DNA of 61,384 nucleotides, counting the filler, from Nanobdellota archaeon (GTDB taxonomy: Archaea; Nanobdellota; Nanobdellia; Woesearchaeales; CAZZGN01): the NCBI GenBank assembly GCA_051819665.1. It is 4 parts of 4 records of this genome, joined end to end, with 100 filler letters (N's around TTAATTAATTAA, not from the genome) between each part and the next. Parts side by side here need not be neighbours in the genome. Positions count along the whole stretch, not along the records: positions 1 to 15,931 come from JBNJDG010000023.1; 3 more parts are not named here. One strand, 5' to 3'. This document shows, piece after piece, positions 1 through 61,384 of the stretch. The translations under genes and the position numbers were made by a program. The stretch's first letter is position 1. Each line of letters begins with the position of its first letter. The notes below the pieces were generated by a model. That model saw only the letters and a program-made list of their open reading frames with translations. It had not been told where the DNA came from and made no database searches.

Positions 1-66
1 CCACCTCCACCTGGAGGGATGCCTCCGCCACCGCCGGGGCAGGATAAAGATAAGAAAAAGAAATGA
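1..66 (+). CDS. 3' end of a protein with a proline-rich C-terminus (partial)
   Basis: Frame 1 reads PPPPGGMPPPPPGQDKDKKKK-stop; the TGA overlaps the next ATG (ATGA). Confidence 0.6.
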   Translation, partial: PPPPGGMPPPPPGQDKDKKKK

Positions 67-485
67 AAATGGAGAGAGAGGACTACCTCAGGCTGTTCTC
101 TGCATTATCTGATGCAGCTGTGAAGATTTCTAAGAAGGATAAGGCCGATATCCTATTCAATGGCACGAAGGTTGCCAAGGTGGGAATAAACAAAGAGGAA
201 GGCTGGACCTATTATATCGACAAGGACGGAGATATTGCCAGGGTGAGGAAAGGTTCCGGAAACAAAGGCAAAAAGATCCGTAAAAAGAGTCCGGCTGAGA
301 AAAATGAGCGAAAAGAAAGAGATAATATATCTGGCTCTGAAATGTATGAAGAGGTCAGGAAAGACAAGATAAAGAAACAGATAAAGACCATCGGGGATGC
401 CCTCGAAAATATAGACAGGACCCATGACAAGAAGAGATACGACAGGCTCAAGAAGAAGCTCTCTGAGTTAAAGAGACGATTATAG
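63..485 (+). CDS. Hypothetical basic protein
   Basis: 140-aa ORF coupled to the upstream stop; host-like codon usage; lysine-rich. Confidence 0.65.
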   Translation: MKMEREDYLRLFSALSDAAVKISKKDKADILFNGTKVAKVGINKEEGWTYYIDKDGDIARVRKGSGNKGKKIRKKSPAEKNERKERDNISGSEMYEEVRKDKIKKQIKTIGDALENIDRTHDKKRYDRLKKKLSELKRRL

Positions 486-678
486 CGACATTACCCTTAA
501 GTTCTTTCAATCTTGCATCAGCAAACTCTGCCAGCCTCTCAGCTTCCGCTTTCCTGTCCTTATCATCTATGTAAGACTTTAGGAATTTTACCTTCACTTC
601 ATTCTTCTTCTTAAGCTGAAGCTTTATCTCCTCTATCACAGCTTCAGTCATTCCATTCTTACCTATTCTTATTATCAT
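448..678 (-). CDS. YhbY/CRM-domain RNA-binding protein
   Basis: IRIGKNG-T-AVIEEI...VKVKFLKS...GNVAII matches the CRM/YhbY pattern. Confidence 0.8.
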   Translation of the reverse strand: MIIRIGKNGMTEAVIEEIKLQLKKKNEVKVKFLKSYIDDKDRKAEAERLAEFADARLKELKGNVAIIVSLTQRASS

Positions 679-684
679 CTCTGT

Positions 685-2472
685 TCACCTTCTCTGTTTT
701 GTTGAAGTCTTATGCCCCATATCGAGATGCTTGTTCAGCTGCTCGATATGCCTCACTTTGGCCCTTATCAGGTACCTGAAATCCTTATTGAACTCCTCAA
801 GGATGAGAGAAGCATGCTGCCCCCCTAGAAGATGAGGCAGTATCACATAATCAGCACCCTTATCATAAAGCTCAAGAGATTCCTTCACATCATAAGCGGT
901 CACTATTATAGTGCAATGAGGATTAAGTTTCCTGGCTTTATCGATCATGAACTTGGTCGTCTCGATATCAGGTATCGTCGATATTATTATACTTGCATGC
1001 TCAAGACCGGACCTCTCAACGATCTCCTCATCGGCGATATCCCCATAGATACAATGGATCCTCTCCTTGATGAGCTTCTGGATTATATCAGGGTTGAAAT
1101 CAACTATTAAAAATCTTTTCCTCAGCCTTTTCAGAGTCTCGTAGATGCTGTAACCTATCCTGTCGAAACCTATTAGCAGGACCTCGTTCTTTATCTCCTT
1201 CTTGGGCATGTATTCCATCTTCTTATGCTCATGCCTCCTCTTACTTTTCTCGAAATAATCTAAGAGAGGATAAAGGAGCCTGTATAGTTTACGGTTGTAT
1301 TTCACCGTATAGGAAGTTGAAAGTATTGACACTAATGTCAATATCACGACCATCGTGAGGAAATCATTGCCAATATGACCATAAGTGACACCTGCCCCTA
1401 CAATTATGAGGGAGAACTCAGAAGACTGAGCAAGCGTAGTTGCTGTCTCAAACGATGTCTTCTTCGTATAGGAGAAGAACAATACAATGAAGAAAGTCAC
1501 AACGGGCTTTAGGACAAGGACAAGAAATATTAAAGCCAGGATGGGAAGGAGCTCTATATGAGCATGAGAGAGCTGGACTCCAAGAGAGATGAAAAATATG
1601 GTCGCAAAAAAATCCCTTAATGATCTGACCTTACCTATCACCTCATAAGCATAAGGCATCGAGGCAAGACCTATACCGGCGATGAAGGCTCCCATGGCTA
1701 TCGAGAGACCGGGCTCGAGAAGGCCCACCCAAAAATTACTAAGGTTAAGCCCTATAATATTTGAGAACTGGATAAGGAGTTTCCCGAAATGTTTGAACAG
1801 GAAAGCGAAAAAGAAGCATGCTGAGAGGGAAACCAGGAAAAGCAGCTCCTGGGTCTTCGCGGCAAACCTGAAGAGAGGCCTGAAGAGATAACCGTTCATG
1901 AAATAGGATATCAGCAGTAGGAGAGCTGTCTTTAGCAGAGCCACTATGAAAAATACCGGACTGAAATTCTCTATCGTATTCAGAGTTGAAAGAGCTATTA
2001 TAGCAAAGAAATCCTGTATAAGGAGAAAACCTATCATTATCTTACCATGGAGCGTGTTCAGCTCTGACTTATCCGAGAGGAGCTTCACTACCACCATGGT
2101 GCTGCTGAACGAGACGATGAGGCCTATGTATATCGATTCTGTAATACCGAACCCGAGCATATTCCCGAAGAAAAGACCCGCAAAGAAAAGGAACAGGATC
2201 TGCAAAGTTGCACCGACTGAAGCCACCTTGCTTATGTTCTTGAGTTTCTCGAAGTTAAGCTCAAGTCCCACTACGAACAATAAGAAAGCCACTCCTATCT
2301 CGGCCAGTTCCACCAGTTCACTTGAATCTCTGACAATGCCTAATATAGGCCCTACTAATATACCGGCGAAGATATAGGCAGGGATCATCGGCTGTTTTAG
2401 CTTCCTGGCCAGGAAAGAGAGGAAGGTGGCCATTACGATCACTATGCCGATCTGGAAAAAGATGTCTGTCAT
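685..2472 (-). CDS. CPA2 cation:proton antiporter with C-terminal RCK/TrkA-N domain (Kef-type)
   Basis: Many TM helices, SSTMVV and QD motifs, AQSSEFS, C-terminal IGFDRIG...YGD RCK domain. Confidence 0.9.
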   Translation of the reverse strand: MTDIFFQIGIVIVMATFLSFLARKLKQPMIPAYIFAGILVGPILGIVRDSSELVELAEIGVAFLLFVVGLELNFEKLKNISKVASVGATLQILFLFFAGLFFGNMLGFGITESIYIGLIVSFSSTMVVVKLLSDKSELNTLHGKIMIGFLLIQDFFAIIALSTLNTIENFSPVFFIVALLKTALLLLISYFMNGYLFRPLFRFAAKTQELLFLVSLSACFFFAFLFKHFGKLLIQFSNIIGLNLSNFWVGLLEPGLSIAMGAFIAGIGLASMPYAYEVIGKVRSLRDFFATIFFISLGVQLSHAHIELLPILALIFLVLVLKPVVTFFIVLFFSYTKKTSFETATTLAQSSEFSLIIVGAGVTYGHIGNDFLTMVVILTLVSILSTSYTVKYNRKLYRLLYPLLDYFEKSKRRHEHKKMEYMPKKEIKNEVLLIGFDRIGYSIYETLKRLRKRFLIVDFNPDIIQKLIKERIHCIYGDIADEEIVERSGLEHASIIISTIPDIETTKFMIDKARKLNPHCTIIVTAYDVKESLELYDKGADYVILPHLLGGQHASLILEEFNKDFRYLIRAKVRHIEQLNKHLDMGHKTSTKQRR

Positions 2473-2588
2473 CAGGAATATTGGAAAAAGAGTTACTTAA
2501 AAATTTGATGTTATCACTCATAAGTAAGAGGGGCTTTGTAAATGCCGATCAGAGCCATTTCCGTTAAGGTATCAGGACAAAATTCACT

Positions 2589-4790
2589 TCATTCGTTTTG
2601 TGTTAAGTCTGTTGTCTGCCCCTGCTTCATATTACCCTTATTCGCAGGATAAAAACCATTTGTATCTTCATGACCCTTGTATTCTACATTGCCGTTCTCA
2701 TCCTTTGTAAAATAAAAATCGTTCCTCTCCCCAGTCGAAGTCTGAACCCAGTATGTCTCTGCTCCTTCCTCAGAAAGTTCCTCTGGTGGATTATGCGCCT
2801 TCTCTACATTCACCTTTTCATAACCACTTCCCTTGGTATACCTGTACATATCAGCCCGGCCTTCCATGGCTTCTGAGTAAGGATTCTCATTTTCTCCTGT
2901 ACCAGTTATGACTATGTTCGGGAAATCTTCAGCAAATTTGTTTGCAGCTGTATAGTCTCCTTCTCCCTCAAAGAATTGCTCATTCACTTTATCCACATCA
3001 TGACTGCCTTCCATCACATACAAATTTCCTTCTCTGTTCTTATATATCCTACTCTCCTCAATATTACCGTCATCATCCATATCAAATTCTTCACTAGCAT
3101 AACTTAACTTTACATCTGTATCAAGAAGAGACAAGTCATGCTCTACAGGACCGTTGATTGCTATAGTTCCATCATTTGTTTGCTCTACAGATACATCATA
3201 ACTCCTGGGAAGATTATCTCCCACTTCCGAAGGCAGACCATATTCTTCTATTTCTCCCTGAGTTATACCATCATTAAAAGACAGCTCCCCGCCGTTCCTG
3301 AAGACTTCAGATGCAGATACTGCATCCCTGTGATTATAAGTGCCGTCATCATTTACCTCAACCAAGGAAAAATCATGATCCAGGTCAGTCTTCTGGATAT
3401 ACGAACCATGACCATCTTCAACTCTGTTATCTGTCTTATCATAAACAATATAGGTCTTGTCACCATGCTCTAAATATGCTTTTCTCACATCATCACGGCC
3501 ATCTCCGTTTTTATCGAATGTCTCTGTCCTGAGAAAACCATCATTCTGTACTTTTGCCTTTGCAGCAGCAAAAGCTTCAGCCATATCATGCTTCTTTGCC
3601 AGGGCATCTTCCTGATGGAATTCAGGCATATCTTTGCCAAGATCAACATCAGAAAGCCTCACACCTTTAGAATTCGAATTGAACGTGGCAGCATCAGTCT
3701 CTATGACAAGATCTGCCGGGCTTCCACCTCCCGAATAGATAGGAGCAACATCTATATCATCAACAGAATCTCCTGCCTGGACCCTCATAATATTCTCGCC
3801 TTCCTTGTTCACATAAAGATCATTCTCATTGCCGGATTCATAAAAATGCACACAATTACCCTTACAACCAAGATCATCTTCCTCACTCAAGGAGACTTTA
3901 GTCGGTTCAGCCGGAACAACACTTATTGACTCACCATCATTATGGGACATAGTTATTTCCGTGTTCCTCTCTGTGTCTATTATATGCTCTGTATCTCCTG
4001 TCCTTTCCGCTTTACCTGAAAAGACAATCTCTCCCTTATCCTCATGTATCTTCACTTTATCCCCTTCTACAATACGATCACCATCATCATTTTTCGAGAA
4101 AGAAATCTTATTCTCACTTTCATATACCTGACCGTCTATCTTAGCCTTGAATCCTTTTACAGAACCATCTCCGCCTTTTATAACAGGCATGCCATCTTCT
4201 GTCCTTGTTATTTCAGAACCGCACGTATTAAGACTGCCTTTGCTTCCTGAAGCTTCCAGACAACCTCCTTCAGTAACCTTGACCTCGTCATAATCCTCAC
4301 TAATCTGCTTAGGATCGAATGTTAGGGTATTGTCACTACCTTTTACCTTCATCTGGCCTGAGTCCTTATCAAAACTCTTTATATTCACAGAACCATCAGC
4401 ATCTATGCCATACTGGTTACTGAACCATTCTTGTTTAGCTCCGGAATTAGCATTCAACTTCCCCATGAAATTTTCATTACCGGACTTGATTTTATCCGTC
4501 ATCTCACCGAACACTTTTTCCTTTTCGCTGTCAGACAGGAAATCCGTTCCGGATTCAAAAGTCGACAATGCCTTATCAGCATTATTCTCAAAAGCCCTCG
4601 CAGGATCCTTCTTGAGTGTTTCCTGAGGCCTTTCTTCAAGCAACTGTTCGAAATTCTCATCAGATACATCCTCACTATTATAACCTTCAAAAGAAAACTC
4701 GTTAGCATTAAACTCTTCGGCTGCAAAAGCCATACCAGCTACCATTGAAAACATCAAAAGTATAAAGATAATTCTTCTCATTCTTCCCAC
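2589..4790 (-). CDS. Secreted acidic hypothetical protein
   Basis: 733 aa; signal peptide (MRRIIFILLMFSMVAGMAFA); D/E-rich; DxDxDG-like loops. Confidence 0.75.
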   Translation of the reverse strand: MGRMRRIIFILLMFSMVAGMAFAAEEFNANEFSFEGYNSEDVSDENFEQLLEERPQETLKKDPARAFENNADKALSTFESGTDFLSDSEKEKVFGEMTDKIKSGNENFMGKLNANSGAKQEWFSNQYGIDADGSVNIKSFDKDSGQMKVKGSDNTLTFDPKQISEDYDEVKVTEGGCLEASGSKGSLNTCGSEITRTEDGMPVIKGGDGSVKGFKAKIDGQVYESENKISFSKNDDGDRIVEGDKVKIHEDKGEIVFSGKAERTGDTEHIIDTERNTEITMSHNDGESISVVPAEPTKVSLSEEDDLGCKGNCVHFYESGNENDLYVNKEGENIMRVQAGDSVDDIDVAPIYSGGGSPADLVIETDAATFNSNSKGVRLSDVDLGKDMPEFHQEDALAKKHDMAEAFAAAKAKVQNDGFLRTETFDKNGDGRDDVRKAYLEHGDKTYIVYDKTDNRVEDGHGSYIQKTDLDHDFSLVEVNDDGTYNHRDAVSASEVFRNGGELSFNDGITQGEIEEYGLPSEVGDNLPRSYDVSVEQTNDGTIAINGPVEHDLSLLDTDVKLSYASEEFDMDDDGNIEESRIYKNREGNLYVMEGSHDVDKVNEQFFEGEGDYTAANKFAEDFPNIVITGTGENENPYSEAMEGRADMYRYTKGSGYEKVNVEKAHNPPEELSEEGAETYWVQTSTGERNDFYFTKDENGNVEYKGHEDTNGFYPANKGNMKQGQTTDLTQNE

Positions 4791-5545
4791 CTGTAATTCA
4801 TCGCATAATTATATGTGAAATTCTCAGCATTTATCTTATCATCGAATTCAAGGTTAAAAACAAAGGTCTCATCAGCCACCTGGATCAGGTCATATTCAAA
4901 ATCATACACTGAAGCCAAGTAAGTTATGTCCGAGATAGGTATTGTCTGGTTATCCCTCTTCTGGGAATCCATTATGCTCTCAACAGCAGTATACTTCTCC
5001 CTTAAATCAAAATCCACCTCTGTATCGAACTCACCCAATCTCTTTTCTGTATTCTCCCTCTTGAGAGTAAGGGGCAGATTCAAAGCAAGATTTACCTTAT
5101 CCTCTGCTATTGTAGTATCAACTTCAAACTCGCCTGCCTCTATCTCCTGGTTCTCCAATCTGTTAAGCGCATTTAGGCAAGCCGGAATATTTGTCCTGAC
5201 ATAATTGGATATCTCGGTACTTATTGTTTCTAAAGAAGGTATTGTGTATTCATCTTCATACCTGTAGAATACAACTTCATAGAGATCATAAGGAACAACA
5301 GGAAGATTCGTCCTGTAATAGCCCCCTGTATTGCCTACATAAAGGATCCCTTCTTTAGCTGTGCTGGTGAGGCAGTCATTAACAAGGTTCCTGACCTGGT
5401 CAGTCTCAAGCTCTGTCTCTACCTCAACGGGCTCATTATCTTCCTCTTCCTGCTCTCCCTGGCCCATATAGAAATATATACCGGCAACGAGCGCGACTAT
5501 AGCGATGATGACCAAAAACAATGCAATCTGTCCTCTCTTATCCAT
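4778..5545 (-). CDS. Class III (pilin-like) signal peptide protein
   Basis: N-terminus MDKRG/QIALFLVIIAIVALVAG has the archaeal prepilin-type cleavage pattern followed by a hydrophobic helix. Confidence 0.75.
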   Translation of the reverse strand: MDKRGQIALFLVIIAIVALVAGIYFYMGQGEQEEEDNEPVEVETELETDQVRNLVNDCLTSTAKEGILYVGNTGGYYRTNLPVVPYDLYEVVFYRYEDEYTIPSLETISTEISNYVRTNIPACLNALNRLENQEIEAGEFEVDTTIAEDKVNLALNLPLTLKRENTEKRLGEFDTEVDFDLREKYTAVESIMDSQKRDNQTIPISDITYLASVYDFEYDLIQVADETFVFNLEFDDKINAENFTYNYAMNYRWEE

Positions 5546-5598
5546 TTATCCTCAGCTCCAATGATTATATAGTCTCTGTCGAAGAAGTATTTAAATAA

Positions 5599-6366
5599 TT
5601 ATCGGTCTTTGACCCTGCTCCCGCCAGGGGGAATCATCCTTATGATCTCATCAAGGTCCCCTCCGAGCTTCTTCTTAGCAAGTTTGGCCACATCAGAAGT
5701 CTTCTTCGAGCCCGGCTGGATCACGAATACCTTATCAGAGAACTGCTTTACAGAATCAACAGTACCAACTATAACCTTCTCCCCATCGAAACCTAAAGAA
5801 AGCTCGACCCTCGGCTCAAGATAAGTGTTCTTCCCCCTCACCATGAAACTTCCTTTGGGCATGAACTCTCCCGATTCAGCTTCTTTGCTTACCTGATCAG
5901 GCTGGGCATAGAAAACATCGAGAGTGGCAAGACCTTCCGCCCATGCTTTTGAATAGGAAGCTGTTACCTGGGCTGTCTCCTCGATGCTCTTCTCCCCTAT
6001 CTCTTTCCCCTCTGATTTGATGACGAAGAAAGGGGAGCCGGCCATATCAGTATGGAAGATAAGATCATCCTTATCAGTATGCTTCTTGACGACAATCTCG
6101 TTAGTGGTAGCATCCCTGCCACCTATACAAAGGAAACCCTCACTTGTGAAGAACCAACGGAATTTCTCATACCACTGTTTCTTTCTGAGGATTGTTCTCT
6201 CTTCCTCTTCCGCAGGTTCTTCCTCTTCCTTCTTCTCAAGTTTCTCCTTGGATTTTTCCAGCGCAGTCCTCGCACCTTCAAGCTTTTTCTTCATCCTCTT
6301 CGCCTTGTCAAAATAGTCAGAGGCGTTCTGCTCGACGGTCTGGTCAAGGTCTATGGTTATCTTCAT
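5599..6366 (-). CDS. NFACT RNA-binding (DUF814) domain protein, short Rqc2-like
   Basis: QNASDYFDKAK, WYEKFRWF, GGRDATTNE, FHTDMAGSPF, GSFMVRG motifs. Confidence 0.88.
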   Translation of the reverse strand: MKITIDLDQTVEQNASDYFDKAKRMKKKLEGARTALEKSKEKLEKKEEEEPAEEEERTILRKKQWYEKFRWFFTSEGFLCIGGRDATTNEIVVKKHTDKDDLIFHTDMAGSPFFVIKSEGKEIGEKSIEETAQVTASYSKAWAEGLATLDVFYAQPDQVSKEAESGEFMPKGSFMVRGKNTYLEPRVELSLGFDGEKVIVGTVDSVKQFSDKVFVIQPGSKKTSDVAKLAKKKLGGDLDEIIRMIPPGGSRVKDR

Positions 6367-6414
6367 AAACTCAGGATAATCTGCATCATATAAAAATGTT
6401 TACTCCAAAATTTA

Positions 6415-6434
6415 TAACCACTTATTAGTGGTTA
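6415..6434. promoter_or_regulatory. Palindrome TAACCACT-N4-AGTGGTTA between divergent promoters
   Basis: Perfect 8-bp inverted repeat flanked by TATA-like elements in the 6367-6476 intergenic region. Confidence 0.45.
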
Positions 6435-6476
6435 AAAATAGCAAGTTTTAAATATCAAAACACCATCCCAAGAGAT

Positions 6477-7250
6477 ATGTTAGACCTATTAGTAGAGATC
6501 ATGCTCCAGCCGAAGGACGATACAATAACCACAAAACCTCTCGAGGTCCAGATGAACGAGATCAAGCCGAAAGAATATAAAGAAGAGGTAAGGACTTTCG
6601 AAAGGCCCGAAGAAGACAATCCAAAAAATTATAATATCCCTCCCGAAGCCATCAAAGAATTCTACAGGAATCATGACGGGAAGGTCACGGAGGAAGAGAA
6701 AAAGGATTTCATGAAGGAAGATATCGATGAGATCCTCAGCCATTACAATATAGAAAAGAGAGACTCTTTCCCTGACAAGTTTTCCGATAAGGCAGGCACG
6801 CTCATCTTTGCCTATAATTGGGATGATAAAAATACAAGAATGAGTTCTATAAAATTCAGGGCCCATGCAGAATTCTTCAAGGATAAGATGGATTTCATAT
6901 ATATTGAAGGCACCGAAAATCTTCCTGATAGCATAAATATCAAAGAGACAGGATATGTTCTGTTATCAAAGTACGATATCCATGAGGGGGAAAAGCCGGA
7001 AGACGGAAAAGAACAGAAGATAATCGACCATTCAAACTCTATCGTTGACAAGACAGAAGATATTGAGAGAGACATAGAAAACGAAAGGGAGAGATGGATC
7101 AAGCCCAATGTGTTCTACATGCAGAACAATATCTTTAAGGATTCCTATGCACGTTTTGAAGGCGGAGATGAGCTCATAAACAAGGCCATGATATACGACC
7201 TGAAGAAAGACCTCTTTCTCGCACCCATGGAAAACCACAATTTCAAATGA
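6477..7250 (+). CDS. Hypothetical protein
   Basis: 257-aa ORF with host-like codon usage and an upstream TTTAAATA box. Confidence 0.7.
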   Translation: MLDLLVEIMLQPKDDTITTKPLEVQMNEIKPKEYKEEVRTFERPEEDNPKNYNIPPEAIKEFYRNHDGKVTEEEKKDFMKEDIDEILSHYNIEKRDSFPDKFSDKAGTLIFAYNWDDKNTRMSSIKFRAHAEFFKDKMDFIYIEGTENLPDSINIKETGYVLLSKYDIHEGEKPEDGKEQKIIDHSNSIVDKTEDIERDIENERERWIKPNVFYMQNNIFKDSYARFEGGDELINKAMIYDLKKDLFLAPMENHNFK

Positions 7251-7281
7251 TTTATATATGACTCCTGATTCTTAGCTCAAT

Positions 7282-7845
7282 ATGCAGGGCGCAGAAGCGA
7301 TTGTATATGAGGAAGAGGGCAACATAATAAAAGAAAGGACAGAAAAGCCCTATCGTATAAAGGAGTTAGATGATAAGCTCAGGAAATCGAGGACCACCAG
7401 AGAAGCAGGCATCCTCGAGAAAGTAGAATTCTCTCCGAAGCTGATAAGGAAAGACAAGTACAGGATAGTGATGGAGAAATTAGACGGGCATTTAGTGAAA
7501 GACATCTTCGACAAAGATCATGAGAGAATCTCAAAGCTCATAGGAAAGACCCTGACAGAACTGCATGAGAAACATATCATCCATGGGGATCTTACAACTT
7601 CAAATATGATCCTCAATGAGAAATTATTCCTTATTGATTTCGGCCTTAGCTCATATTCTCACAAGGAAGAGGACAAGGCTGTTGACCTTCATCTCCTGAA
7701 GAGAGCTATTGATTCAAAGCATCACGAGAATGCAGAGGAATCGATGAGAATAATCCTTGAGAACTATAATCCTGAAAACAGGGAAAGCATTCTGAAAAGA
7801 TTGGATAAAGTAGAGATGAGGGGCAGGAACAAGAAAAAATCCTGA
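7282..7845 (+). CDS. bud32: KEOPS complex kinase Bud32
   Basis: QGAEA, K-YR, HGDLTTSN, IDFGL, EDKAVDL and RGR motifs. Confidence 0.93.
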   Translation: MQGAEAIVYEEEGNIIKERTEKPYRIKELDDKLRKSRTTREAGILEKVEFSPKLIRKDKYRIVMEKLDGHLVKDIFDKDHERISKLIGKTLTELHEKHIIHGDLTTSNMILNEKLFLIDFGLSSYSHKEEDKAVDLHLLKRAIDSKHHENAEESMRIILENYNPENRESILKRLDKVEMRGRNKKKS

Positions 7846-7920
7846 TTTATAGTAATGTATTACTTAGTAATTTGTTACTAAAACAACCAATAAAATAGTA
7901 AAAAAAGGGAAGAAACAAGA

Positions 7921-9006
7921 CTAAATCATATTAATACCAAGTTGTTCGCCGAGATTCTTTTTCCTTGATTCTGATTCTTTAGCCTCGTCGATCTTCCCGA
8001 GTATCCAGGGCGAATTCACTCCGGTGACAATGGTCATTACTGTAAGTTTACCTTCCATATCATCATCGACCCTTGCACCCCAGATCACATTCGCGTCCTG
8101 GTCCATTGAGTTAGTGACCTTCTCGCCCACTTTGTTTATCTCATCTAGTGTAAGGTCAGGTCCTCCGGTTATCTGGATAATCGCGCCTGTCGCTCCCTCA
8201 TAGCTTATGTCAAGCAGAGGATTAGATAGAGCTCCGTTGACGGATTCCTCAACCTTGTTCTTCGTGTCAGAGGAACCTACACCGATAGCTGCCACTCCGC
8301 CGGAAGCCATCACTGCCTTGACATCTGCAAAGTCAAGGTTTACGAGGCTGGGGATGGCGATGGTCTCTACAATACCTTTTATCATCGTAGCTATGAGCTC
8401 ATTAGCAACTGCGAAAGCTTCCTTAACCGGAAGATTACCAGCTATCTTGACAAGCCTGTTATTATCTATTACAATAACCGTATCTGATACTTTCCTGAGT
8501 TGCTGGAGACCTTGTTCTGCCTTATCTATCCTAGCCCTCTCAATACTGAAAGGCATGGTCACAGTACCTATTACAATAGAGCCGTTATCCCTTGCCACTT
8601 TAGCTATGGGATGAGCAGCACCTGTTCCTGTTCCGCCGCCCATTCCTGCACAGACGAAGGTGAGATCAGAATCCTTGACAGAATCCTTGATCTGATTACT
8701 GCTCTCCTCAGCAGCCTCTGTCCCTCTCTGCGGATAACCTCCACAACCAAGGCCTCTCGTGGAGTCCTGGCCCATAAGGAATTTCTTATCTGCTGCAGTG
8801 ATATCAATATGCTGCTGATCAGTATTAGTGGCGATGATCTCTGCACCCTGGATCCCCTTATTATAGAGCCAGTTCACCATATTGTTTCCTGCACCACCAA
8901 CACCGACGACCTTTATGTTCGCCTGGCCCAGATCCATCTGGCCATCCTGGGATTCTTCCTGTTGCCCTTTTTGTTTTTCAACCGCATCGTTTATGATAAA
9001 ATCCAT
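7921..9006 (-). CDS. ftsZ: Cell division protein FtsZ
   Basis: GVGGAGNN, GMGGGTGTG tubulin signature, NLDFADV T7 loop, IWGA. Confidence 0.98.
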   Translation of the reverse strand: MDFIINDAVEKQKGQQEESQDGQMDLGQANIKVVGVGGAGNNMVNWLYNKGIQGAEIIATNTDQQHIDITAADKKFLMGQDSTRGLGCGGYPQRGTEAAEESSNQIKDSVKDSDLTFVCAGMGGGTGTGAAHPIAKVARDNGSIVIGTVTMPFSIERARIDKAEQGLQQLRKVSDTVIVIDNNRLVKIAGNLPVKEAFAVANELIATMIKGIVETIAIPSLVNLDFADVKAVMASGGVAAIGVGSSDTKNKVEESVNGALSNPLLDISYEGATGAIIQITGGPDLTLDEINKVGEKVTNSMDQDANVIWGARVDDDMEGKLTVMTIVTGVNSPWILGKIDEAKESESRKKNLGEQLGINMI

Positions 9007-9345
9007 TTATCTCCCCTCTTGTTTGATTGTAAAGGGCAGGCGTTTAGCCTGCCCGACACTCTTTCCCTGTGTTTTCGCCACTGGTTCTCTTTTGACTTCA
9101 TTTCTAATGCGCGGGTCACGCGCAAAAATACAAATTGGTGTACTTTTTTGTATATTCTTATATTATTTCGTAACTTCCTTATATATAAATGTTTTGATAC
9201 CATAGAATTATTTCCATATTGAAAATAATTATTCAGTACATGTTTCGAGAGCCCCTGAGATGCCTGAAATCTGTGCCCTCATTCGGTAATACCGCATGAA
9301 TAAAACAAAAAAGAATATAAATAATCCCATACTATAACTAACATT

Positions 9346-10596
9346 ATGGAACTCAAAAGAGCAAGAGGAGTCAGGGATTTCCCGCCTGAAAAGAAGATAC
9401 TGAGGAACTGGATCACGGATGTATTGAGGAAAAACTTCGAGAAGCACGGCTTCTCCCCTATGGAAACACCCATCATAGAAAGGTTCGATGTACTCTCGGC
9501 AAAGTACGCGGGAGGAGAGGAGATCCTGAAAGAGACATTCCGTTTCAAGGATCAGGGAGACAGGGATCTCGCCCTCAGATATGACCTTACTGTCCCCATG
9601 TGCCGCTATGTGGGTATGAACCCGAAGATAAAGATGCCTTTCAAGAGGTACCAGATAGAGAGAGTCTTCCGTGACGGACCGATAAAACTCGGGAGATACA
9701 GGGAATTCTGGCAGTGCGATGTTGATATCGTAGGCACAGGCTCCATGCTTGCAGAGACACAGCTGATGGAAGTGGCAGATGACTCGTTCAGGGACCTCGG
9801 TCTTCCTGTGACTATCAGGATCAATAACAGAAGGCTTCTCAACGGGATAATGGTAGACTCTGGAATTGAGGATGCTGAGACAGCCATCCTCTCCATAGAC
9901 AAATTAGAGAAATTAGGAAAAGAAGGTGTAAAGAAAGAGCTCTCGGAGAAAGGTATAGAGCCTGAGAAGACCGAGAAAGTTTTCTCATATATAGACAATG
10001 ATAAGATAGATGATATCGAGCTCGAGAGTGAAGAAGGGCAGGAAGGCAAGAGAGAGCTGAAAGAGCTTTTCAAAAACCTCGATAAGGCAGGCATAGAATA
10101 TGAGTTCGATCCGAGCCTGGCAAGAGGATTAAGTTATTACACCGGAACTGTCTACGAGGTCTTCCTTAAAGATGCGAAGATCAAAAGTGCTACCGCTGCC
10201 GGAGGAAGATACGACAGGATGATAGGAGATTTCATCGGCACCGGGCATGAATATCCGGGCGTGGGACTTTCGTTCGGGCTTGAAGTCCTCTCTGATATTC
10301 TTGAGGACAAGGCAGAGAAGATCTCCGTCACAGATGCTTTCATAATACCAATCAATACAGACTGCCTGAGTATAGCGAGACAACTGAGAGAGAAAGGGAT
10401 CAATACAGATATCGACATCATGGGCAGGGGAGTGAGCAAGAACCTAAAGTATGTGAATGCTCATTCGATACCTTTCGCAATAATCATCGGAGAGGAAGAG
10501 ATCAAGAAAGGTGTTGTCAAGCTGAAGAACATGAGAGAAGGCAGTGAAGAGACATTATCTGTCGAAAAAGCGGCTGAAAGGATCAGGACCTCGTAG
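9346..10596 (+). CDS. hisS: Histidine--tRNA ligase
   Basis: RGVRDF, LRYDLTVP, GRYREFWQCD, RGLSYYTG, GGRYD. Confidence 0.98.
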   Translation: MELKRARGVRDFPPEKKILRNWITDVLRKNFEKHGFSPMETPIIERFDVLSAKYAGGEEILKETFRFKDQGDRDLALRYDLTVPMCRYVGMNPKIKMPFKRYQIERVFRDGPIKLGRYREFWQCDVDIVGTGSMLAETQLMEVADDSFRDLGLPVTIRINNRRLLNGIMVDSGIEDAETAILSIDKLEKLGKEGVKKELSEKGIEPEKTEKVFSYIDNDKIDDIELESEEGQEGKRELKELFKNLDKAGIEYEFDPSLARGLSYYTGTVYEVFLKDAKIKSATAAGGRYDRMIGDFIGTGHEYPGVGLSFGLEVLSDILEDKAEKISVTDAFIIPINTDCLSIARQLREKGINTDIDIMGRGVSKNLKYVNAHSIPFAIIIGEEEIKKGVVKLKNMREGSEETLSVEKAAERIRTS

Positions 10597-11464
10597 TCAC
10601 TTCTGTCTCATCATCTATGTAAAGCGTGTGCTCGAACTGGGCAACCATGCCGTCAGCGACTTCAGGAAGGGGAGGATGGCCCCTTATTATACCCGCCTGC
10701 TCAAGCTGCCTTATAGCAAGCTTCACCTGGCCCTTAGAGAATTTCTCCGTCAGCCAGCGATAATTGAAGGGCAGACCATTGAACTTCTTGATCTCCTTCA
10801 GGACTTTCCTCGCCATCATGCTCCTTATCTGTCTATCTGATGCCTGTGAATAAATAGTCGGATTATCCGATTCCTTTATCAACCCCTGGCCATCAGTCCC
10901 GAAAGGTTCTATAGCTATAGACATCCCTTTCTCTAATGTTTTCTCTGAGCCCGTATCATAGTTGGGTATTGATGGAGAGGTGTGAGCATCATACTGGGCA
11001 ACCCCGTGACCGCTAAGGTTCTTTATTGGCGAGAATCCATATCCTGCGAGAGTCTCCTGTATAGCCCTGCCTATCTCACCGAGCTTCGCTCCTGGTTTAG
11101 CCTTTTTTATCGCATTCTCGAGAGCTTCCTCTGTAGCTTCCAGAAGCTTCGTGTATTCCCCTGAGAGGTCTATCGTGACAGCAGTATCACCTATATAGCC
11201 ATCCACATGAGCACCAACATCTACCTTGATTACCTGATCCTCAAGGACAGTATCATCATCTATATCAGCAGCATAATGGGCCGCCACACTGTTAAGGCTC
11301 ATCGTGACAGGGAAAGCCGGCTCTGCACCAAGATCATAGATCTTTTTCTCGAGTATCTCTGTGGCTTCAAGAAGAGTCATGCCGGGTTTTATGATCTCTT
11401 TAGCATGCTCCCTGACTTTAGCCGCTATCTGTCCTGCTTCCTTTAACTTATCAAGATCTGTCAT
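10583..11464 (-). CDS. map: Methionine aminopeptidase type II
   Basis: AAHY, DVGAHVDGYIGDTA, NLSGH, AIEPF, AQFEHT with the type II insert. Confidence 0.97.
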   Translation of the reverse strand: MTDLDKLKEAGQIAAKVREHAKEIIKPGMTLLEATEILEKKIYDLGAEPAFPVTMSLNSVAAHYAADIDDDTVLEDQVIKVDVGAHVDGYIGDTAVTIDLSGEYTKLLEATEEALENAIKKAKPGAKLGEIGRAIQETLAGYGFSPIKNLSGHGVAQYDAHTSPSIPNYDTGSEKTLEKGMSIAIEPFGTDGQGLIKESDNPTIYSQASDRQIRSMMARKVLKEIKKFNGLPFNYRWLTEKFSKGQVKLAIRQLEQAGIIRGHPPLPEVADGMVAQFEHTLYIDDETEVTTRS

Positions 11465-11523
11465 GGGTTTATGGAATACAAGGTTGTTTATTTATTTTGC
11501 CTATAAAGAAGATACCATACAGG

Positions 11524-12771
11524 TTAATTATTCTTACTTTTTCTCTCTACATCCAAAGGACTTATATCACTTCTTATTGCTTTGACTTCCCAATAAAATT
11601 CCTGAGAGTTGTCTCCCTTATAATTTTCATCTATCTTTACAACAAATTCTCCGTCAGTAATCTCTCCGTCAACATACAAAGGACTCCATCCATTCTTAGG
11701 TGTGAGCTGAACAGTTCTGTTGTCTTCCCTTGTTAATTCTTCAAAATACTCCGGTAATGAAACAGTTGCTTTTCCGTCTTCAAGCTTTGCTTCTCCTCTA
11801 TAAAAGACAGCTGCCTCAGGACCCTCAACTGAAGCATGAACCAACTCAGAATTATTTTTTGTAGGATGGTCTATCACAAAGTTTTTAGTGCCCCAGGCTT
11901 CTACATCTTCTTCTACATATAAATCTTCCTCTTTATAAACCTGGAAGGTATCACCAACATCTATGTTTGAGCCACCATAATCTATCTCAAACCAGTCATA
12001 ACCTGTTTGACTCCAGGAAGAACTGTCGCCTGCTGTAGTTATTTCATAAGCATTTCCTGATTCAGCCCCACTAGTCATCAAGACATAATATCCCTGAGGA
12101 TTACCAGAATCAGGAACAGGACTAGGGACTATATCTATAGTAAAATCGATATAATTATCACCCTGAACAGAATTTATAGTAACATCAGATGTATATACAC
12201 CTTCACTTGCTACATGAAGTTTACTAGAAGGGCTGTCTGTCCCGATGCCGACGTTTCCTCCTGTAATATAAGAATCTGCTTCCGCATCCATAAATACTTT
12301 ATTCGTTCCTGTGTTATCCTCTAATACCATCCTCCCCCTTCTACTTCCTGAAACACCACCAAGAGTTAAATCTGTTCTTATATTTCCATTTTCATCCCTA
12401 ATAACAAGCCCTTGGGCATTTTCATCTGGAATTTTTAAATCTAATAATTTCTCTGGACTCGTTGTGCCGATGCCTACGTTTCCTTTACTTGAATCTACAA
12501 AAAAATCACTGGTTCCTACACTAAAATTATAATCTCCTATTTGGACATTAGCATCGCAGAACTTGTTCATTAAATCAGAATACTGTATATCATCTGGCAC
12601 ATCTAATCCGTCCCAGTAATCTGAAGAATTTAGGTCTGTTTTTAAAGAGTCATCTGGATTTATATGAACAGGAGAATATTGTCCACCAGAAGCGTTATAT
12701 CCATAAAGTATGGAAACATTTGAGTCTGCTGCTGAAATTACATTGGTTAACATAACAGCTAATAAAAGCAT
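11524..12771 (-). CDS. Tail-fibre/adhesin-like protein with GNVGIGT motifs and a C-terminal chaperone-like domain
   Basis: Hydrophobic N-terminus, two GNVGIGT motifs, C-terminal KNFVIDHP...LVHASVEGPE...YRG...W-V-AIR domain; start may lie at 12815 with a 1-nt frameshift. Confidence 0.75.
   Translation of the reverse strand: MLLLAVMLTNVISAADSNVSILYGYNASGGQYSPVHINPDDSLKTDLNSSDYWDGLDVPDDIQYSDLMNKFCDANVQIGDYNFSVGTSDFFVDSSKGNVGIGTTSPEKLLDLKIPDENAQGLVIRDENGNIRTDLTLGGVSGSRRGRMVLEDNTGTNKVFMDAEADSYITGGNVGIGTDSPSSKLHVASEGVYTSDVTINSVQGDNYIDFTIDIVPSPVPDSGNPQGYYVLMTSGAESGNAYEITTAGDSSSWSQTGYDWFEIDYGGSNIDVGDTFQVYKEEDLYVEEDVEAWGTKNFVIDHPTKNNSELVHASVEGPEAAVFYRGEAKLEDGKATVSLPEYFEELTREDNRTVQLTPKNGWSPLYVDGEITDGEFVVKIDENYKGDNSQEFYWEVKAIRSDISPLDVERKSKNN
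12455..12483 (-). repeat. Exact 29-bp repeat, copy 1 (coding strand GGAAACGTAGGCATCGGCACAACGAGTCC)
   Basis: Identical to 13908-13936 in a different gene; flanking bases differ. Confidence 0.9.
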
Positions 12772-12804
12772 AAATGCTATTCCTCCACATCCTTTAGTTT
12801 TTCT

Positions 12805-13290
12805 TTATTTGTCATTTTCCTTAAATATCTTTTCGTTTTCGTAGTCTTTTCTGATTCCTCTCACATGGAAATCAACTTCTGTTTTTTCAGAAGATTTAAT
12901 TATAAATCCTGTTTCATTCTTTTCAAAAAACCCGACATCTGCTAAAGAGCCTACAGGGCTAACTGTTACATGATAATCCTCTTTTTCTGACAATACATAA
13001 ACAAAATGCTTTGGGAATTCTACATAGGTTTCATCATTTACATAAGTGTTATTGGTCCATTCAACAACAACTTTTCCTGATTCTGACGAATAATAAACTA
13101 TTTCTGAAGTTTCATTATAATCCTCTACAAAACTAACAGTCCCTGTTCTCGTAATATCTCCTTGAACATCCAACTTCGCTTCTGACCCCGTTGTCCCGAT
13201 ACCTACATTGCCTCCGGAATTTATCCATGAATCTCCATTTCTAACAAATTTGGCTATTCCCCCTATTTTTAATTTATCTTTTGTTTTCAT
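12805..13290 (-). CDS. Truncated fibre-like protein (GNVGIGT motif plus chaperone-like C-terminal domain)
   Basis: 161 aa; C-terminal domain aligns by eye with that of 11524..12771; no hydrophobic signal segment. Confidence 0.65.
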   Translation of the reverse strand: MKTKDKLKIGGIAKFVRNGDSWINSGGNVGIGTTGSEAKLDVQGDITRTGTVSFVEDYNETSEIVYYSSESGKVVVEWTNNTYVNDETYVEFPKHFVYVLSEKEDYHVTVSPVGSLADVGFFEKNETGFIIKSSEKTEVDFHVRGIRKDYENEKIFKENDK

Positions 13291-13291
13291 T

Positions 13292-15445
13292 TTACCACGT
13301 TACAACTGCTTCTTGACTTATATAAGTGCTATCTTTAGCGTTAACTTGGAAATTTCTTCTTGATCCATCTTTACCCGTTGCAAGTATCACAATAGTTGAG
13401 GAGTCTAATCTTTCTGCTCCGTGAATGTGCAGAGGATAACCCGTCATATCTTGAGCTGAACCTGAAAGAATCATAGTGCTCCCTTCAGAATCGAGATATC
13501 TGGCTAAAGCCAAATACCAGTCATCTTGTGTCATAGTAGTAGTTGTATCTATTCTATCAGTTATGGCTCTCCCTTTACTTGCATTTATTTTACCTCTCAC
13601 ATCTAATTTATTCTGTGGGCTCGTTTCTCCGATGCCGACGTTGCCTTCTACAATAACACCATTTGTTGGTGCTTCTACTGTTGGATCACTCTTTTCCAGC
13701 CAACTGCCTCCAAAAACACCTTGTGTAGTATAAAATCCACCATAGGATAGACTTGGTTTTTTGAATGAAGCTGAATGATCTCCTCCAGCGTAAAAATCCA
13801 CTGAACCGGAAGTTACACCGAAACCATAAATATCAGATCCACCATTCTCATATAATGCAAGCTTACCAGATCCAAAAAGATCTGTTCCGAAACTTAAAGG
13901 TTCACTCGGACTCGTTGTGCCGATGCCTACGTTTCCAGCTACGTTTAAATCTCCGCTCATACTATCTCCGGATTCATTCACCCAGTTATCATTGCTTTCG
14001 TCAATGTTGAATGAGTTAGCATAAACTGTCCCATCAACCTCCAAATCATCTGCAATCAAAGCGTCGTTGGTCCCATCTATATTGTCAGCGGTTCCACCTC
14101 CAATATCAAGGGAAGCGGAAGGACTCGTCGTCCCTACACCTACATCTCCCCCCATCACAGACATTGTATTGTCCTGAATGACATTGTAAAAACTATAATC
14201 AAGACCTACAGCAACTGAAGACTGTCCTGAAGCTTCAATATCTCTTCCTAAAGCAGTGGAACCATAACCCCCTGAAGCAGTAGTAGAATCCCCTAAAGCA
14301 GTGGAACCATAACTTCCTGAAGCAACAGTTTCATATCCTATAGCAGTGGAACCACGACCCCCTGAAGAAGTAGAATAACCACCTATCGCTGTGGAGCTCC
14401 AATCTCCTGAAGCAGTTGTAGATTTCCCTAAAGCAACAGCACCATAATCTCCTGAAGCTTCAGTCCCTTCCCCTAAAGAGACAGCATTTATGCCGGATAC
14501 GACACTGCTTTCGCCCCCGGCAATAATGCCGGTGTTGCTTCCTTTTATGTCAAGCTGGGCTGATGGGTTGGTTGTGCCGATGCCGACGTCTCCATCAACA
14601 TTCAGATTCCCGGACATGTTATCTCCGGATTCATTCACCCAGATATCAGTAATAGCAGAGGCATCAATATTATTAATACCAGAACCGTCCCCGTAGATGA
14701 CTCCGTCAACCTCGAGATCATCAGCAACAAGGATGTCATTAGTCCCGTCGATATTATCTGCAGTTCCTCCACCCACATCAAGTAAAGCGGAAGGACTCCC
14801 TGTCCCAATACCAACATCACCGCCTTCCTGGACAAAGATCCCGTCACTACCGGCTTGGTCATAAAGCCCGAGGCCGCTGCTGTTTATAGCCCTCACTACA
14901 CTCGTTTTGACCTCATCAGTTGACATCTCATTTATACTCAGATAGGAGCTGCCATTTACCTCAAGATCTCCCTCTATGAACAGATCTCCCTCATAAGGGA
15001 CCTCAAGATTGGAAGGTGTAGGGCAATTACCATCATCACAGACGAAGAAAGAGCCATTACTAACCTGGATATCCTCTGACATCGTATCTCCGGACAAGCT
15101 CTCGAATCTCCTCCTGTCATTACCATTCCAGTCAATATCATGCCAGCTTCCCGAATGGTTCACCTGAAGGTCCATCCAGTAATACTGGTTATAATTAAGG
15201 TCGAGTGCAGTATCATTGCCTAAGACAACATCAAAATAGCCGTCCTTCACAGCATCATAAAAGACCTTATCATAGATAAGTTCCCCTCCTGAAGCCTCGC
15301 TCCAGATAGAAACATTGATATTACCATCATACACAAGCTCCCCGTCATGGTCAACCTTACCCTGGAAAGGGATCAACTGCTCAACGCCCAGTACAGGCAT
15401 CGCCAGCAACACCACGAAAGAGAGCAACAAAAGATATCTTCTCAA
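13292..15445 (-). CDS. Secreted fibre/adhesin-like protein with five G(N/D)VG(I/V)G motifs and YadA-head-like repeats
   Basis: TTG start after a G-run RBS, signal peptide, repeated GNVGIGT, ASG..S.ALG repeats. Confidence 0.8.
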   Translation of the reverse strand: MRRYLLLLSFVVLLAMPVLGVEQLIPFQGKVDHDGELVYDGNINVSIWSEASGGELIYDKVFYDAVKDGYFDVVLGNDTALDLNYNQYYWMDLQVNHSGSWHDIDWNGNDRRRFESLSGDTMSEDIQVSNGSFFVCDDGNCPTPSNLEVPYEGDLFIEGDLEVNGSSYLSINEMSTDEVKTSVVRAINSSGLGLYDQAGSDGIFVQEGGDVGIGTGSPSALLDVGGGTADNIDGTNDILVADDLEVDGVIYGDGSGINNIDASAITDIWVNESGDNMSGNLNVDGDVGIGTTNPSAQLDIKGSNTGIIAGGESSVVSGINAVSLGEGTEASGDYGAVALGKSTTASGDWSSTAIGGYSTSSGGRGSTAIGYETVASGSYGSTALGDSTTASGGYGSTALGRDIEASGQSSVAVGLDYSFYNVIQDNTMSVMGGDVGVGTTSPSASLDIGGGTADNIDGTNDALIADDLEVDGTVYANSFNIDESNDNWVNESGDSMSGDLNVAGNVGIGTTSPSEPLSFGTDLFGSGKLALYENGGSDIYGFGVTSGSVDFYAGGDHSASFKKPSLSYGGFYTTQGVFGGSWLEKSDPTVEAPTNGVIVEGNVGIGETSPQNKLDVRGKINASKGRAITDRIDTTTTMTQDDWYLALARYLDSEGSTMILSGSAQDMTGYPLHIHGAERLDSSTIVILATGKDGSRRNFQVNAKDSTYISQEAVVTW
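13908..13936 (-). repeat. Exact 29-bp repeat, copy 2
   Basis: Identical to 12455-12483. Confidence 0.9.
14206..14505 (-). repeat. 45-bp (15-aa) tandem repeat, YadA/Hep_Hag head-like
   Basis: CCTGAAG recurs at 14226, 14271, 14316, 14361, 14406 and 14451; protein ASGxYGSTALGxxTx. Confidence 0.85.
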
Positions 15446-15471
15446 ACAAACCCCCCTTTTTTAAGATCCGA

Positions 15472-15627
15472 TTATTCCATGTATTCTTTGAGGCTCTGGT
15501 TCTTCAGGCTTTCTCTCATAAGGCTCTCTACCTTAGTGGAAATCTTCATGCCGTTCGTCTTGCAATACTCTTTGAAGGCCTCAAAGACCTCTTCATCGAT
15601 AGTCATGGATATTTTCTTTTTCGCCAT
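15472..15627 (-). CDS. Small ribbon-helix-helix (CopG/MetJ-like) DNA-binding protein, 51 aa, absent from the ORF track
   Basis: Manual translation MAKKKISMTIDEEVFEAFKEYCKTNGMKISTKVESLMRESLKNQSLKEYME; alternating beta-strand then two helices; TATA-like TTTAAAT upstream. Confidence 0.8.
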   Translation of the reverse strand: MAKKKISMTIDEEVFEAFKEYCKTNGMKISTKVESLMRESLKNQSLKEYME

Positions 15628-15666
15628 ATTTATATAGACTTATACAGAACTCATTTAAATATTTTT

Positions 15667-15931
15667 CTAATTGACGAAGATGTTCGCAGAAGCCCTGAGG
15701 ATAGCTTTCTTATCTGTAGAAGAATAATTCAGAGAAAGACCTTCAAAATCAGCCACCATATCATTAACATCAAGATAGAACGTGCCATTAGTGATCTCAT
15801 CATCACCATAAGGATTCTCTATCCTGTAACGTCCATAACCAGCAGTTATATTGGCAGATGTGAAATTAACAACAAAGTCCCCGTTGTATTCAGTGGAATC
15901 GAACCTTCTCGAAACATTCTCAAACAAGCTC
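15667..15931 (-). CDS. 3' end of a surface/secreted protein (partial, cut by the linker)
   Basis: Open frame up to the N-run; N-x-S/T sequons. Confidence 0.5.
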
Positions 15932-16031
15932 NNNNNNNNNNNNNNNNNNNNNNNNNNNNNNNNNNNNNNNNNNNNTTAATTAATTAANNNNNNNNNNNNN
16001 NNNNNNNNNNNNNNNNNNNNNNNNNNNNNNN
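15932..16031. other. Artificial contig-joining linker
   Basis: 100 bp of N around TTAATTAATTAA (stops in all six frames). Confidence 0.97.
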
Positions 16032-16033
16032 TA

Positions 16034-19000
16034 CTCCTTGTAATACTCCTTATCTGTACTACTTCTGTCTATGCTATAGGCAACCCTGCTGCAGAATTCT
16101 GTACTGATAACGGTAATGACTATAGGAAGAGAACCGACAGCGAAGGTAATGAGTTCGGCGTATGCATTGTCGATGGAAACTTAGTGGATGCCTGGGAGCA
16201 TTTCAGGAAGAACAAGGGAAGTAAAGAAGAAAAAACCTTCTCTCTGATGTCGACTGATGAAGAGCCGGAAGGCCTCAAGTTCAAACAAAGCACCTCAGAA
16301 CCAGATATAACTTACGAGGAAGATTCGCTGAAGGTTAGCTCTGGTTCAGGAGAGACCGATTACAGGGAAGGCAACTGGACAACACCGGTGAAGAACCAAG
16401 GCGAATGTGGTGCATGCTGGGCTTTCTCTGTCATAGGAGTCGCAGATACTATGATGAACCTAAACATCAACGATTCTGACTATGACATGGACCTTTCTGA
16501 ACAGCATCTGACTTCCTGTGATGATAGCTGTTATGATTCCGAGCACTGTCAAGAAGGATGTTCTGGAGGATATCTTGATCTTGCATTCCAGTTTTCAGTC
16601 GATAACGGCATTTTAGAAGAATCATGCTTCCCTTATTCAGAGAGTGACGAACAATGCTCGAACAAATGCAGTGACTGGGAAAATCAACTTTCCGGCGTTG
16701 ATGATTATCTTAAAGTTAACAATAACATTGATTCAGTAAAGTATGCTCTGGATAAATTCGGGCCGGTGAGCATGGCGATGGAAGCATGTGAAAAATTCAA
16801 GAATTACACAGGAGGTGTATATTACAACGAATCCGAACCTGACAGCTGCGGTGGCCATGCGATTGTGTTCGTAGGTTATAATGATACAGGGGAGTATTTT
16901 ATTGGGAAGAACAGCTGGGGGACTAGCTGGGGAGAAGATGGTTACTTCAGGATTCATTATAATGAGAGTGCCGGCGATTATACTGAACTAAAGAACACAC
17001 ATAAAATCCTCTACCTTGATGATGCATACGTGATAAACAACACTGACACAGACAACGATAATTTTACTGATAAGGAAGATAATTGCCCCAAAACAGCTGG
17101 AAATAACAGCGGTTGTCCTGACACTACACCTCCAACAATACACAACATAACCCTCTCTGATTATATATTCAAGAACGGGAGCATGGTTGCGGTTATTGTT
17201 AATGCAACAGACAATTACTCTGTCTCCTCTGTTGAAGCGGAAGGCATAAGCCTCAATCAGAACGGGAGTATCTGGAAGGATAACATCTCCCTGAGTGAGC
17301 CTCCTCTTGAAATCAATGCAACAGACATTAACGGAAATTCGGTGATCAATGACTCCGTAAACTTCACCATCGACGACAAAGCACCAGAGATAGATAATAT
17401 TTCTATAGAACCAAAGATAGCAGGGAACAATACGAACATAAGCCTTGCTTTCGATTATAGAGAGGATCATTTCAGGGAGGCAAATATAACTATTGAAGAC
17501 AAAGCCTTCCATCTGGATAATCATACCAATAACAGCATGAACTTCTCCTATCATGTCAACGGGAGTTTAGGAGAAGGAAATCATAGCATCTCCATGACAA
17601 TCCATGATAAAGCAGGGAATAACAGAACAAGGAACAGCTCATTGATAATCGACCTCTACGGCCCTGTAATAGGATCCATAGAGCCGGAAAAGGAGAGGGT
17701 CAGGACCAATGACACCATCGGAATCATTGTTAATATAACAGAAACCTTCCTTAAGAATGTAACTGCCAATGACGAGGAGCTTGACTGTAATGAAGAGCTA
17801 TGCAATGGAACAATAAAGATCAACAAGTCAACAATCGAAGTATTCGCTGAGGATATCCTCAGCAATAATACCACAATGAACGAGACAATCATTATAGATG
17901 ACAAAGCACCAGAGATAAATATCTCTGCTCCCTCTTATCACAACTCTTACTATGTACCTGTCAATATAACATCAGATGAGAATGTAACATGCAAAATCAA
18001 TGATAAAGATCATGAGCTCAAAAAGAACACCAGTCATAAAAGATATATCTACAGCAAAAACGGGTCAATCAATGCCAGCTGTGAAGACCTGGCCGGGAAT
18101 CCTTCTTTAAACAATACTTCAACCATCATAGATACGGAAAGACCCGAAGTCAACATAACCATAAATGAATCAGGCAAGTATCATAACGAGCCTGTGTTGA
18201 TCAATATAACGGCAACGGACAATAACGAGACCAAAACAGCCCGATGGTATAACAACACATGGGTGAATGAGAGCGAGTTCGTCCTCGATCACAGCCTGGA
18301 AGACGACAGGCTCTATTACAGTGCGATCGACATGGCAGGCAACACCGCTTTCAGAAAAAGCATAGAGCTCGTCTATGATGATGAGAAACCAAAAATCTGG
18401 AACATAAGCGCTGAAAGGAACCTGGCACCTAACCAGGAATTCAGGATTGAAATCTTCACTGATGGTGGTACAGGGAACATAAGCCTTGACAACAAGACCT
18501 ATGAACTGACTGAAGATATGCGATCAGAGCTCAAGGCACCTGAGGAGGATGGAGAATACAAGGCAGATATAAACATCTCCGATCTTGCCGGTAATACTGC
18601 AGGAAGATCTTTCAACATAACCGTGAACTCTTCAGTCCCTTCCATAATACCGAATATAACAAACAATAGTTACATAGAGAACAATTCCCTGCTCGAAGTG
18701 AATCATACAGGAGAACAAGCATGGTACAATATCTCGGGTAAAATAGAGAACCTGACCGGCTCTATAACGATTAACAAGACAACAAACATAACCTTCCACA
18801 GCAATAACTCGGAATACAACACAACGAAAGAATACCGATACATCATCGATGAGAAGAAGCCTGAAATAGATATAACCTCTCATTCAAACAATTCAAGGAT
18901 AAATGGTACATTGGATATAAGAACCAATATCACTGATGAAGCCGGGATAGAGAGCAGAAGCTTACTGATAGACGATGAGCCCCAGCAGGATTTCAGAACA

Positions 19001-20200
19001 GATACCCACCTGCTTACAGACGGGCTTCATAATTTCAGTGTATCTGCTGAAGATAAGACAGGTAATAGAAGAACACTCACTTACAGCTTCAACATCACCA
19101 ATACGATAGAAGAAACCTTTGACACAAAAGGCGATCCCAATTCAAGCACAGCTTATGCTGAAAACCTGAGCAGAATCATGGTAGAGAGGATCGAAGGCCT
19201 TAATTCAAGCAACATAACCGTAAAGAAGAAAGATATCGAGACAGACAAACTCGGAAAGATAATAGGAAGAGCAGATATTAACGCTTCTACTGCCTTCAAT
19301 TCGACAATAATAGCCACAATACCGGTATCAACAGGAAAAGACAACATAACGTTTTACGCAGACCATGGCAATGGACTTGAGAGAGCAGAGTTCAGTTATA
19401 TAGACACTGCCGAATACCACCGTTTTTCTATAAAGACAGAAGAATACTCCGACTTCGTATGGGGTGAATATCCTTCCTGTCCCGAGAATATAGATTACAA
19501 GTGTTACTGCGGTGATGAGCTCAGGGAAGACGGATACTGCTGCTCAGGCGACTGGCAGAGCTCTTCCTGTGAAGATGACACAGAGGACAGCTCAAGCCCT
19601 TCAGGTGGCGGAACTTCCAGCGGCGGAGGAGGCTTAAGCCCATCTGTCTCTGAGAAGAACATCAGCGAAGGTATAACCAAAACACTCTATTACCCTGAGA
19701 ACGGGGATATTATAGACCTGAGCTCCTACAATACAAGGCTTGAGAATATCACCATCCTAACAGAAGAGGAGTTCAGGAAGCTTGAGTTCTCCATAAAAGC
19801 AGGAGAAGAGAGATTCACGATAAACTCTTCCGAAGACATAATGCTCAATATAACCCTTAAGGACCTTGAAGGGAAGACCATCAATGGTGAGGAGATTAAA
19901 AAATATAATGAAGCATTCTACTTAATATCAGAACCGGGAGAATTCATTATTGAAGAAAAGATCACTGAAACAGCCAAAACCAGCAGAGATAATGAAACAG
20001 AAAATACCACTGAAGAAGTGAACAAGAGTGAAGTAAAAGACAGAGAGAACGAAAGTGAGCTCAGTGTCTCATGGGAGAACCAAACAGGAAAAAAGAATGA
20101 TGATGAGGTTAATGAAGGATTCTCCCCCTATATCATAGGAGCGATACTTTTAGGCTTGATAATAGCCATACTCCTGATAATATGGAAGATAAGAAGATGA
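16034..20200 (+). CDS. Large membrane-anchored papain-like (C1A) cysteine peptidase with N-terminal DUF333-like domain and Ig-like repeats (5' partial)
   Basis: Frame open from 16034: LLVILLICTTSVYA signal then NPAAEFC...G.E.GVC...DAWEHFR; catalytic QGECGACWAF, GGHAI, KNSWGTSWGEDGYF; repeated D..AP.I and D.AGN motifs; C-terminal TM plus KIRR. Confidence 0.9.
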   Translation, partial: LLVILLICTTSVYAIGNPAAEFCTDNGNDYRKRTDSEGNEFGVCIVDGNLVDAWEHFRKNKGSKEEKTFSLMSTDEEPEGLKFKQSTSEPDITYEEDSLKVSSGSGETDYREGNWTTPVKNQGECGACWAFSVIGVADTMMNLNINDSDYDMDLSEQHLTSCDDSCYDSEHCQEGCSGGYLDLAFQFSVDNGILEESCFPYSESDEQCSNKCSDWENQLSGVDDYLKVNNNIDSVKYALDKFGPVSMAMEACEKFKNYTGGVYYNESEPDSCGGHAIVFVGYNDTGEYFIGKNSWGTSWGEDGYFRIHYNESAGDYTELKNTHKILYLDDAYVINNTDTDNDNFTDKEDNCPKTAGNNSGCPDTTPPTIHNITLSDYIFKNGSMVAVIVNATDNYSVSSVEAEGISLNQNGSIWKDNISLSEPPLEINATDINGNSVINDSVNFTIDDKAPEIDNISIEPKIAGNNTNISLAFDYREDHFREANITIEDKAFHLDNHTNNSMNFSYHVNGSLGEGNHSISMTIHDKAGNNRTRNSSLIIDLYGPVIGSIEPEKERVRTNDTIGIIVNITETFLKNVTANDEELDCNEELCNGTIKINKSTIEVFAEDILSNNTTMNETIIIDDKAPEINISAPSYHNSYYVPVNITSDENVTCKINDKDHELKKNTSHKRYIYSKNGSINASCEDLAGNPSLNNTSTIIDTERPEVNITINESGKYHNEPVLINITATDNNETKTARWYNNTWVNESEFVLDHSLEDDRLYYSAIDMAGNTAFRKSIELVYDDEKPKIWNISAERNLAPNQEFRIEIFTDGGTGNISLDNKTYELTEDMRSELKAPEEDGEYKADINISDLAGNTAGRSFNITVNSSVPSIIPNITNNSYIENNSLLEVNHTGEQAWYNISGKIENLTGSITINKTTNITFHSNNSEYNTTKEYRYIIDEKKPEIDITSHSNNSRINGTLDIRTNITDEAGIESRSLLIDDEPQQDFRTDTHLLTDGLHNFSVSAEDKTGNRRTLTYSFNITNTIEETFDTKGDPNSSTAYAENLSRIMVERIEGLNSSNITVKKKDIETDKLGKIIGRADINASTAFNSTIIATIPVSTGKDNITFYADHGNGLERAEFSYIDTAEYHRFSIKTEEYSDFVWGEYPSCPENIDYKCYCGDELREDGYCCSGDWQSSSCEDDTEDSSSPSGGGTSSGGGGLSPSVSEKNISEGITKTLYYPENGDIIDLSSYNTRLENITILTEEEFRKLEFSIKAGEERFTINSSEDIMLNITLKDLEGKTINGEEIKKYNEAFYLISEPGEFIIEEKITETAKTSRDNETENTTEEVNKSEVKDRENESELSVSWENQTGKKNDDEVNEGFSPYIIGAILLGLIIAILLIIWKIRR

Positions 20201-20664
20201 GATGTTTCCCGGCTGTATATGATGAAAGGACGAAGGTCCTCATCCTGGGCAGTTTCCCCGGAGAGGAATCCCTGAGGAAAGGACAGTATTACGGGAATAA
20301 GAGGAACCAGTTCTGGAAGATCATAGGAGAGATGATAAACGAAGACATGTTGGTTATGGATTACAGGCAGAGATTAAAAACCCTCAAAGATAACAGAATC
20401 GGGCTTTGGGATGTAGTGTCTTCCTGTGAGAGAGAAGGGAGCTTAGACAATAACATAAAGGACGCTGAGTTCAATGATATAGACAGTCTTGAGCTTCCTG
20501 ATCTTAAGATCATATGCTTCAACGGCAGGAAAGCCTATTCGAGAGCAGGTAGGATAAACAAGAATGTAAAAAAAGCCCTCCTTCCCTCGACAAGCCCGGC
20601 TAATGCTATCAAGTTCGAAAAAAAGCTCAATGAATGGAGAATCATTTCAGAATATATACCATAA
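20197..20664 (+). CDS. UDG-superfamily glycosylase (family 6, hypoxanthine/deoxyinosine DNA glycosylase-like)
   Basis: ILGSFPG..SL...QYY...NQFW, GLWDV, GSLD, LPSTSPAN. Confidence 0.88.
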   Translation: MRCFPAVYDERTKVLILGSFPGEESLRKGQYYGNKRNQFWKIIGEMINEDMLVMDYRQRLKTLKDNRIGLWDVVSSCEREGSLDNNIKDAEFNDIDSLELPDLKIICFNGRKAYSRAGRINKNVKKALLPSTSPANAIKFEKKLNEWRIISEYIP

Positions 20665-20697
20665 AGGTTATAAAATACTCCTTCTTCTTACATATAT

Positions 20698-21651
20698 ATG
20701 ATAAGGAAAAAACAATTCATCAAGGACCTCAATAAGGACGATATAGTTAACGATGTCTTCGTAATAAAATTCAAGAAACCAGTGGAGACCTATAAGAACG
20801 GTTTCCGGTTCGAGCTGAGAGTTGGAGACAGTACTAAGGAGATTATGCTTAAGTACTGGGGCTCGGATGATGAGAATTATGTGAGGAAACTCTATGACTC
20901 TCTGGAGAAAGGCGATGTCATCTTAGTCCAGGGAAGGATCAACGAATGGAGGGACAAGCTCGAGATCTCGGCTAATGAGAGATGCGAGATAAGGAAACTT
21001 GAAGAGGGAGAATACGACCCGAAGGATTTCATTAAACAGAGCAGTGAAGATAAGGAGAAGATGTGGAATGATTTCTCAGAGATGATCAAGGACATAGAGA
21101 ACGAGGATATAAGGAAGGTCCTCGAAGAGTTCTTCCACAATCAGGATTTTGCAGAGAAGTTCAAGGAATCACCTGCTGCCATGTACATCCATCACGGCTG
21201 GGTTTCAGGCCTCCTTGAGCATTCCCTCTCTGTAACGAAGATAGCCAGGGATTTCTGCAGGACACACAACATGGACAAGGACCTTGTCACGGCAGGAGCT
21301 ATGCTCCATGACATAGGCAAAGTGAAAGAGTTCAACATGACCACCAGCATAAACGTGACTACAGAAGGTATGCTGATAGGGCATGTCACAATAGGCACAA
21401 AGATGCTCAATGATGTTATGGATAAGCTCCAGACACCGAGGAACATAAGGCTCAAGCTCCTGCATACGGTTCTTACACACATGGGAGAATACGGCAGCAG
21501 CAAACTGCCCGCCTTCCCGGAGGCTTATGCTGTCTTTTATGCGGACAGGGTGGACACTGACCTCACCCATATGATAACCATAAAAAACGAAGCACAGACC
21601 GAAGATGATTACATGTACGATAGACACATGGGCAATATTTACCTCAAATAG
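20698..21651 (+). CDS. YhaM/Cbf1-family 3'-5' exoribonuclease (OB fold plus HD)
   Basis: N-terminal OB fold, PAA..HH...GLLEHS, LHDIGK, GMLIGH. Confidence 0.88.
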   Translation: MIRKKQFIKDLNKDDIVNDVFVIKFKKPVETYKNGFRFELRVGDSTKEIMLKYWGSDDENYVRKLYDSLEKGDVILVQGRINEWRDKLEISANERCEIRKLEEGEYDPKDFIKQSSEDKEKMWNDFSEMIKDIENEDIRKVLEEFFHNQDFAEKFKESPAAMYIHHGWVSGLLEHSLSVTKIARDFCRTHNMDKDLVTAGAMLHDIGKVKEFNMTTSINVTTEGMLIGHVTIGTKMLNDVMDKLQTPRNIRLKLLHTVLTHMGEYGSSKLPAFPEAYAVFYADRVDTDLTHMITIKNEAQTEDDYMYDRHMGNIYLK

Positions 21652-21733
21652 CCCCTTTTTTTCATCTTTTCCGGAGTTTTTGCAATAAAACAGAGGTAAA
21701 GCACTTAAATCATCTTTCCCTTGACTTTCTTCT

Positions 21734-22384
21734 ATGCAGACGATGAAGGAACTGCCCTGGTTCATAAGGCCATGGCATAAGATAAAGGAGAATGGCATAG
21801 AATACCTCGATGATTCTGAGCTTTTATCGGTGATATTCGTGAAAGGCAACAACGGTACAAGCTCCCTTGACCTCTCGAGAAAGCTCTTGGAGAGATATAA
21901 CCTGACTGATCTCAACTCATGCAGCCTCGATGAGCTCACAAGGATCCTCGGCAGGGTAAAAGCATACCAGATGATGTCCCTCGGAGAGTTGATGAAAAGG
22001 CATTCTAAGCTGAAAAGGAAAGGTTTCAGGAAAGAGATAACAAAACCTGAAGATGTTTATAACATGTTCTATGATGATATGAAGGGAAAGAAGAGAGAAC
22101 ATTTCTATGCTTTGTTCCTCGATACTAAGAACAGGGTGATAAAAAAAGAGCTCATCTCAGTAGGAACACTGAACCAGTCCATTGTCCATCCCAGAGATGT
22201 ATTCAGGGAAGCGATAAGGAACTCTGCAGCCTCCATAATACTCATGCACAACCATCCAAGTGGTGATCCTCAACCAAGTGAGGAAGACAGGAAAATCACA
22301 GAAGTTATGAAGAGATCAGGAGAGCTTATTGGTATCAAGGTCCTTGATCATATAGTGATCGGAGAATGGTTCTCCCATGCCTAG
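21734..22384 (+). CDS. radC: RadC/JAB-domain protein
   Basis: GTLNQSIVHPRDVF, HNHPSGDPQPS.ED, LDHIVIG. Confidence 0.93.
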   Translation: MQTMKELPWFIRPWHKIKENGIEYLDDSELLSVIFVKGNNGTSSLDLSRKLLERYNLTDLNSCSLDELTRILGRVKAYQMMSLGELMKRHSKLKRKGFRKEITKPEDVYNMFYDDMKGKKREHFYALFLDTKNRVIKKELISVGTLNQSIVHPRDVFREAIRNSAASIILMHNHPSGDPQPSEEDRKITEVMKRSGELIGIKVLDHIVIGEWFSHA

Positions 22385-22953
22385 TATTCCTGCTCAAGAC
22401 CGTAAAGGAAATCGCTGACCACTTTCACTCTAGGCTTAGCAAGTTCTTTACCTTTCTTAGTCTCGAACTCCTTACCAAGGTTCTCAAGTCTCTGGAGAAG
22501 CTTCATTATATTCTTCTCAGCATGGGCAGAATAAGCTACACCTCTTATTATACCTGTATATCCGAGATGATCGAGCCTGTCAGCATCACGAAGAACCTTG
22601 ACCTCCATGGGGGTTACATCCTCATCATGGGCTGACCAGATATCATGCTCTCTTATGGCTCTCAGGATGAGCTCGATCTGCTGCTTAGTGAAATCCTTCT
22701 CCCTGAGGAAATCCCTGGCTATATTCTCGCTGGTCTTAGCATATTCGTCTTTATAGAATTTCTTTGCATAAGCTATGTCGTGGAGAAGAGCAGCAGCCTT
22801 GAGGACGTCCATATCCACATCCTCTGTCTGCCCGATAAGCACGACATTCTTGAAAACCCTCATCACATGAGCGTAGTTATGTCCTGAAGGCTCATCCTCG
22901 AGACCCTCCTTGACCTTCTCCCTGATATAGCTGAAGTCTATCATATAATTCAT
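22381..22953 (-). CDS. HD-domain phosphohydrolase
   Basis: GHNYAHVMRV, ALLHDI, DADRLD.LG..GI.R. Confidence 0.9.
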   Translation of the reverse strand: MNYMIDFSYIREKVKEGLEDEPSGHNYAHVMRVFKNVVLIGQTEDVDMDVLKAAALLHDIAYAKKFYKDEYAKTSENIARDFLREKDFTKQQIELILRAIREHDIWSAHDEDVTPMEVKVLRDADRLDHLGYTGIIRGVAYSAHAEKNIMKLLQRLENLGKEFETKKGKELAKPRVKVVSDFLYGLEQEY

Positions 22954-23033
22954 TCAGATGTTAATTCATATTTAAATGTTATGTCACTCAAATTTCAAAA
23001 AAATTTATAAGGAGGTCTTATGAGAAAGACTAT

Positions 23034-24512
23034 ATGAAAGATATAAACCCTCCAGTATATTATACTTCGGCTGCTCTTATTCTGCTCGTTGTTGCTCTGG
23101 GGGTGACTATGACTGATGCTTTCGAATCATCCGCAAAGGCCATAAATGATAGCATAAACTCAGGATTCGGTTGGTTCCTCACCATAAGCGTCACATTCTT
23201 CCTCGCCTTCAGTCTTTATCTCCTTTTCAGCAAATACGGTAGTTTAAGGCTCTCTCCCGATAATTCCAAACCCAAGCACAGTTTCATGACGTGGCTTGCT
23301 ATGCTCTTCAGCGCAGGCATGGGTATAGGTCTCCTCTTCTATGGTGTTGCCGAGCCTGTGCTTCATTACGCTAAACCTCCTGCCGGTTCGGGAGAGACGG
23401 TTGCAGCAGCACAGACAGCGATGGATTTCAGTTTCCTCCACTGGGGCTTCCATGCATGGGCTACATACATAGTCATAGGTCTTGCTATAGCATACTTCAG
23501 CTACAGGAAAGGTTATCCTCTCTCCATAAGGTATGCCTTCTATCCTGTCTTCGGCAACAAGATATACGGGTGGACAGGACATATCATTGAAATTCTCGCA
23601 GTCATGGGAACACTTTTCGGTGTCTCCACATCTCTCGGGTTAGGCGCGATGCAGGTTAATTCAGGATTGAGCTTCCTGACTGGGATACCCAACTCTACGT
23701 TCGTCCAGGTCATCATAATAGCCGGTATCACAGCAATGGCGCTCACATCTGTAGTTTCAGGCATAAACAAAGGGATGAAATGGATCAGCACATTCAACAT
23801 AAGCATAGGTGCACTTCTTCTGCTCTTTGTGATAATAGCAGGACCCACTGTATTCATCCTGAAAGCTTTCATACAGAACATGGGGCATTTCTTCCAGGAC
23901 ATCATCGGCCTTTCACTATGGAACCAGGCATTCGACGGCGGAGACTGGCAGAACAAATGGACTATATTCTACTGGAGCTGGTGGATCGCATGGTCGCCTT
24001 ATGTAGGGATCTTCATCGCAAGGATATCGAAGGGAAGGACTATAAGAGAATTCATCGCAGGTGTTCTCTTCGTACCGAGCGTGTTCAGCTTCCTATGGCT
24101 TACCGCTTTCGGGTCAACAGGTATAAGGCAGCATCTTCTCGGGGACCCGCATGTCCTGAATGCTGTTCAGGAGAACATCACCACTGCATTGTTCCAGTTC
24201 CTTCATCATTTCCCCCTTACAGAAGTTGTGAGTATAGTCACAACAATTGTGATAATAACATTCTTTGTCACATCCTCGGATTCGGGTTCTTTCGTCATAG
24301 ATATGATAACCTCGGGAGGTTCTCCGAATCCGCCTGTCAAGAGCAAAGTCTTCTGGTCGCTTCTTGAAGGCACGGTCGCTGCAGTTCTTCTTCTCGGAGG
24401 AGGATTAGTTGCACTCCAGACAGCCACCGTCTCCATGGGGCTTCCGTTTGCCATCGTGCTGATAATCTTATGCTACAGCCTCCACAAGACTCTCAAGACC
24501 GAGAATGTCTAA
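23034..24512 (+). CDS. BCCT-family betaine/carnitine/choline transporter
   Basis: WLAMLFSAGMGIGL, HWGFHAW, WTIFYWSWWIAWSPYVG.FIARIS.GRTIREF, TSSDS. Confidence 0.96.
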   Translation: MKDINPPVYYTSAALILLVVALGVTMTDAFESSAKAINDSINSGFGWFLTISVTFFLAFSLYLLFSKYGSLRLSPDNSKPKHSFMTWLAMLFSAGMGIGLLFYGVAEPVLHYAKPPAGSGETVAAAQTAMDFSFLHWGFHAWATYIVIGLAIAYFSYRKGYPLSIRYAFYPVFGNKIYGWTGHIIEILAVMGTLFGVSTSLGLGAMQVNSGLSFLTGIPNSTFVQVIIIAGITAMALTSVVSGINKGMKWISTFNISIGALLLLFVIIAGPTVFILKAFIQNMGHFFQDIIGLSLWNQAFDGGDWQNKWTIFYWSWWIAWSPYVGIFIARISKGRTIREFIAGVLFVPSVFSFLWLTAFGSTGIRQHLLGDPHVLNAVQENITTALFQFLHHFPLTEVVSIVTTIVIITFFVTSSDSGSFVIDMITSGGSPNPPVKSKVFWSLLEGTVAAVLLLGGGLVALQTATVSMGLPFAIVLIILCYSLHKTLKTENV

Positions 24513-24515
24513 GAA

Positions 24516-25781
24516 CTATTCAGGCAGGATCTGCGGGATGATCTTCTCTTCAGAGAACTCCTCGATATCATCATAACCCTGGCCTTTCCCTATGAAGAGT
24601 ATAGGCTTTCCAGTGACGTAAGATACTGATATCGAAGCTCCTCCTTTCTCATCAACATCCACTTTAGATATTATCGAACCGTCTATACCCACAGCATCAT
24701 TGAATTTCCTGGCCTGCTCCACACAATCATTCCCTGTAAGAGAATCACCGACGAAAAGCTTCATGTCAGGTTTGACTACTCTTATGAGCTTCTTAAGCTC
24801 GTCCATCAGGTTAGTGTTGGAATGCTGTCTTCCAGCAGTGTCTATGAGAACCACATCAACACCTCTGGCTTTTGCGTAATCCACAGCATCATAAGCGACA
24901 GCAGCCGCATCAGAGCCATAATCATGCTTGATCATCTTTATGTCAAGATTATTAGCATGCTCTTCCAGCTGATGTATAGCAGCCGCCCTGAAAGTGTCGG
25001 AAGCTGCAAGGGCAACAGTTAACCCGTTCTTCATGAGATAATTCGCTATCTTTGCCAGATTAGTGGTCTTGCCTGTCCCGTTTATGCCGACGAAAGATAT
25101 CACGAAGGGTTTCTTCGCTTTGACCTTATCGATGAAAGATGTCTCATCTGATTTCAGTATCTCTTTGAAACTGTTCCTTAACGTCTCTGTTATGATATCT
25201 TTTACTTTTCCTCTTAATACCTTAGTATCGACAAGCTCTGATTTGAGGTCCTGCTTGATCTTCTCTATGACCTCTACAGCGACATTATTCTCCAACAGGA
25301 CAACTTCCAGATCAAAGAATAGGTCCTCGAACTCAGAATCAGATAATGATTTTTTCGTGATCTTCTCCTTTATCTTCCCGAAGAAACCCGGTTTCTTCAT
25401 ACCTTCGAGCTTCTCCTCATCTTCATTAAGATCTTTCTCTACAGCCTCGAGCTTATCGGAAGATTCTTCTTCGGAGGATGGTTTCTCTTCTTTCTTATCG
25501 CTCTCCTCAGGCTTAGTTGATTCTTTCTTTTCAGAAACAGATCCTTTTTCTTCAGCTTTCTCCTTGCCTTCCACAAGCTCCTGCACTTGCTCCTTATCGT
25601 CCGGCTTCTCTTCCGAAGATTCTTCCTGAGGAGCTTCCTTCCCTTCAACGGGTTCTTTCTCGGCAGATTCTTCTTTCTCTTCTTCAGCAGGAGCTTCTTC
25701 CTCTGCTGCCTCATCAGGATCAGCGTGTTTAGAGAACTTTGATACCGCGCCCTTAAGCTTGTTCTTGAGATACTTAAACAT
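24516..25781 (-). CDS. ftsY: Signal recognition particle receptor FtsY
   Basis: Acidic A domain, GINGTGKTT, DTFRAAA, DTAGR, GQGYDD. Confidence 0.97.
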   Translation of the reverse strand: MFKYLKNKLKGAVSKFSKHADPDEAAEEEAPAEEEKEESAEKEPVEGKEAPQEESSEEKPDDKEQVQELVEGKEKAEEKGSVSEKKESTKPEESDKKEEKPSSEEESSDKLEAVEKDLNEDEEKLEGMKKPGFFGKIKEKITKKSLSDSEFEDLFFDLEVVLLENNVAVEVIEKIKQDLKSELVDTKVLRGKVKDIITETLRNSFKEILKSDETSFIDKVKAKKPFVISFVGINGTGKTTNLAKIANYLMKNGLTVALAASDTFRAAAIHQLEEHANNLDIKMIKHDYGSDAAAVAYDAVDYAKARGVDVVLIDTAGRQHSNTNLMDELKKLIRVVKPDMKLFVGDSLTGNDCVEQARKFNDAVGIDGSIISKVDVDEKGGASISVSYVTGKPILFIGKGQGYDDIEEFSEEKIIPQILPE

Positions 25782-25786
25782 AATGA

Positions 25787-26185
25787 TCAGCCCTTCATGC
25801 TCTTATCGACTTCTTTCTCGAGAGTCTGCATCTGCAGGACTATCTTATCGAGATGCTCCCTCATCTCATCCTTATATTTCCTCAGGGATCTCATCTGTTC
25901 ATCGAGGAGTTTCTTGGCTTCCTCAACATCCTTGCCGACGACAGTTCCACTACCAACATTCACCTTAAGGTTCTTGTTATCCTTAAGCTCTGCCTTCGCG
26001 AAGATACCGTTGGAGATGGGCACAAGAATCTCATTACCCGGCTCTATCTGCTTGAACTCATCGAGGGACTGCCTGTTATACATGACTTCATCTATCTGCT
26101 CCTCGATCTTCTTCATCTGCTCTTCCGCCTTACTGGCAGATTCGTCAAGCTGCTGCATTTCCTTATACTTTTCTTTATAATCCAT
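25787..26185 (-). CDS. pfdA: Prefoldin alpha subunit
   Basis: Coiled coils flanking EILVPI...V.VGSG.VV; located between eIF6 and ftsY; ATG at 26185 preferred. Confidence 0.92.
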   Translation of the reverse strand: MDYKEKYKEMQQLDESASKAEEQMKKIEEQIDEVMYNRQSLDEFKQIEPGNEILVPISNGIFAKAELKDNKNLKVNVGSGTVVGKDVEEAKKLLDEQMRSLRKYKDEMREHLDKIVLQMQTLEKEVDKSMKG

Positions 26186-26864
26186 CTTCAACAAACCCAA
26201 ATACATGATCAAGGTGGTTCACTTCCGGACCTCCGGAGGCATCACCTACAATCAGACCTTTATCATTGACCAGGATACCGCTCCTCACGAAAGGATTCCC
26301 CATATTCACTGTGGATGTCTCGCTCTCAATACCCAATACTTCTTTTACGAAATCCACTTCGAACTGCTCAGCATCCCTGTGAACAGCACAACCTTTGCTG
26401 TTGAACGAGACTAACGAGCCAATAGTCGGGAGAGAAGCCACTTTGCCCCTCTTCACTTCCATACCCAGAGCTTCAGATATCTGCTTACCGGCCTTCTCAT
26501 CGAAATCAGGGCTTATCATGCACCCTGAATCATTACAGAACATATTATTCCCCAGAGCCGTAAGCTCTGTGTCTATAACCTTTACGCTGAAACTGTGCTT
26601 GCTGCCTATCTCCTCCAGTTTCTTGATCTCATTCGGGAAAGCTATCGAAGGGACAAGCAGGGAAGAACTATTGCCTGTCAGGAAAACTCCCAAAAGAGAT
26701 GTTCCCGCCAGGTTGAGCCTGTATACCGGCACATCAAGTATCTTAGAGATCTCCTCAGAGAGCTCTTCCGGGACTTCTCTGCCCAGAAGACAGAAATCAT
26801 CTGTCGCGTAACCGTACAACCCTACATTGGGATTTCCTGAAATATTCGTCCTTAAAAGATGCAT
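26175..26864 (-). CDS. eif6: Translation initiation factor aIF6
   Basis: GNPNVGLY, TALGN, TVNMGNPFVRSG, G.E motifs. Confidence 0.93.
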   Translation of the reverse strand: MHLLRTNISGNPNVGLYGYATDDFCLLGREVPEELSEEISKILDVPVYRLNLAGTSLLGVFLTGNSSSLLVPSIAFPNEIKKLEEIGSKHSFSVKVIDTELTALGNNMFCNDSGCMISPDFDEKAGKQISEALGMEVKRGKVASLPTIGSLVSFNSKGCAVHRDAEQFEVDFVKEVLGIESETSTVNMGNPFVRSGILVNDKGLIVGDASGGPEVNHLDHVFGFVEDGL

Positions 26865-26900
26865 AGGAGAGTGAGAGAATGGTGCGGTTTATAAAATTTT

Positions 26901-27653
26901 TCAATTGGCAGCTTCATTGAGCATATGGATATTGATCTCGCCGAAATGCTCCTTCTGGTCAAGATCCACTTTCCTCTGGTTAGTCAGATGCAGGAGAGGT
27001 ATGAAAGTATAGACCTTATCCTCCACCGAGTCTGAAGGCAGCAGGCTTGAGAAAGTCAGGGGCTCCTGCCGGGAAGTGTAATAATCCCTTATCTGATTAT
27101 AGAGATCATCGATGAGCACGGAGATATCTATGCTCTTCTCAGGAGCCTTCACTTCAGGAGCTTCATCGGGCTGTCTCTTCTCCCTCCTCGTCTTTACCTC
27201 AAGGGCTTTATCAAGAGCATCCACAAGATCATAGACGCTTATCTTCCTCTTCCTCGGCTGCGGAGCTCTTGGGATGAGCCTGTAATCCTCTTTCTTCCCG
27301 GAAGGTCCCTCGTCTTCCCCGGGCTGTTCTTCCATCTCCTGGGCAAGCTCTTCATAGAACTGTTCCTGAGTATCCTCATCCATGGCCATGAGCTTATCGA
27401 GCTCGTTGAGATCCTCATCCATGAGCTTATTTGACTTGAACCTGAGGAGCATAGCTGCAGCAAGGATGACCCTGCCCCCTATCCTGAAATCCATCTCCTG
27501 GAGCTTCTTCACCATATCCATGAATCTCTTGGAAAGCAGGGAGATATCAAGATCCCATGGGTCCATATCCTCTTTCTTCACCAGGTCGAAGATTATGGAT
27601 TTCCAGGTGATCTCGTCCTCTTTCATCAGTATGTCGAATATCTGGTCGTTCAT
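26901..27653 (-). CDS. scpA: Segregation and condensation protein A (kleisin)
   Basis: DPWDLDI, AAMLLRFKS, TFIPLLHL...Q.EHFGEI. Confidence 0.92.
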   Translation of the reverse strand: MNDQIFDILMKEDEITWKSIIFDLVKKEDMDPWDLDISLLSKRFMDMVKKLQEMDFRIGGRVILAAAMLLRFKSNKLMDEDLNELDKLMAMDEDTQEQFYEELAQEMEEQPGEDEGPSGKKEDYRLIPRAPQPRKRKISVYDLVDALDKALEVKTRREKRQPDEAPEVKAPEKSIDISVLIDDLYNQIRDYYTSRQEPLTFSSLLPSDSVEDKVYTFIPLLHLTNQRKVDLDQKEHFGEINIHMLNEAAN

Positions 27654-27812
27654 TTTGAAAATATACTTTTTACTATACTAGGATGTAAATATTTAAGAAT
27701 TATTTAAAGGTTTTGTTTTACTGACAGGAACATATTGTCTTTCTGGCATTTTATCACTTTTAAGTTACAAAATAACGAAAATTTTATAAATCTGAAAAGT
27801 TCCCTAAACAAT

Positions 27813-28061
27813 ATGAAGAAGCCAGATCCGATAAAGACCATTGGAATCACTCTCTTAGGATTATTCTCTGTAACGGCCTCTCACTATTTTCCCCAAGTTA
27901 ATAAAAACTATCAGGAAATGAAGGAATGTGAAGAGAAAATAGACAGCATAAAGACATACTTTAACAAGAAAGATTCCCTGAAAAGAAGCTACATGATGGA
28001 TAAGATGCCTCAAAAAAAATACGAATCAGCCATAGATTCTCTATACAACAGATACAACTGA
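27813..28061 (+). CDS. Small membrane-anchored hypothetical protein
   Basis: ATG at 27813 after TTTATAAA; N-terminal hydrophobic segment. Confidence 0.55.
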   Translation: MKKPDPIKTIGITLLGLFSVTASHYFPQVNKNYQEMKECEEKIDSIKTYFNKKDSLKRSYMMDKMPQKKYESAIDSLYNRYN

Positions 28062-28066
28062 TCTGA

Positions 28067-29428
28067 TCAGGCCTTAACCGAATTCATCTTCCTTATCTCC
28101 CTTCCTATAGTAAATGCTATCCATGAGCCTGCGAGTATGAAAGCAGTCCCTTCCGCTATAGGGAAAGCGAACCAGGAGAAATCCAGCCCGTATCTGCTGG
28201 CAAGGATGTACATTATAGGCAGGAGAAGTACAAGCTGCCTGAAGACAGAGATGAAGAAACTGGGTATTCCTTTCCCTATGGCCTGGAAAGCAGTGGAGAT
28301 TATCATCGAGAGCGTCATGAACGGGAAAGCGACACTGATCCTCTTCAATGCTACAGCCCCCATCTCTATAACCTCTGGGTCATTGCTGAACATCCTTATC
28401 AGGATATCAGGGAAGAACCAGAAAGCTATGAAACCTATCATCGAGAAAGCCAGGGAGATCCCTATGCCCGACCATAAGGTCTTCTTGACCCTCTCAGGAT
28501 TATTAGCACCGAAATTATAGCCAAGCATCGGCTGGAAGGCCTGGCTTATACCCATCACAGGCATTATGATGAAGCTCTGTAACCTCGCATAGATACCCAG
28601 GACAGCAATACCTACAAGGCTATAAGAAGCAACGATCCTGTTCGCTCCGAGAAGCATCAGGCTCCCCATCACCATCATCGCCATCGCCGGCACGCCTACA
28701 TTGCTGAGATCCTTAAGGATATCCTTCGCCGGCCTGAATAACCTCAGCTTGATATAATATCCTCTCTTCAGGAGCTTGGTTGTAACGAAGATAGCACTCA
28801 ACGACCTCGCAAAGACAGTCGCGTAAGCTGCTCCTGCTATACCCAGTTCAGGCACGAAGAAATAGCCGAAGATCAGGATCGGGTCTATGACTATGTTGAC
28901 TATCGTGCCTATCAGCATCGTATACATAGGTGTTATCGTATCCCCGTGGCCTCTCAGGAAATTATTGAATACCATAGGCAGGAAAATTCCTAAAGAACCC
29001 ATCATCGCTATACCGAGATATTTCCCGGCCATCGTTATCAATGTAGGATTATCCGTAAAGAGCGTGATTATGTTCTCTGAGAAGAAGATGCCTGCTAAAG
29101 TTACCAGGACTATATAGACGAGCATTATCAATGTAACAGTCTCTGTAGTCTCCTTTACTCTTCTCTCTTTATTCATACCCAGGAGCCTTGATATCAGGGA
29201 TGAAGAGGCAACGCCTAAGCCACCAGCTATGGCTATCATGAACAACTGTACGGGGAATGCGAGAGAAAGGGCAGAAAGAGCTTCCGTGCTGTAATGGCCA
29301 AGGTAGATACTGTCGATTATGTTATAGAGGGAACCCATCAGCATCCCGACCAGGCTGGGCGCAGCAAGCTTGAACATCAGAGGGAGTATCTTCTCCTTGC
29401 CCATCCTTTCTGATCTATTTCCTGCCAT
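28067..29428 (-). CDS. MATE-family efflux transporter
   Basis: YNIIDSIYLG, LRGHGDT..PM, NIVIDPILIFG...GIAGAA.AT, GYNFGA. Confidence 0.95.
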   Translation of the reverse strand: MAGNRSERMGKEKILPLMFKLAAPSLVGMLMGSLYNIIDSIYLGHYSTEALSALSLAFPVQLFMIAIAGGLGVASSSLISRLLGMNKERRVKETTETVTLIMLVYIVLVTLAGIFFSENIITLFTDNPTLITMAGKYLGIAMMGSLGIFLPMVFNNFLRGHGDTITPMYTMLIGTIVNIVIDPILIFGYFFVPELGIAGAAYATVFARSLSAIFVTTKLLKRGYYIKLRLFRPAKDILKDLSNVGVPAMAMMVMGSLMLLGANRIVASYSLVGIAVLGIYARLQSFIIMPVMGISQAFQPMLGYNFGANNPERVKKTLWSGIGISLAFSMIGFIAFWFFPDILIRMFSNDPEVIEMGAVALKRISVAFPFMTLSMIISTAFQAIGKGIPSFFISVFRQLVLLLPIMYILASRYGLDFSWFAFPIAEGTAFILAGSWIAFTIGREIRKMNSVKA

Positions 29429-29475
29429 AGAACTTCAGCCCGGAGAATACGTAAGACTTTCCAAGAAAAATGTCC

Positions 29476-29664
29476 TTATTCAGCTTTCTTAAAAAGGCCA
29501 CAGCGGCATTCGCCTGTATCCATGAAATCCTTACAGGGGCATATGTAATCCTCTGTAGCTGTTTTCCTGGAAAGGGCGACACAAGGACATATTTTTCCTT
29601 TTATCTTCCTGAACTGTTCCAGATCGAATTCGTATTTCATGGAAGGGCGGAGCTTCAGAAGCAT
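29476..29664 (-). CDS. Minimal ferredoxin-thioredoxin reductase catalytic-subunit-like protein
   Basis: CPC...ICPC...G.CRCGLF matches the CPC/CPC/CHC-LF pattern of FTR catalytic chains. Confidence 0.75.
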   Translation of the reverse strand: MLLKLRPSMKYEFDLEQFRKIKGKICPCVALSRKTATEDYICPCKDFMDTGECRCGLFKKAE

Positions 29665-29666
29665 AT

Positions 29667-30350
29667 TTAAGTTTTTTTGTTTATATGCTCCTTCTTTACC
29701 TCACTGCCTTCATGGAAAGCCTTCCTCATAGCATCTTCACAGTGTTTTAGAAATCTTCTCGGGTTCCTGTCCTTCCTGAAGATCTGCTTTATCATATTAT
29801 CCGAGATTATGTCAAGATCACCTATCCTTGACCTTACTAGCTCGACCGCTTTCTCTTCAGACATATCATCAAGAGAATATTCATGCTCGACCAGTTTTTT
29901 CACTCCCTTAACCGGTTTCTTTCCCACGAATATTACGCTCTTGAAATGTTCCATATGATTAAGGAGGTTATTGATATCCCTGTTCTTTATATACTCCGCC
30001 TCGTCCATAAGAAGGACAAGGTTCTTCTTCTTTATCCTGAACAGTCTCTGGAGGAAATTTCCTGCACCTATTATCAATCTTTTAAAGTCTATAGCTTCCT
30101 CGCTCTTGTTACAGCTATAGTATATTACTCTTCTCTTCCCGCCGAAATCGCTTATTATCCTCTTCAATACAGTTGTCTTGCCTGTACCGAAAGGACCGAA
30201 AATACCAATGACAGAGGAATCAGATATCTTCTGCCTTATATCGTCATAAAGCTTCTCATGACCAAGGATGTCGTCATGGAAAGCAGCGGGTTTTGTGCTC
30301 AAAGGATTATTATAAAACCCCAATTGTTCATACCAGGTCTCCATATTCAT
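29667..30350 (-). CDS. AAA+ ATPase (ExeA/MshM-like N-terminus)
   Basis: WYEQLGFYNNPL, Walker A GPFGTGKT, Walker B LLMDEAE. Confidence 0.8.
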   Translation of the reverse strand: MNMETWYEQLGFYNNPLSTKPAAFHDDILGHEKLYDDIRQKISDSSVIGIFGPFGTGKTTVLKRIISDFGGKRRVIYYSCNKSEEAIDFKRLIIGAGNFLQRLFRIKKKNLVLLMDEAEYIKNRDINNLLNHMEHFKSVIFVGKKPVKGVKKLVEHEYSLDDMSEEKAVELVRSRIGDLDIISDNMIKQIFRKDRNPRRFLKHCEDAMRKAFHEGSEVKKEHINKKT

Positions 30351-31141
30351 CTTACCTCTTCACCGCATTCAGGACATACAGTATCTTCTTCTGTCAGTTG
30401 GGTTCCGCAGTCCTGACAATAAACATCGCAATAAGGACATCTGTAGACTTCTGAGAATATTACGAGCTTGGCTCCGCAATCACCGCAGTAATCAGACTCG
30501 TCCTCGCCTTCTTTATCTGCGAGAGGAACATCATCAACGCTCATCTGTTCCCTTCCTTCTTCAAGCGATCTTTCAGAAGCTTTCGCGAGGGAAAGGATAA
30601 CGTCCTTGACATTCCCGTTCAGCTCATAGGCCTTATTGATGACCTCATCAGGGGCCTCAATACCCCTAGAGCTTATTATGTCCCTGACCATCTCGTGATT
30701 ATAACCCTCAAGCTTAATCACATTATCGTTTATACGCTCGAGTATAGAGTCAGTAAGGGTAAGTTCTTTCCTGTTGTCAGTCGTGAAAACCACAGACCTT
30801 ATCCTCTCCTGATCGAAGGCGTATTTTATCTTCTCGTTGTTCCTCTTCGAGATGTTCTTCACATTATCGAGGAGGAGTATCATGCCCTTCGGTCGGTTGT
30901 AGATAAGATCATTTATGTCCAGACGCTTGCTGAGTTTTTTCCCGTCCACATAGATGACCTTACCCTTGCCCCTGAAATTGTCAATCACATGAGCGAGGAG
31001 ATGGGTCTTGCCCGAGCCTCTCGGGCCTTCGACGAGAGCCATATCACCGGATCTTACCCTGTATATGAGCTCCTGTGCTTCATCTTCTCTATCTATGAGA
31101 TCGAATTTTGTCTTCAATGGATCTGTTTCGAACGGGTTCAT
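30347..31141 (-). CDS. AAA+ ATPase paralog with C-terminal double zinc ribbon
   Basis: MNPF, Walker A GPRGSGKT, Walker B LLLDNV, four CxxC pairs at the C-terminus. Confidence 0.8.
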   Translation of the reverse strand: MNPFETDPLKTKFDLIDREDEAQELIYRVRSGDMALVEGPRGSGKTHLLAHVIDNFRGKGKVIYVDGKKLSKRLDINDLIYNRPKGMILLLDNVKNISKRNNEKIKYAFDQERIRSVVFTTDNRKELTLTDSILERINDNVIKLEGYNHEMVRDIISSRGIEAPDEVINKAYELNGNVKDVILSLAKASERSLEEGREQMSVDDVPLADKEGEDESDYCGDCGAKLVIFSEVYRCPYCDVYCQDCGTQLTEEDTVCPECGEEVR

Positions 31142-31838
31142 CTTCTCAGCCTTCTCGCTTTATGGTATAACCTGACAGCCTTCTCCTTATTGCCTGCCTT
31201 GTATATCCTCTCTGCTCTCTTGTGTATGTTTCTTGCTCTCTTTATCCTGTTCTGCCAGGGCATGCCGCCCATCTGCCTGTCCGTTATGAGCAATGCAAAG
31301 AGCAGAGCCACTATTATAGTAACTATAAGACTTCCCTGACCGAGATCATCTATCGCCAGACCTGTCAGAGGAGATGCCTGCCTTCCTGTATCCTGCTCAG
31401 GAGGTTTAGTGTCTTCTGTCTCTTCGGTCGTTGTCCTGAAGGCAGTTGCGAACAATGAGAACTCAGGAACTTCTGCCTCGAACATGTACTTCTCTTCCTG
31501 TTCCTCAAGGATGAATGTGTCGAGATCTTCCCATTCATTATCTTCAGGATCATACCTCTGTAGGTATACCTGGGAGGGTTCTGCATCCTCTTCATCTAAT
31601 CTGTCTTTAGCGACCGAGAATGTAATGTTCGAGTCTTCTATCTCGCCTTCTATATCGATCTCCCTGAAATCGATCTGATTATCGGAAGTTTCTATATCTA
31701 TATCCTCTCTGTCTACAGAAGTTATGTTTCCTGTAATGGTCTGCGAGCCTGTTGAGAGGAAAGATATCCTCATGTCTGTTCCAGAAACATCTATATTGAC
31801 TTTCTGGCCCTGTTCCGCATCGATATCCACAGGAGATT
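31138..31838 (-). CDS. PGF-pre-PGF-domain surface protein (5' partial)
   Basis: ITF.V...L.RY....W..L.T...Y.FEAEVPEFSLFA domain, LTG.AI, TM helix and basic tail; open to the linker. Confidence 0.75.
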
Positions 31839-31938
31839 NNNNNNNNNNNNNNNNNNNNNNNNNNNNNNNNNNNNNNNNNNNNTTAATTAATTAANNNNNN
31901 NNNNNNNNNNNNNNNNNNNNNNNNNNNNNNNNNNNNNN
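31839..31938. other. Artificial contig-joining linker
   Basis: N-run with TTAATTAATTAA. Confidence 0.97.
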
Positions 31939-32313
31939 GTACTGGCTTATGAGGAGGACAGCTTTGTGCCGGTAGAGGTAAAAGAGACCCTTGTCCATAC
32001 TGAAGAGAACTCAGACATGGAAGAAGGTTATTACACCATGACAACAGAGAATGACCATGATGTCAAGGTGACAGGCAATCATTACATGTTGACGAAAGTG
32101 AACGGCAGGGAAGAATACAGACGTGTTGATTCGCTTGAGGAAGGTGACAGGATAATGTCCTCTGACTTCGGAGCAAGTGGCTGGGCAGAGATAAAGGATC
32201 TGGAATACCTCGAAGCTGATCTTGAAGTAGTCTACAACCTCGAGCTCGAAGAACCACATAATTACCTTGCTGAAGGCATGGTCGCTCATAATTCGAAAGA
32301 TCAGCCCTATTAG
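31939..32313 (+). CDS. C-terminal Hint (intein-like) domain of a larger protein (5' partial)
   Basis: VLAYE..., block B VTGNH, L.EGD.I, block F/G VYNLELEEPHNYLAEGMVAHN-S. Confidence 0.88.
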   Translation, partial: VLAYEEDSFVPVEVKETLVHTEENSDMEEGYYTMTTENDHDVKVTGNHYMLTKVNGREEYRRVDSLEEGDRIMSSDFGASGWAEIKDLEYLEADLEVVYNLELEEPHNYLAEGMVAHNSKDQPY

Positions 32314-32490
32314 GTGAGAAGTGTTGTGAGGGAATAGATCCATTTTGTGTGAATGACAATGTGGAGTGCTATGTGAGATGAGAGTATGGATTGCAATGAG
32401 AGACCTTAAATTCTATGGAATAGTTTATTTGTTTTTTCTTTCAATTTTACAGAAAACTATAAATACCAGCAATTCAATTGACTTATAAAG

Positions 32491-33918
32491 GTGGGTTTAA
32501 TGAAGAGATTAATTTATTTGGTAATGTTCGCAATATTGGCAGGGATGGTCCTGGCCCAGCCCTTTGATGCCGAGGTCATAGAGACAGACAACAGCATAAG
32601 GAAGAATGAGACCAGCGTCAGTGTAATAAGGATAACCAACACTGCTGATTATGAGAAGGATTTCAAGGTGGATTTCCCGAACAGTGACTGGATAGCCAGA
32701 ACCTCGCCTTTAGGCGATTACAGCTTCTCCCTTGATGCCGGCGAGGAAAAGGATCTCATGATGAAGATGTCTCCGCGGAGTCATCTGACACCTGGCCCTT
32801 ATGCTGTGCCTGTCGTGATAAAGGATAATACGGATGATGGGAAGCTGAGGACCAACATACCCATCCAGCTCGCCGAGCGTATAGTCGGGGAGTACCTTCC
32901 TGTCATCAGGTTCGACGTAGGGATGGATTATGAGATAGACCCGAGGGAGGATGTCAATATAGAGCTTGATATAGAGAACCTCAATAAGAGAGATCTCGGC
33001 AGGGTTAATGTTACCCTTGAAAGCGAGATCTTCAATGCACAGAGACAGGTCGAGCTTGATCCAGAGGAGGAGAAGACAGAGAGCTTCTCCTTTGATCTGG
33101 AAGACACCCTTCATCCGATGGAAGACTCCATTGATATAAGTATAAAGAAGACCATAGGCAACGAAAGTTATGATTGGTCCAAGAGCATTAAATATAAGGT
33201 GATAGAATACACAGGCATCCATAAGGATCCGAGAGTGGACTCAGGATTTTTGAAGGACACGAATCATATAAAGGTCACCAATTATGGTAATGTCGAGAAG
33301 GTATATGAAGTTAAACATGAGGTAGGTTCTATAGAGAGGTTCTTCATATCTGAGGAACCGGACGCTTCGATGCTCAAGGCTCCTGACGGTAGGTATCTTG
33401 TATGGGATGTGAACCTTGAGCCTCAGGAGGAGAAGACCCTGAAGGTAACGACAAATTTCAGGGTCCTTGCAGCTCTGTTGTTCATAATCCTGCTCTCAGT
33501 GGTCCTTTACTTTGTATTCAGGTCTTCCATACTTGTTAAGAAAGAAGTGGCTAATGTGGCCAAGAGCGAGGGAGGAATCTCCGAGATAAAGATAATCCTG
33601 TATGTGAAGAACAGGACAGGCAAGACTATCGACAACGTTGAGATAGTCGAGATGGTGCCCCATATAGCGAATGTCGGCAAGGAGTTCCAGGTCGGCACGA
33701 TAAGGCCTGACAAGGTAATGCAGAACTCCAGGAAAGGGACCCTGGTGAAGTGGAACCTTAATTCGCTTGAGGCTTATGAGGAGAGGATCATAACATACAA
33801 GCTGAACTCGAAGCTCAGCATATTGGGAGGACTTACTCTTCCCTCGACGGTTATAAGGTATTTCAAGAACAACAGGAAGTTCAAGACCCACTCCAACAGG
33901 CTCAACCTTGAGGTCTGA
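32491..33918 (+). CDS. Secreted/membrane-anchored protein with Ig-like beta-sandwich domains
   Basis: Signal peptide, repeated beta-rich domains, internal TM helix, cytoplasmic C-terminal domain. Confidence 0.75.
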   Translation: MGLMKRLIYLVMFAILAGMVLAQPFDAEVIETDNSIRKNETSVSVIRITNTADYEKDFKVDFPNSDWIARTSPLGDYSFSLDAGEEKDLMMKMSPRSHLTPGPYAVPVVIKDNTDDGKLRTNIPIQLAERIVGEYLPVIRFDVGMDYEIDPREDVNIELDIENLNKRDLGRVNVTLESEIFNAQRQVELDPEEEKTESFSFDLEDTLHPMEDSIDISIKKTIGNESYDWSKSIKYKVIEYTGIHKDPRVDSGFLKDTNHIKVTNYGNVEKVYEVKHEVGSIERFFISEEPDASMLKAPDGRYLVWDVNLEPQEEKTLKVTTNFRVLAALLFIILLSVVLYFVFRSSILVKKEVANVAKSEGGISEIKIILYVKNRTGKTIDNVEIVEMVPHIANVGKEFQVGTIRPDKVMQNSRKGTLVKWNLNSLEAYEERIITYKLNSKLSILGGLTLPSTVIRYFKNNRKFKTHSNRLNLEV

Positions 33919-34022
33919 GCCTTATCTTAATATTCCTTTCACTTTCTTAATGATTTTTTTAAACAATCCTTTAACTCTATGTTTTTTATAATTGATAATC
34001 GTGCCCATCAATTTCAGTAACT

Positions 34023-34030
34023 TTTATAAA
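34023..34030 (+). promoter_or_regulatory. TATA box of tRNA-Tyr
   Basis: TTTATAAA about 27 nt upstream of the tRNA 5' end. Confidence 0.7.
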
Positions 34031-34056
34031 TAACATGTTTTTCCTCTATCGATATT

Positions 34057-34180
34057 CCCTTCCTAGCTCAACGGCAGAGCGTTCGGCTGTAGTAGGATGC
34101 TGGACAAAGCTATTCGGCTTTTGGATGAAATGCATTCAGCCGTAACCGAGAGGTTCCCGGTTCAAATCCGGGGGAAGGGA
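34057..34180 (+). tRNA. tRNA-Tyr(GTA) with a 52-nt intron at 37/38 (34093-34144)
   Basis: Acceptor CCCTTCC/GGAAGGG plus A73 (archaeal Tyr C1-G72), stem TTCGG/CCGAG, anticodon GTA at 34089-34091, T-loop TTCAAAT. Confidence 0.92.
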
Positions 34181-34193
34181 TTTTTCCGAAACC

Positions 34194-34201
34194 TTTATAA
34201 A
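34194..34201 (+). promoter_or_regulatory. BRE/TATA upstream of tRNA-Asp and tRNA-Lys
   Basis: CGAAACC-TTTATAAA. Confidence 0.6.
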
Positions 34202-34253
34202 ACAAATGGGAATCCCAACCCCAGATACTCAAATATGGTTAGACTAAGCTGTT

Positions 34254-34361
34254 GCCCTGGTAGTGTAGCTCGGCCCGTTAAAAAGTGTAATACTTTTAAT
34301 GCGAGAACTATCATGCAGCCCTGTCGAGGCTGCGACTCGGGTTCGAATCCCGGCCAGGGCG
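34254..34361 (+). tRNA. tRNA-Asp(GTC) with a 33-nt D-loop intron (34275-34307)
   Basis: GCCCTGG/CCAGGGC plus G73, anticodon arm CAGCC-CTGTCGA-GGCTG; removing the BHB intron restores GTAGCTCGGCCTATCAT. Confidence 0.92.
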
Positions 34362-34370
34362 CTTTTTTAT

Positions 34371-34469
34371 GGGTCGGTAGCTTAGCCTGGATAAATGGTA
34401 AATTTAGGGCAAAAGAGCACCTGACTTTTAATCAGGTGGTCGCGAGTTCAAATCTCGTCCGGCCCACCA
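34371..34469 (+). tRNA. tRNA-Lys(TTT) with a 22-nt D-loop intron (34391-34412) and encoded CCA
   Basis: GGGTCGG/CCGGCCC plus ACCA, arm CCTGA-CTTTTAA-TCAGG; BHB GCCT/GGGC with GGA and AAA bulges. Confidence 0.92.
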
Positions 34470-34487
34470 TTTCACTGTGATGCGAAA

Positions 34488-34730
34488 ATGGTAAAGAAAT
34501 TCGATGTAAAAAAACACGTGCTCGTACCTGAGCACAAAAAACTCACCGATAAGCAGAAGAAAGAAGTTCTGAAATCCTACGGTGTCACCGTTAATCAACT
34601 TCCAAAGATACTTTCTTCAGATCCTGCTCTGGCGAATATTGATGTCAAGCAGGGGGATGTTGTGATGGTAAAGAGGCAGAGCCCTACGATCGGCGAGAGC
34701 GTATATTACAGGGGTGTTGTTGATGAGTAA
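34488..34730 (+). CDS. rpoH: RNA polymerase subunit H (Rpo5)
   Basis: HVLVPEH, QLPKI..SDP, R.SPT.GES.YYR. Confidence 0.97.
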   Translation: MVKKFDVKKHVLVPEHKKLTDKQKKEVLKSYGVTVNQLPKILSSDPALANIDVKQGDVVMVKRQSPTIGESVYYRGVVDE

Positions 34731-36201
34731 AAGAACGATCCTCGAATCCCATTTCAAGGACAGGTCCCTTATAGGTTCGGCGATAGAAAGCTATAACGAG
34801 CTTGTGGATAATGAGCTTCAGGAGATAATCGAAGAGAACGGTGATATTGAACCGACTATTATCCCGCATAATATTGATGAATTCAAGATCAGGTTCGATA
34901 AGATATGGGTGGAGAAACCCGAAGTGACAGAAGCTGACGGCAGCAAGAGAGCTATCTATCCTGTTGAGGCAAGGCTTAGGAAGCTGACTTATTCTGCTCC
35001 TATCTATATAGAAGTGAGTGCGCATATCAACGGCGTACAGAGAGAATCTTTCACGACCCAGATAGGTAACCTGCCGGTCATGCTCAAATCCAAGAAGTGC
35101 CATCTCTCCCAGATGTCAAGGGAAGAGCTGATCCAGCACGGAGAGGATCCTGATGAACCGGGAGGATATTTCATAATCAATGGCACGGAGAAGGTGCTTG
35201 TCAACATAGAGGACCTTGCAGCGAATACGCTCATGGTGGAGCAATCCAGGATGGGTCCCAGCAAGCACATAGGAAAGATGTTCTCAGAAAGGGGGTCTTA
35301 TAAGATACCCCATCAGATAGAGAGGCTGAAGGACGGAATCTATTATCTCTCTTTCACGAGGGTAAAGAGGATGCCCATGGTCATAGTATTGAAGGCTCTC
35401 GGCATAATGAAGGATGAGGAGATAATGAGGTTCGTCTCCGGCGGTGAGGAGAATTCAGAGCTTCTGATGAACCTCTATGATGCTGTCAATATAAAGACTC
35501 AGGAGGATGCTCTCGATCACATAGCCAAGAAAGTCGGTATTACACAATCCAAGGAAGTCAGGATAGACAGGATAAGGGAGATCCTGGATAAGTATCTCCT
35601 GCCTCATCTCGGCGTTACAGAGGAGGACAGGCCTTTCAAGGCATATAACCTCTGCAAGATGCTCAAGAGATACCAGAGAGTGGCTTCAGGAGAGGTTAAG
35701 CCTGATGATAAGGATCATTACATGAATAAGAGGTTGAAGATGCCCGGTGATCTTCTGGCTGACCTGTTGAGGGTCAACCTGAAGGTTCTTGTGGGTGATC
35801 TGCTCTATAATTTCCAGAGGATCGTCAAGAGAGGTAAGTTCCCGTCTATAAGGGTAGTCATCAGGGACAAGCTCCTGACCTCGAGGATATACAGCTCCAT
35901 GGCCACCGGTAATTGGTCCGGCGGAAGGAGAGGGATAAGCCAGAGGATACAGAGGCTCAATTTCCTCGAGACGATGTCGCATCTGCAGAGAGTTGTAAGT
36001 CCTCTTTCGGCTTCACAGGAGAATCTTGAGGCCAGGGAGCTTCACAGTACTCATCTGGGCAGGCTTTGTCCGCTTGAGACGCCTGAGGGAACAAACATAG
36101 GTCTGAGGAAGAATCTGGCATTACTTTCAACAGTTTCAGAGAAGGTGGATGAAGAGAGCCTTGTCAATTCACTGAAATCTTTAGGGCTCAAAACAGAGTG
36201 A
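34723..36201 (+). CDS. rpoB2: RNA polymerase subunit B'' (Rpo2N)
   Basis: P.EARLR.LTY, GGYFIINGTEKV, DKDHY.NKRL, CP.ETPEG.NIGL.KNL. Confidence 0.97.
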   Translation: MSKRTILESHFKDRSLIGSAIESYNELVDNELQEIIEENGDIEPTIIPHNIDEFKIRFDKIWVEKPEVTEADGSKRAIYPVEARLRKLTYSAPIYIEVSAHINGVQRESFTTQIGNLPVMLKSKKCHLSQMSREELIQHGEDPDEPGGYFIINGTEKVLVNIEDLAANTLMVEQSRMGPSKHIGKMFSERGSYKIPHQIERLKDGIYYLSFTRVKRMPMVIVLKALGIMKDEEIMRFVSGGEENSELLMNLYDAVNIKTQEDALDHIAKKVGITQSKEVRIDRIREILDKYLLPHLGVTEEDRPFKAYNLCKMLKRYQRVASGEVKPDDKDHYMNKRLKMPGDLLADLLRVNLKVLVGDLLYNFQRIVKRGKFPSIRVVIRDKLLTSRIYSSMATGNWSGGRRGISQRIQRLNFLETMSHLQRVVSPLSASQENLEARELHSTHLGRLCPLETPEGTNIGLRKNLALLSTVSEKVDEESLVNSLKSLGLKTE

Positions 36202-36208
36202 ATCTAAA

Positions 36209-38011
36209 ATGGGAGACGTTTATATAGATGAAAAATTCATGGGCACTGTAGACAACTCAAAGGAGTTCGTCAGGCAGATCGTCCTCGAGAGGAGAAAAGG
36301 CAAGATCTCGCTTGACACTAATGTGAACTATGATGAGGATAATGACGAGGTCTTTGTCGAGACTTCGAAAGGCAGGGTCAGGAGACCTCTTATCGTTGTT
36401 AGTGATGGCAAAGCTCTTCTTACTGAGAAGCACATAGGACAGCTCGAGAGGAACGAGATCTCCTGGGATGATCTTATAGCCCAGGGAATCATAGAATTCC
36501 TCGATGCTGCGGAAGAGGAGAATGCCTATGTGGCTATGAAAGAGGATGAGCTCACAAAAGATCATACGCATCTTGAGATAGACTCCGTTGCGATAGCAGG
36601 CCTCTGTACGAGCATGGTGCCTTTCGGCAATTATTCACAGAGCGCAAGGATAGCCTTCGGTTCGAAGAACCAGAAACAGGCAATAGGATTCTATGCGGCC
36701 AATTATCCTGTCAGGATGGACATGGACGTGAACCTTCTCCATACACCACAATCACCTTTGGTAAAATCTTATACGAACGATCTTACTGATTATGACAAGC
36801 ACCCTTCGGGACAGAACATAGTCGTTGCAGTGATGGCTTACAGGGGCTATAACATGGAAGACGCTGTAGTCCTTAACAAGGGTTCTATCGACAGGGGCTT
36901 TGGAAGATCGACTTATTACAGGCCCAGTGTCTCAGAAGAGCTGAGATATTCAGGTGGCCTCATGGACGATATCTGTGTGCCTGACAAGGAAGTCAAGGGG
37001 TACAGGTCGGAGCATGATTACAGGTTCCTTGAGGATGACGGAATTGTTCATCCGGAAGCTAAGGTAGGCGAGGACGATGTAGTTATAGGTAAAGTCTCCC
37101 CGCCGAGATTCCTGAGCAGCATGGATGAGTACAACCTCGGATCGAATAGCGACCGTGAGAGTTCTGTCGCCCTTAAGCACGGAGAGAGCGGTACAGTCGA
37201 TTTCGTGGCTTTGACAGAGAACGAGGAAGGTAACAGGCTCATTCAGGTAAGATTAAGAGAACAGCGTATACCCGAGATAGGGGATAAGTTCACCTCGAGA
37301 CATGGTCAGAAAGGTATTGTAGGTATGGTTGTGCCCAATGCTGATATGCCATTCTCGATATCAGGAATAACTCCGGATCTTATATTCTCGCCGTTCGGTG
37401 TGCCTTCAAGGATGACCATCTCCCATCTTATTGAGCTTATAGGTGGGAAAGTGAGTGCATTATCCGGAAGGTTCGTTGACGGCACTCTCTTCAGTTCTGA
37501 GGATGAGAAGGATCTGAGGCAGGAGCTTCACCAGTACGGATTCAAGGAGAACGGCACAGAGACGATGTATGACGGTATTACAGGAAAACAGTACAAGGCC
37601 AATATCTATATGGGTAATATGTATTATTTCAAGCTCAAGCACATGGTGGCGAACAAGATCCATTCGAGGGCAAGAGGGCCCATACAGCTTCTCACGAGGC
37701 AGCCGACTGAAGGAAGAGCCAAAGAAGGCGGTCTCAGGCTTGGAGAGATGGAGAAGGACACTTTCGTCGCACACGGAGCTTCCCTCCTTCTCAAGGAGAG
37801 GTTCAACTCCGACAGGACAATCGTGCCTGTAAGCGAGGACAGCGGTCTTGTGGCAGTGCATGACCGGTTCAGGAACAAGAAATACTGTATTGTCTCCGGA
37901 GAGAATTCCGAGATAAACAACGTGGAGATGAGCTATGCTTTCAAGATACTCCTTGATGAGCTAAAGACTCTTGGAATATATCCAAAACTGAAACTTAGGA
38001 ATAAGTACTGA
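36209..38011 (+). CDS. rpoB1: RNA polymerase subunit B' (Rpo2C)
   Basis: GYNMEDA, GDKFTSRHGQKG, PSRMT, KLKHMV, QPTEGRAKEGGLRLGEME. Confidence 0.97.
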   Translation: MGDVYIDEKFMGTVDNSKEFVRQIVLERRKGKISLDTNVNYDEDNDEVFVETSKGRVRRPLIVVSDGKALLTEKHIGQLERNEISWDDLIAQGIIEFLDAAEEENAYVAMKEDELTKDHTHLEIDSVAIAGLCTSMVPFGNYSQSARIAFGSKNQKQAIGFYAANYPVRMDMDVNLLHTPQSPLVKSYTNDLTDYDKHPSGQNIVVAVMAYRGYNMEDAVVLNKGSIDRGFGRSTYYRPSVSEELRYSGGLMDDICVPDKEVKGYRSEHDYRFLEDDGIVHPEAKVGEDDVVIGKVSPPRFLSSMDEYNLGSNSDRESSVALKHGESGTVDFVALTENEEGNRLIQVRLREQRIPEIGDKFTSRHGQKGIVGMVVPNADMPFSISGITPDLIFSPFGVPSRMTISHLIELIGGKVSALSGRFVDGTLFSSEDEKDLRQELHQYGFKENGTETMYDGITGKQYKANIYMGNMYYFKLKHMVANKIHSRARGPIQLLTRQPTEGRAKEGGLRLGEMEKDTFVAHGASLLLKERFNSDRTIVPVSEDSGLVAVHDRFRNKKYCIVSGENSEINNVEMSYAFKILLDELKTLGIYPKLKLRNKY

Positions 38012-38016
38012 TAAAA

Positions 38017-40653
38017 ATGGAAAACGAAGAAAATCACGAGGGAAGGAGCTACGAGGACTGGCTTGAGGACACAGGCAATTTTGTCCACAAGATGGTCGAT
38101 TCTATAGAATTCGGGTTCCTTTCGCCGAAGATGATCAAGAAGATGTCTGTTGTCAAGGTAGTCACACCAGAGCTGTACGACAAGGAAGGTTATCCTGTTG
38201 ACGGGGGTCTTATGGACCTCAGGATGGGAGTGATCGATCCCGGATTAAGGTGTAAGACTGACGGCTCTAAGGTAAAGGACAGTCTTGGTTATTTTGGATA
38301 TATCGAGCTTGCAAGGCCCGTAGTGCATATTAAGTTCGTAGGTCTTGTGCAGAGTGTATTGAGATCGACCTGCAGGGAGTGCGGCAGGGTTCTCATGGAT
38401 GATGACAAGCTCAAGAAGACCCTGAAGAGCATAGAGAAAGTAAGGGACGAGAAAGGTTATGACGATTACAGGGCTGAAGTGAAGAAGATTATGAATTCCC
38501 TGAAGGCAGTCAAGAAGTGTCCGCACTGTAAGGCTGATCAGGGCAAGATAGAAGTGGACAAGCCTTCGACTTTCCTTGAGGATGACAAGAGGATCTTCCC
38601 GATCGAGATAAGGGCGAGGCTTGAGAAGATACCCGATGATGATTATAAGGTTCTTGGTATAAATCCTGAATCAATGAGGCTTGAATGGGCAGTCCTCACA
38701 GTCCTCCCCATACCTCCTGTCACTATGAGGACCTCTATAACGCTTGAGAGCGGGGAGAGGAGCGAGGATGACCTTACCCATAAGCTTGGTGATGTAGTGA
38801 GGATCAACCAGAGATTGTTCGAGAATATAAACGCAGGTGCTCCGGAGATAATCATAGAAGACCTTTGGGATCTTCTCCAGTATCACGTCACTACGCTCTT
38901 TGATAATGCTGTGGCACAGCTCCCGCCTGCAAGACACAGGTCGGGACAGCCTCTGAAGACGATCTCAGAGAGGATAAAGAGCAAGGAAGGAAGGATAAGG
39001 CATAACCTTGCAGGTAAGAGGACCAATTTCTCGGCCAGGACCGTTATCAGTCCCGATCCGAGGATAATGGTCAATGAGATTGGCGTCCCGAAAGAGATAG
39101 CCATGAAGCTTACTGTGCCTGAAAGGATAAACGACTGGAATACAGAATACCTCAAAGAGTATATCGAGAAGGGTCCCAAGGAATACCCTGGTGCGAATTA
39201 TGTTATCAGGCCGGACGGGAAGAAGAAGAAGATCACGGATGAGACCAAGGAGCAGGTCCTTGAGGAGATCCAGCCAGGTTATATAGTGGAGAGGCACCTC
39301 CTCGACGGCGATATTTCCATATTCAACAGGCAGCCGAGCCTTCACAGGATGAGCATGATGTGCCACAGGGTGAAGGTACTGCCGGGCAAGACTTTCAGGC
39401 TCAATCCGGCCGTCTGTAATCCTTATAACGCTGATTTCGACGGGGACGAGATGAACCTTCACATACCTCAGACAGAGGAGGCAAGAGCTGAATCGGAGAT
39501 CCTCATGGAGGTGCAGACACAACTTGTTACACCGAAGGTAGGGCTTACAGTATTCGGTTGTATCCAGGATGCTATCTCAGGAAACTACCTGCTCACGAAA
39601 GATCTTGAGTTATCAAGAGAGGAAGCTATTGATCTTCTCTTTGCTGTAGGCGAGACCAATTTCTCCAAGCTGAAGGGAGAAAGGATATCTGGCAAGGATG
39701 TATTCAGCGCTCTTCTCCCTGATGATTTCACTTTCTATGGTAATTCAAAGGCTAAGGATACAAATGGCAGCGATGAAGTGGCCATAAAGAAAGGGAAACT
39801 CGAGAAAGGTGTTATGGACAAGGCCAACCTTGGTGAAGGTTCCGGCCTCATGCTCAGGAATTTCCAGTCCAGATATGGTCAGGATGAGACGATGGTCTTC
39901 CTGGGTAAGTTGTTCAGGCTCGGGACAGAGGTAATAACAAGATACGGTTTCACTGCTGCTATCTCAGACAGTGATCTGCCTCAGCATGCGATTGATGAGA
40001 TCAATAAGGTCCTGAGTGACGCATATAAGGAATCCGAGGATCTCATCAAGAACTTCAGGGAAGGCGGTCTTGAACCGTTCCCGGGAAGGAGCGAGGCAGA
40101 GACCCTCGAGCTTAAGCTCCTTGAACTGCTTAACAAGGCAAGAGATAATACAGGAGATATAGTCACAAAATATGCTGATCAGGGAAGCCATACGATGATC
40201 ATGGCCAAATCAGGCGGAAGAGGTAATCTCCTCAACCTTGCACAGATGGCAGCTTGTGTAGGGCAGCAGTCCCTCCGTGGCGGAAGGGTCGACAAGGGTT
40301 ACAAGGACAGGACTTTATCGTGTTTCAAGAGGAACGAGCTGATGCCCGAAGCCAGGGGTTTCATCAGGAACAGTTTCAAGTACGGACTGAACCCGAAGGA
40401 GTTCTTCTTCATGGGCATGACTGCCAGGGATTCATTGATGGATACAGCCCTGAGGACACCAAAGTCAGGATACCTTTACAGGAGGCTTGCAAATTCGCTC
40501 CAGGACCTGAAGGTAGAGTATGATCATACTGTAAGGGATACATCGAAGAATGTGATCCAGTTCGCTTACGGTGATGATAATGTTGATGTCTCCAGGAGCG
40601 AGAAAGGGATCATCAATGTCAAAAGGATAATTAAGAACGAGATGAATTCGTGA
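38017..40653 (+). CDS. rpoA1: RNA polymerase subunit A' (Rpo1N)
   Basis: [11 protein letters not shown] catalytic motif, [16 protein letters not shown]. Confidence 0.98.
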
Positions 40654-40658
40654 TAAAC

Positions 40659-41792
40659 ATGGAAGAGCTATTCAAGAAATATAAGAAGTCCATACCTCCT
40701 CATCTGTTGGAGGAAGTCAGGGAGAATGTACCTGAAAAGGCCACGAAAAAGAAAGTGGAGAATATCCTCAAGACAGTGGAGGAGGAATACAGGAAGTCCA
40801 AAGTGGATCCCGGAGAAAGTGTAGGCCTTGTAGCGGCAGAGTCTATAGGTGAGCCGGGTACCCAGATGACCTTGAATACATTCCATTTCGCAGGAGTCTC
40901 CGAGATGAACGTCACCATGGGTCTTCCCAGGATCATAGAGATCCTTGACGGCAGGACGAACATCTCCACTCCGTCGATGGAGATATATCTTACAGAACCC
41001 TATAATAAAGGGAAGGACATAAAGAGCCTTGCTATGAAGGTTAAGGAATCAAAGCTTAACGATATAGTCTCAGAGATCTCAGTAGAGGTCATGGAGAGCC
41101 GTGTGGACATCTCCCTTGATAAGAAAGAGATGGATAAGCTCGGGATAAAACAGTCAACGGTTGCCAAGAAAGTGGAGAAATCGGTCAAGAATTCCTCTGT
41201 GAAGACTGAGGAGAATATGATCCAGATAAAGATTAAGGGTAAGGAAGTCGGGCTGAATGATCTCCTGAGGCTTAAAGAGACTGTCAGGAGCATATACATC
41301 AAAGGAATAAAGGGAATAACGCAGGTGCTTCCTGTAAAGAGGGAAGAAGAATTCGTCCTTGTGACAGCAGGATCCAATATGAAAGAGATTTTCAAGCAGG
41401 ATTTTGTCGATAAGACAAGGACAAAGACCAATGATATTCACGAGACCGCCAAGCTACTTGGTATAGAAGCTGCAAGACAGACAATAGTCAATGAGGTCAC
41501 AGGTGTGCTTAATGCACAGGGTTTGGAGATTGATGCAAGGCACATCATGCTTATTGCTGATGCTATCTGTCGTATAGGCCGTATCAAGGGTATCACCAGG
41601 TACGGGATTGTCAAACAGAAATCCAGTGTGCTTGCAAGGGCCTCATTCGAGACACCGATAAAGCATATGCTAGAAGCTGGTGTTGTAGGAGAAGAGGATA
41701 ACCTCAGCAGTGTGGTCGAGAACGTGATGATTAACCAGCCGGTACCTGTCGGAACAGGATTACCTGGTCTGATCACCAAAACGAGGAAATGA
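40659..41792 (+). CDS. rpoA2: RNA polymerase subunit A'' (Rpo1C)
   Basis: [37 protein letters not shown]. Confidence 0.98.
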
Positions 41793-42049
41793 GAATGGAA
41801 GAGATAAAAAAAGCTGTAGAACAGGGAAATATTGTCATAGGTACAGAGAGGACTTTGAAGGAACTCAAGAAAGGCAATCTGGGGAAAGTTTTCGTATCCT
41901 CTAACTGTCCTGCAGAAGTGCTGGAGGACCTGGATCATTATACTTCCATAGCTTCGGTCGAGAAGGAACAGCTCGAGATGTATAATGATGCTTTAGGCAC
42001 TTTGTGTAAGAAGCCTTTCCCTGTATCTGTATTGGGAATCAAGAAGTGA
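41789..42049 (+). CDS. rpl30e: 50S ribosomal protein L30e
   Basis: IG...T.K...SSNCP...LG.LC.KPF.VSV; conserved operon position. Confidence 0.93.
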
Positions 42050-42474
42050 TCATAGTGAGAATAAAATATGATCAGAGGCTCATGAAGCTGATCTCGCTTT
42101 TTGAGTCGAGGACGAAAGTCTCTCCGAAGGATGCTTTTGAGGACGCTTTCGGCCTTTTGCATTTTGTCGTTCCCGATGGGAAGGCAATGAAGGCGATAGG
42201 TAAGAAGGGCGCCAATGCGAAAAAGATTTCGGATCAGATGAACAGGAAGATAAAGATTGTCGAGTTCAGTGATGACAGGGAAACATTTATAAAACGTCTG
42301 GTGTTTCCACTCAAAGTTACCCAGGTGGACGCACAGGAAGATGTTGTCAATGTCACTGTTCCTGATAACCAGACCAGGAGCAGGATGATAGGCAGGAACG
42401 GCGTCAATCTGAGGAATTATGAGGATATCGTGAAACGGTATTTTCCGCTTAAAGAGATAAAGATCAAAGAGTGA
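42046..42474 (+). CDS. nusA: Archaeal NusA-like KH-domain factor
   Basis: Two KH motifs AIGKKGAN and MIGRNGVN; operon position. Confidence 0.93.
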   Translation: MIIVRIKYDQRLMKLISLFESRTKVSPKDAFEDAFGLLHFVVPDGKAMKAIGKKGANAKKISDQMNRKIKIVEFSDDRETFIKRLVFPLKVTQVDAQEDVVNVTVPDNQTRSRMIGRNGVNLRNYEDIVKRYFPLKEIKIKE

Positions 42475-42482
42475 ATTAGAAA

Positions 42483-42920
42483 ATGGCTAAAAAATCATCA
42501 GGACTTAATGCAGGTAAGAAACTTCAACAGAGAAGGAAAGCCGGCAGATGGAAGAACAAGGAGTATGTCAGCAGGACTCTCGGACTGAAGAAGAAGTCTG
42601 ATCCTCTGTTCGGGAGCTCTCAGGCTAAGGGTTTCGTGCTGGAGAAGATCCAGCTGGAGGCGAAGCAGCCTAATTCCGCTATGAGGAAATGCGTAAGGGT
42701 ACAGCTTGTCAAGAACGGTAAGCAGATTACAGCATTCCTGCCCGGAGATGGTTCAACCAAACTCGTCGATGAGCACGATGAGGTAACCATCGAATGTATA
42801 GGTGGGAACATGGGAAGGTCCAAAGGGGACATCCCGGGAGTCAGATGGAGAGTCACACAGGTCAATGATCAGAGTCTTGATGCTCTGAGAAGAGGAAAAA
42901 TAGAGAAGGCTAGGAAGTAA
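42483..42920 (+). CDS. rps12: 30S ribosomal protein S12 (uS12)
   Basis: [31 protein letters not shown]. Confidence 0.98.
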
Positions 42921-42922
42921 AA

Positions 42923-43522
42923 ATGGGCGAAGTTAAATTTTTCAACAGATGGTCACCAACAGATGTTGTTGTACAGGATCCTGGACTCAAGGAGTATATA
43001 TCTCTGAAACCCAGGTTCGTACCAAGGACAGGCGGAAGGGACATTGGTAACAGATTCAGGAGAGCCAAGGTTTCCATTGTCGAGAGGCTCATCAACAAGG
43101 TGATGATCCCTGGTCATAAGGCCAAGAAGCATAAGATAACTTCCGGGCATATAACAGGCAAGGCACATTCCGTCGCTGAGATAGTCGAGAAGGCCTTTGA
43201 GATAATCGAGAACAAGACCAAAGAGAATCCTATAGCGGTGCTTGTCGGGGCCATCGAGAATTCTGCGCCAAGAGAGGAGATCATCTCGATCGAATATGGT
43301 GGTGCAAGGTATCCTAAAGCAGTTGAGAGCTCACCCCAGAGGAGAGTGGATTTTGTCCTGAGGCATTTCGCCCAGGGAGCTTACCAGAAATCTTTCAACT
43401 CGAAGAAGGGTGCTTCCTCGGCTCTGGCGGACGAGATCATCTCGGCTTACAATATGCACAGTACCTCCCAGGCATTGTCCAAAAAGACAGAGCTGGAGAG
43501 ACAGGCTGACTCTGCCAGATGA
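42923..43522 (+). CDS. rps7: 30S ribosomal protein S7 (uS7)
   Basis: IVERLINK, AIEN..PREE, YGGARY..AV..SPQRR.D, ER.A.SAR. Confidence 0.97.
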   Translation: MGEVKFFNRWSPTDVVVQDPGLKEYISLKPRFVPRTGGRDIGNRFRRAKVSIVERLINKVMIPGHKAKKHKITSGHITGKAHSVAEIVEKAFEIIENKTKENPIAVLVGAIENSAPREEIISIEYGGARYPKAVESSPQRRVDFVLRHFAQGAYQKSFNSKKGASSALADEIISAYNMHSTSQALSKKTELERQADSAR

Positions 43523-43803
43523 TAAAGATAAAAAAGAAGTGCATAAAGTGTAAGAAGAATTATGTCGAGGCCACCACAAGGTCTCGATATGTTATTTGTT
43601 ATCCCTGCCAGAAGGATAAGCTCAATACAGAGATAAAAGACCCTGAGATGAAGAAATTCTTTGATATCCCGGAAGAGCTCTACGAAAGGAGCCCTTTCCT
43701 GAGGAACATAAAAGTCTCCTATATTGAGTATGGGGAGATAACGGATAAACAGAAGGAAGCTTTCCTGAAAGCTTATAAAGAGATGAGCAAGAATAAGGAA
43801 TGA
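43519..43803 (+). CDS. Hypothetical zinc-finger protein
   Basis: CIKC...CYPC followed by a helical domain; ATGA-coupled to rps7. Confidence 0.75.
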   Translation: MIKIKKKCIKCKKNYVEATTRSRYVICYPCQKDKLNTEIKDPEMKKFFDIPEELYERSPFLRNIKVSYIEYGEITDKQKEAFLKAYKEMSKNKE

Positions 43804-43951
43804 TTGATCCTGTTTCCTTATCATGGATGATAATTTTCGCCCGATTTCCGTTTTTTATCTATGAATCGGTGTATTTTTCTATAATCTTATAATATAAAGA
43901 GGACTATTAAAAGAAGTGATAAAGAAAATGATAAAAAAGAGAAAAAGGGGC

Positions 43952-45559
<1,608 letters not shown>

Positions 45560-45829
45560 TCACCCCATCTTTGCCATTATATCTTTCAACTCGACGATGA
45601 TGTACTTCTCACCATCTGAGTTTATCTCCTCGTTGCTATATCCTCCATAGATGACCTTGTCTCCCGGCTTTATAGGGAATTCTCCTTCCTCTTTCTGGCC
45701 GATAGCAACCACTTCTCCCTGTTTCTTCGATTCTCTTGCCGACTCGGGGATGTAGATCCCTCCTGCTGTTGTGCTCTTCTCTTCGATAGGTTTGAGCAAA
45801 ACTCTCTCTCCTATGGGTTTTATTTCCAT
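45560..45829 (-). CDS. groES: Co-chaperonin GroES
   Basis: IKPIGERVL, TAGGIYIPESA, GEVVAIG, GDKVIY; SD GAGGTGA upstream. Confidence 0.97.
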   Translation of the reverse strand: MEIKPIGERVLLKPIEEKSTTAGGIYIPESARESKKQGEVVAIGQKEEGEFPIKPGDKVIYGGYSNEEINSDGEKYIIVELKDIMAKMG

Positions 45830-45858
45830 TTCCTATCACCTCAAAAGAAGATAAGCGC

Positions 45859-46296
45859 CTATTTGACGCTTATCTGTTTCTTCTTGCTCTCTTCTTTCTT
45901 AGGAGCTCTCAGCTCTAAGACACCGTCCTTGTAGCTGGCTTCTGCCTGACTGGTGTCCGCATTGGGCATCGGGATGCTCCTGTAGAATCCTGCGCATTTC
46001 CTTTCCATCCTGTAAGTCCCTGATTTCTTGTCTTCCTGCTCGTACTCGTCTTTCTTCTCCACTTTTATCTCTACGCTGTCATCAGTTGCATTGATCTCTA
46101 TATCATCTTTGTTCACGCCAGGCATCTCTATCCGGGAAACAACCTCATTATCTGTCTCCCAGACGTCAGTCAGAGGGTTCCTGTACGAATCTGAGCCTTC
46201 CGGGCCGGGCAGCATGCCTTCGTTTCTGTCGAAGAAGTTCCCGAACATCTTGTCCATATGCCTGTGCATCCTTTCCATATCATCCCAGATCGACAT
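45859..46296 (-). CDS. Small heat-shock protein (Hsp20/alpha-crystallin)
   Basis: DVWET, EMPGVNKDDI, F.RSI..P, ASYKDGVLEL..PK, I.V tail; ATG at 46296 follows SD GGAGGTGA. Confidence 0.95.
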   Translation of the reverse strand: MSIWDDMERMHRHMDKMFGNFFDRNEGMLPGPEGSDSYRNPLTDVWETDNEVVSRIEMPGVNKDDIEINATDDSVEIKVEKKDEYEQEDKKSGTYRMERKCAGFYRSIPMPNADTSQAEASYKDGVLELRAPKKEESKKKQISVK

Positions 46297-46399
46297 ATTT
46301 ATCACCTCCTTCGTTTATCTGCTCTCGAGTGTGTTGATTTAAGGTAAACAAGAATCATATTTAAATTTTTTTGTGATAAGACAAATATTATTTTGAATA

Positions 46400-46600
46400 C
46401 TAAATAGAACTAAGCTTCTTCCTTTTTTTCTTTAATCTGTGGAGAAGTTTGAGTTGTCCCTTTATGTTTCTCAGCTCTTTCCTGAAAGAATGGTCTCCTT
46501 GTGCCTTTATTTTCTCGTATGATTTCTTGTCCTCTTCAATTATCCTTTCCAGCTTATTGCAGAGATCCTCGAACTCTTTTTCGGTCTTTGTTGCGGGCAT
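46400..46600 (-). CDS. Small basic hypothetical protein
   Basis: 66-aa coiled-coil-like ORF with upstream TTTATATA. Confidence 0.5.
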   Translation of the reverse strand: MPATKTEKEFEDLCNKLERIIEEDKKSYEKIKAQGDHSFRKELRNIKGQLKLLHRLKKKRKKLSSI

Positions 46601-46712
46601 GGTGGTTCATTACTCTCTTCTCTTATTATATAAACCTTTTTGTATCTTCATATATCCTCTTTTTCTTCTTCCATAAAAACCTTTAAATATTAACTAAGGG
46701 AACTTTTACCTT

Positions 46713-46969
46713 ATGGATTTCAAAGAAAAGATCAAGGAACTGCTCACCGATCATGTCTCTGAAGAGCATCTGGACAATCTGGAAAGGCCCAAGGATACGA
46801 GATTGGGTGATTATGCTTTTCCCTGTTTTGTGCTCGCGAAGGAGATGAAGAAGAACCCTGCTGTTATAGTGGAGGAGCTTGCGGGTAAGCTTTCCAAGCC
46901 GGATTTTATCAGGAAGATAGAGAATAACGGCCCTTACCTTAATTTCTTCATAGACAGCTCTTATATGGC
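46713..46969 (+). CDS. argS: Arginine--tRNA ligase N-terminal domain (3' partial)
   Basis: LE.P....GDYAFPCF.LAK..KKNP..I...GPYLNFF; cut by the linker. Confidence 0.92.
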
Positions 46970-47069
46970 NNNNNNNNNNNNNNNNNNNNNNNNNNNNNNN
47001 NNNNNNNNNNNNNTTAATTAATTAANNNNNNNNNNNNNNNNNNNNNNNNNNNNNNNNNNNNNNNNNNNN
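46970..47069. other. Artificial contig-joining linker
   Basis: N-run with TTAATTAATTAA. Confidence 0.97.
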
Positions 47070-47070
47070 T

Positions 47071-47181
47071 CACGGGCTTGATAAAGGTCTTATCCTTACA
47101 CATTCACAGGAGGATGAGATCTCTTCGGAAGGCAGGAAGGCAATAATCAAGCCGATATGGAAATGGCTCTCGGGAATGTGA
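47071..47181 (+). CDS. C-terminus of an AAA_14/DUF4143-type ATPase (5' partial)
   Basis: Manual translation HGLDKGLILTHSQEDEISSEGRKAIIKPIWKWLSGM*; the G.I.T...E and P.WKWL tail is typical of this family. Confidence 0.65.
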   Translation, partial: HGLDKGLILTHSQEDEISSEGRKAIIKPIWKWLSGM

Positions 47182-47214
47182 ATGATGTCTTTTATCAGAA
47201 ATCCTATTATGGGC

Positions 47215-47589
47215 TCACTTATCCTTATATTCGGGCACTAGCTTCTCAAAGTCGGAATAATCCCTGAATGCAGGCCTTCTTACACTTGTATCCATACAAC
47301 CGTTCTCATATAAACAGGCATTAAAGCCTTCTTTTCTCAGGGTATAAAGATGATCCAGGCAGCAATAACCCCTGAGAGCTCCCATGACTATTACATCCGG
47401 ATCGTTCTTTTTATCCAGTGGGATCCTGGATTTATCCCTTACATTGAAGACCCTGACCTTGTCATACTCCTGTTCCATCCTCCTCACTTTATCTATCTTT
47501 TCCTTCACCCTTTTGTGCTCTTCCGGAAAGCTTCTTTTATAGAGATCCAGATACTTTTCATGGACGATAGTGAAATATTTGTCTCTCAT
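47215..47589 (-). CDS. Hypothetical protein (possibly a reduced isochorismatase-like fold)
   Basis: VIVMGALRGYCC...L...GF resembles the cysteine-hydrolase core. Confidence 0.55.
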   Translation of the reverse strand: MRDKYFTIVHEKYLDLYKRSFPEEHKRVKEKIDKVRRMEQEYDKVRVFNVRDKSRIPLDKKNDPDVIVMGALRGYCCLDHLYTLRKEGFNACLYENGCMDTSVRRPAFRDYSDFEKLVPEYKDK

Positions 47590-47688
47590 ACTCGTGTGTG
47601 AGAAAAAGGATTTTATAAAATCTGCTATGTCAGGTTCTTCAAAGTATCTTTTTCAAAAATTACTTAAATAATCTTCCCTGTTCATATA

Positions 47689-48711
47689 GTGATGGCAAGA
47701 GAAGCGTATCTTTTCCTCAGGAAGAGAGGAAGGATCCTGACAAAGGAAGGGAATGTCCCTGAGCTTGATGATATAAGTCAAACAAATAGGTATAAGATAA
47801 AGAACCTGCGGATGCTCTACAGCTATGAAGAGGCGGATGTCTATGAGGCAGAGCTTAAGAGAAGACCGAAAGGCCATAAGCTCACACTCCCATCAGAACT
47901 CAGATCTAACAGGATAGTCAGAGATTATCTTAACAAGGACAGCTTCACCGAGAAGAGGATCTGGTTCACCCATAATGGCGGAAAGAAGACATGCGGGGTC
48001 TTAAGGTATCCGAAGGTCAATGCAAGGTTCCCTCTGGTGATAATGGTCCACGGTTTCTTAAGCAGCAAGGATTCGGGCAGTTATCTTGGTCTGGCGGAAA
48101 AGCTCTCAAGAGCAGGCTTTGCTACCTTCAGGTTCGATTACTATGCTCACGGGGAGAGCCAGGGGAGCATGAAGTCTTTCACTCTCACAAAAGCTTTGAA
48201 TGCAGTTGATGCAGCTCTGGAGAAAGCCAGGTCTTTCAGGGTGGTCGATGAGGACAGGATAAGCATGCTCGGTTCCAGCATGGGCGGTCTTCTCACTCTC
48301 TACAGATCTGATAAAGTCAGGAGCTCTGCTCTGATATGTCCGGCAGTGAATTTCAGAGAACTCTTTGATATGAGGTATTCAGAGAAGGAAATAGCTTATT
48401 GGAAGGAGAAGGGCTATGCGGAGATATTCAATTACGCGAAGGAGAAGCCCGAGAAGCTCGGCTTTGATTATTACAGGGATGCTGTTAACTATGATGGTTA
48501 TAAGAAAGCAGAGAACTTGGAAACACCAGTCTTGATAACCCACGGGGACAAGGATAAGACTGTTCCTGTTAAGCAGAGCAGGAAGCTCTCTAAAGTGCTG
48601 AGGAACAAAAAATTATTTATAGTAAAGGGAGCCAATCACCGATTCTATCCTAAAAAACTCAGGAAACCGAGGGATGAGAAGATAACAGAATGGTTCCTGG
48701 AGCATGGTTGA
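47689..48711 (+). CDS. Alpha/beta hydrolase with an N-terminal extension
   Basis: HGF, RFDY.AHGESQG, GSSMGG nucleophile elbow, HGDKD.TVP, GANH. Confidence 0.92.
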   Translation: MMAREAYLFLRKRGRILTKEGNVPELDDISQTNRYKIKNLRMLYSYEEADVYEAELKRRPKGHKLTLPSELRSNRIVRDYLNKDSFTEKRIWFTHNGGKKTCGVLRYPKVNARFPLVIMVHGFLSSKDSGSYLGLAEKLSRAGFATFRFDYYAHGESQGSMKSFTLTKALNAVDAALEKARSFRVVDEDRISMLGSSMGGLLTLYRSDKVRSSALICPAVNFRELFDMRYSEKEIAYWKEKGYAEIFNYAKEKPEKLGFDYYRDAVNYDGYKKAENLETPVLITHGDKDKTVPVKQSRKLSKVLRNKKLFIVKGANHRFYPKKLRKPRDEKITEWFLEHG

Positions 48712-49291
48712 TATGGTAAGCAAAGAAGAAAAAAGGAAAAGGACGAGCAGGATGTTCTTCGGCATCTTCACGATCATAGTCATGGTCGGTGGAGGTGTTG
48801 GCATCTTCGCGAATAACATGGGTAATAATAATGAAGAGACAGGGTATAATGATTTCTCCTTCACAAGGACAAGGGAAGGCTGGATAACAGAGATAGACGG
48901 AAGGGAGATGGCTTTTACCTCTCATCCGCTTGAGCTTGAAAGGTATAATGTCTCTGATGATGTTGCTGATACGATAAGGGGCTCGAAGGGGGTCATACTG
49001 ACAAATGATCCAAGCTCTCGTTTAAGGAACGATATAGCGAGGGCACAGCAGAACCTGAAGAAGAAAACTGCTATAAACATGAGGAACGCTTTCAATACAG
49101 AAAGTGAGTATGACGTTCCTGTTATTGGATGTGCGAATTCCACTGAAGAAGTCCCTGTAATAGTATTCGAGCAGGGGAACAGTTCAGAGATAACCAAAGA
49201 TGACTGTATCCATGTAAGATCAGCCACCGCTTCAGATTTCATGAGGCTCTCTGAGAGGATAGTCTACGAGCTATTGGGTGTCATGGGATGA
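48704..49291 (+). CDS. Membrane-anchored hypothetical protein
   Basis: N-terminal TM; YNDFSF...W.T.I.G...F..HP..L; paralog of the next gene. Confidence 0.75.
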   Translation: MVDMVSKEEKRKRTSRMFFGIFTIIVMVGGGVGIFANNMGNNNEETGYNDFSFTRTREGWITEIDGREMAFTSHPLELERYNVSDDVADTIRGSKGVILTNDPSSRLRNDIARAQQNLKKKTAINMRNAFNTESEYDVPVIGCANSTEEVPVIVFEQGNSSEITKDDCIHVRSATASDFMRLSERIVYELLGVMG

Positions 49292-49917
49292 AGGACCATC
49301 ATAAGATCCTGGCAGGATTTGCAGCCCTTGCAGTCCTCGTCCTGCTTTTCTTTCCGGATGTGAATCCTGAGGATAACTTGGAGAAAGATCTGGAAGAAGA
49401 TCAGGGTAATGAAACTGAGGAGTTCTTCAGGCATAACGGTCATAACTTCACAAGGGGTGAGAATGGTCTCTGGCTTACAAAGATCAACGGCTCTGTTGTG
49501 AATTTCAGGTACAGGCCTTCAGAACTTAAGGATGTAAAGCTGGTGGATGACCCGCAGGGATTCCTTCCATCTAATGAGACCTATATCTCCATCAATGTCT
49601 CGAAATTTGAGGGCAATAAGGACCTTATTACTTCTTCCACAGATCTTCTCGGAAAGCTTGCGAGCAACGCTTTCCTTTTACAGGGAGATGTTCTCTTCAA
49701 TCCTAAGATAGTCTGCAATGAGGATAATCATGACTCATGTAAAGAATTGGGAGTGGTTAATTGTGATAGTGATACAGAAGGAAAAGTGATAAGGCTCGTC
49801 TATGGGGAAAACAACAACATAACCCTCGAAGAGGACTGTCTCACTCTCACTGCAAAAGAAGGAGAGATGAAGAAGGTGGTCGATAAGCTCCTCTACAGCA
49901 TGTATGGGTTGATCTGA
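49288..49917 (+). CDS. Membrane-anchored hypothetical protein (paralog of upstream gene)
   Basis: N-terminal TM; HNGHNF...W.T.I.G...FRY.P.EL; C...C...L.Y..YG.I ending. Confidence 0.75.
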   Translation: MKDHHKILAGFAALAVLVLLFFPDVNPEDNLEKDLEEDQGNETEEFFRHNGHNFTRGENGLWLTKINGSVVNFRYRPSELKDVKLVDDPQGFLPSNETYISINVSKFEGNKDLITSSTDLLGKLASNAFLLQGDVLFNPKIVCNEDNHDSCKELGVVNCDSDTEGKVIRLVYGENNNITLEEDCLTLTAKEGEMKKVVDKLLYSMYGLI

Positions 49918-50498
49918 TGCCTCATTACTTCGATGAAGAACAGAACTCGCCAATTAACAAGAAGAGGATTTCTGTAAGGCTCCGGGGCAGGAGCTTTGAA
50001 TTCATAACTGCTAATGGGGTCTTTTCGAAAGATCGTGTGGACATAGGCACGAGGATACTGATAGAGAATGCAGGAGTGAAGGGCAGGCTACTCGATTTAG
50101 GTTGCGGTTATGGTCCTGTAGGCATAACCTTCGCTAGAGAAGGTCATGAGGTTGTAATGACAGATATAAACTCAAGGGCTGTAGGTCTGGCAAAGAAGAA
50201 CATCAAACTCAATTCTGTGGAAGCAAAGGTAAGCAAGGGGGATGCTTTCGCGAATGTGGAGGGGAAATTCGATACTATACTCCTCAATCCTCCCCAGCAT
50301 GCGGGCAAGGATCTTTGTATTAGGATGATAAGAGAATCCTCTGATCATCTCTCTCACGGAGGCAGTCTTCAGATTGTCGCAAGGAGCAAGAAAGGCGGGA
50401 AGAGCCTGAAGAAAGCCATGGAGGAAGTCTTCAGTTCAGTCGAAATCCTGGCCAGGAGCAAGGGGTTCCATGTGTATATGGGCGTCAAGGATTTATGA
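49917..50498 (+). CDS. RsmC-like class I SAM-dependent methyltransferase
   Basis: HYF, GVFS..VD.GT..L, LDLGCGYGPVG, NPP..AGK. Confidence 0.92.
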   Translation: MPHYFDEEQNSPINKKRISVRLRGRSFEFITANGVFSKDRVDIGTRILIENAGVKGRLLDLGCGYGPVGITFAREGHEVVMTDINSRAVGLAKKNIKLNSVEAKVSKGDAFANVEGKFDTILLNPPQHAGKDLCIRMIRESSDHLSHGGSLQIVARSKKGGKSLKKAMEEVFSSVEILARSKGFHVYMGVKDL

Positions 50499-50629
50499 TA
50501 TGTAAGAAAATATTTCATTTTCTGCTGTTCTGGTGGGGATTGATTCTGGATCAATGGAACTTATATTGGTTTTTCGAAAATTCTCTGGAAATATTGAGGC
50601 AATCTCTAAATAAAATACAATAGTTTTTT

Positions 50630-51154
50630 GTGAAGATGTCTCTAAAAAATATTGAAAAACTTTTTTCGGATAAGAGATTGTTAAGAAAGGAGATTGGGTT
50701 TTTTATCCGAAAGAAGCAGATAAGAAAAATAAAGGATAATAAAGGATTGGTCCATTCTTTCCTCAGAAAAGCAAAACATAATCTCGAATTTTTCAGGGTT
50801 AATAAGAAACAGAGGAACTTCAATGACTGGTTGATTGTAATATTATATTATTCACTTTACCATTGTGCTTTGGCTCTTATATCAAAGAAGGGGTATGTTT
50901 CAAAGAATCACCGTGCTACGTTACTCTTGCTTATCAGAGAGTATTCTATATCAAGACGGGAGGCAGAGCTTATAGAAGAACTGTCAATAAACAAGGAAGA
51001 TGCAGAGCTTTATGCTGATCTTAAGTCAGAGAGGCATGATGCAAGTTATACGACAGAAATAGCTTTTACTAAGGAAAAGATAGGATATTATGAAGAGAAG
51101 GTTATAGATTTCATGAACAAAACAGAGGAAATCATCGGTAGGTCGAATGTTTAG
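50630..51154 (+). CDS. HEPN-domain protein
   Basis: W.IV..YYSLYH.A.AL...G..SKNH and R..ASY motifs; AT-rich. Confidence 0.85.
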   Translation: MKMSLKNIEKLFSDKRLLRKEIGFFIRKKQIRKIKDNKGLVHSFLRKAKHNLEFFRVNKKQRNFNDWLIVILYYSLYHCALALISKKGYVSKNHRATLLLLIREYSISRREAELIEELSINKEDAELYADLKSERHDASYTTEIAFTKEKIGYYEEKVIDFMNKTEEIIGRSNV

Positions 51155-51165
51155 GTCTGGAAAAA

Positions 51166-51211
51166 ACCAAAAATTGGTAAAATATCACCAAAATTTGGTA
51201 AAATATATAAA
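51166..51211 (+). promoter_or_regulatory. Tandem palindromic operator plus TATA box
   Basis: ACCAAAAATTGGTAAAATAT (51166-51185) and ACCAAAATTTGGTAAAATAT (51187-51206), then TATATAAA at 51204-51211. Confidence 0.75.
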
Positions 51212-51235
51212 CTAGTGGGTATTATCATGATTTCT

Positions 51236-51811
51236 ATGAGGGCTGAAGACAAGATATTCCTGGCATTTTTTGAAATGAAGAAATCTGAGCTTTATTATAA
51301 TCAGATAAAAGAACATGCTGGTCTTTCACATAGCTCTCTACAGAACGCACTTAAAAGATTGACTGATTCAGAGATCTTTCTGAAAGAGAAAACAAAGTCA
51401 AATACATTCTACTGTATCAAAGATAAGAAGTATCTTGCATTGAAATTTTCAGAGATAGCCCTCTCTAAGTTCAGATACCTGAACAGGGCCGTTAGGATCC
51501 CACTAGAAAACTTATTGAAGGATCTTCCCAGAGGTATATACACAATAATCCTTTTCGGCTCAGCATCAAGGAAGGAAGAAGCAAAAGGGAGCGATATAGA
51601 TCTGCTTGTCGTGTCAGAAAGTAAGGTTGTTCTGAGAAAGAAGGATGCAGAGCTGGTATCAAAATATCCTGTAAAAATTTTCAGATGTAATGTCAGGGAA
51701 TTTTTGGAGAACAGGGATGATCTGATTATTCAGGCAAGAGAGACAGGATTTCCAATACATAAAGAGCAGAATTTTTATGAGATCTACATTGATTCTCTGA
51801 ACACCGGATAA
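51236..51811 (+). CDS. wHTH plus minimal nucleotidyltransferase (MNT) protein
   Basis: N-terminal wHTH (GLSHSSLQNALKRL), LFGSASR......SDIDLLVV; ATG at 51236 fits the TATA spacing. Confidence 0.88.
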   Translation: MRAEDKIFLAFFEMKKSELYYNQIKEHAGLSHSSLQNALKRLTDSEIFLKEKTKSNTFYCIKDKKYLALKFSEIALSKFRYLNRAVRIPLENLLKDLPRGIYTIILFGSASRKEEAKGSDIDLLVVSESKVVLRKKDAELVSKYPVKIFRCNVREFLENRDDLIIQARETGFPIHKEQNFYEIYIDSLNTG

Positions 51812-51842
51812 ATATTTAAACAACTTCCACACAGGGTTTTTT

Positions 51843-52475
51843 ATGGCCGAGAATATACTGATGTTTTGCGCTCACAATGATGATCTTGTGATAGGAGCAG
51901 GTGGGACTGCTGCGAAGTATTCTGCCGAAGGGAAGGACATCTACTCTGTGATCTTCTCTCACGGCGAGAAGAGCCATCCCTGGATGAAGCCTGAGCATAC
52001 CATAAAGACGAGGATAAAGGAAGCGAAGGAATCAGACAGTTTCCTGGGCGTTAAGGACCAGTATTTCCTGGCGCTCAATGAGGGGAAGTTACAGCAGGAA
52101 TGCAGCCATGATAAGATAATCGATATAATGAATAAAGTGAAGCCCGATAAGATATTCTTCCATAACATGGATGACCCTCATCCTGATCACAGGGCAGTCT
52201 ATAATATAATGACGAAGGTGATGGATGAAGCAGGCTATAAAGGGGAGGCTTATATGTTCGATGTATGGACCCTCATGAATTTCCGGAAGAGGAACTCCCC
52301 AAAGATGGTGGTGGATATAACAGAAACATTCAGTAAGAAGATAAAGGCCTTCAGGATGCATAAGAGCCAGAAAGCAGCCCTTTTCTCGCTTCTCTGGACA
52401 GTCTATGCCAAGGCTTTCCTGAACGGTCTCAATAACGGATATAAGTATGCGGAGGTGTTCTTTAAGCTAAGATGA
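51843..52475 (+). CDS. PIG-L/LmbE-family deacetylase
   Basis: AHNDD...GAGG, R..EA, D.HPDH, K..A...H.SQ. Confidence 0.9.
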   Translation: MAENILMFCAHNDDLVIGAGGTAAKYSAEGKDIYSVIFSHGEKSHPWMKPEHTIKTRIKEAKESDSFLGVKDQYFLALNEGKLQQECSHDKIIDIMNKVKPDKIFFHNMDDPHPDHRAVYNIMTKVMDEAGYKGEAYMFDVWTLMNFRKRNSPKMVVDITETFSKKIKAFRMHKSQKAALFSLLWTVYAKAFLNGLNNGYKYAEVFFKLR

Positions 52476-53578
52476 AGCGTCTGCTGATAGCCACGGACAA
52501 TTTCCTTCCCCGATGGGATGGGATTGCGAGATTCCTTAATGAGATAATACCCAGGCTCTCTGCCGATTATAAGATAACCGTGCTCTGCCCGGATTACGGG
52601 AAAGCGCCTGATTATGAAGGTGTGGATATAATCAAGTTTCCTGTCACGAAGTTTTCTGTAGGAGGTTATCAACCCCCAAAAGCGTCATTCAGGAAGATTA
52701 ACCGTTATGTGAAAGAGGCTGACGTTGTCTTTGTCCAGACCCAGGGTCCCGTCGGTGCAAAGGCGATAATAGCATCCTGGTTCCATAAGAGACCTGTTGT
52801 CTCTTATGTCCATTCTATCGAGTGGGAGCTGTTCTCCAAGAGCATAAAACTTTTCAAACCGCTGGCAAGGTTCTTCACCAAGATCTATGCAAGGATGTTG
52901 TATAATATGTGCAGTATCATAATGATACCTTTCCTCGAAGTGAAAGAGATGATGAGAAGGAACGGTATATTCTCTCCCGGAATGACTATCGTACATCTCG
53001 GCATAGACACTGAGAAATTCAGGCCTGCAGATAAGAGGAAAGCCAAGGAACGTTTGGGCCTTGACAGCAGCAGGTTCGTTGTAGGATTCACAGGAAGGCT
53101 CAGCAGGGAGAAGGACCTGTCTACCCTTACAAGGGCGTTCAATGAACTCAATGAGAGTAATGATGATATGACCCTTCTTGTGGTAGGGGAGGGTAACAGG
53201 AAAGATATTGTTACCGGCAGGAATATGAAAGCAGTGGGTAAGAAGGATGATGTTGTACCCTACCTACAGGCAATGGATGTTTATGTTCTTCCTTCCCTCA
53301 CCGAGACGACTTCTTTATCAACTTTAGAAGCTATGTCCTGCGGCGTTCCGGTGATCTCTACTCCGGTTGGGTATGTGAAATCTTACCTCGAAGAGAGGAA
53401 GAACGGGCTTATCTTTCCTAAAGGGAACTATCTTGTCCTTAAGCTCAAGATCAAGCAGCTGAAAGAGGATACAGAGCTGAGAAAGAAACTTTCAGAGCAG
53501 GCGAGAGAGACAGTGAAGGGAAGTTTCGACTGGAATAATACCGTTGAGAAGATTGAGCTTGTCCTTAATCAGTTCTAG
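52472..53578 (+). CDS. GT4-family glycosyltransferase
   Basis: D.F.P...G, GIDTEKF, GRLSREK, PSLTET.SL..LEAM.CG.PVI. Confidence 0.93.
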   Translation: MKRLLIATDNFLPRWDGIARFLNEIIPRLSADYKITVLCPDYGKAPDYEGVDIIKFPVTKFSVGGYQPPKASFRKINRYVKEADVVFVQTQGPVGAKAIIASWFHKRPVVSYVHSIEWELFSKSIKLFKPLARFFTKIYARMLYNMCSIIMIPFLEVKEMMRRNGIFSPGMTIVHLGIDTEKFRPADKRKAKERLGLDSSRFVVGFTGRLSREKDLSTLTRAFNELNESNDDMTLLVVGEGNRKDIVTGRNMKAVGKKDDVVPYLQAMDVYVLPSLTETTSLSTLEAMSCGVPVISTPVGYVKSYLEERKNGLIFPKGNYLVLKLKIKQLKEDTELRKKLSEQARETVKGSFDWNNTVEKIELVLNQF

Positions 53579-56500
53579 ACTTTCAGGCTGACTATCTTGC
53601 TCATGCCGTGTTCATTCATGCTGACACCGTAGAGATGATTGGCTTCAGAGATAACTGCGTCATTATGGCTTATGATAAGGTACTGCGCATTCTCTGAATA
53701 TTTCCTTATCAGCTCTGCCAGTTTCTCGGAGTTCTTCTTGTCAAGGGCGGCATCGACCTCATCGAAGATATAGAATGTTGCCGGGTCATGCTCCTGCAAA
53801 GCGAAGATGAAAGATAATGCGGTCAGTGTCTTCTCGCCACCTGAAAGCGATCTTATATCAAGATATTTCCTGCTGCTCATCTTGACCTTTATAGTGACCC
53901 CTCCGTCAAGAGGGCTCTGTTCGTTCTCGAGCTCCATGTAAGCCTCTCCTTTTGTGGACAATTGCTTGAATATGTTCTTGAAACTCTCATTCGTATTGTT
54001 GAAAGCCTTGGTGAAGAGCTCTTTCTTCTTGGTCTCGATCTCATTCATCATCTCGAGGACATCCTGCTTCTCCTGACCGAGCCTCTCTTTCTTATCGACA
54101 AGCTCGTTGTATTCTTTCTCGACATTCTCGTATATCTCGAGAGCTTTCATGTTCACATTTCCCATATCGGAGAGGATAGCTTCGAACTTCTTTATGTTCT
54201 CCCTCATGGTCTCCTTGTTATTGTCTATGAGCTCTGTTCCCTCGTATTCCTTGAACTCCTCTTTAAGTGCATTTAGCTCGGCTTTCAGCTTGGCATTGTC
54301 AAGGGAATAGTTGTTCGATTTCGTCTCTATCTCTCTAATGTTCTGCTCCTTCCTGCTTATCTTATCATTTATCTCCCTGAGCTTCTCCTGGACCTTGTTC
54401 CTCTTGTCGAAAAGCACTTTGAACTGTTTCCTGAACTCTTCCTCTTTCTTCTCCTTTTCCTTCAGCTCTTCCTGTTGTTTCTTTATGTACTCGTTCATCT
54501 CCTGAAGCTGTTTATTGAAATCCTCCTCTTCCTTCTGGTGCTGTTTGAGGATATCCTCTGATTTCTTGAGCTCGGGGTCGAGGATCGTACTTTTTCTCTC
54601 ATCGCAGTTCTTTATGTCAAGGTCGTACTTGGATATCTCTTCCTTGATCTCATCCTTCTTCTGCTGGAAGGCATTCAGCTCTGCCAGTTTCTTGGGATTC
54701 CTTATCTCATTGATCTTGTCCTTGAGCTGCTGCTTCTCGGTCTTCTTCTTCGCAAGCTCCTGGTTCTTTCCGCTCACTTTCTTCTGTACATCCTCAAGTT
54801 CCTTATCCACTTCCTTCAGCTCTTTTGAGAAATCCTCTTTTGCTTTCTTCGAAGCTTCAAGGTCCGAGGATTCGAGGTGGAGGCTCTTCTCTTTCTTAAT
54901 GGTCTCTCCTTCAAGATTAGCTTTATGCTCCCTCAGCCTTTTTATCTTCTCCTCGTTGTCCTCTCTCTTAGACTCGAGGTTGGAGAGGAGCTTCTTCTGG
55001 TCGGCCTCTTTATTCTCGAGCTCTTTTATCTTATCGACTATCTCGTTCTCCTTGAAACCGACACCTGTCTTCTTGCTCCTGAAACCTCCCTGCATAGCCC
55101 CGCTGCTCTCTACTATATCTCCGGTGAGGGTGGTCATCCTGTTCTCTCCTATGCCCAGTCTCCTGGCGGTGTCTATGTCTTCTACAACGATAGTATTCCC
55201 GAAGACATGGCTGAATATTTTCTTGAATCTCGGATCGTATTCCACGAGATCCTTGGCCAGGCCGTGGACGCCGTTGGCTTTCAGTAGTTTCTTCGCGCTC
55301 TCGCTCTCCTTCACCGGTTTGATCTTGTTCAGGGGCAGGAAAGTTGCTGATCCCAGTTTATTGTCCTTCAGGAATTTTATGCATTCGGAAGCGACTTTAT
55401 CGTTCTCCACGACGATGCTCTTCATCCTCGGCCCGGCAGCAACTTCCAGAGCCTGGGAGTATTTGCTCTTCACACTTCCAAGGTCTGAGACTGTACCGTA
55501 TACATTACCGAACCTGTCCTTGTTCTCGAGGATCTTCTGGATGGCCATGCTTCCCGCTGCTGCCTGTTTTATAGAATTATTCTTCGCATTAAGCCCTGAA
55601 AGCTCTTCCTGGATCCTTTCCAGCTCTTTCCTCGCATTGGTGGTTTCCGCGACTATAGATTGATTCTTATCGAGCTCTTTGCTCAGTTCTGATGTGGATT
55701 TCTTGAGCTCTTCCTTCTTGCTCTTGAGGTCTTTCATCTCTTTCTCGTATTCCTTCTCGACCTCTTTAACCTTGTTTATCTTCTCATCGGTGCTTTGGAT
55801 CTGAAGCTCCAGTTTATCCTTCCTCCTCATGAGTTCCTGCTGTCTCTCCCTGAGGTCATGGGTCTCCTGCTGTTTCTCCTCTATCTCCTTATCGACCTTA
55901 TCTATATCCTTCTCTATATCTGAAGCATTGTCAAGATCATTATCTTCCTTGTACTTATTGATGTTATCTTCCACAGATTTGAGCTGTTCCTCTTTTCTTC
56001 TCTTCCCCTCGAGAAGCTCTTCTTTCTCTTTCTTCAGGGCTTCTATCTTCTTCCTGGTCTCTTCGAGGTTATCCTGCATCTGCTTCTTTCTCTCTCCCGC
56101 TTTCTCCACTTCGTTCTTAAGGTTGTCTGTCTTAGTCTGGTTCTTCGCTATATCTATCTTCAGCTGTTCGACTTCCTTGTGGAGCCTGACCTTCTCTTCC
56201 TCTCCCTTATTCTCTATCTCATTGTTTATCTGTGATTCCTCTTTCTTCTTCTCTTCCGCTTCCTTCTTCAGTTCCTCTATCTCTTCCCTGTTCCTGTTCA
56301 TCTGTTCCTTGAACTTGTTGATGTTCTCTTCAATCTTGGAGAGCTTCTCCTCTTTCTCCTTTATTTGTTTGTCAAGCAGTGAGGCCTTGTTCTTCTTCAG
56401 CTTCTCCTGAGTTTCCTTGTATTTGAGCGCCTGGTCCCTCTCTGATTTCAGTTCATCGAGCCTGTTCTTCCTCTCATTCAGGACTATCTGCGCTTCCTCG

Positions 56501-57066
56501 AGCTTCTTCTCCACCTTGTCCAGCTCGTTCTCAGCCTTTCTCTTCTTCTCTTCATAAACGGAGATGCCCGAGATCTCCTCGATTATCTTCCTCCTCTCAT
56601 CCGGCGACATCTCAACGAACCTTACAATGTCACCCTGGAGGATTATATTGTAACCATCCGGATTGATCCTTGCCATGGACAATAACTCCAGGATCTGCTG
56701 CCTTGTCCTTGTCTGCTCGTTGATCTTGTATATGCTCTGGCCGGAGCTCTTGACGATCCTCGTTATGGTGACGCTCTTCTCTTCAGTAGGGAAAGTACCA
56801 TCAGAATTATCGAAGACAATACTCACTTCGCCCTGCTTTGCCGGTTGTTTGGTCTTCCCGCCGTTGTAGATAAGATTCGCGGCCTTTTCAGCCCTGAGAC
56901 CTTTTGCAGAGCCTTTCCCCAGGACAAAACACAGAGCGTCCATCACATTGCTCTTACCTGATCCGTTAGGTCCCAGAACGCAGTTGAATTTCGTCCCCAG
57001 AACAAGCTCTGTCCGGTGGGAGAAAGATTTGAACCCGTTCATCACCAGTTTCTGTATATGTGTCAT
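53575..57066 (-). CDS. smc: Chromosome segregation protein SMC
   Basis: GFKSF, GPNGSGKSN, hinge (G..TFLPLN, GAMQGG), LSGGEK, DEVDAALD; ATG at 57066 preferred. Confidence 0.98.
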   Translation of the reverse strand: MTHIQKLVMNGFKSFSHRTELVLGTKFNCVLGPNGSGKSNVMDALCFVLGKGSAKGLRAEKAANLIYNGGKTKQPAKQGEVSIVFDNSDGTFPTEEKSVTITRIVKSSGQSIYKINEQTRTRQQILELLSMARINPDGYNIILQGDIVRFVEMSPDERRKIIEEISGISVYEEKKRKAENELDKVEKKLEEAQIVLNERKNRLDELKSERDQALKYKETQEKLKKNKASLLDKQIKEKEEKLSKIEENINKFKEQMNRNREEIEELKKEAEEKKKEESQINNEIENKGEEEKVRLHKEVEQLKIDIAKNQTKTDNLKNEVEKAGERKKQMQDNLEETRKKIEALKKEKEELLEGKRRKEEQLKSVEDNINKYKEDNDLDNASDIEKDIDKVDKEIEEKQQETHDLRERQQELMRRKDKLELQIQSTDEKINKVKEVEKEYEKEMKDLKSKKEELKKSTSELSKELDKNQSIVAETTNARKELERIQEELSGLNAKNNSIKQAAAGSMAIQKILENKDRFGNVYGTVSDLGSVKSKYSQALEVAAGPRMKSIVVENDKVASECIKFLKDNKLGSATFLPLNKIKPVKESESAKKLLKANGVHGLAKDLVEYDPRFKKIFSHVFGNTIVVEDIDTARRLGIGENRMTTLTGDIVESSGAMQGGFRSKKTGVGFKENEIVDKIKELENKEADQKKLLSNLESKREDNEEKIKRLREHKANLEGETIKKEKSLHLESSDLEASKKAKEDFSKELKEVDKELEDVQKKVSGKNQELAKKKTEKQQLKDKINEIRNPKKLAELNAFQQKKDEIKEEISKYDLDIKNCDERKSTILDPELKKSEDILKQHQKEEEDFNKQLQEMNEYIKKQQEELKEKEKKEEEFRKQFKVLFDKRNKVQEKLREINDKISRKEQNIREIETKSNNYSLDNAKLKAELNALKEEFKEYEGTELIDNNKETMRENIKKFEAILSDMGNVNMKALEIYENVEKEYNELVDKKERLGQEKQDVLEMMNEIETKKKELFTKAFNNTNESFKNIFKQLSTKGEAYMELENEQSPLDGGVTIKVKMSSRKYLDIRSLSGGEKTLTALSFIFALQEHDPATFYIFDEVDAALDKKNSEKLAELIRKYSENAQYLIISHNDAVISEANHLYGVSMNEHGMSKIVSLKV

Positions 57067-57136
57067 CTGGGTTATCCGCACAGGCTCATATATTTAAAAT
57101 TGTCGTTTTCCGTTAAGTTTTTATATTAGGAATAGA

Positions 57137-57673
57137 ATGAATGAGGAAAAAAGAGGTTGGTATATGCCGCGTAAAGAGTTAGTTGATTATATCAGGAAGG
57201 AGATGAAGAGAGGGGCTAACCTGAATGCGATAAGGAGGAGTCTTCTGGATCTGGGTTATACTTATGACACTATAGAAGATGCTCTTAAACAGGCCCGAAA
57301 GGGTAAGCCTGATATCCTGATAGCTGGTTCTCTGATAGCTCTTATCCTGATAGTGGCGATTGTAGTATCTCTGACTCTCTTCGCTTCAGATGATTCTGCA
57401 GAGATGGATAAGACTGACAGGGAGATTTATGCGGAAGCCCTGCAGGCGGAGAATAAGAGCAGATGTAAGGAGATCCTCTCGAATGAGCTTCGCGAGGAAT
57501 GCCTGTCAAAGCTGACTCCTGACAAGAAAAGCAAGGAAGAGGAGAAGGATGAGGGTAGCACTCTTTCGGACAGGAACCTCTATATGGATGCTATAAGATT
57601 AAGGTCTCCGGAGAGATGTGAGAAGATAGATTCTGATGCTTTGAAGGAGAAATGCCTTGACCGTGTTGGATAG
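57137..57673 (+). CDS. Membrane protein with Cys-containing helical repeats
   Basis: LVDYI....G.....IR..L...GY N-domain, TM helix, two DR..Y..A......C..I....L.E.C repeats. Confidence 0.75.
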   Translation: MNEEKRGWYMPRKELVDYIRKEMKRGANLNAIRRSLLDLGYTYDTIEDALKQARKGKPDILIAGSLIALILIVAIVVSLTLFASDDSAEMDKTDREIYAEALQAENKSRCKEILSNELREECLSKLTPDKKSKEEEKDEGSTLSDRNLYMDAIRLRSPERCEKIDSDALKEKCLDRVG

Positions 57674-57716
57674 AAAAACTTAAATATTAATACTGTAAAG
57701 AATAAACCCGAGGAAT

Positions 57717-58553
57717 TTGAAAATGAAAAAAATATTCATAATGGCCGTAATTTCAATGTTCATCGTTATCGCCCTTGTTGGTGCTGAAGAGAGGGACTCT
57801 TGTGCAGAATTACTGAATTCTTCTGGATCTGGTGAAGATCTTAGTGACCTGAATTATTGTGAGCAGACCGCTTTTGATATGAATACGGAGGGTTGCGGTG
57901 AGCAGAGCATATGCTTTAATGATACCGAACTTCCTGGTCCGGAAGATGCGAAAGCTCCGTTCGGTCATGGTAATGCTACTATTATGGTAAATCCTGATGA
58001 TAGGAAGGTCCAGGGCCATTTTTTCGATGAGCTTTTCCAGAGAACTCCTGTATATTCTTTGTTCGGATTTGAGACCAATCATATGAGCGAACTCGGGGAA
58101 ACAGATTTTACAGGTGATGTCACATTGACATCGGGGGCAGAGCTCTGTACGGAAGATACCTGCCTCGGTGACTGGTCAGAGACGAAAGGTCTTTATGTAG
58201 GGAAGAGCTCTGCTGAGACTGATGGGGATCCTGAAGATGCAGGTAATATGAGCTATGATAAGATGAATGAGATCTGCCAGGAAGACTATGCGGGCTCTCA
58301 CCTATGCACAGAGACCGAGATGATAAATTCTGTCAACAATAAGGATATTTCTTCCGAAAGCGGCCTTTTGTGGGTCTCGGGCGGAGCTCCCGGCTATCTT
58401 GCCAATGCCAATGACTGTAATGGCTGGACAAAGAATTCAGAGGATTTCTTCGGTAAGGTATGGGATTTCGGTGAAGGTAACAAAGGAGCAGGATATATGG
58501 CGAGGTGCACAGCCAGTTTAAACCTTGCATGTTGTAAGGAGGGTGGACAATGA
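57717..58553 (+). CDS. Secreted protein with a C-terminal C-type-lectin-fold (DUF1554-like) domain
   Basis: Signal peptide; IC...Y.GSHLC...E, WV, NDC.GWT, C...L.LACC. Confidence 0.7.
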   Translation: MKMKKIFIMAVISMFIVIALVGAEERDSCAELLNSSGSGEDLSDLNYCEQTAFDMNTEGCGEQSICFNDTELPGPEDAKAPFGHGNATIMVNPDDRKVQGHFFDELFQRTPVYSLFGFETNHMSELGETDFTGDVTLTSGAELCTEDTCLGDWSETKGLYVGKSSAETDGDPEDAGNMSYDKMNEICQEDYAGSHLCTETEMINSVNNKDISSESGLLWVSGGAPGYLANANDCNGWTKNSEDFFGKVWDFGEGNKGAGYMARCTASLNLACCKEGGQ

Positions 58554-61144
58554 GAAAAGCAATCACGATTCTGGTTACAATGCTAATGATGGTCTCTTTC
58601 GCATCGGCTGCCACGGTCTATGAAGACGGCACTCTATGGGCTGACCATCCGGATAATTGTCCTCAGAGTTATAATGGTGTGACCTGTAAGGCTGAGAGTG
58701 ATACGGCCAGAGTTTGTGGTCTTGATGATGATGGAGCTCCTTTATGTTATGACTGGGGCTCTCCTTCGGCTCCGTCAAGTTCAGTCTATTATGCTAAGGT
58801 AAGCGGTCTTGATTCAGGCTATGTGGTTGATTGTCTCTCGAATGATGGTAATGAGCCCGCTTGTGACACCAGGGGAAACTTCAGGTGTAATGTTGATGGT
58901 TCCAGTTGCGGTTCGCAGAACAGGAGGGCACAATGTGACTCCTGGTCGAAAGTTGGCGACAGTTTGAGTTGCGGTGACTGTCTCCCTGGTTATCATGATT
59001 GTGATGGTGACGCAGGTGTTTGTGAGATAGAAGACGGTTCCCCGGGACCTTATGAGAATACTGTATATGATGGTTGTGACGGTAATCTTTTGCCTGCAAA
59101 AGGAGATGTTGTCTGTGAATCTGGTTATTCAGACAGTGATGGAGATCTGACGAATGGCTGTGAGATAAGGAATGGAGAATCCTGTACTACAAACTCGAAC
59201 CATGATCTCGGGCAGGATCTCAGCGGTATTTGTACAGGAACAGACCCGGGAAGCAATACAGGTACTAACCAGGAAGGTAATGGCTGTATCTGTGGTGTGG
59301 ATTGTGTGGAATATCCTGATGGCTCTATACAATGTACTGCTGCGAGCAGTGGATGGAGAAAGGACGGAGATGTCGTTTACTCTAATAATAACATAGGTGT
59401 GAACACTGACGTGCCCGATACAGAAATGGACGTTGAAGGTAATGTTGGTGCAATGCAGTATTGTGATGAGAATGGTGCTAATTGTACGGATATAGGTGAT
59501 GTGATGTCCTCTTCGACTGATGACTGGGTCAACGAAGGGAATGATGAGCTTGGGAATCAACTTGAATGGGACAGCACTAATAATGAGGTAGATGTCATTG
59601 AGGGCTCTGGCTCAGGGCTTGATGCAGACCTTTTGGACGGACAACATTGGTCAGATATACAGGATTGGGTAAATACAAATGATGGAGATTATTGTTCTGA
59701 AGGCATCTGTGATGGAAACCTTCGTGTCAAAGGGGATTTTGTGACTGAAGGCAATTCTTACCTTGCTAAGGCTGCCAAGATAGACGGCGATATGCTCCCG
59801 AATAAGACGGATCTGTTCAGTGTGGGCAGCAGTTCTCTCAAATGGCGTAATGGGTATTTCTCTAATGAGCTGTATGTAGACGGGAATGTAGGCATCGGGA
59901 CGACGAATCCTGCTACTAAACTGGATGTTGCAGGTAAAGTGAGTGTAGATGGGGTGAAGTTATCGGAGTCCGGTTATTCTCAACCGGATGGTACTATTGA
60001 ATTAGCATATTCGGATTCAGAGAAAAATTTGTCCTATCTAGATGGATCAGGAAATGTTCATACCACAGATGTGAAGGTAGGGGAGATTGGCAGCACAGGA
60101 GATTTTAATGGTGATGGTTTAGATGAGATTGCTTACAGTGATAAGGATGATAATCTTAAGTATATGACTCCTTCTGGTCACATAGTTGACACGGGTGAGA
60201 AAGCGTTGCAAGTAGGGGGCATGGGCGATGTTGATAGAGATGGATATAATGAGATATTTTACCGAGATACGGATGACAATTTGAAGTATATAAATATGAA
60301 GGGAGAGGTAGTTGATACTGGAGAGAATCCTGTGGCTTCAGTTGGCGGCACAGGGGATATAGATGGCGATGGTTCTCCTGAAGTGGTTTATGCTACCTCG
60401 TCCTCTGATCCACCATCATTACAATATATTGGATATAACTCTGCTCTTAATGAAATGAGAGTAGAGGGGTACCTGAATGCAGAGACCTATGTTCTTGGCG
60501 ACATAGGAGATTTTGATGGAGATGGTGATATAGATATACCTTATATTTTACCAAGTGATGGTAGTCTGAGGTATGCCGATGATTCAGGCAATGATGTTGA
60601 TACAGGAGTAGATGCACATCAAACTACAGGCAATGCAATGGCTGATTTTAATAGCGATGGAAATTTAGAGATTGCCTATAATAGCAAAAATGATGGTACT
60701 ATAAAATACATTGGTTCCTCGGGTAATGTAGAGGATACAGGTGTAGGTGCTTACAAGATTATCGGGGCGGGAGATTTTATTGGTAATACAGACAAGAAAC
60801 TGAAAATCTCTGATAGATTGGATATGGAAGATAATAAATTGGTTAATCTGGAGGAACCGAGTAATCCCCAGGATGCAGCTACGAAGTCTTATGTTGATAA
60901 CAGAGGGGTTGACGGTTCGGGAACGGCTGGCTATATACCTATGTTTAAAGGGGATTATGGTGCAGACTCCAATAAACTGACAAATTCAAATATTTATTAT
61001 GATGGTTTGAAGCAGGTGGGTATAGGGAAACAGCCAGATGTACATGGTTCTACATTACAGGTGAACGGAAGTATAGGTGCAGACTCGGTCTCATCTGATT
61101 CATACACCTCAAACAGCGGGAACGTAGTGATAAAACTTCCCTGA
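58550..61144 (+). CDS. Secreted Cys-rich fibre/adhesin-like protein with GNVGIGT motif and FG-GAP-like repeats
   Basis: Signal peptide, Cys-rich N-terminal part (CDGD...CE, D.DGDLTNGCE), DADLLDG, GNVGIGTTNP, five (G/A)D(F/V/I)(N/D)xDGxx(E/D) repeats, P...QDAATKSYVD neck. Confidence 0.8.
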   Translation: MRKAITILVTMLMMVSFASAATVYEDGTLWADHPDNCPQSYNGVTCKAESDTARVCGLDDDGAPLCYDWGSPSAPSSSVYYAKVSGLDSGYVVDCLSNDGNEPACDTRGNFRCNVDGSSCGSQNRRAQCDSWSKVGDSLSCGDCLPGYHDCDGDAGVCEIEDGSPGPYENTVYDGCDGNLLPAKGDVVCESGYSDSDGDLTNGCEIRNGESCTTNSNHDLGQDLSGICTGTDPGSNTGTNQEGNGCICGVDCVEYPDGSIQCTAASSGWRKDGDVVYSNNNIGVNTDVPDTEMDVEGNVGAMQYCDENGANCTDIGDVMSSSTDDWVNEGNDELGNQLEWDSTNNEVDVIEGSGSGLDADLLDGQHWSDIQDWVNTNDGDYCSEGICDGNLRVKGDFVTEGNSYLAKAAKIDGDMLPNKTDLFSVGSSSLKWRNGYFSNELYVDGNVGIGTTNPATKLDVAGKVSVDGVKLSESGYSQPDGTIELAYSDSEKNLSYLDGSGNVHTTDVKVGEIGSTGDFNGDGLDEIAYSDKDDNLKYMTPSGHIVDTGEKALQVGGMGDVDRDGYNEIFYRDTDDNLKYINMKGEVVDTGENPVASVGGTGDIDGDGSPEVVYATSSSDPPSLQYIGYNSALNEMRVEGYLNAETYVLGDIGDFDGDGDIDIPYILPSDGSLRYADDSGNDVDTGVDAHQTTGNAMADFNSDGNLEIAYNSKNDGTIKYIGSSGNVEDTGVGAYKIIGAGDFIGNTDKKLKISDRLDMEDNKLVNLEEPSNPQDAATKSYVDNRGVDGSGTAGYIPMFKGDYGADSNKLTNSNIYYDGLKQVGIGKQPDVHGSTLQVNGSIGADSVSSDSYTSNSGNVVIKLP

Positions 61145-61150
61145 TTAAAA

Positions 61151-61384
61151 ATGAGAAAGTTTGTCTTTTTGCTTGGAATAGTATTCTTGTTCTCTCTTAT
61201 TCCGGTGACAGGTCAGGACCTGTTATGTAAATCAGACAGTGATTGTCCTGATGGTTATACTTGTGCTAATGGGGATTGTGTGAAGGAACCTTTATCTAAA
61301 TTTATCATAAAAGATAGTTCAGGGAGCAAGATTTCTCATATAACCTCTGAAGGTGATATGTGGATCTCCGGCAATTCGTTAGAA
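61151..61384 (+). CDS. Secreted Cys-rich protein (3' partial)
   Basis: MRKFVFLLGIVFLFSLIPVTG signal, then CKSDSDCPDGYTCANGDC; open to the window end. Confidence 0.7.
   Translation, partial: MRKFVFLLGIVFLFSLIPVTGQDLLCKSDSDCPDGYTCANGDCVKEPLSKFIIKDSSGSKISHITSEGDMWISGNSLE

Follow-up and report, generated by a model that had tools for sequence, protein, structure and literature searches.

A 29-bp in-frame motif as a probable homologous-recombination joint in mosaic fibre genes of a woesearchaeal archaeon

A 29-bp motif encoding the peptide GNVGIGTTSP or a close variant recurs in the fibre-like genes of a Nanobdellota archaeon and is probably an in-frame joint for homologous recombination in mosaic trimeric fibre genes. 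Ordinary homologous recombination, not a dedicated switching enzyme, most likely lies behind the module swaps. T-even tail fibres already offer a precedent for this kind of mechanism; what was not expected is a codon spelling of the motif that is over-represented across domains.

Nine in-frame copies of G[N/D]VG[I/V]G are spread over four fibre-like genes in the window (the whole stretch analysed, 61,384 nucleotides), which consists of four contigs with N spacers between them. Repeat search recovered the eight clustered 29-nt copies listed in an earlier note on this DNA, all on the minus strand: copy 1 (GDVGIGTGSP, 14793..14821), copy 2 (GDVGIGTTNP, 14565..14593), copy 3 (GDVGVGTTSP, 14121..14149), copy 4 (GNVGIGTTSP, 13908..13936), copy 5 (GNVGIGETSP, 13617..13645), copy 6 (GNVGIGTTGS, 13184..13212), copy 7 (GNVGIGTTSP, 12455..12483), and copy 8 (GNVGIGTDSP, 12230..12258). 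A six-frame peptide scan recovered the ninth (GNVGIGTTNP, 59882..59910, plus strand) on contig C26. The clustered copies are all direct repeats, read in frame within three ORFs of the same strand. A loose peptide pattern had 14 six-frame matches in the 1.12-Mb genome (96% complete), nine of which are of the fibre type. Seven places in the genome lie within three mismatches of the common 18-mer, all from these nine copies, and the genome holds no inverted or out-of-frame near-copies. Copies 4 and 7 are identical at 29/29 positions and their flanks match at 4/30 and 11/30, as had been described; this is the only one of the 36 copy pairs above 24/29, the others being alike at 17–24/29. Copies 5 and 8 each differ from the widespread 18-mer by one mismatch. 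The core GGCATCGG is present in six of nine copies, copy 2 included. The claim of C-ending codons stands for the core but not for copy 1, which has a T/G-ending spelling, or copy 3. The neighbouring modules are AT-rich, as claimed: third-base G+C is 47/81 in the motif versus 74/270 in flanking codons, and GC3 is 0.15–0.39 in the segments after motifs versus 0.50 genome-wide.

The largest gene in the cluster encodes a 717-aa fibre-like protein (13292..15445, −) with a signal-peptide-like start, a ~130-aa N-terminal domain, five motif copies, a duplicated module, a YadA-like module, and a unique tip. It matches the tail fibre phrog_9942 (E 6e-8). The N-terminal domain is common to other archaeal fibres; a search for a link to the Bdellovibrio domain brought up bacterial clusters without names and no homology to that domain. 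The first copy of the duplicated module (14571..14824, −) starts at motif 1 and runs into motif 2; it is 71% identical to the second (13914..14152, −), which extends from motif 3 into motif 4. YadA-head-like 45-nt repeats (14225..14494, −; E 9e-11) lie within the module that separates motifs 2 and 3, and relatives of this module in other archaeal genes end at the motif. In a 161-aa protein (12805..13290, −), a single motif copy precedes a C-terminal domain that has a weak relationship to its counterpart in homologs of the next protein; no signal peptide was seen in the 161-aa protein. The 415-aa fibre-like protein (11524..12771, −) has two motif copies and a weak sequence match to Bdellovibrio Bd2133 (8ond, E 0.003); its alignments to Bd2133 and to 8ojn (E 0.23) pass through the motif. 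On the other contig, an 864-aa surface-protein-like ORF (58550..61144, +) has one motif copy and then FG-GAP repeats (60080..60538, +; E 2e-6). The YadA-like and FG-GAP modules agree with the earlier note. Signal-peptide-like starts, judged by eye, occur only in the 717-, 415-, and 864-aa proteins.

Three copies of the 415-aa protein were predicted to form a homotrimer with a score of 0.88 versus 0.00 for the best control; 20 of 30 solved pairs and one of 23 single chains attain the mark set for this test. Contacts in this model agree at 91% or more, with pLDDT of at least 81. The protein may be a homotrimeric, intertwined beta fibre, although similar complexes have been solved and the score may reflect likeness to them. 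Single-sequence folding gave pLDDT 38 and was set aside; Foldseek with the alignment-based model returned nothing at E ≤ 0.001. Chaperone-like tails had also been claimed, but there was no S74 Pfam match, and the C-terminal region of the 415-aa protein (11557..11817, −) models as a beta-sandwich like tailspike and tail-fibre tips rather than an S74 chaperone (7eea_A, Z 9.3, rmsd 2.1, 71 aligned; 4mtm_A, Z 7.2, rmsd 2.8, 76 aligned). Homology predicts that these fibres attach to a host or surface.

Synonymous conservation that exceeds codon bias and is limited to the motif was borne out in the window and in three locus sets. Mean synonymous identity of the nine copies is 0.46, compared with 0.29 under a genome codon-usage null (P 1e-4) and 0.33 under a four-gene null (P 1e-3), each with 20,000 draws and with copies treated without regard to shared ancestry. 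A 29/29 pair arose in one and zero draws, respectively, and six cores GGCATCGG in none of either. For window pairs with unrelated flanks, synonymous identity is 0.43 versus 0.33 expected at codons 0–5, 0.59 versus 0.31 at codons 6–8, and 0.35 versus 0.37 at codons 9–17. Three sets collected codon-blind, whose loci are not independent, gave the same picture at codons 0–5 among the matches listed: 0.49 versus 0.38 (43 archaeal loci), 0.48 versus 0.38 (61 GTDB loci), and 0.64 versus 0.41 (67 viral loci). Downstream codons in these sets are within 0.01–0.05 of expectation. Between loci, identity at the motif is near expectation (0.34/0.35, 0.36/0.32, and 0.34/0.37, observed/expected), so the homogenisation of spelling is local. 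Motif spelling is mostly genome-specific, and copies within a genome also converge on AT-rich spellings.

Protein constraint, recent duplication, and import from G+C-rich donors could together produce such a joint, with recombination occurring and nothing maintaining the DNA. The peptide does correspond to a structural capping loop in the relevant passages of PMC10769870, consensus-like copies occur more often in genes with higher GC3, and most window pairs are no closer than 17–24/29. We nevertheless consider this account improbable, and the motif-limited signal already largely refutes it. Codons 0–8 are biased in all three sets, whereas the conserved downstream residues P9, K12, L13, V15, and G17 have little or no codon bias. 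The same amino-acid pairs shift much less in codon use outside motifs, the flanks of consensus-like copies have no excess G+C, and 29/29 pairs with unrelated flanks are present both here and in genome G296.

Module swapping itself was upheld by breakpoints at the motif, mostly from other loci, and by the motif-to-motif duplication in the window. Blocks at least 95% identical between fibre genes start at a motif in 12 of 16 cases and end at one in 8 of 18 among the matches listed, compared with a null of 6–7%, or about 16% with alignment run-through allowed. Families sharing one flank only outnumber those sharing both by 62:12 at the motif, versus 21:25, 15:24, 15:26, 7:19, and 11:23 at five offset anchors. 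Relatives of two other window modules are motif-bounded elsewhere, with different neighbours. Comparison of orthologous loci, proposed in the earlier note, showed that syntenic orthologs in two related archaea have nearly all modules replaced. The flanking DNA of G296 and G395 is 78%–90% identical over about 13 kb, and all that their fibre interiors share is a 146-bp and a 154-bp block, each of which stops at a motif. In 25 pairs from other loci, exchange points dispersed over about 40 bp (−1 to +39, lnL −462) fit far better than the best fixed point (lnL −518); the sample is small, and a crossover at one fixed position could have been obscured if the motif later mutated or underwent conversion.

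Alternative joints were looked for in same-species contigs of four runs and none were found, at low depth and with rare variants dropped; no exchange in progress was caught there. Runs X1–X3 are labelled as RNA but consist of contigs. Same-species contigs bridge copies 1, 3, 7, and 8 in window order, and none of those listed bridges copies 4, 5, or 6 (14 further pieces lie outside that list). A chimeric join at copy 4 is possible because no listed piece bridges it. Matches of two contigs from run X4 stop at the borders of copy 4. One has the module after copy 4 behind different upstream sequence, and in the other the segment upstream of copy 4 precedes a different module. In one X4 contig the motif ahead of the duplicated module is spelled differently. 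The breaks at copy 4 come from two single contigs at depth 2–2.7, one with only 11 loose bases, and they may derive from other organisms or paralogs. The unbridged copies and the breaks at copy 4 are what short repeats collapsed or mis-joined during metagenome assembly could leave. Such an artefact is extremely unlikely to explain the motif, given that contigs of other runs bridge five junctions in window order, reading frames are open through all copies, and hundreds of loci carry the signal, some of them from isolate genomes in the GTDB set.

One spelling, GGCAACGTCGGCATCGGGACGACG, is over-represented alike in archaeal, bacterial, and viral loci. Full-consensus copies number 4/121, 9/243, and 14/211 in three counts, compared with 0.0, 0.0, and 0.1 expected. 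In the viral gene L416, which was found by a search for the common spelling itself, 19 of 21 copies carry the same 18 bases, and the mostly unrelated modules between them have GC3 of 0.19–0.45. The spelling is also present on contigs that bear NCLDV capsid genes (10 of 75 viral loci among the matches listed), and none of the tested mechanisms accounts for its sharing with these giant-virus-like contigs. It is unusual for a single spelling to be in excess in archaeal, bacterial, and viral genes whose base compositions differ widely, and this needs explaining even where the underlying mechanism is already familiar.

A dedicated recombinase, either site-specific or sequence-directed, could act in trans on the common spelling and exchange cassettes as in a shufflon or integron, with other spellings as decayed sites. 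The L416 array, the excess of full-consensus copies, and the partial dyad symmetry of the spelling over 29 bp all fit this idea, which we still regard as unlikely. Exchange points are dispersed, between-genome synonymous identity is at expectation, the spelling extends to the NCLDV contigs, and dyad partners covary no more than controls (odds ratio 1.9 for partners 9–21 versus 1.5 in the control; partners 12–18 are anti-correlated). No serine resolvase, reverse transcriptase (PF00078), or IS110 was found in the 96%-complete genome. A diversity-generating retroelement was likewise rejected for lack of a PF00078 match. The only tyrosine recombinase sits next to a ribosomal-protein-like gene on contig C32, and a further recombinase candidate, a weak phmmer match in L218, proved to be a RIO kinase. 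Among the matches listed, none of 40 archaeal neighbourhoods of the motif and 4 of 75 viral ones hold a tyrosine recombinase. The PF13495 integrase occurs in 30 of 40 genomes with the motif and in 63 of 96 without it. The search for a co-occurring recombinase came out negative: the tyrosine recombinase family does not track the motif, and none is linked or recurring.

As DNA, the common spelling also folds to a small hairpin of −6.3 kcal/mol, which places it in the lowest 1.1% of uniform synonymous draws, and several favoured codons are C-ending. Both would suit an RNA- or translation-level signal (a hairpin, or pause or accuracy codons) for co-translational module folding. That role is very unlikely, since the hairpin ranks only at the 16th–31st percentile among 64 G/C-ending encodings, covariation is not specific, and GGG, ACG, and AGT are preferred to GGC, ACC, and AGC at some positions. 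It also leaves within-genome convergence on AT-rich spellings and the breakpoints unaccounted for. A hairpin or palindromic site was rejected on the same covariation and folding nulls, despite the dyad symmetry.

Under the preferred reading, homologous recombination at an in-frame joint, the protein would require the capping loop at each module boundary, as in MAT fibres, and its nine or ten codons are therefore the only uninterrupted ~27–29-bp homology between unrelated modules. Crossovers or conversion tracts anywhere in the block or at its edge could then duplicate, delete, reorder, or import whole modules with the frame kept. We infer that the enzyme is RadA or the recombination system of an incoming virus. 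RadA and a paralog are present in the genome; no ComEC was found in it, which counts against this reading as to the entry of incoming DNA. Module traffic would also copy spellings from joint to joint, and copies within one genome do converge. Modules with common-spelling borders might be exchanged more easily, favouring one G+C-rich spelling across gene pools; the enrichment is observed, and easier exchange of like-spelled modules is its presumed cause. Exchange would act over evolutionary time with no programmed switch. A point against this reading is that, with only 1 of 36 window pairs above 24/29, most have diverged too far to recombine efficiently over 29 bp at present. The likely benefit would be varied adhesive tips for host or surface binding, as judged from homology. 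More tentatively, the GNVGIGTTSP codons could form a universal recombination adapter spanning archaea, CPR and other bacteria, phages, and algal giant viruses, with one spelling kept by frequency-dependent module traffic in a cross-domain library of in-frame modules and possibly by a sequence-directed factor. If adhesive fibres are rebuilt one module at a time at such a joint of 29 bp, host-dependent DPANN archaea and CPR bacteria would have a testable route to finding and changing hosts, and motif plus spelling offers a marker for mapping module flow between cells and viruses.

In shufflons and tail-fibre invertons (Rci/sfx, Gin/gix, Cin/cix), short in-frame sites join constant to alternative adhesin or fibre parts. 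The motif resembles them as a short in-frame site in fibre genes. The proposal of a shufflon-like system nonetheless failed here: no adjacent or co-occurring recombinase was found, copies are direct with no inverted cassettes, there is no fixed crossover in the pairs compared, spelling is mostly genome-specific, and the low-depth same-species contigs show no alternative joints. In integron arrays (IntI/attC), as here, direct repeats separate unrelated, compositionally foreign units. The sites described here differ in lying inside one reading frame and in having no covarying hairpin, and the integrase of this genome is unlinked; we take it, by sequence inspection, to be without the IntI-specific insertion.

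In T-even phages, distal tail-fibre and gp38 adhesin genes exchange in or near short conserved motifs flanking variable segments, yielding chimeric adhesins without a dedicated recombinase (Tetart et al. 1996, 1998, as cited in Trojet et al. 2011, PMC3157838). Short conserved motifs also flank variable modules here, with natural exchange points in or near the motif. Unlike that system, the present one is a chromosomal cluster of a cellular archaeon with another motif and fold, and one joint is used again at every module boundary and in different genes. The T-even passages of PMC3157838 do not describe the synonymous-site homogenisation or cross-domain spelling present here. The window peptide fits the capping-loop consensus of Bdellovibrio bacteriovorus MAT fibres, V-G-G/N-pi-x-x-P-x-x-x-L (Caulton et al. 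2024, passages of PMC10769870), which the window proteins may also resemble in a signal peptide with a ~130-aa N-terminal domain behind it and in swapped tips. The Bd2133 match and trimer model of the 415-aa protein are further likenesses; the archaeal host, the YadA-like and FG-GAP modules, and the lack of any S74 domain found are differences. Those passages of PMC10769870 give no DNA-level mechanism for mosaicism, and the joint would supply such an explanation for MAT-type fibres. A DNA-level signal at the motif was not described in the literature searched, with subscription journals outside its scope.

The genome is Woesearchaeota-like, consistent with the claimed DPANN affiliation, as judged from the one taxonomically named match among 20 Map homologs, which is 54% identical, and from its size of 1.12 Mb at 96% completeness. 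The one genome from the same family has no match to the motif, and its syntenic place holds an unrelated Cys-rich protein. No match to the locus was found in a cultured-phage collection, and the 29-mer of the window has no exact match in viral contigs. A metagenome scan for close relatives returned one weak locus among 28 stretches. Beyond the cluster the contig continues for only about 490 bp, and the neighbourhood search covers that side up to the contig end; just upstream of the cluster there is a 51-aa Arc-like (ribbon-helix-helix) protein (15472..15627, −).

Three co-oriented fibre-like ORFs on contig C23, all on the minus strand, carry eight copies of a 29-bp repeat coding for GNVGIGTTxP: five G[N/D]VG[I/V]G copies in a 717-aa ORF (13292–15445), one in a 161-aa ORF (12805–13290), and two in a 415-aa ORF (11524–12771). 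A ninth copy (59882) lies in an 864-aa ORF on contig C26. The source genome is 1.12 Mb and 96% complete, and the window comprises four of its contigs. The motif coordinates (copies 1–8 at 14793, 14565, 14121, 13908, 13617, 13184, 12455, and 12230), a pair identical at 29/29 bases, and six GGCATCGG cores agree with the earlier note. Likeness among copies is uneven (17–24 of 29 bases in 35 of 36 pairs), and a 240–255-bp module, running from one motif to another, is present in two copies. The 161-aa ORF, which begins one base past the stop of the 717-aa gene, has no evident signal peptide and places 26 residues ahead of its motif; it may serve as a spare tip module or as a small partner chain. 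Immediately upstream of the cluster is a small Arc-like ribbon-helix-helix gene (15472–15627, minus strand; phrog_3180, E = 6e-7) that could regulate it.

DNA conservation exceeds the needs of the protein, and does so inside the motif alone. Sequences drawn at random from genome-wide or local codon usage almost never matched the synonymous conservation, which bears out the claim that it exceeds codon bias. Third positions are G or C in 47/81 cases in the motif versus 74/270 in the flanks. With expected frequencies taken from each ORF's own codon use, archaeal, viral, and GTDB loci share the direction of bias at codons 0–8 (counted from the motif start), favoring GGC, AAC, GTC, ATC, GGG, ACG, ACG, and AGT, with AAC weak in archaea. 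For the residues conserved further downstream (P, K, L, V, and G), chi-square values mostly lie near their degrees of freedom, and codon shifts are much weaker where the same amino acid pairs occur outside motifs. The excess of five consensus codons holds when one motif per locus is used (89 vs 40 in 58 loci, 288 vs 150 in 134, and 187 vs 94 in 141); its z values of 9–14 are overstatements because the loci are kin and partly overlapping. For window pairs with unrelated flanks, observed and expected synonymous identities are 0.43 and 0.33 for codons 0–5, 0.59 and 0.31 for codons 6–8, and 0.35 and 0.37 for downstream codons 9–17. Within a locus, the excess agreement of such pairs is confined to the motif; between loci, agreement in the motif is near expectation. 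Favored spellings (synonymous codon choices) are mostly genome-specific.

Shared DNA blocks in 493 motif-bearing ORFs break at the motif. Among blocks of at least 95% identity, 12 of 16 starts and 8 of 18 ends fall there, compared with 6–7% for random positions, a null that rises to ~16% (sum of bins) when alignments may run through the motif. For blocks of 80–95% identity the values are 18–29% versus 5–6%. Motif-anchored families share the downstream flank only (32), the upstream flank only (30), or both (12), and seven of the last show complete identity and seem to be tandem copies or sequences fetched twice. With offset anchors, one-sided families are fewer than two-sided ones. In G296 and G395, genomes from the same genus, the DNA around two syntenic fibre genes is 78–90% identical; the gene interiors share just two short blocks, both of which end at a motif. 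A further 29/29 motif pair occurs in G296. The YadA-like module and the 97–171 module of the 415-aa protein have relatives elsewhere that are bounded by motifs and lie beside different neighbors.

Contigs from four runs were matched to the window. In one run, two single contigs of depth 2–2.7 match 13860–13938 and 13908–13986; the match of each breaks off at one of the borders of copy 4. No alternative joints at the motif were found in the contigs of the four runs, a low-depth set in which rare variants are lost, and pieces of two runs (13/14 and 13/15 at ≥99%) span four of the copies in the order seen in the window, which speaks against rapid switching. In a genome of the same family, the ftsZ-hisS-map order is kept (L527, 5310–7040), and upstream of map is an unrelated Cys-rich surface-type protein; this position is therefore a variable slot for surface genes.

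Exchange points are dispersed. For 25 dereplicated one-sided pairs, exchange spread over −1 to +39 (lnL −462) outperformed the best single crossover point (lnL −518), and mixture models gave a fixed point a weight of at most 0.2. Third-base identity in upstream-sharing pairs falls from codon 5 to codon 6, which makes the first 18 bases the most frequent zone of exchange. A co-occurring recombinase was sought, and the sole tyrosine recombinase over the cut-off is unlinked to the fibre genes; its N-terminal family occurs in 30/40 motif-positive versus 63/96 motif-negative genomes (two unpublished genomes included). The source genome, 96% complete, encodes RadA and a RadA paralogue; searches of it for a resolvase, reverse transcriptase, IS110, or ComEC found none. 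No recombinase family dominates among ORFs of 120–900 aa in 115 motif neighborhoods (4/75 viral, 0/40 archaeal). Nine of 40 archaeal loci (L224, 15348–15887, and eight others) have an HTH plus nucleotidyltransferase family (PF01909/PF18765) close to the fibre genes, which may reflect mere commonness in these genomes. Dyad symmetry of the common spelling as a functional site was unsupported by covariation or folding.

Homogenisation is limited to the motif and breakpoints lie at it. The proposed shufflon-like swapping site retains its synonymous conservation and motif breakpoints and loses the shufflon, given dispersed exchange points and no linked recombinase. Since no recombinase is linked or dominant, exchange is dispersed, and the dyad is unsupported, we interpret the motif as an in-frame joint at which exchange is directed by homology. 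RecA-type recombination needs a stretch of roughly this length at least. A recombination enzyme would act at the motif, modules would arrive from a foreign source, the common spelling may spread in a frequency-dependent manner, and the benefit would be host binding. Host dependence of the archaeon is inferred from taxonomic placement, the grounds for which are genome size and one named Map homologue, a Woesearchaeota protein at 54%.

The peptide is common: within the order, 118 of the 401 genomes searched contain the codon-blind pattern (a tally counting five unpublished genomes), and pattern scans found at least 152 stretches each in viral and GTDB contigs. One archaeal genome (G347) has 59 matches, mostly in giant ORFs of ~2000 to >5000 codons. 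Among the 786 motif copies listed, GGCAACGTCGGCATCGGGACGACG is the commonest 24-mer; it is present in 15 loci among the matches listed (nine GTDB, four viral, two archaeal), and a search for it found at least 129 viral stretches. A viral gene retrieved by this search, L416, has 19 of 21 motif copies identical over 18 bases; an intein (5700–7021, minus strand; PF14890, E = 4e-16) sits within one module of this fibre gene. Window copies 5 and 8 are each one base off the common 18-mer. NCLDV capsid genes are on the contigs of 10 of 75 viral loci examined, and capsid contigs including L456, L461, and L434 hold several exact copies of the prokaryotic-fibre spelling. That one adapter spelling connects fibre gene pools across domains is conceivable, though we lean against it.

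The YadA-head and FG-GAP modules of the earlier note were both confirmed. Its chaperone-like tail was not recovered in the 415-aa protein, which has no Pfam match to the S74 chaperone and ends instead in a domain resembling tailspike tip folds (7eea_A, Z = 9.3, rmsd 2.1, 71 aligned). Residues 90–415 model as a homotrimer, scoring 0.88 against 0.00 for the best control (contact agreement ≥91%, pLDDT ≥81); the mark was reached by 20/30 solved pairs and 1/23 single chains, and the score may reflect likeness to structures already solved. Passages of Caulton et al. 2024 (PMC10769870) describe mosaic adhesive trimers (MAT) of Bdellovibrio with a capping loop, printed V-G-G/N-pi-x-x-P-x-x-x-L, and tips swapped during evolution. 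Bd2133 matches the 415-aa protein weakly (E = 0.003), through the motif.

The closest precedent is in T-even phages, the adhesin genes of which exchange in or near conserved motifs according to a passage of Trojet et al. 2011 (PMC3157838), citing Tetart et al. The window system works likewise, in MAT-like proteins. The features tested set it apart from shufflons, integrons, and DGRs. Phage-fibre-like and bacterial-type adhesion genes are reported in prasinovirus hypervariable regions and giant-virus islands (PMC12906663, PMC13620141), in passages that contain no motif-level mechanism. No description of the DNA-level signal was found in the literature searched. Elsewhere in the window, a 278-aa secreted-looking Cys-rich protein (57717–58553, plus strand) without a PHROG match overlaps the start of the 864-aa gene, and a 1338-aa surface protein (16184–20200, plus strand) combines a papain-family protease domain with several Ig-like domains.
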